This document shows, piece by piece, positions 1 to 16,073 of a stretch of 16,073 bases of DNA. Where the stretch lies: positions 1-16,073 of the forward strand of contig CDMY01000839.1 of assembly GCA_001179505.1 (NCBI GenBank), read 5' to 3'. Origin of the DNA: Vitrella brassicaformis CCMP3155 (lineage: Eukaryota > Protista > Chromerida). Position numbers and translations under genes: made by a program. Under the pieces are notes generated by a model. That model did not search any database. It was given only the letters and a program-made list of their open reading frames with translations, and was not told the origin of the DNA. Numbering within the stretch: the stretch's first letter is position 1; each line of letters begins with the position of its first letter.

Positions 1-673
1 TGATATATACACCCACTCCAATTCATGATATATACACCCACTCCAAGTCCAAACATGTATGCGCAGGTGCGCGCATAGAGACGTTCATCATACACACACA
101 CTCCAAGGCAACGCGTGCATGCGCAGGTGTGCGCACACAGACATTCAACACATACACTCCAAGTCCGAACGTTCATGCGCAGGTGTGCGTACAGAGACGT
201 TCATCATACGCGCACACTCCAAGTCGACGCGTGCATGCGCAGGTGTGCGTAGAGAGACATTCATCATCTACGTAAACACTCCAAGTCCAAACGTTCATGC
301 GCAGGTGTGCGCATAGAGACATTCATGATATATACACACTCCAAGTCGACGCGTGCATGCGCAGGTGTGCGCACAGAGACATTCATCATATGCGCACACT
401 TCAAGTCAATGCGTGCATGCGCAGGTGTGCGCACAGAGACCTCCAAGTCGACGCGTGCATGCGCAGGTGTGCGCACAGAAATATTCATGATATATACACC
501 CACTCTGCATGCGCAGGTGTGTGCACAGAGATATTCATAATATATACACACTCCAAGTCGACGCGTGCATGCGCAGGTGTGCGCAGAGAGATATATATCA
601 GAGACATTCATGATTTATACATGATTTATACACCCACTCCAATTCATGATATATACACCCACTCCAAGTCCAA
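1..673 (+). repeat. ~60-bp minisatellite tandem array, about 10 units; runs off the left edge of the window
   Basis: The core GCGCAGG recurs at 61, 121, 177, 237, 299, 359, 419, 461, 511 and 571. Approximate consensus: ACACTCCAAGTC(CAAACGTT/GACGCGTG)CATGCGCAGGTGTGCGCACAGAGACATTCATGATATAT. Bases 1-52 match 622-673 at 51/52 positions. Confidence 0.97.
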
Positions 674-1373
674 CCACACCCTCGGCCGCCACCAGCCCGG
701 CCAGTCCCACCCCTGGCCGTCCCAGTGCCCCGCCTGCGCCAGTCAGTGCGACCCCTATAGCGATCACTTCTTCAAGTGCCGCAGCGGCTTCCAGTGGATC
801 CACCGGCACAACGCCTTGGTCAGCGCGTTTGCACGCATTGCGCGTGAGGCGAAGGCTGACGTCAGAAAGGAGCAACTCGTGCGGAACTACGGCGTGTCCC
901 TCCAGCAATTTACCACTAAGAAACGGATGGACCTCGTCGTGCGGATGCCCGATGGAGCTCAGACCTTCCTCGACGTCAGCGTCACCCACCCGTGCCATCG
1001 CGACGACCCCGGTCGGCGTGAGAACCGGACCAACCAGACGTCAGGCGCAGCGCTGAGGGCAGCAGAGGCCGACAAGATCCGCAAGTATGGCGACATAGCC
1101 AACCAGACCGGCTTCAGCTTCATCTCGCTCGCCTGCGAGACATTCGGCCGCTGGTCGCCAGCCACCGAGACCTTTCTGCACAAACTGGCCAAGGGCGTGC
1201 GCGAGAACCACTACAAGAACGACCCCAGTATGTCGACCGGCCTCATCGTGTCCCGCTGGTGGTGTGTGCCATCGATCGCACTCAAGCGGTACAACGCCTG
1301 GCTTGTCTCCGCCAAGACCAACCCCGATAAGAAGACTGACACCACCCGCCCCTTCCCCGCCGACGAAGTCTGA
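674..1373 (+). mobile_element. 5'-truncated CRE-like non-LTR retrotransposon fragment: CCHC Zn knuckle plus restriction-like endonuclease
   Basis: C-terminal part of ORF 297..1373: CPAC...DPYSDHFFKC knuckle, RHN motif, RMDL...FLDVSVTHP, AEADKIRKY, FISLACETFGRW and SIALKRYNA. This is the motif order typical of RLE-type non-LTR elements. No RT lies upstream; the minisatellite is there instead. Confidence 0.9.
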
Positions 1374-1762
1374 GGCAAGGGCCCCTTCTTCCCCCACTGA
1401 GTATATACAACGGCACATCGCCCGGTTTCTCGGCCGCCCCCTCTCTGCGTGCCGCCAGTCGGCGGTTTTCCTCTCTTCGGCGCGCTTCGTGAGGTCCGTC
1501 TGACCGATCAGCCCCCACGGGATCGGTGATTGGTGGTGCTGCATGGTGTCTGGTGTGAGCTGCGGCGGGGGTTTTGGAGAGGTAGCTGTGAGTGTGGAGC
1601 GGTGTTTTCTGGCATGGTGTCGCCGTGAGATGATGCGCGAGGATGGAGAAGGGTGGCCCATGAGGATGGGGGCATGTGTGACTGGGCGAGGTGGTGGCGT
1701 TGGCGATGCATGGGGGTGTCACCGAGCATGTCTGTCATCAGGGCGCACGAGTCTGCGTGGGC

Positions 1763-1910
1763 CTGTGTGTGTCGGGGGCGTGTGTGTATGTGAATGTCTG
1801 TCTGTCTGTCTATGTGTCCGTCTGTCCGTCTGTCGGGGTCTGTGTGAGCATGAGTGAGCGAGCGAGTGAGTGAGGGCGTGAGTGAGCGTGTGTGTGTGTG
1901 TGTGTGCGTG
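1763..1910 (+). repeat. Compound microsatellite: (GT)n, (GTCT)n, (GAGT/GAGC)n
   Basis: Visible directly, e.g. tgtctgtctgtctgtct, gagtgagcgagcgagtgagtgag, gtgtgtgtgtgtgtgtg. Confidence 0.9.
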
Positions 1911-2080
1911 GGCATCTGGGTATTCATCGCACTGCATCTAGTAGCCTTTCCTTGTGATTTTGCCAGTGCAGATTGTTGCTTCTGCTCGTCATTTGTCCGT
2001 GATTTGGTCAGGGGGCTGCTATCTCTGGGCGTCTGCGTGTCGTGCGTGGGGATCTGTCTTGCGTGGTCGATCGGTAGCCG

Positions 2081-2296
2081 ATCTGCCTTGCTAGCTTTCG
2101 TGTCAGCATCTTTCATTCGTTCGTGTGCGTGTAGATTTGGGATATCGTGTGAGGCCGTAAGCCGTCCGCCCTTCACGTGAACCGCCGCCGCATCTGCCTT
2201 GCTAGCTTCGTTCGTGCCGACATCTTTCGTTTGTGTGCGTGTGGACTTGGGACATCGTGTGAGGCCGTAAGGCCGTCCGCTCTTCACGTGAACCGC
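2081..2296 (+). repeat. Two-copy tandem duplication, period ~111 bp, immediately upstream of the gasdermin-like gene
   Basis: ATCTGCCTTGCTAGCTT starts at 2081 and at 2192. Both copies continue with ...ATCGTGTGAGGCCGTAAG(G)CCGTCCGC.CTTCACGTGAACCGC. Confidence 0.93.
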
Positions 2297-2361
2297 TCCC
2301 CCCGGACTTGACTAGATCTGAAGGCTGTCAGCCACCTACTCTGTACCCTGAGACGAGCTCC

Positions 2362-4022
2362 ATGTCGTTAGGGAGCGAGTTCAACGAGGTACTTCACAGG
2401 CAGCTCGGGATTTATGCAGCATGGCCTCCTGTTGTGGGCGGCGTCAATGAGTTCGAGGTGGGAGACTACGGTGTCATCCGAGGGGGCGTCTTCAGCTTCA
2501 TGGGAAATCTCTCGAGGGACTTCCCCGGGATTCCCGAGATTGAAGTCCGGGAACTCGCGAGGGACTTTCCCGAGACTGAAGCCCAGAGCCATCGAGGACG
2601 CCGCCGTCGCCGCCGGCATGGTGGAAGAAGTCGCGCTGATGAGCCCGCTCCCACCTACGACAGCCACCCTCCCATCTACGACATCCAGTCGGGCAGAGTC
2701 AGGGTCGTTAGGGGTTCCGGTGGTTTGGCATTCGGATGGCTCCCGTTTGGCAAAGTGGATGCCAGTGTCACGTTCCGCTTCCTCCGTGACAAGACCGCCT
2801 GGTTGAAGGGACCCGTCCAGAAGTCTCACCAGATGGTCAACATCCTTGCGGCAGCAGACCACCTTCGCCAGAACCCTCTGTGGAGGGAGTACTACAAGGT
2901 GGTGTCGAGAGTCTTCATCGGTCGGCATTGCCTATTTGTGGCCGCGCACAAGAAGGGCACCAGCCTGGTGTTCAAGGGCGGAGCCAATTTATTCCACCAA
3001 GTCGAGTTCCCATGGGAAGCCAAGGTGGCGCTTCATGGGGAGTTCCACAACTATGAGGGAGACGTCTTCCAGAGCATCGGGGAAGAAGGCGTGGTGGGCC
3101 TCGGCCTCTTCAGCGTGAGCGACTACTTCCCAGAGCTCTACTCTCAGACGCCTCCTCAGACGCCGCCGCGCAAGGGGTCCAGCTGGAGCCGCAGGACGAG
3201 ACCTAAGGCGGTAGAGAGACCCCACCTACACCACGCCAGCCTGCAGCCCTTGCAGGCCCCGCCTGCACTACCGCCGCCGTCCTCAGCAGAGGTGGCTGTC
3301 GCCAGGCTCACAGGGGGTGTGAGGCAGGAGCTGGAGGCGACGCCTGAAGTCCCTGAACGGGTAACCACCGACAAGCCCACGACTGCCCACGCAGGAGAGG
3401 TAGAGGGACCCCACGTGCCGTTGCCTCCCAGCGGCGGTTCAATCCTCATCAAGACCCTCACCGGTGAGTCAGTCAGCGAGTGGGACACAACTTGGGCAGG
3501 GAAACCACTCGCTCCACAGGGATCACCGCTGATTCCTCGACCCATCGTGTCTGGCTTTTGCTATGTGATTGCTTTGTATGTGCAGGCAAGACCATCACGG
3601 TGGACACAGTAAAGCCTTCTGACACCGTCGAGGACCTCAACGCGAAGATCAGAGACCAGTTCCCCTTCCCTCCTCAGCAGCAGCGCTTGGTCTTCGCCGA
3701 CCATGAGCTCGAAGACCGGCGCACCCTGGCGTACTACGATGTGTACCAGGGGGCCGCAATCTATCTGATTCTCTGTCTGCGGGCCGGCGGCTCTGAATCA
3801 AATCAGCCTCTCGTGTCTCATCCGGTCGACGGGACAGACGAGGAAGGGCGGTCAATCGTATTTTTGCTGCACACCGACTGGGGAGACAAGCTCACAGACC
3901 ACGACATCGAAGGTAGCGCCCCTCCCCCCTTGGCGCCAGCGGCGACAGCAGAGGCCGACACGAGCCAGCCATACTTGCAGGCCCCACTCCCAGAACGACG
4001 GCTGCCGAGGGCTTCTCAGTAG
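2362..4022 (+). CDS. Two-exon gene (2362-3463, 3586-4022; 512 aa): putative gasdermin-like N-terminal domain, Pro-rich linker, ubiquitin-like domain, C-terminal tail
   Basis: ATG at 2362. Intron 3464-3585 (GTGAGT...TGTGCAG, phase 1) joins ILIKTLT-G-KTITVDTVKPSDTVEDLNAKIRDQFPFPPQQQRLVFADHELEDRRTLAYYDVYQGAAIYLILCLRAGG, a clear ubiquitin-like domain. The N-terminal ~260 aa (F..L..Q.G.YAAWPP...VGDYGVI.GGVF..MGNL...VTFRF...W..YYKVVSRV...GVVGLGLFSV) resemble gasdermin-like proteins by eye. Confidence is high for the gene model and Ubl, moderate for the gasdermin call. Confidence 0.75.
3464..3585 (+). other. Spliceosomal intron (122 nt) inside the Ubl domain
   Basis: GTGAGT donor and TGTGCAG acceptor. 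Removing it restores the ubiquitin-like TLTGKTIT. Confidence 0.92.
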
Positions 4023-4289
4023 AGGAGGGTGTCGCGAAGCCCACAGGGGATATGGGCGAGGCCCGTTCCGCGGTCTAGGTCAATGGCTGACTTGCCAATG
4101 CTTAACGAGACGCTAGCACAATCAGGAAAGGGCTCTCCAAGACCGAAGGTAGAAGAAAGCGGGGCCAGTTCACTGGTGCCTGGATGATGAGCAAATCCAA
4201 TAGAGAGTTATCTTGTGTGTTTTTGACTGAAATCACAGGGCGACGTCACAACGATCGTCAAATGTCTCACACAGTAGCTAGTACAGAGT

Positions 4290-7055
4290 TATCTGTTCTT
4301 TTTAGGTAGATACATGAACAGGCGACGAAGTTCGTCTAAGCATCAGTCCGTATCAAGCAAGCAAAGGGGAACAAGACATGCAAAGCCAATGAACAACGCT
4401 CATTGACTGCGAACAAATACATGTCGCACACTGCAAACAAGCGTGAGACATGCATCACGATACACACATTCACAGAATCCAGATCCAGCCAGCCACCTCA
4501 CAGCCCCGGAGCGGGGCTGGTGTGTGGCCTATATGGCTCGCGGCTGACGAAGTCCTCGGGAAACGCGCTGGCCCTCCGTGGCCCTCTGGCGGCCGCCGCG
4601 CGTTGTGCACGACTCGCCACTTGAAATGCGTTGTGCTTCATCAGCTCGACGGAGAGAAGCTGGCTTCAATGGTTGATGATGCTTTCTCGGAAAGCTGTGT
4701 CCTCCTCCGTGGGAATGGACGTGGGGCGGGGCTTCCGCTTGGCGAGCATCTTGAGAAAATCCATCGTCTTCTCTCCCCACCTGCCGAATGTCTCCGCAGC
4801 AAGAGGCACAAAGCGGAAGCCGGCAGCTCGAGCGGTTGGCCCATACTTGTCGATCTTGTCCTTCTCCGCAAGCTGCGCCGTCTTGCCACCAGGAAGTTGT
4901 GCACTGCGCCGGTTGACTGTCCGGTGGAAGGGGATGGGGGAGTTATCAGGCCGGCAGGGATGAGCGATGGTGACGTCGAGCAGGTAATCACTACCGTCGA
5001 TCACACAGTAGATGTCCATGCGCTGGTTGTTGGCGTTGTCGTCGGGTGGGGTGATACCGAGGCTGTGCAGAGGCACCTCCACATTGGAAGGAACATCTGC
5101 CTCAGCCACGAGCGAACAAACAAGTTGCGCATGTTGTTGTGTCTCGTCACCCGCTCACGGCCGGTGTGGCATATGTAGAAGTGATCGCCAAACTTGTCAA
5201 CCTCCCCATCGCAGATGCATCGCTGCGGGACGGTTGTGCGCGGGAGGCTGATGCCGAGACACCCGGCGACGGCATGACGATACTGGAAGTTGTTCAGTGC
5301 CTTGCTATCGCTGGAAGGGATCGCTGACAGCCAACCAGACGAGAGAGGCCCTTGGCAGCTCAGGAGACGGGCTCGGGCCCTGCCGTCGGGCGGGACAGAG
5401 TTGAAGAGCTCGTTGAAGCGGAACTTGTGCAGTTGATCGGTCAGGCGCTGCTTCAGGCGGACCTGTGGCCTCGAGACAAGGTCCTGGAGGGAGGGGAGGG
5501 AGAAGGAGGGGCCAACCACCTCAGAGACGGCAGTCAGGGCAGGGACTGCTGCTTGAAGCCAGGGCAGATCCAACAGAGCAGCGAGCCCTCCGTAAGGCAT
5601 CCATGGCGCTCCACGAAAACGGGCGAAGACATCAGAGGCCGTCACTCCGATCGAGCTGAGAAAGGCCGCGCGAGCAATCGTGGTTCTAGAGATGAGGCCG
5701 AAACCCCCTAGCCGAATGGGAAGCTGAACTTGTGCGGAGACCGAGTCCGTGAAGTCGCCAGGAAAGCGGAACATGCGCCTGAATGCCGTAATAATAGCGG
5801 CGTCATGTCGCTCGGCGGCTGCCAGGGAGACGTCGGGGTCCGGGGGGAGGAGGCGCAGCCAATACTCCAACCGGGGGGATGCACAATAGCGCAGAAGGAG
5901 GCCAGAACCCTGCAGGCCCATCTGAGCGAAGGTCACGATTGCCTCGAGCAGCGGCTGATGGTCGGTGGTGATCTTCTCGAGGCTGCTCTGGACAAAAGAC
6001 GCGCCGCCGAGCGGGCAACCGAGGACGGTGATGCCTTCAATGGAGCACTTGACGCCAGAGATGGCGATGTCTGCCGGAATGTCAGAGTCTTGTTGCCAGC
6101 GGGGGCTCTATGCTGCGCTCTTGTCTCTCCGCAGCCTCAGCTTCTTCTCGGCCAAAAGCTGCTCTGCTCTGTCAACATACCGCATAACACGCGTCTCGTC
6201 CAATCCACCGTCGATGTCGTCCATGAACGCACCAACGAAGTCATCGGGGAATTCCTCTTGCAGCTTGACAAGGGCTGGCTGAAGGCCCAGGCAGAAGAGG
6301 AAAGGGCCCGCCGCGTCGCCTTGCTGGGTGCCCTCCTGACTGAGGATGGTCTCCATGCGTCCGTCCTCCATGCGATACCACAGCTCAGCCGGAGTGCCGT
6401 AGAACTACCAGAAAAAGTCGACAAGGGACGGCCACTTTGTGCCGAGCTCGTTGAGGATCGCCTGGCGGTCGATGCTCTTGAAGGCATTCTTGCAATCCAA
6501 AGTCACCAAAACACGCTTATCGGAATTGTAGTGGCGTGTCTCCATGAGGGTCTGATAGGCCCGAAAGAGCTTTTCTCCACCTGCCGACGTACCGACCGCG
6601 AACTGCAGGGGTGAAAAGTCTTCCTCGAAGGCAAGTTTGCTCTCCATACAGACCGCCTTCGTCACCCATCTCCGAAGCACATCACCCACAGCAATCGGCC
6701 GGACCCCTCCGTTGTCTTTCATCAGAGCAAAAAGGCGGGCGACCAAAAGAGTTTTAGTGCAGGTATCCGGCATATTTCCAGCGAGCATCCGATTGACAAG
6801 GGAGGGCAGGGGGACGGTCTGGTCTTGCGCCGTCGCATCACCCTCCCCCATGCAAGCACGAAGATGCTCGTACCGCCAGCCCGTAGGGCCAGCTGCGGAT
6901 CCTCGTGGCGCCGTCTTGAGGGCAGCCAACAAAACCCTGGGCGGGACCGAGAGAGGCGTGGGGGGTCCATCTGGGCTGTGCTGGGGCTGCGGTTTGGTAG
7001 GCGACGGGGCAGCAGGGTGTAGGTCCTTGAGCTGCTGGAGTGTCGCAGCCGTCGC
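4290..7055 (-). mobile_element. Degenerate, 5'-truncated CRE-like non-LTR retrotransposon (RT + Zn knuckle + RLE); boundaries approximate
   Basis: One reading frame runs from ~7055 to ~5113: TLQQLKDLHP, PRGSAAGPTGWRYEHL, GGVRPIAVGDVLRR, LQFAVG, LDCKNAF, GTQQGDAAGPFLF, AFMDDI, GITVLGCPLG, QLPIRLGGFGL, SGWLSAIP, CICDGEVDKFGDHFYIC, RHN. After a 1-nt frameshift near 5113 come RMDI...LLDVTIAHP, AEKDKIDKY, FVPLAAETFGRWG and LSVELMKHNA. In-frame stops lie at 6405-6407 (TAG), 6108-6110 (TAG) and 4666-4668 (TGA). The probable true stop is 4498-4500. Confidence 0.93.
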
Positions 7056-7058
7056 TGC

Positions 7059-7839
7059 GCCGTCTACCTCGCCAACGTTCCAGCGACGAAGAGAGGCAAC
7101 GGCTCGTATGCCTGGTTCTGTCTGCGCAGGTGCTTCCTCGGTGACGGCTCGGCATCGGTGACCGCCTGCTCGACGAGCTCCGCAGCTTCAAGTGGCTCAG
7201 TCATCGAGCCAAAACTGAGTTGCTCCGCTTCGAGGGCCTGGTCAACACATATAGGCATGTCACGGACACCAGGATGGACGACCGTGTGCAGCGAGGCTAT
7301 CTGCTGGCCTCTATCCCAGCTAAGGGTAGCATGACGCTGCTGAAGGAAGAGGCGATGCGCAAGAATTCGCCACTGGACGAGATCAAGAGGGACCTGCGGC
7401 CCTGGGGCGAGTCGCACAAGGTCGTCGCGGCCACACGCCATCCTACAACGCCCCTCATGACATCTTAAGCATGACGACCAGCACAGCCCGCTCATCGTCG
7501 CTGTTCCGCTTCCCGAGAGTCCCCACGCCACAGCAGTCGTTCGCAGGCCTTCCGCCCCCCATCGCCTTCACGCCGGAGCAACAGAAGCACCGCACACGCA
7601 TCGGGATGGTGAACTGCGACTTCTTGCAGTTCTGCAAGAAGGACCAGAAAGGTGGCTGGCGCTACTGCTTTATGCGTCACGAGAAGTGCCTCAATGGGGA
7701 TCTGGATGCCATCAACTGGACACCACCCCCGCGAGGCAGCATGGGCAGCACAGCTCCATCCTCAGCGGATGCAGCAGCGGCGCCTCCCCCGCCACCTGCT
7801 CAAGCGATGGCGTTTGATCGCGAGCCCTTCATCTTGTGA
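7059..7839 (+). pseudogene. Gag-like (UBN2/Retrotran_gag_2-type) relic followed by a non-canonical CCCH Zn finger; two frameshifts
   Basis: Reconstructed across three frames: AVYLANVPATKRGNGSYAWFCLRRCFLGDGS / IGDRLLDELRSFKWLSHRAKTELLRFEGLVNTYRHVTDTRMDDRVQRGYLLASIP...SPLDEIKRDL / ...NCDFLQFCKKDQKGGWRYCFMRH...FIL*. The pattern G..AW..L...F...L..FK...RFE.L...D...YLL.S.P resembles Copia-type gag helices. Confidence 0.55.
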
Positions 7840-8112
7840 GATGGAGAGAAGATTTGTTTGAGGAGGGGAGTGTGTTGTATGAAACGATGCAGTGCAGAAT
7901 TGCTTTGCGTACGTACTTGCATACGTCTGCTTGTTACGTACTATTAATTCGTTTGTGTGTACTCCACTTCTTGCAGTGGCCTGCAAGAAGTGAGGAGGGG
8001 TGTTGGGTTTTTGCTATCTGTTTCACGTGTCCACCACTCTCCCTATTATTTTGACTGACTTGAGCGTTGACGTACACTGCTGTCTTGTCTGGCTCTGTCT
8101 TTCTGACATCCC

Positions 8113-9789
8113 ATGCCTCCTCGTGTACCCAGGTGAGTGGCTCACAAGGAAGATAGACATAGGCAGCTCAGTCTACATGGATGCATGCGTGCGTGCATGC
8201 ATGTTTGTGTATGTTGTGGCTACGGGTGGCTGCCGACAGAGATGTGAGTCATCGCACCGTTCGCTTTTACCATCGCGCTTTTACCATCGCGTACATGCAA
8301 ACGAGTGCATTCACTGACGCAGGATCGATGGGGCACTCATGCGTGGCAACGGGAACGTTAGAGTCAACATCAATGCGATTGACGGTGTGGTGGTCGAGAT
8401 CCTGCTGTGCCATGATAAGATCACGTTGGGATGCCCTGAGGCAAATTCTGATAGACATACACATATGAGTGGCGCTTGCTTTCGCTTTTTCTGTGTGTGT
8501 GTGTGCGTGTGCGTGTGTGTCTGACTCACTTTGTCTTCACATACCTGCGCACACACGAGCGGAATTGCAGGGGGCATTCATAGTGCACGTTTCTTTGTGC
8601 ACACCTGCGCATACACGAGCGGACTTGCAGGGGGTATATAGAGTGAATGCTTCTGTGTACACAGGTTCAGGTCGATTCGTTGCCTTGCTGCGGACACACA
8701 CATCCATTGCGTACGAATGCAATGGATGCCACTCATCCACTCTCCTTCTGTTTGTACTTGCGCACCTGGAGGTGCCGCCTCTTGACCCATCAAGCAAGAG
8801 GTCTCCGTCTTGCTCGTCGTCGCTTTGCTACAGGAACGAAGCAGACTCGAATGCGCCGTCCCGACTGTACCGGACTGTAATCATCCATAATCAGAGAAAG
8901 AAACAGCTCGGGGCTCCGAGCCCTTCCACAGCTTGGGGCTCAGGCCGTCCCTCCCAAAGAACCGTGAGGCAGGCGGTTTCATCGCGATCGTGCAGCGGTT
9001 TCACGTCATGCTCTACAGACTGTCTTCTTCCCTTTTTTCCTTTGAGCTTTCCCTTTCGTTGACCCTTTTGATCCTCTTCAGGTCGACGACCGCATCTTCT
9101 TGGTGCTTTCATCTTGTCCACGTGAGCTGTGAACACCAGAATGGTGTGTTCGAGGACATCGAGGGGTGAAAGCCACACAACATGACACACCAGGCTTCAC
9201 GCATACCACGGTGTCTTCTCTATCGGATTGCCTTCACAGGACTCTCGCTGCGGAGGCGCTAGAGATCCTGAGAGAGCGAGGAGGAGGCTCCATACAGGGG
9301 CAACAGATGGGCGTTCTCCTGCAGGCACGGGCTCCCCTGCCATGCTTCGCAAGGGCAAGAACACTCCTACTCTCTGCCTGTCCCAAGATCTCGATCCAAC
9401 GGCGTGCAGATGGGCAGCCTGTCTACTCGTTGGCTGACTGCGAGACTACTGTCGTGAAGGAGTCGGTGGCCATTTTGAGGGAGCGAGGAGGGGGGCCTGT
9501 GGATGGTATTCATATGGGCATTGCTCTGAGAAGCCGTTTGCCTTCCGCTATAGAATCGAAAAAGCATTCCCTGGTGGATGTGCTCTCCAAGTCCTCCGAA
9601 ATCGTGGTTATGAGGCGGAATGATGCGGCGAGGCAGCCGGTGTATCAATTGCGGGAGCGGCCAGTGAGCTTGTCAGCGAGCAGCAGCGAGGATCATGGAA
9701 ACGTGTGGCAGGGGACTACCTCTTCTTCCTCTTGTGATCACGGGCCTTTTGCGTGTTCTGATGATGCGGGAGTGCACCCACTAGCGTAA
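8113..9789 (+). CDS. Tentative six-exon gene or pseudogene ending in two LOTUS/OST-HTH-like repeats (exons 8113-8132, 8226-8243, 8323-8464, 8772-8963, 9082-9121, 9194-9789)
   Basis: Introns 8244-8322 (GTGAGT...CTGACGCAG) and 9122-9193 (GTGAGC...ACCAG) are canonical, and all exons join in frame from ATG 8113. The model needs two non-canonical sites: a CGG acceptor at 8223-8225 and an ATGAGT donor at 8465. The last exons are much better supported than the first ones. Confidence 0.4.
8540..8660 (-). repeat. About two diverged, inverted copies of the 1-673 minisatellite unit
   Basis: The reverse complement reads CACAGAAGCATTCACTCTATATACCCCCTGCAAGTCCGCTCGTGTATGCGCAGGTGTGCACAAAGAAAC..., colinear with the array consensus. 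Confidence 0.8.
9253..9651 (+). other. Two tandem winged-helix LOTUS/OST-HTH-like domains
   Basis: EALEILRERGGGSIQGQQMGVLLQARAP...ISIQRRADGQPVYSL and ESVAILRERGGGPVDGIHMGIALRSRLP...IVVMRRNDAARQPVYQL align with each other. The duplication is certain; the LOTUS family call is by eye. Confidence 0.55.
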
Positions 9790-10481
9790 CTAACGATCTA
9801 CAGGGGGGTAACAGTACAGATGTTCAGGTGCGAAGAAGCGAGGCCCTGTACTCTCGTCTCCTCGCCCTTCCCCTCTCCTGTTTCCCCGATGATCGACGCT
9901 TCAGATGCCAAATAGACGGCGCTGTGCGATTTCTACTCGATTACAGTATCTACACAAGTACTGCTCTGGTCCTGCAGTATCGAGTTGTTCGTCGGTTGCT
10001 TGTGGATGCAGGGTAGGTGCCCTCGCGACACAGCAAGTGTGTCACTTTCCGGCCATCCATTTCGTGTCTGTCTTGTACACGCTGTCAGGAGCCAATTCAG
10101 GTGCGACAGGATGCAATCGGGGCGATGCCTGTCACTATGCCCACTCGCAGGCTGAACTGAAGAGTTGGAGGTAAGATATTGTCCAACCCAATCGTAAAAC
10201 TCATGCATGACTTGTCATCGTTTTAGGGCTCTTGCTCAGGCCAAGGCGCCCCCATGCTCCCCTATCTTCGAGCAACATGGGGCAGCAGAGTTGTGGATGC
10301 AGAACCCACTGCTGTACGAGCCACTGCTCTCAAGCACACCATGAACAAGAAAACGCAAACGACCGAGTAAGGAAAGAAAGATGATTGAGTGTGCATTTGT
10401 GAAATTTTGCTTGCATGTTCGCAGGCCCGCTGATGTCGCCAGTGACGCAGGTGGTGTCATAAGTGGGTTGGAGAGGGAAAT

Positions 10482-10527
10482 CACAGAGTTTAGAGACATT
10501 CATCATATACACACACTCCAAGTCCAA
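10482..10527 (+). repeat. Isolated partial unit of the same minisatellite
   Basis: 10492-10527 reads AGAGACATTCATCATATACACACACTCCAAGTCCAA, nearly identical to array units. Confidence 0.93.
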
Positions 10528-11782
10528 GGCGGCCTTCGACTATGATCTGCCCCAGGTGGCACAGCACGGGATTCGGGTGGTATGGCTGGCCGTCCAGTTT
10601 TACGTGCGGTGTCTAGTAGTTGTTCCCGAGCGGCCAGTTCAGCCGGATGTTGAAGCTGCTGCAGTCGATCTCCCACACGTTCTTGTGCACTTTGTCCATA
10701 GCTGCTGGCCCCAGCCGGCCGACCCGCGTGCCCCCCTCCAACTTGCCGAGACTGTGCTTCAGAGCCCGATCGTTAGATGCATGGTACACAGACACACGGT
10801 CCGCTGCCTTGCAGATCGACGACGGCGTATTGAGCACGCTGTCGGGGACGTCTGCGCTCACCTGCACACACAGCGAGGGGCATTATGTATTCGTAAGGGA
10901 TTGCGTCTCCGCTCACCATGAAGATGTTGTGAAGAACACCTTCTATCGCATAGTTCTCGGCCGCACGAATGAGCGTCTTTCATAGAACGCGGTTGCCCAT
11001 GGAATATGCCATGATGCTCAGCTTCTTGTTCAATACCAGGTTAGACTCCGAGGTCGGGCAATGGCTATCGTTCCTCGGCTCGCAGCACCTTGGCAAGCAT
11101 TCGCTCGAATCCTGTTGCGGACGCATACGCAGATCGGCGATCATCCCAGTAATCTCGCACGTAGAGCCACTTGTCGCCACATGGCCAGATGAGACCTACC
11201 ACCTTCACCGTGCTCGCGTCGTCCCCTCTCTCAGCCATTGTGTTGAACTGCCCTTGGATGTTGGCCGCCTGGTCGAGCGCACTTGTGGGCTGCGTGTTGA
11301 AGCCATGAATGGAGAACAGCACATGCTCAGCCTTGCTGTTGAGCAGACGCTTTAGAAGATCCCCAGAGAATATCTCTTGGTGTTCCTGGTCAGTGCCGCT
11401 CTGGCAGAAGCGGACGCTAGCTGAGGGATCGTTATCTGCCTCATCGAAGCTCACGGGACGGATGGGCTCCTCTGTCCCACCAAGGACGTTCGTTCGGTGG
11501 TTGGTGATGAACAGGAGCTCTCTGCACGCACGTGCATAACACATTCATCCGACAGGCAGACAATGAAGGCATGGTTGCACGGCTGAGGTTCCGCATCGTG
11601 ATGCGTGTAACTCACCCGTCGGGGTCCACATCGTTTCGTCGGCTCTTGAGGGACGTAATGCAGCTCTTCAGGGGAGATCCATCAGAGCCGTGCAAGAAGC
11701 CAACCGGTGCGCCAGCTGGGGGGTCATGGCAGCGCACAACAGGGAGCGCGACGCACACCAGCAGAAGGCCCAATAACTTCAT
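10528..11782 (-). pseudogene. Secreted alpha/beta-hydrolase, DUF900/COG4782-like; three exons (11782-11616, 11521-10917, 10861-~10528); disabled
   Basis: Signal-peptide-like MKLLGLLLVCVALPVVRC at 11782. Canonical introns at 11615-11522 and 10916-10862. Motifs: FSIHGFN, GLIWP, Y.DDRRSAYAS, IMAYSMGNRVL, VSADV, VYHASNDRAL..S, RLG, IDCS. Lesions: frameshift near 11075, TGA at 10980-10982 and TAG at 10613-10615. Confidence 0.85.
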
Positions 11783-12333
11783 TGGCTGAAACACAAAACA
11801 CTCATCATGCATCTTACGTCAAATGAAGCATGCAGTCTGTCTCCATTGCGCTCACTGTTCTCAATAGTTCTGGACCTCTTCTTTCTGGCGGGGCTGATGT
11901 TTCAGCGCACGCGTCCTTGAACGAGCACCCGTAGGCTCGTGAGCAGCCTCGGCTGTGGCCAAGCAACCCAGCTTGTGCAGCTTGTACAATCACGAGCCTG
12001 CGTTGGCCACAATGATCAGCAAATGAGATGGATGAAATACACTGCCCGTCGCCTGCCCGTTGCTCTGCTTTGCATGTGGCGCGTACCTGAAGCTGCTTCG
12101 GCACGTAAACCGCGTCCTGCAGCAGCTCCGGAAACAGTTACACGCTCTCGACCCTGGAAGCCTGCGAGCTGAGAGGCATTCCACGAAACCGCTCTCTCGA
12201 GAGAGCAAACAGATAGCGCAGAGAGAAGACAACTTTGTGTTTTTCTCGCCAGAGAAGTGCCCAGACTACTTCTCATCGCGTCGCTTTCTCATCTGTCGGT
12301 CAGTCGTCCGTGTGTCGGTCATCGTTCGAACAG

Positions 12334-13538
12334 GGCAACACGCCAGCCATCATACGCATGCCTGATGCTCACGGTCTTCGAACTGCCATAGACCAACACA
12401 CTCAGCAGGTACACGCACACTCACACAAACACAGGGAGATGGGCGCGTATCACTCTTGTGCAACCCTTGTGCAACTCTTGCGCAGGTATCCAGGCCAGTC
12501 GATTCGCATCAGAGGGGGCTTTCCATGCATGAGGACCAACAGCAGGCACGAGCACAGACACAGACACTTGCATGCTCTCATGCTGCACGCGGGTGTGCAT
12601 ACTCACTTGCCCGTTCGTTCTCCAGCGTGAGCGTGAGGCTGCTTGGGAGCGGCAACGTCAAGAGGAGGAGTGTCCACCCCTTGGCGTTTTTGAGGCCGTG
12701 ATGGCCGGCGATGTGCAGTCCGTCGCTCAGCTGATCGACGTGCACGGCAAGGAAATACTCGACAAACAAGACAAAAACGAAGTACGTGGGAAGAAGAAAT
12801 GCACTCAAAGGTGTGGACTCCTTTCATTGTGGGCGCGTTTTATGGTGATTGCGGCATCCATCCTTGCAGGACACACCCTTCATTAAGGCTGCGTACTATG
12901 GCATGTCGGCGTCATGTCGGTCATGTATGAGAGATATGGGCCGTCGATACTGCAACAAACAGACAAGGTACCAAACCATCTGTGCTGTTGGTGATGATGA
13001 TATGCATTGGCTGTGGAATGCAGGATGGGTGGACTGCAATGCACTGGGCTGCCATGTATGGCCGGCTTGCAGCTGTGCACCAACTGCTGGAGTGGAGCGG
13101 CGGTGGTCCCGAGCTGGTCAATGCACGCGACTGGGTAACAGCGTGCACACGTCTCCGACGCCTCCTTGTGTCGATTGCATGTGTATGTGTCGATTGCAGC
13201 AAGGCGCCACGCCGTTCATCACTGCTGCCACGAAGGGCCAAGTCAATGTGATGAAGATGATGTACGCCAGAGCAGGGAAGGTCCTCCTCTCACGGATAGA
13301 CAACGTAAGGGACACAAAAGGACAACGTGAGAAATACGTGAAGACACACAGAACAACACATGAAGACATACAGAATGCTTTTCATCTGCTTGACTGTCCT
13401 TCCCCTTGTACGTGACACATACAGGGTGGAAACACGGCGCTCCATTTGGCTAGACGAGATGGCCAACATGCCGCTGAGGCCCAGCTGTGAGAGACACAGA
13501 TGAATCATAAGATGACCTACTCTTTATCTCTCCTCTCC

Positions 13539-13573
<35 letters not shown>

Positions 13574-14960
13574 GTCTCTGTGTGTGTGTGTGTGTGTGTG
13601 TCTGTGAAACAGGCTGGAATGGGGTGAGACGCCTCTCGTGCAAATCAAAAACAATATTGTAAGTGCACACAGAGTTGTAATATATCGATCGGTGGTTGAT
13701 CCACTACGGTCATCCGAACAGGGCAACACGGCCAACACGCGTGCTACCTCTATTGGCGTTGATTGTCGCATACAAGATGGTGAGCGTGAAGATGAGGCTG
13801 CTTGGGCGTGGCAACGTCAAGAGAAGGAGAAGCGTCAAGAGAAGGAGAAGCGCCTGGAGCGTGAGGTGGACCTGAACCTGCAGATGGGAGGGTTGGTGCG
13901 AGAAGACATCCGCAGCCGTCTTGAGTCCTACGGCTCTATGGCCATCATTGCATCGCTTTCAACGGGCTTTGCCTTCACGGTGCTGACCAATTCTGACAGC
14001 AAGTTCGAGAAGCTCGAGGAGGCTCCGTATGCCATACGCGTGATATTCAGTTTGACCACTGCCCTCGCTATTGGCTGTGGTGCTTATGCGACGCTGGTGC
14101 TTGTGGTGCTACAGTCGACTGGCCACGCTGCTCTCGGCCATGGTGGTCTGAAGTTCCCCTCTGAGCTGGCCTGGCGTTTTGATCGAGGCATCCTCCAAAC
14201 AACATGCTCGAGTATCTTCCACACCTCTGCACTCCTAGGCGTGTTCCTCAGTATCGCGTCCGTCTTCTTCAACGCCATCTGCATGTTTTACATGCATCTT
14301 TATTATGCGGCCAGGGCCCAGGAGATCGAGCCCACCAATGCCACCGACGACGTGGCTATGAAAGCGAATACAGGCCTGTTGCGTATCTGTGAATCTACCC
14401 TTGTGGTCTTCTTCTTTCTCGGGACCTTCGCGTGGCTTTGGTACTTAGCCATGTACCAAAACAAGGTGTCCAAGGTGGCCCAGTTGTTGCGGGAACAAGT
14501 GAAGGAGTGGACTAATTTAAGGAACGCTGATGCGCCGAAATGGAACGAGAAGAGACGCAAGGCGCTGAACAATGTTCAGTCGGATTGGTTATTGCCGCTC
14601 TATCTGCCTTTCCCTAGCAAGGCTTATGAGGAGGGCCAATCTAGGCAAACTATGGCCATCCGCACGCCTGGGTTTATGCGACTGGCCATTTTTGAGGATC
14701 CGCACGCTTCGGTGAACAAGCATGCCTGCACAAAAGCAGAACAACAACTTCGGATGGACCTTGCTGAAACTGATGTTTGTTCCCTCGAGTCCCCCTGGTC
14801 CATCGCACACGAGGAGCCGACTCGTGAAGCGACCGCACGCCCCACTTCGCAGAGGGCTGCCTACCGAGGTCAGGAAGGATTTTGGCTTCGCTTGAGGCGT
14901 TTGCTTTGCTGCTATCGTTCTGACGACTCGAATTCGTCTCGTGAAACTCGGGTGGCTTAG
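12334..14960 (+). CDS. Ankyrin-repeat protein with a C-terminal 4-TM domain (exons 12334-12408, 12626-12781, 12870-12967, 13024-13134, 13200-13304, 13425-13486, 13613-13658, 13722-14960); one frameshift; 5' end not identified
   Basis: Ankyrin repeats: DTPFIKAAYYG(H)VGVM, DGWTAMHWAAMYGRLAAVHQLL, QGATPFITAATKGQVNVMKMM, GGNTALHLARRDGQHAAEAQLLEW. All introns are GT-AG and keep frame, except that exon 12870-12967 is 98 nt (1-nt loss at TATGGCATG). The last exon has a charged coiled-coil-like stretch and four hydrophobic segments between 13911 and 14456. Confidence 0.82.
13528..13602 (+). repeat. Intronic (CT)n(GT)n microsatellite
   Basis: Visible directly inside intron 13487-13612. Confidence 0.95.
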
Positions 14961-14999
14961 GTAGGCTCAGGTAGTATTCTTTTGTTTCCCGTCTAGCAG

Positions 15000-15744
15000 T
15001 GCGTCTGTAGAAATCTGGTGGTTTGCGCACTCACTTCAACTTGCACTTCACTGCTCTGGCGGGCTGTGGTATTTCTGTGTCTTTCATGTGATCTTTTTCG
15101 CCTTCTCTTGTCTCTGCACAGAGCCGTCGCCAACAGTGTGACAGGCTCCCCTTCTCTTTGTGAGCCAATGAATGCTCTTTTTCTCTGTGTCGATGGCTGT
15201 GTGGCTGCTGACTGCATGTCTTGTTTGCGACGGAAGGGGATGGGCGGGGTGCAAGGGATAGCTGCTCGTGTGTGTGCCTGTGGAGGGATGCTCACTGTAG
15301 ATGCTCCCCTCCAACCATCATTCGATTTGGTCTCGAGATGACCAATCGAATGATCAATCGAATGAACTACGGTGCATGGTGGGAGGGACCCTCGCGGAAT
15401 CGAGGTGAGCGCTTGCATGTATAAGGAAGTGTCTTTGGGTTGACATGTGGGGCTGGCTAGTGAATTGTGGATTTTTTGCCCCCTGTCCAGTAATGCGTCT
15501 GTAGCATTTTGGTGATTTATGCACGCGCTTTCGAGTTGCATATCACTCTGGCAGGCGTCTTTCATGTGGCCTTTTTCGCCTCCTCTGGTCCCTGCATTGA
15601 GCCGTCGCCAACAGTTGTGATTGGCCTCCTGCTTTTTGTCGAGCCTCTTATAGGGATGCCTGCGCCGATGAATGAATGCTCTCTTTCTCTGTGTCAGGGG
15701 CCTGTTAACTATGCGGCTGCTGACTGCATGTCTTGGTTGCGACG
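15000..15744 (+). repeat. Diverged direct repeat: 15000-15232 and 15494-15744
   Basis: Colinear shared blocks: TGCGTCTGTAG, GTCTTTCATGTG, CTTTTTCGCCT, GAGCCGTCGCCAACAGT, ATGAATGCTCT.TTTCTCTGTGTC and GGCTGCTGACTGCATGTCTTG.TTGCGACG. Confidence 0.9.
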
Positions 15745-16073
15745 CCTCCTGCATGGGGTTTGTGTGTCACTTTCGTTGTGACTGCAGCCAGTCAATGTCC
15801 AAGCACTTTTTCGGATCCACCAGATGGAGAGCTTTTGGTAGCCAGTCCCGTCCAAGTCGGTGGGGCATCGCACGCGTGTGAGTATGTATGTGTGCATGCA
15901 TGTATTATCTGTCTGTAAGCACGTATGCATGTGGCACAACAGCCGATCCACCATCCATCCATCCAAGCATAAGTATATATACCCCCCATGATTGAGTTGG
16001 TGATTTCTCGGCTGTTTCTCCTCCTTTTCGGATGAGCGAGCGTGTATCGGACTACACCCAACCCCCTCCACCT

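Follow-up and report, generated by a model that had tools for sequence, protein, structure and literature searches.

A transcribed Vitrella brassicaformis gene predicted to join a gasdermin-like pore-forming domain to a ubiquitin-like domain and a conserved C-terminal tail

The stretch of DNA analysed here (the window) comprises positions 1 to 16,073 of the forward strand of contig CDMY01000839.1, from the Vitrella brassicaformis CCMP3155 assembly GCA_001179505.1. Within it, two exons on the + strand at 2362-4022 encode a protein of 512 amino acids without stops; its translation is an exact match to the annotated V. brassicaformis CCMP3155 protein P0001, and the spliced open reading frame proposed in the initial annotation thus holds. 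The start codon is the ATG at 2362, with no ATG ahead of it from 2251 onward, exon 1 covers 2362-3463, and exon 2 covers 3586-4022. The features of the locus are the following:

2251..2361, + strand: 5' UTR of P0001 in the shorter transcript contigs (L007 and L008 begin at 2251; L005 begins at 1957)
2362..3123, + strand: gasdermin-like pore-forming domain, aa 1-254, predicted from AlphaFold2, VIA-align, Foldseek and the family profile against 7n50
2545..2673, + strand: Arg-rich, lineage-specific insertion in a loop of the gasdermin domain, aa ~62-104, containing RGRRRRRRHGGRSR; absent from 66/66 aligned relatives, pLDDT 50-60
3124..3438, + strand: Pro-rich linker, predicted disordered, aa 255-359; pLDDT <50 for aa 275-359, no relatives align
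3439..3463, + strand: first strand of the ubiquitin-like domain (Ubl), aa 360-367 and the first base of Gly368, at the end of exon 1; Pfam PF00240, aligned to ubiquitin residues 2-9
3464..3585, + strand: intron of 122 nt, GT..AG (GTGAGT...CAG), phase 1, within the Ubl after TLT-G; skipped in transcript contigs, at a position common to the paralogues C745 and C761
3586..3791, + strand: remainder of the Ubl, aa 368-436, ending LRAGG, with Gly435-Gly436 at nt 3786-3791; matches PDB ubiquitin chains at E 6e-21
3813..3911, + strand: conserved tail, aa 444-476 (two strands and DWGDKLTDHDIE), candidate autoinhibitory peptide; MAFFT alignment with the C-terminal peptides of relatives, pLDDT 84-95
3912..4022, + strand: disordered, Pro/Ala-rich C-terminus, aa 477-512, and stop codon; low pLDDT and translation
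4023..4199, + strand: 3' UTR of P0001, from the ends of transcript contigs; it extends at least to 4199, and to 4273 in one contig

Regarding its expression, four transcript contigs align at 100% across the 3464/3585 junction; read alignment showed that the 122-nt GT..AG segment is skipped in the contigs of three runs, which settles the splice junction left for checking by the initial annotation, and that the fourth run gave an unspliced genomic contig. The near-identical 5' sequence of this intron, at the same position, recurs in C745 and C761. Bacterial contamination as the source of the gene was ruled out by the spliceosomal intron, by the place of the gene in the Vitrella assembly, and by its presence in Vitrella transcriptomes. 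As for the surroundings, the ten flanking ORFs in the window gave 0 significant Pfam matches and one sub-threshold match, so that the window offered no candidate for a protease or deubiquitinase beside the gene; the damage ascribed earlier to the neighbouring coding segments was not confirmed, the same Pfam result showing neither damage nor integrity.

Known gasdermins come from animals, fungi, and bacteria. On the basis of the predicted structure, the fold of a gasdermin N-domain, with its twisted beta-sheet core and flanking helices, can be assigned confidently to aa 1-254 of P0001. The AlphaFold2 model of this domain has a pLDDT of 84.5 and a pTM of 0.79, and an exhaustive VIA-align comparison with 48,161 PDB chains returned gasdermins only at ranks 1-14 (Z 9.9-5.6), spanning the bacterial, fungal RCD-1, Trichoplax, and mammalian A3, B, D, and E proteins, with CDC/MACPF toxins next. 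The top 10 of Foldseek, run with the predicted P0001 model against the PDB, also consisted of gasdermins only, with an E of only 3e-3; the full-length model aligned to 8sl0 with Z 9.7 and an rmsd of 3.7 Å over 157 residues. Structure prediction and fold searches, the route indicated by the initial annotation, thus both point to the gasdermin core, with RCD-1, bacterial, and animal structures among the top matches.

At the level of sequence profiles, P0001 did not match the curated gasdermin profiles Pfam PF04598 and PADLOC bGSDM, and its N-domain drew no useful match from direct profile searches of Pfam, taken up to E 10, of PADLOC, or of PDB sequences. Across the whole Vitrella genome PF04598 was blank, as was PADLOC bGSDM, the latter being uninformative because the control genomes were blank too. 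The best PDB match of the P0001 family profile was 7n50, a bacterial gasdermin, in register and at E 0.014; PADLOC bGSDM was matched by one of the 67 family members (8e-5), and Bact_GSDM and Gasdermin clusters were among the Atlas neighbours of P0001. Given the lack of a curated-profile match, membership of the family rests on the predicted structure, a marginal profile match, and the context of the relatives.

As for these relatives, a simple homologue search found P0001 itself and one weak match, and the family emerged only from an exhaustive search of representatives, which gave ~100 pore-domain relatives, mostly bacterial and of ~240 aa. The motifs quoted in the initial annotation (AAWPP, GDYG, GVF..GN, W174, and GVVGLGLF) proved to be invariant or near-invariant columns in this family of ~100 proteins, which is far above chance. 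The bacterial members end in a short acidic peptide with the consensus eveieDdWGddLeDDl, and they are adjoined by a CHAT or caspase gene in 4/4 metagenome contexts and, directly, by a homologue of the CHAT caspase-like protease in 16 of the 19 informative named-genome loci (retrieved with a 12-row alignment); this neighbouring-protease layout agrees with the rule published for gasdermins of bacteria and fungi (10.1101/2021.06.07.447441; PMC8851545). The early reading of the N-terminal half as gasdermin-like is thus borne out by the model, by the two PDB fold searches, and by these gasdermin-type operons with CHAT proteases. The closest relative of P0001 was found in assembly GCA_029979955.1, where a second contig is collinear genomic DNA by which the 3' end of the gene is not settled. 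In a quick tree the two group with an aLRT of 99, nested among rows of bacterial context, and P0025, another Vitrella protein, is on a long branch; this tree is unrooted and poorly resolved, and supports no conclusion on gene transfer.

Beyond the linker, the Pfam ubiquitin profile PF00240 matches aa 361-430 of P0001 (E 1.7e-16; 60.1 bits, cut-off 25.4), and the fusion of a gasdermin-like to a ubiquitin-derived domain, as first proposed, is spliced and transcribed. The Ubl is 51-56% identical to the ubiquitin repeats of the same genome. Relative to ubiquitin, it has a one-residue insertion, G76 corresponds to G435, and G75, R72, K48, and K63 are replaced by A, C, H, and Q, respectively; the L8/I44(V)/V70(I) hydrophobic patch is preserved. 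The Gly435-Gly436 pair, kept in 3/3 Vitrella Ubl copies, stands in the context C-L-R-A-G-G and is followed by 76 more residues; because ubiquitin ends in R-L-R-G-G instead, general deubiquitinases may not cut P0001.

The tail carries the C-terminal peptide motif of the family (DWGxxLxDD), located here downstream of the Ubl, and is 53% identical to the tail of C761. When a peptide HMM built without Vitrella was run on 2,554 ORFs, the tail of P0025 ranked first (E 0.0025), that of the L020 protein second (E 0.08), and that of P0001 third (E 4.5); the last value, for the P0001 motif alone, is not significant. The pLDDT of the tail is 84-95, with flanks <50, and the model places it against the pore domain; this pLDDT draws on the same alignment signal and is not independent evidence. 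The structural alignments with gasdermins reach model residues 466-473. A complex test of tail and pore domain gave 0.38 against 0.13 for the best control, with runs agreeing in at least 39% of contacts and a partner pLDDT of at least 48; this is a weak pass, of a mark that was reached by 51/78 solved complexes and 2/108 mismatched pairs, considering that at values of 0.60 or less only 5 of the 78 solved complexes passed and that all 4 passing mismatches (of 180) also lay there.

The initial annotation had assigned the role of inhibitory C-terminal element to the Pro-rich linker plus Ubl. This part was not supported in that form: the family's own C-terminal peptide persists at aa 444-476, downstream of the Ubl and packed on the pore domain in the model, and a better reading of the Ubl is a segment inserted after the pore domain and ahead of the candidate inhibitory peptide. 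In the model, then, the linker and Ubl seem to have been inserted within the activation loop and not to be the inhibitory element themselves; the candidate for the latter is the tail, which probably autoinhibits the pore domain.

Vitrella paralogues elsewhere in the genome have the fusion and the intron in common with P0001, but they are rearranged. C761 lacks the N-terminal two thirds of its gasdermin domain, and its Ubl is followed by the tail and a Macro domain (PF01661, E 2e-21); in C745, a second gasdermin start and a GH2 domain come after the Ubl, which has a perfect RLRGG-G, without a break in the open frame, and the gene is out of frame past the conserved splice site. A survey of paralogues for recurring C-terminal domains, as had been advised, thus found the Ubl copies ahead of differing modules. 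In P0025, the tail is present and the Ubl is absent from a gene model that spans an assembly gap. Finally, L020, from another eukaryote, has a homologous Ubl-plus-tail cassette behind a class-3 lipase and not a gasdermin, so that the tail may do something other than inhibit a gasdermin in cis. A lipase-Ubl-Ubl-tail gene is present in assembly GCA_029979955.1.

Among known systems, the bacterial gasdermins (bGSDM, from Runella, Bradyrhizobium, and Vitiosangium) have the same predicted fold as P0001, and they have the short C-terminal peptide and adjoining CHAT/caspase gene found with its ~240-aa relatives. Their peptide braces the core, and a cut in the preceding loop activates the protein (10.1101/2021.06.07.447441); the predicted logic of P0001, a peptide brace and a loop cut, is alike. 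P0001 differs in being eukaryotic and intron-containing, in giving no PADLOC bGSDM match, and in its cleavage loop, which goes from ~12 to ~190 residues with the Ubl inside; moreover, no CHAT domain was found in the Vitrella genome by a search that ran exon by exon, and that does not prove its absence. P0001 starts MSLGSEF, against the family consensus MGL..., with no Cys near the N-terminus; a palmitoylated N-terminal cysteine (C3/C4) occurs in most, not all, bGSDMs (10.1101/2021.06.07.447441).

Fungal gasdermins are, like P0001, eukaryotic microbial proteins of bacterial type; RCD-1 structures are among its top fold matches, and fungal proteins of ~250 aa form its nearest Atlas clusters by features. 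Fungal HET-Q1 is a substrate of the HET-Q2 subtilisin or of CHAT proteases, and a ~5-kDa C-terminal fragment is lost on activation (PMC8851545). The fungal genes are clustered with their protease, whereas no protease domain was seen in the ORFs flanking P0001, and no fungal gasdermin with a ubiquitin-like insertion was found in the searchable literature. As for animal GSDMA-E, they have the N-terminal pore-forming fold in common with P0001 (Z 6-8 to GSDMA3, B, D, and E), and their autoinhibition is lifted by cleavage of the interdomain linker; they differ in having a large helical C-terminal domain (PF17708), absent from P0001, which in turn does not match PF04598, and ubiquitin acts on them in trans (e.g., IpaH7.8), while the Ubl of P0001 is built in. 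Polyubiquitin, Ub-eL40, and Ub-eS31 offer a further likeness, a ubiquitin fold ending in Gly-Gly and then a further segment in the same polypeptide. Such linear fusion junctions are cut by deubiquitinases, and, by analogy, ubiquitin insertions in pestiviruses create a new cleavage site in the polyprotein. The Ubl of P0001 differs in being internal, diverged to ~52% identity, and interrupted by its own intron, and cleavage is here a candidate step.

The overall explanation favoured here, to which slightly better than even chances are given, is that P0001 is a gasdermin-family pore protein with a bacterial-type domain, a displaced inhibitory peptide, and a Ubl-containing activation loop. The linker and Ubl, inserted at the place of the short protease-cleavage loop of bacterial gasdermins, would have moved the family peptide ~190 residues downstream; the tail would fold back onto the pore domain and keep it inactive, and a cut anywhere between aa 255 and 443 would free the pore domain, which would then oligomerise in the membrane. 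The tail might be released by a ubiquitin-type hydrolase at Gly-Gly, by the proteasome, or by another protease in the linker. Proteolytic activation as such is likely; the favoured cut, after the Gly-Gly of the Ubl (aa 435/436) and by a ubiquitin-type hydrolase in place of the CHAT protease, is put forward tentatively, cleavage at that specific site being rather doubtful. This arrangement suggests control of a cell-death pore by ubiquitin-type processing. However, it should be noted that constitutive cutting by deubiquitinases would leave P0001 permanently armed, a point against the favoured model.

It is less likely, although the linker is predicted to be disordered at aa 275-359 and hence accessible, that a conventional protease (metacaspase, subtilisin, or other) cuts there, with the Ubl acting as a spacer or as a handle on which a ubiquitin-binding regulator docks, or being an exon-shuffling relic of a ubiquitin gene. 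Bacterial and fungal relatives are indeed cut by CHAT or S8 proteases in the loop ahead of the C-terminal peptide (10.1101/2021.06.07.447441; PMC8851545), and the gap-spanning gene model of P0025 has the tail without a Ubl. Against this explanation stand the failure to find CHAT in the genome and, for the Ubl as a passenger, the hydrophobic patch and Gly-Gly found in three diverged copies together with their common intron, which suggests retention for a reason.

Partial processing or turnover by the proteasome is quite improbable. Here the Ubl would dock the receptors and the disordered C-terminus or linker would provide the start, so that the protein is kept scarce, or the Ubl and tail are removed and the beta-rich pore domain is released, comparable to the functional degradation of NLRP1/CARD8 or to p105-to-p50 processing. 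The intact L8/V44/I70-type patch and the absence of K48 and K63 resemble integral proteasome-binding UBL domains, and disordered segments flank the Ubl; however, P0001 keeps the Gly-Gly that integral UBL domains have usually lost.

Very improbable is a constitutive ubiquitin spacer, in which Ubl-Gly-Gly is a generic co-translational cleavage module splitting the gasdermin-Ubl from the downstream tail, macrodomain, or glycosidase, the freed Gly-Gly perhaps permitting conjugation to targets. The differing modules behind the Ubl in C761 (tail and Macro) and C745 (gasdermin start and GH2), as well as the perfect RLRGG-G of C745, fit this scheme, but the frame of C745 and the truncation of C761 mark both as rearranged, so that their downstream modules may be accidents, and a constitutive loss of the inhibitory peptide should kill the cell unless the peptide stays bound. 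Equally improbable is a gasdermin fold with no regulated pore formation, that is, another role or a horizontally acquired gene in decay, transcribed and no more: the sister copies are broken and the 43-residue Arg-rich loop insertion is unusual, but the 512-aa frame is intact with every family-invariant residue present, and the gene is spliced and found in several transcriptomes.

An extension of the favoured explanation, itself improbable, is that the Ubl-Gly-Gly junction acts as a tripwire: a ubiquitin-type or Ubl-specific protease, be it the alga's own and stress-induced or a deubiquitinase carried in by a virus or bacterium, would cut after Gly436, strip the tail, and arm the pore, and the Ubl plus tail would be a portable latch on other effectors (the L020 class-3 lipase and the C761 macrodomain).

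In conclusion, neither a gasdermin-Ubl fusion, held to be undescribed already in the initial annotation, nor an alveolate gasdermin was found in the literature, in a search with most subscription journals outside its reach, and in every well-studied gasdermin activation depends, to our knowledge, on a protease, on heterotypic assembly, or on redox chemistry. P0001 would extend the gasdermin family to the alveolates, kin of the apicomplexan parasites, and would show how ubiquitin, a part found only in eukaryotes, was built into a gasdermin of bacterial type exactly at the site of the activating cut; it would also connect ubiquitin-type processing to a cell-death pore in a way that can be tested directly. 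If the tripwire were true, P0001 would act as a gasdermin sensor of deubiquitinase activity, much as NLRP1/CARD8 sense pathogen proteases; and, if portable, the Ubl-plus-tail cassette on differing effectors would point to a module of more general regulatory use in the immunity or programmed cell death of protists.

The window is one complete contig (16,073 bp) of Vitrella brassicaformis CCMP3155. The gene for P0001 is organized as follows:

2362, forward strand: ATG start codon, the first ATG in the transcript
2362-3463, forward strand: exon 1, from the ORF translation
3464-3585, forward strand: intron of 122 nt (GT..AG), skipped in transcript contigs
3586-4022, forward strand: exon 2, from the ORF translation, with the stop codon at 4020-4022

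Joined, the two exons encode 512 aa identical to annotated P0001 ("Ubiquitin-like domain-containing protein"), and this frame is uninterrupted in four transcript contigs (JGI transcriptome and two Logan runs). At the junction (...3464 | 3585...), these four contigs match the window at 100%; in a comparison of contigs from four runs, the 122-nt skip occurs in three, the fourth giving an unspliced genomic contig. These contigs establish both the splice and the transcription of the gene, and so confirm at the RNA level the spliced, intact 512-aa ORF that the initial annotation had placed at 2362-4022. Upstream, the 46 bases at 2251-2296 are common to several much deeper contigs that diverge afterwards (loose ends 2296/2297), and 2251 is the exact start of two transcript contigs; this stretch may be a repeated element or a 5' segment common to several transcripts. 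At the contig start (30-440 and 620-667) lie a minisatellite of about 7 copies (60/122-nt unit, 80-85% matches) and a short repeat of 25 nt.

The N-terminal domain of P0001 (aa 1-254) matched none of the curated sequence profiles tried, including the gasdermin profiles (Pfam PF04598 and PADLOC bGSDM). When 1.84 billion representatives were searched exhaustively with HMMER, 107 relatives came up, of which 50 had E ≤ 1e-10; nearly all of the relatives are 235-265 aa long. Their alignment has invariant (W21, P23, G34, G48, G243) and near-invariant (D35, G37, G42, W174, G240) columns, and the motifs initially quoted from the sequence coincide with these columns. The AlphaFold2 model computed with this alignment was confident for the domain (pLDDT 84.5, pTM 0.79). 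The first ten rows of a Foldseek search against the PDB were all gasdermins, with weak E-values (from 3e-3); in the independent, all-against-all VIA-align comparison of 48,161 chains, gasdermins occupied ranks 1-14 (Z 9.9-5.6; bacterial, Neurospora RCD-1, Trichoplax, and mammalian A3, B, D and E), followed by cholesterol-dependent cytolysin and MACPF toxins, which are distant kin of gasdermins. The family profile had its best PDB match in 7n50, a Bradyrhizobium gasdermin (E 0.014, in register), one relative matched the PADLOC bGSDM model, and Bact_GSDM and Gasdermin clusters are among the ESM Atlas neighbours.

The gene context of the relatives was also informative. A CHAT or caspase (Peptidase_C14) gene adjoins the gasdermin-like gene in all four metagenomic contexts opened, one of which also has an S8 subtilisin gene. 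Named bacterial genomes provided 20 loci, through which alone the taxa of the relatives are mostly known (among them Algoriphagus, Arenibacter, Nitrospira, Nitrosospira, Paractinoplanes, Saprospiraceae and Acidobacteriaceae); a CHAT homologue lies beside the gene in 16 of them, starting just downstream on the same strand in all but one of the 16, while one of the other four loci was too short to judge. Such a neighbouring CHAT/caspase-like protease has been published as the hallmark of gasdermin systems in bacteria and fungi (10.1101/2021.06.07.447441; PMC8851545). Based on the fold searches, the profile links and these neighbours, the N-terminal domain is very probably a gasdermin by fold and homology, though P0001 fails the curated gasdermin profiles tried, and the gasdermin-like assignment first made from sequence holds. 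Three metagenomic prokaryotic relatives have further modules, of the kind typical of defence-island proteins: P0035 has a ParA/MinD-like ATPase fused at its N-terminus, P0074 a peptidoglycan-binding domain at its C-terminus, and P0079 a weak match to TIR. In P0001, a loop of the gasdermin domain contains a 43-residue Arg-rich insertion (2545-2673; RGRRRRRRHGGRSR), missing in all relatives, which may serve as a polybasic stretch for membrane binding or nuclear targeting, or as a dibasic site for processing.

As for the ubiquitin-like domain (Ubl), aa 360-436 hit ubiquitin both in Pfam (60 bits) and among the PDB chains (E 6e-21), with 51-56% identity to Vitrella's own ubiquitin repeats. The hydrophobic patch is retained (L8, I44 as V, V70 as I), K48 is replaced by H and K63 by Q, and the domain ends in C-L-R-A-G-G, versus R-L-R-G-G in ubiquitin. 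The intron interrupts it after T-L-T-G; together with these matches, the spliced transcripts bear out the proposed fusion to the gasdermin-like domain.

The Pro-rich linker (aa 255-359) and the Ubl had been taken as the inhibitory C-terminal element, a view that was abandoned because the family's own conserved peptide persists downstream of the Ubl. P0001 has 76 residues beyond the Gly-Gly, with the conserved portion at aa 444-476 (...GRSIVFLLHTDWGDKLTDHDIE). An acidic C-terminal peptide (consensus eveieDdWGddLeDDl) closes all the ~240-aa relatives, and in a MAFFT alignment with full-length P0001 these peptides land on aa 457-476, across a 190-residue gap. A peptide HMM, built from the relatives' C-terminal peptides only and run against 2,554 ORFs, ranked first the tail of the Vitrella paralogue P0025 (E 0.0025), second that of a related protein from another eukaryote (E 0.08), and third that of P0001, whose E of 4.5 is not significant alone; the tail of P0001 has 53% identity with that of the C761 paralogue (E 2.6e-6).

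Full-length modelling with AlphaFold2 gave low confidence for the linker, and even for the Ubl, owing to the shallow alignment there; aa 441-470 had pLDDT values of 84, 90 and 95 and formed two strands. Alignments to inactive bacterial gasdermin structures extend from the N-terminal domain into model residues 466-473 (7n52 chain 5..262 on model 9..473; 7n51 chain 7..259 on model 6..470), and the far end of both chains is the C-terminal peptide. Alignment, pLDDT and structural overlap all use the same family signal and hence are not independent. Complex prediction was the sole orthogonal test of tail docking: it gave weak support, with 0.38 for aa 1-265 with aa 436-495, the best of three controls reaching 0.13 (contact agreement at least 39%, partner pLDDT at least 48). 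The mark of this test was reached by 51 of 78 solved complexes versus 2 of 108 mismatched pairs; the passes scoring no more than 0.60 comprised only 5 of the 78 solved complexes, along with every one of the 4 mismatches (of 180) that passed. In bacterial gasdermins, the C-terminal peptide braces the beta-sheet core, and a cut in the ~12-residue loop before it removes the peptide and activates the pore (10.1101/2021.06.07.447441). Most simply, Vitrella would have retained the peptide, with linker and Ubl inserted into the activation loop.

The Vitrella genome has three further loci, and the closest relative outside Vitrella (45% identity) is from another eukaryote:

L017:7111-9449 (G000:C745): C745 paralogue, downstream of polyketide-synthase modules
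L019:5306-7275 (G000:C761): C761 paralogue
L018:5792-7372 (G000:C740): C740 paralogue, P0025
L020 669-4773 (GCA_029979955.1, contig JARPNH010007142.1): locus of the closest relative
L020 3580-4542, forward strand: tail-less gasdermin-like gene, the model ending just past the pore domain
L020 3214-1610, reverse strand: class-3 lipase ORF, head-to-head with the gasdermin-like gene

C745 has a gasdermin domain, then a phase-1 intron as in P0001, its 5' sequence (GTGAGTCAGT...) almost unchanged, and a Ubl with RLRGG-G at its end. The frame of this Ubl differs past the conserved acceptor, the tail gives way to a second gasdermin start (GSQMKLARCLN), a GH2 sugar-binding domain lies in the same open frame, and the copy looks rearranged or pseudogenised. 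C761 lacks all but the final third of the gasdermin domain; next come P0001's intron site and a Ubl with ARGGGG at its end. The tail that follows (RTDWGDELPDDVEED) is well conserved and precedes a Macro domain (PF01661, E 2e-21). P0025 carries, behind its gasdermin domain, a segment that is strongly hydrophobic and transmembrane-like, and after it the conserved tail (MDWGDELSDDMTE). The Ubl thus recurs in C745 and C761, and is absent from the P0025 gene model, which bridges an assembly gap (a run of N) that possibly hides it. The shared parts indicate that the fusion had a single origin followed by duplication, and the window's gene is the sole intact Vitrella copy with transcript support. At L020, two Ubl units come after the lipase ORF, with a tail homologous to Vitrella's (...KDWGHEVADDF; ...IEFEVHKDWGHEVADDF-stop), and a 141-nt inverted repeat is common to the 3' regions of both genes (669-809 and 4633-4773). 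The lipase may have taken over the Ubl-tail cassette from the gasdermin gene beside it, or this cassette may be a portable module; its position after a lipase calls for caution in viewing the tail as a cis-inhibitor only.

Compared with bacterial and fungal (HET-Q1-type) gasdermins, P0001 is similar in predicted fold and logic; it differs in lacking a curated-profile match and the palmitoylated cysteine, in being encoded by an alveolate gene with an intron and, chiefly, in having a ubiquitin-derived domain in its activation loop. The gasdermin literature, covered incompletely and so giving no more than an absence of evidence, yielded no report of a gasdermin-Ubl fusion, as first stated, nor of a chromerid, dinoflagellate or other alveolate gasdermin; neither protists nor ubiquitin come up in a review of microbial gasdermins from 2024.

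The architecture, transcription and predicted fold of P0001 are shown, as is the conservation of its tail and Gly-Gly; what can be said of function rests on computation. The tail would hold the pore domain inactive, and separating the two would cause activation. No CHAT was found in an exon-by-exon search of the Vitrella genome, whereas bacterial relatives have an adjacent CHAT gene, and no protease gene was found next to the P0001 gene among the flanking ORFs. The insertion would add two new kinds of cleavable element, a disordered linker of 100 residues and a ubiquitin fold with Gly-Gly at its end. With the first, a conventional protease cutting in the linker is a real rival; so are docking of the Ubl on the proteasome, leading to partial processing or turnover, constitutive ubiquitin-spacer processing, and loss of the pore function. 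A cut after the Gly-Gly by a ubiquitin-type hydrolase is tentatively favoured: it would explain why a Gly-Gly ubiquitin unit is placed exactly between pore domain and inhibitory peptide, and why the Gly-Gly is kept in three diverged copies. The altered end, C-L-R-A-G-G, speaks against housekeeping deubiquitinases cutting there indiscriminately, which would be lethal anyway; a dedicated or induced enzyme would fit better.
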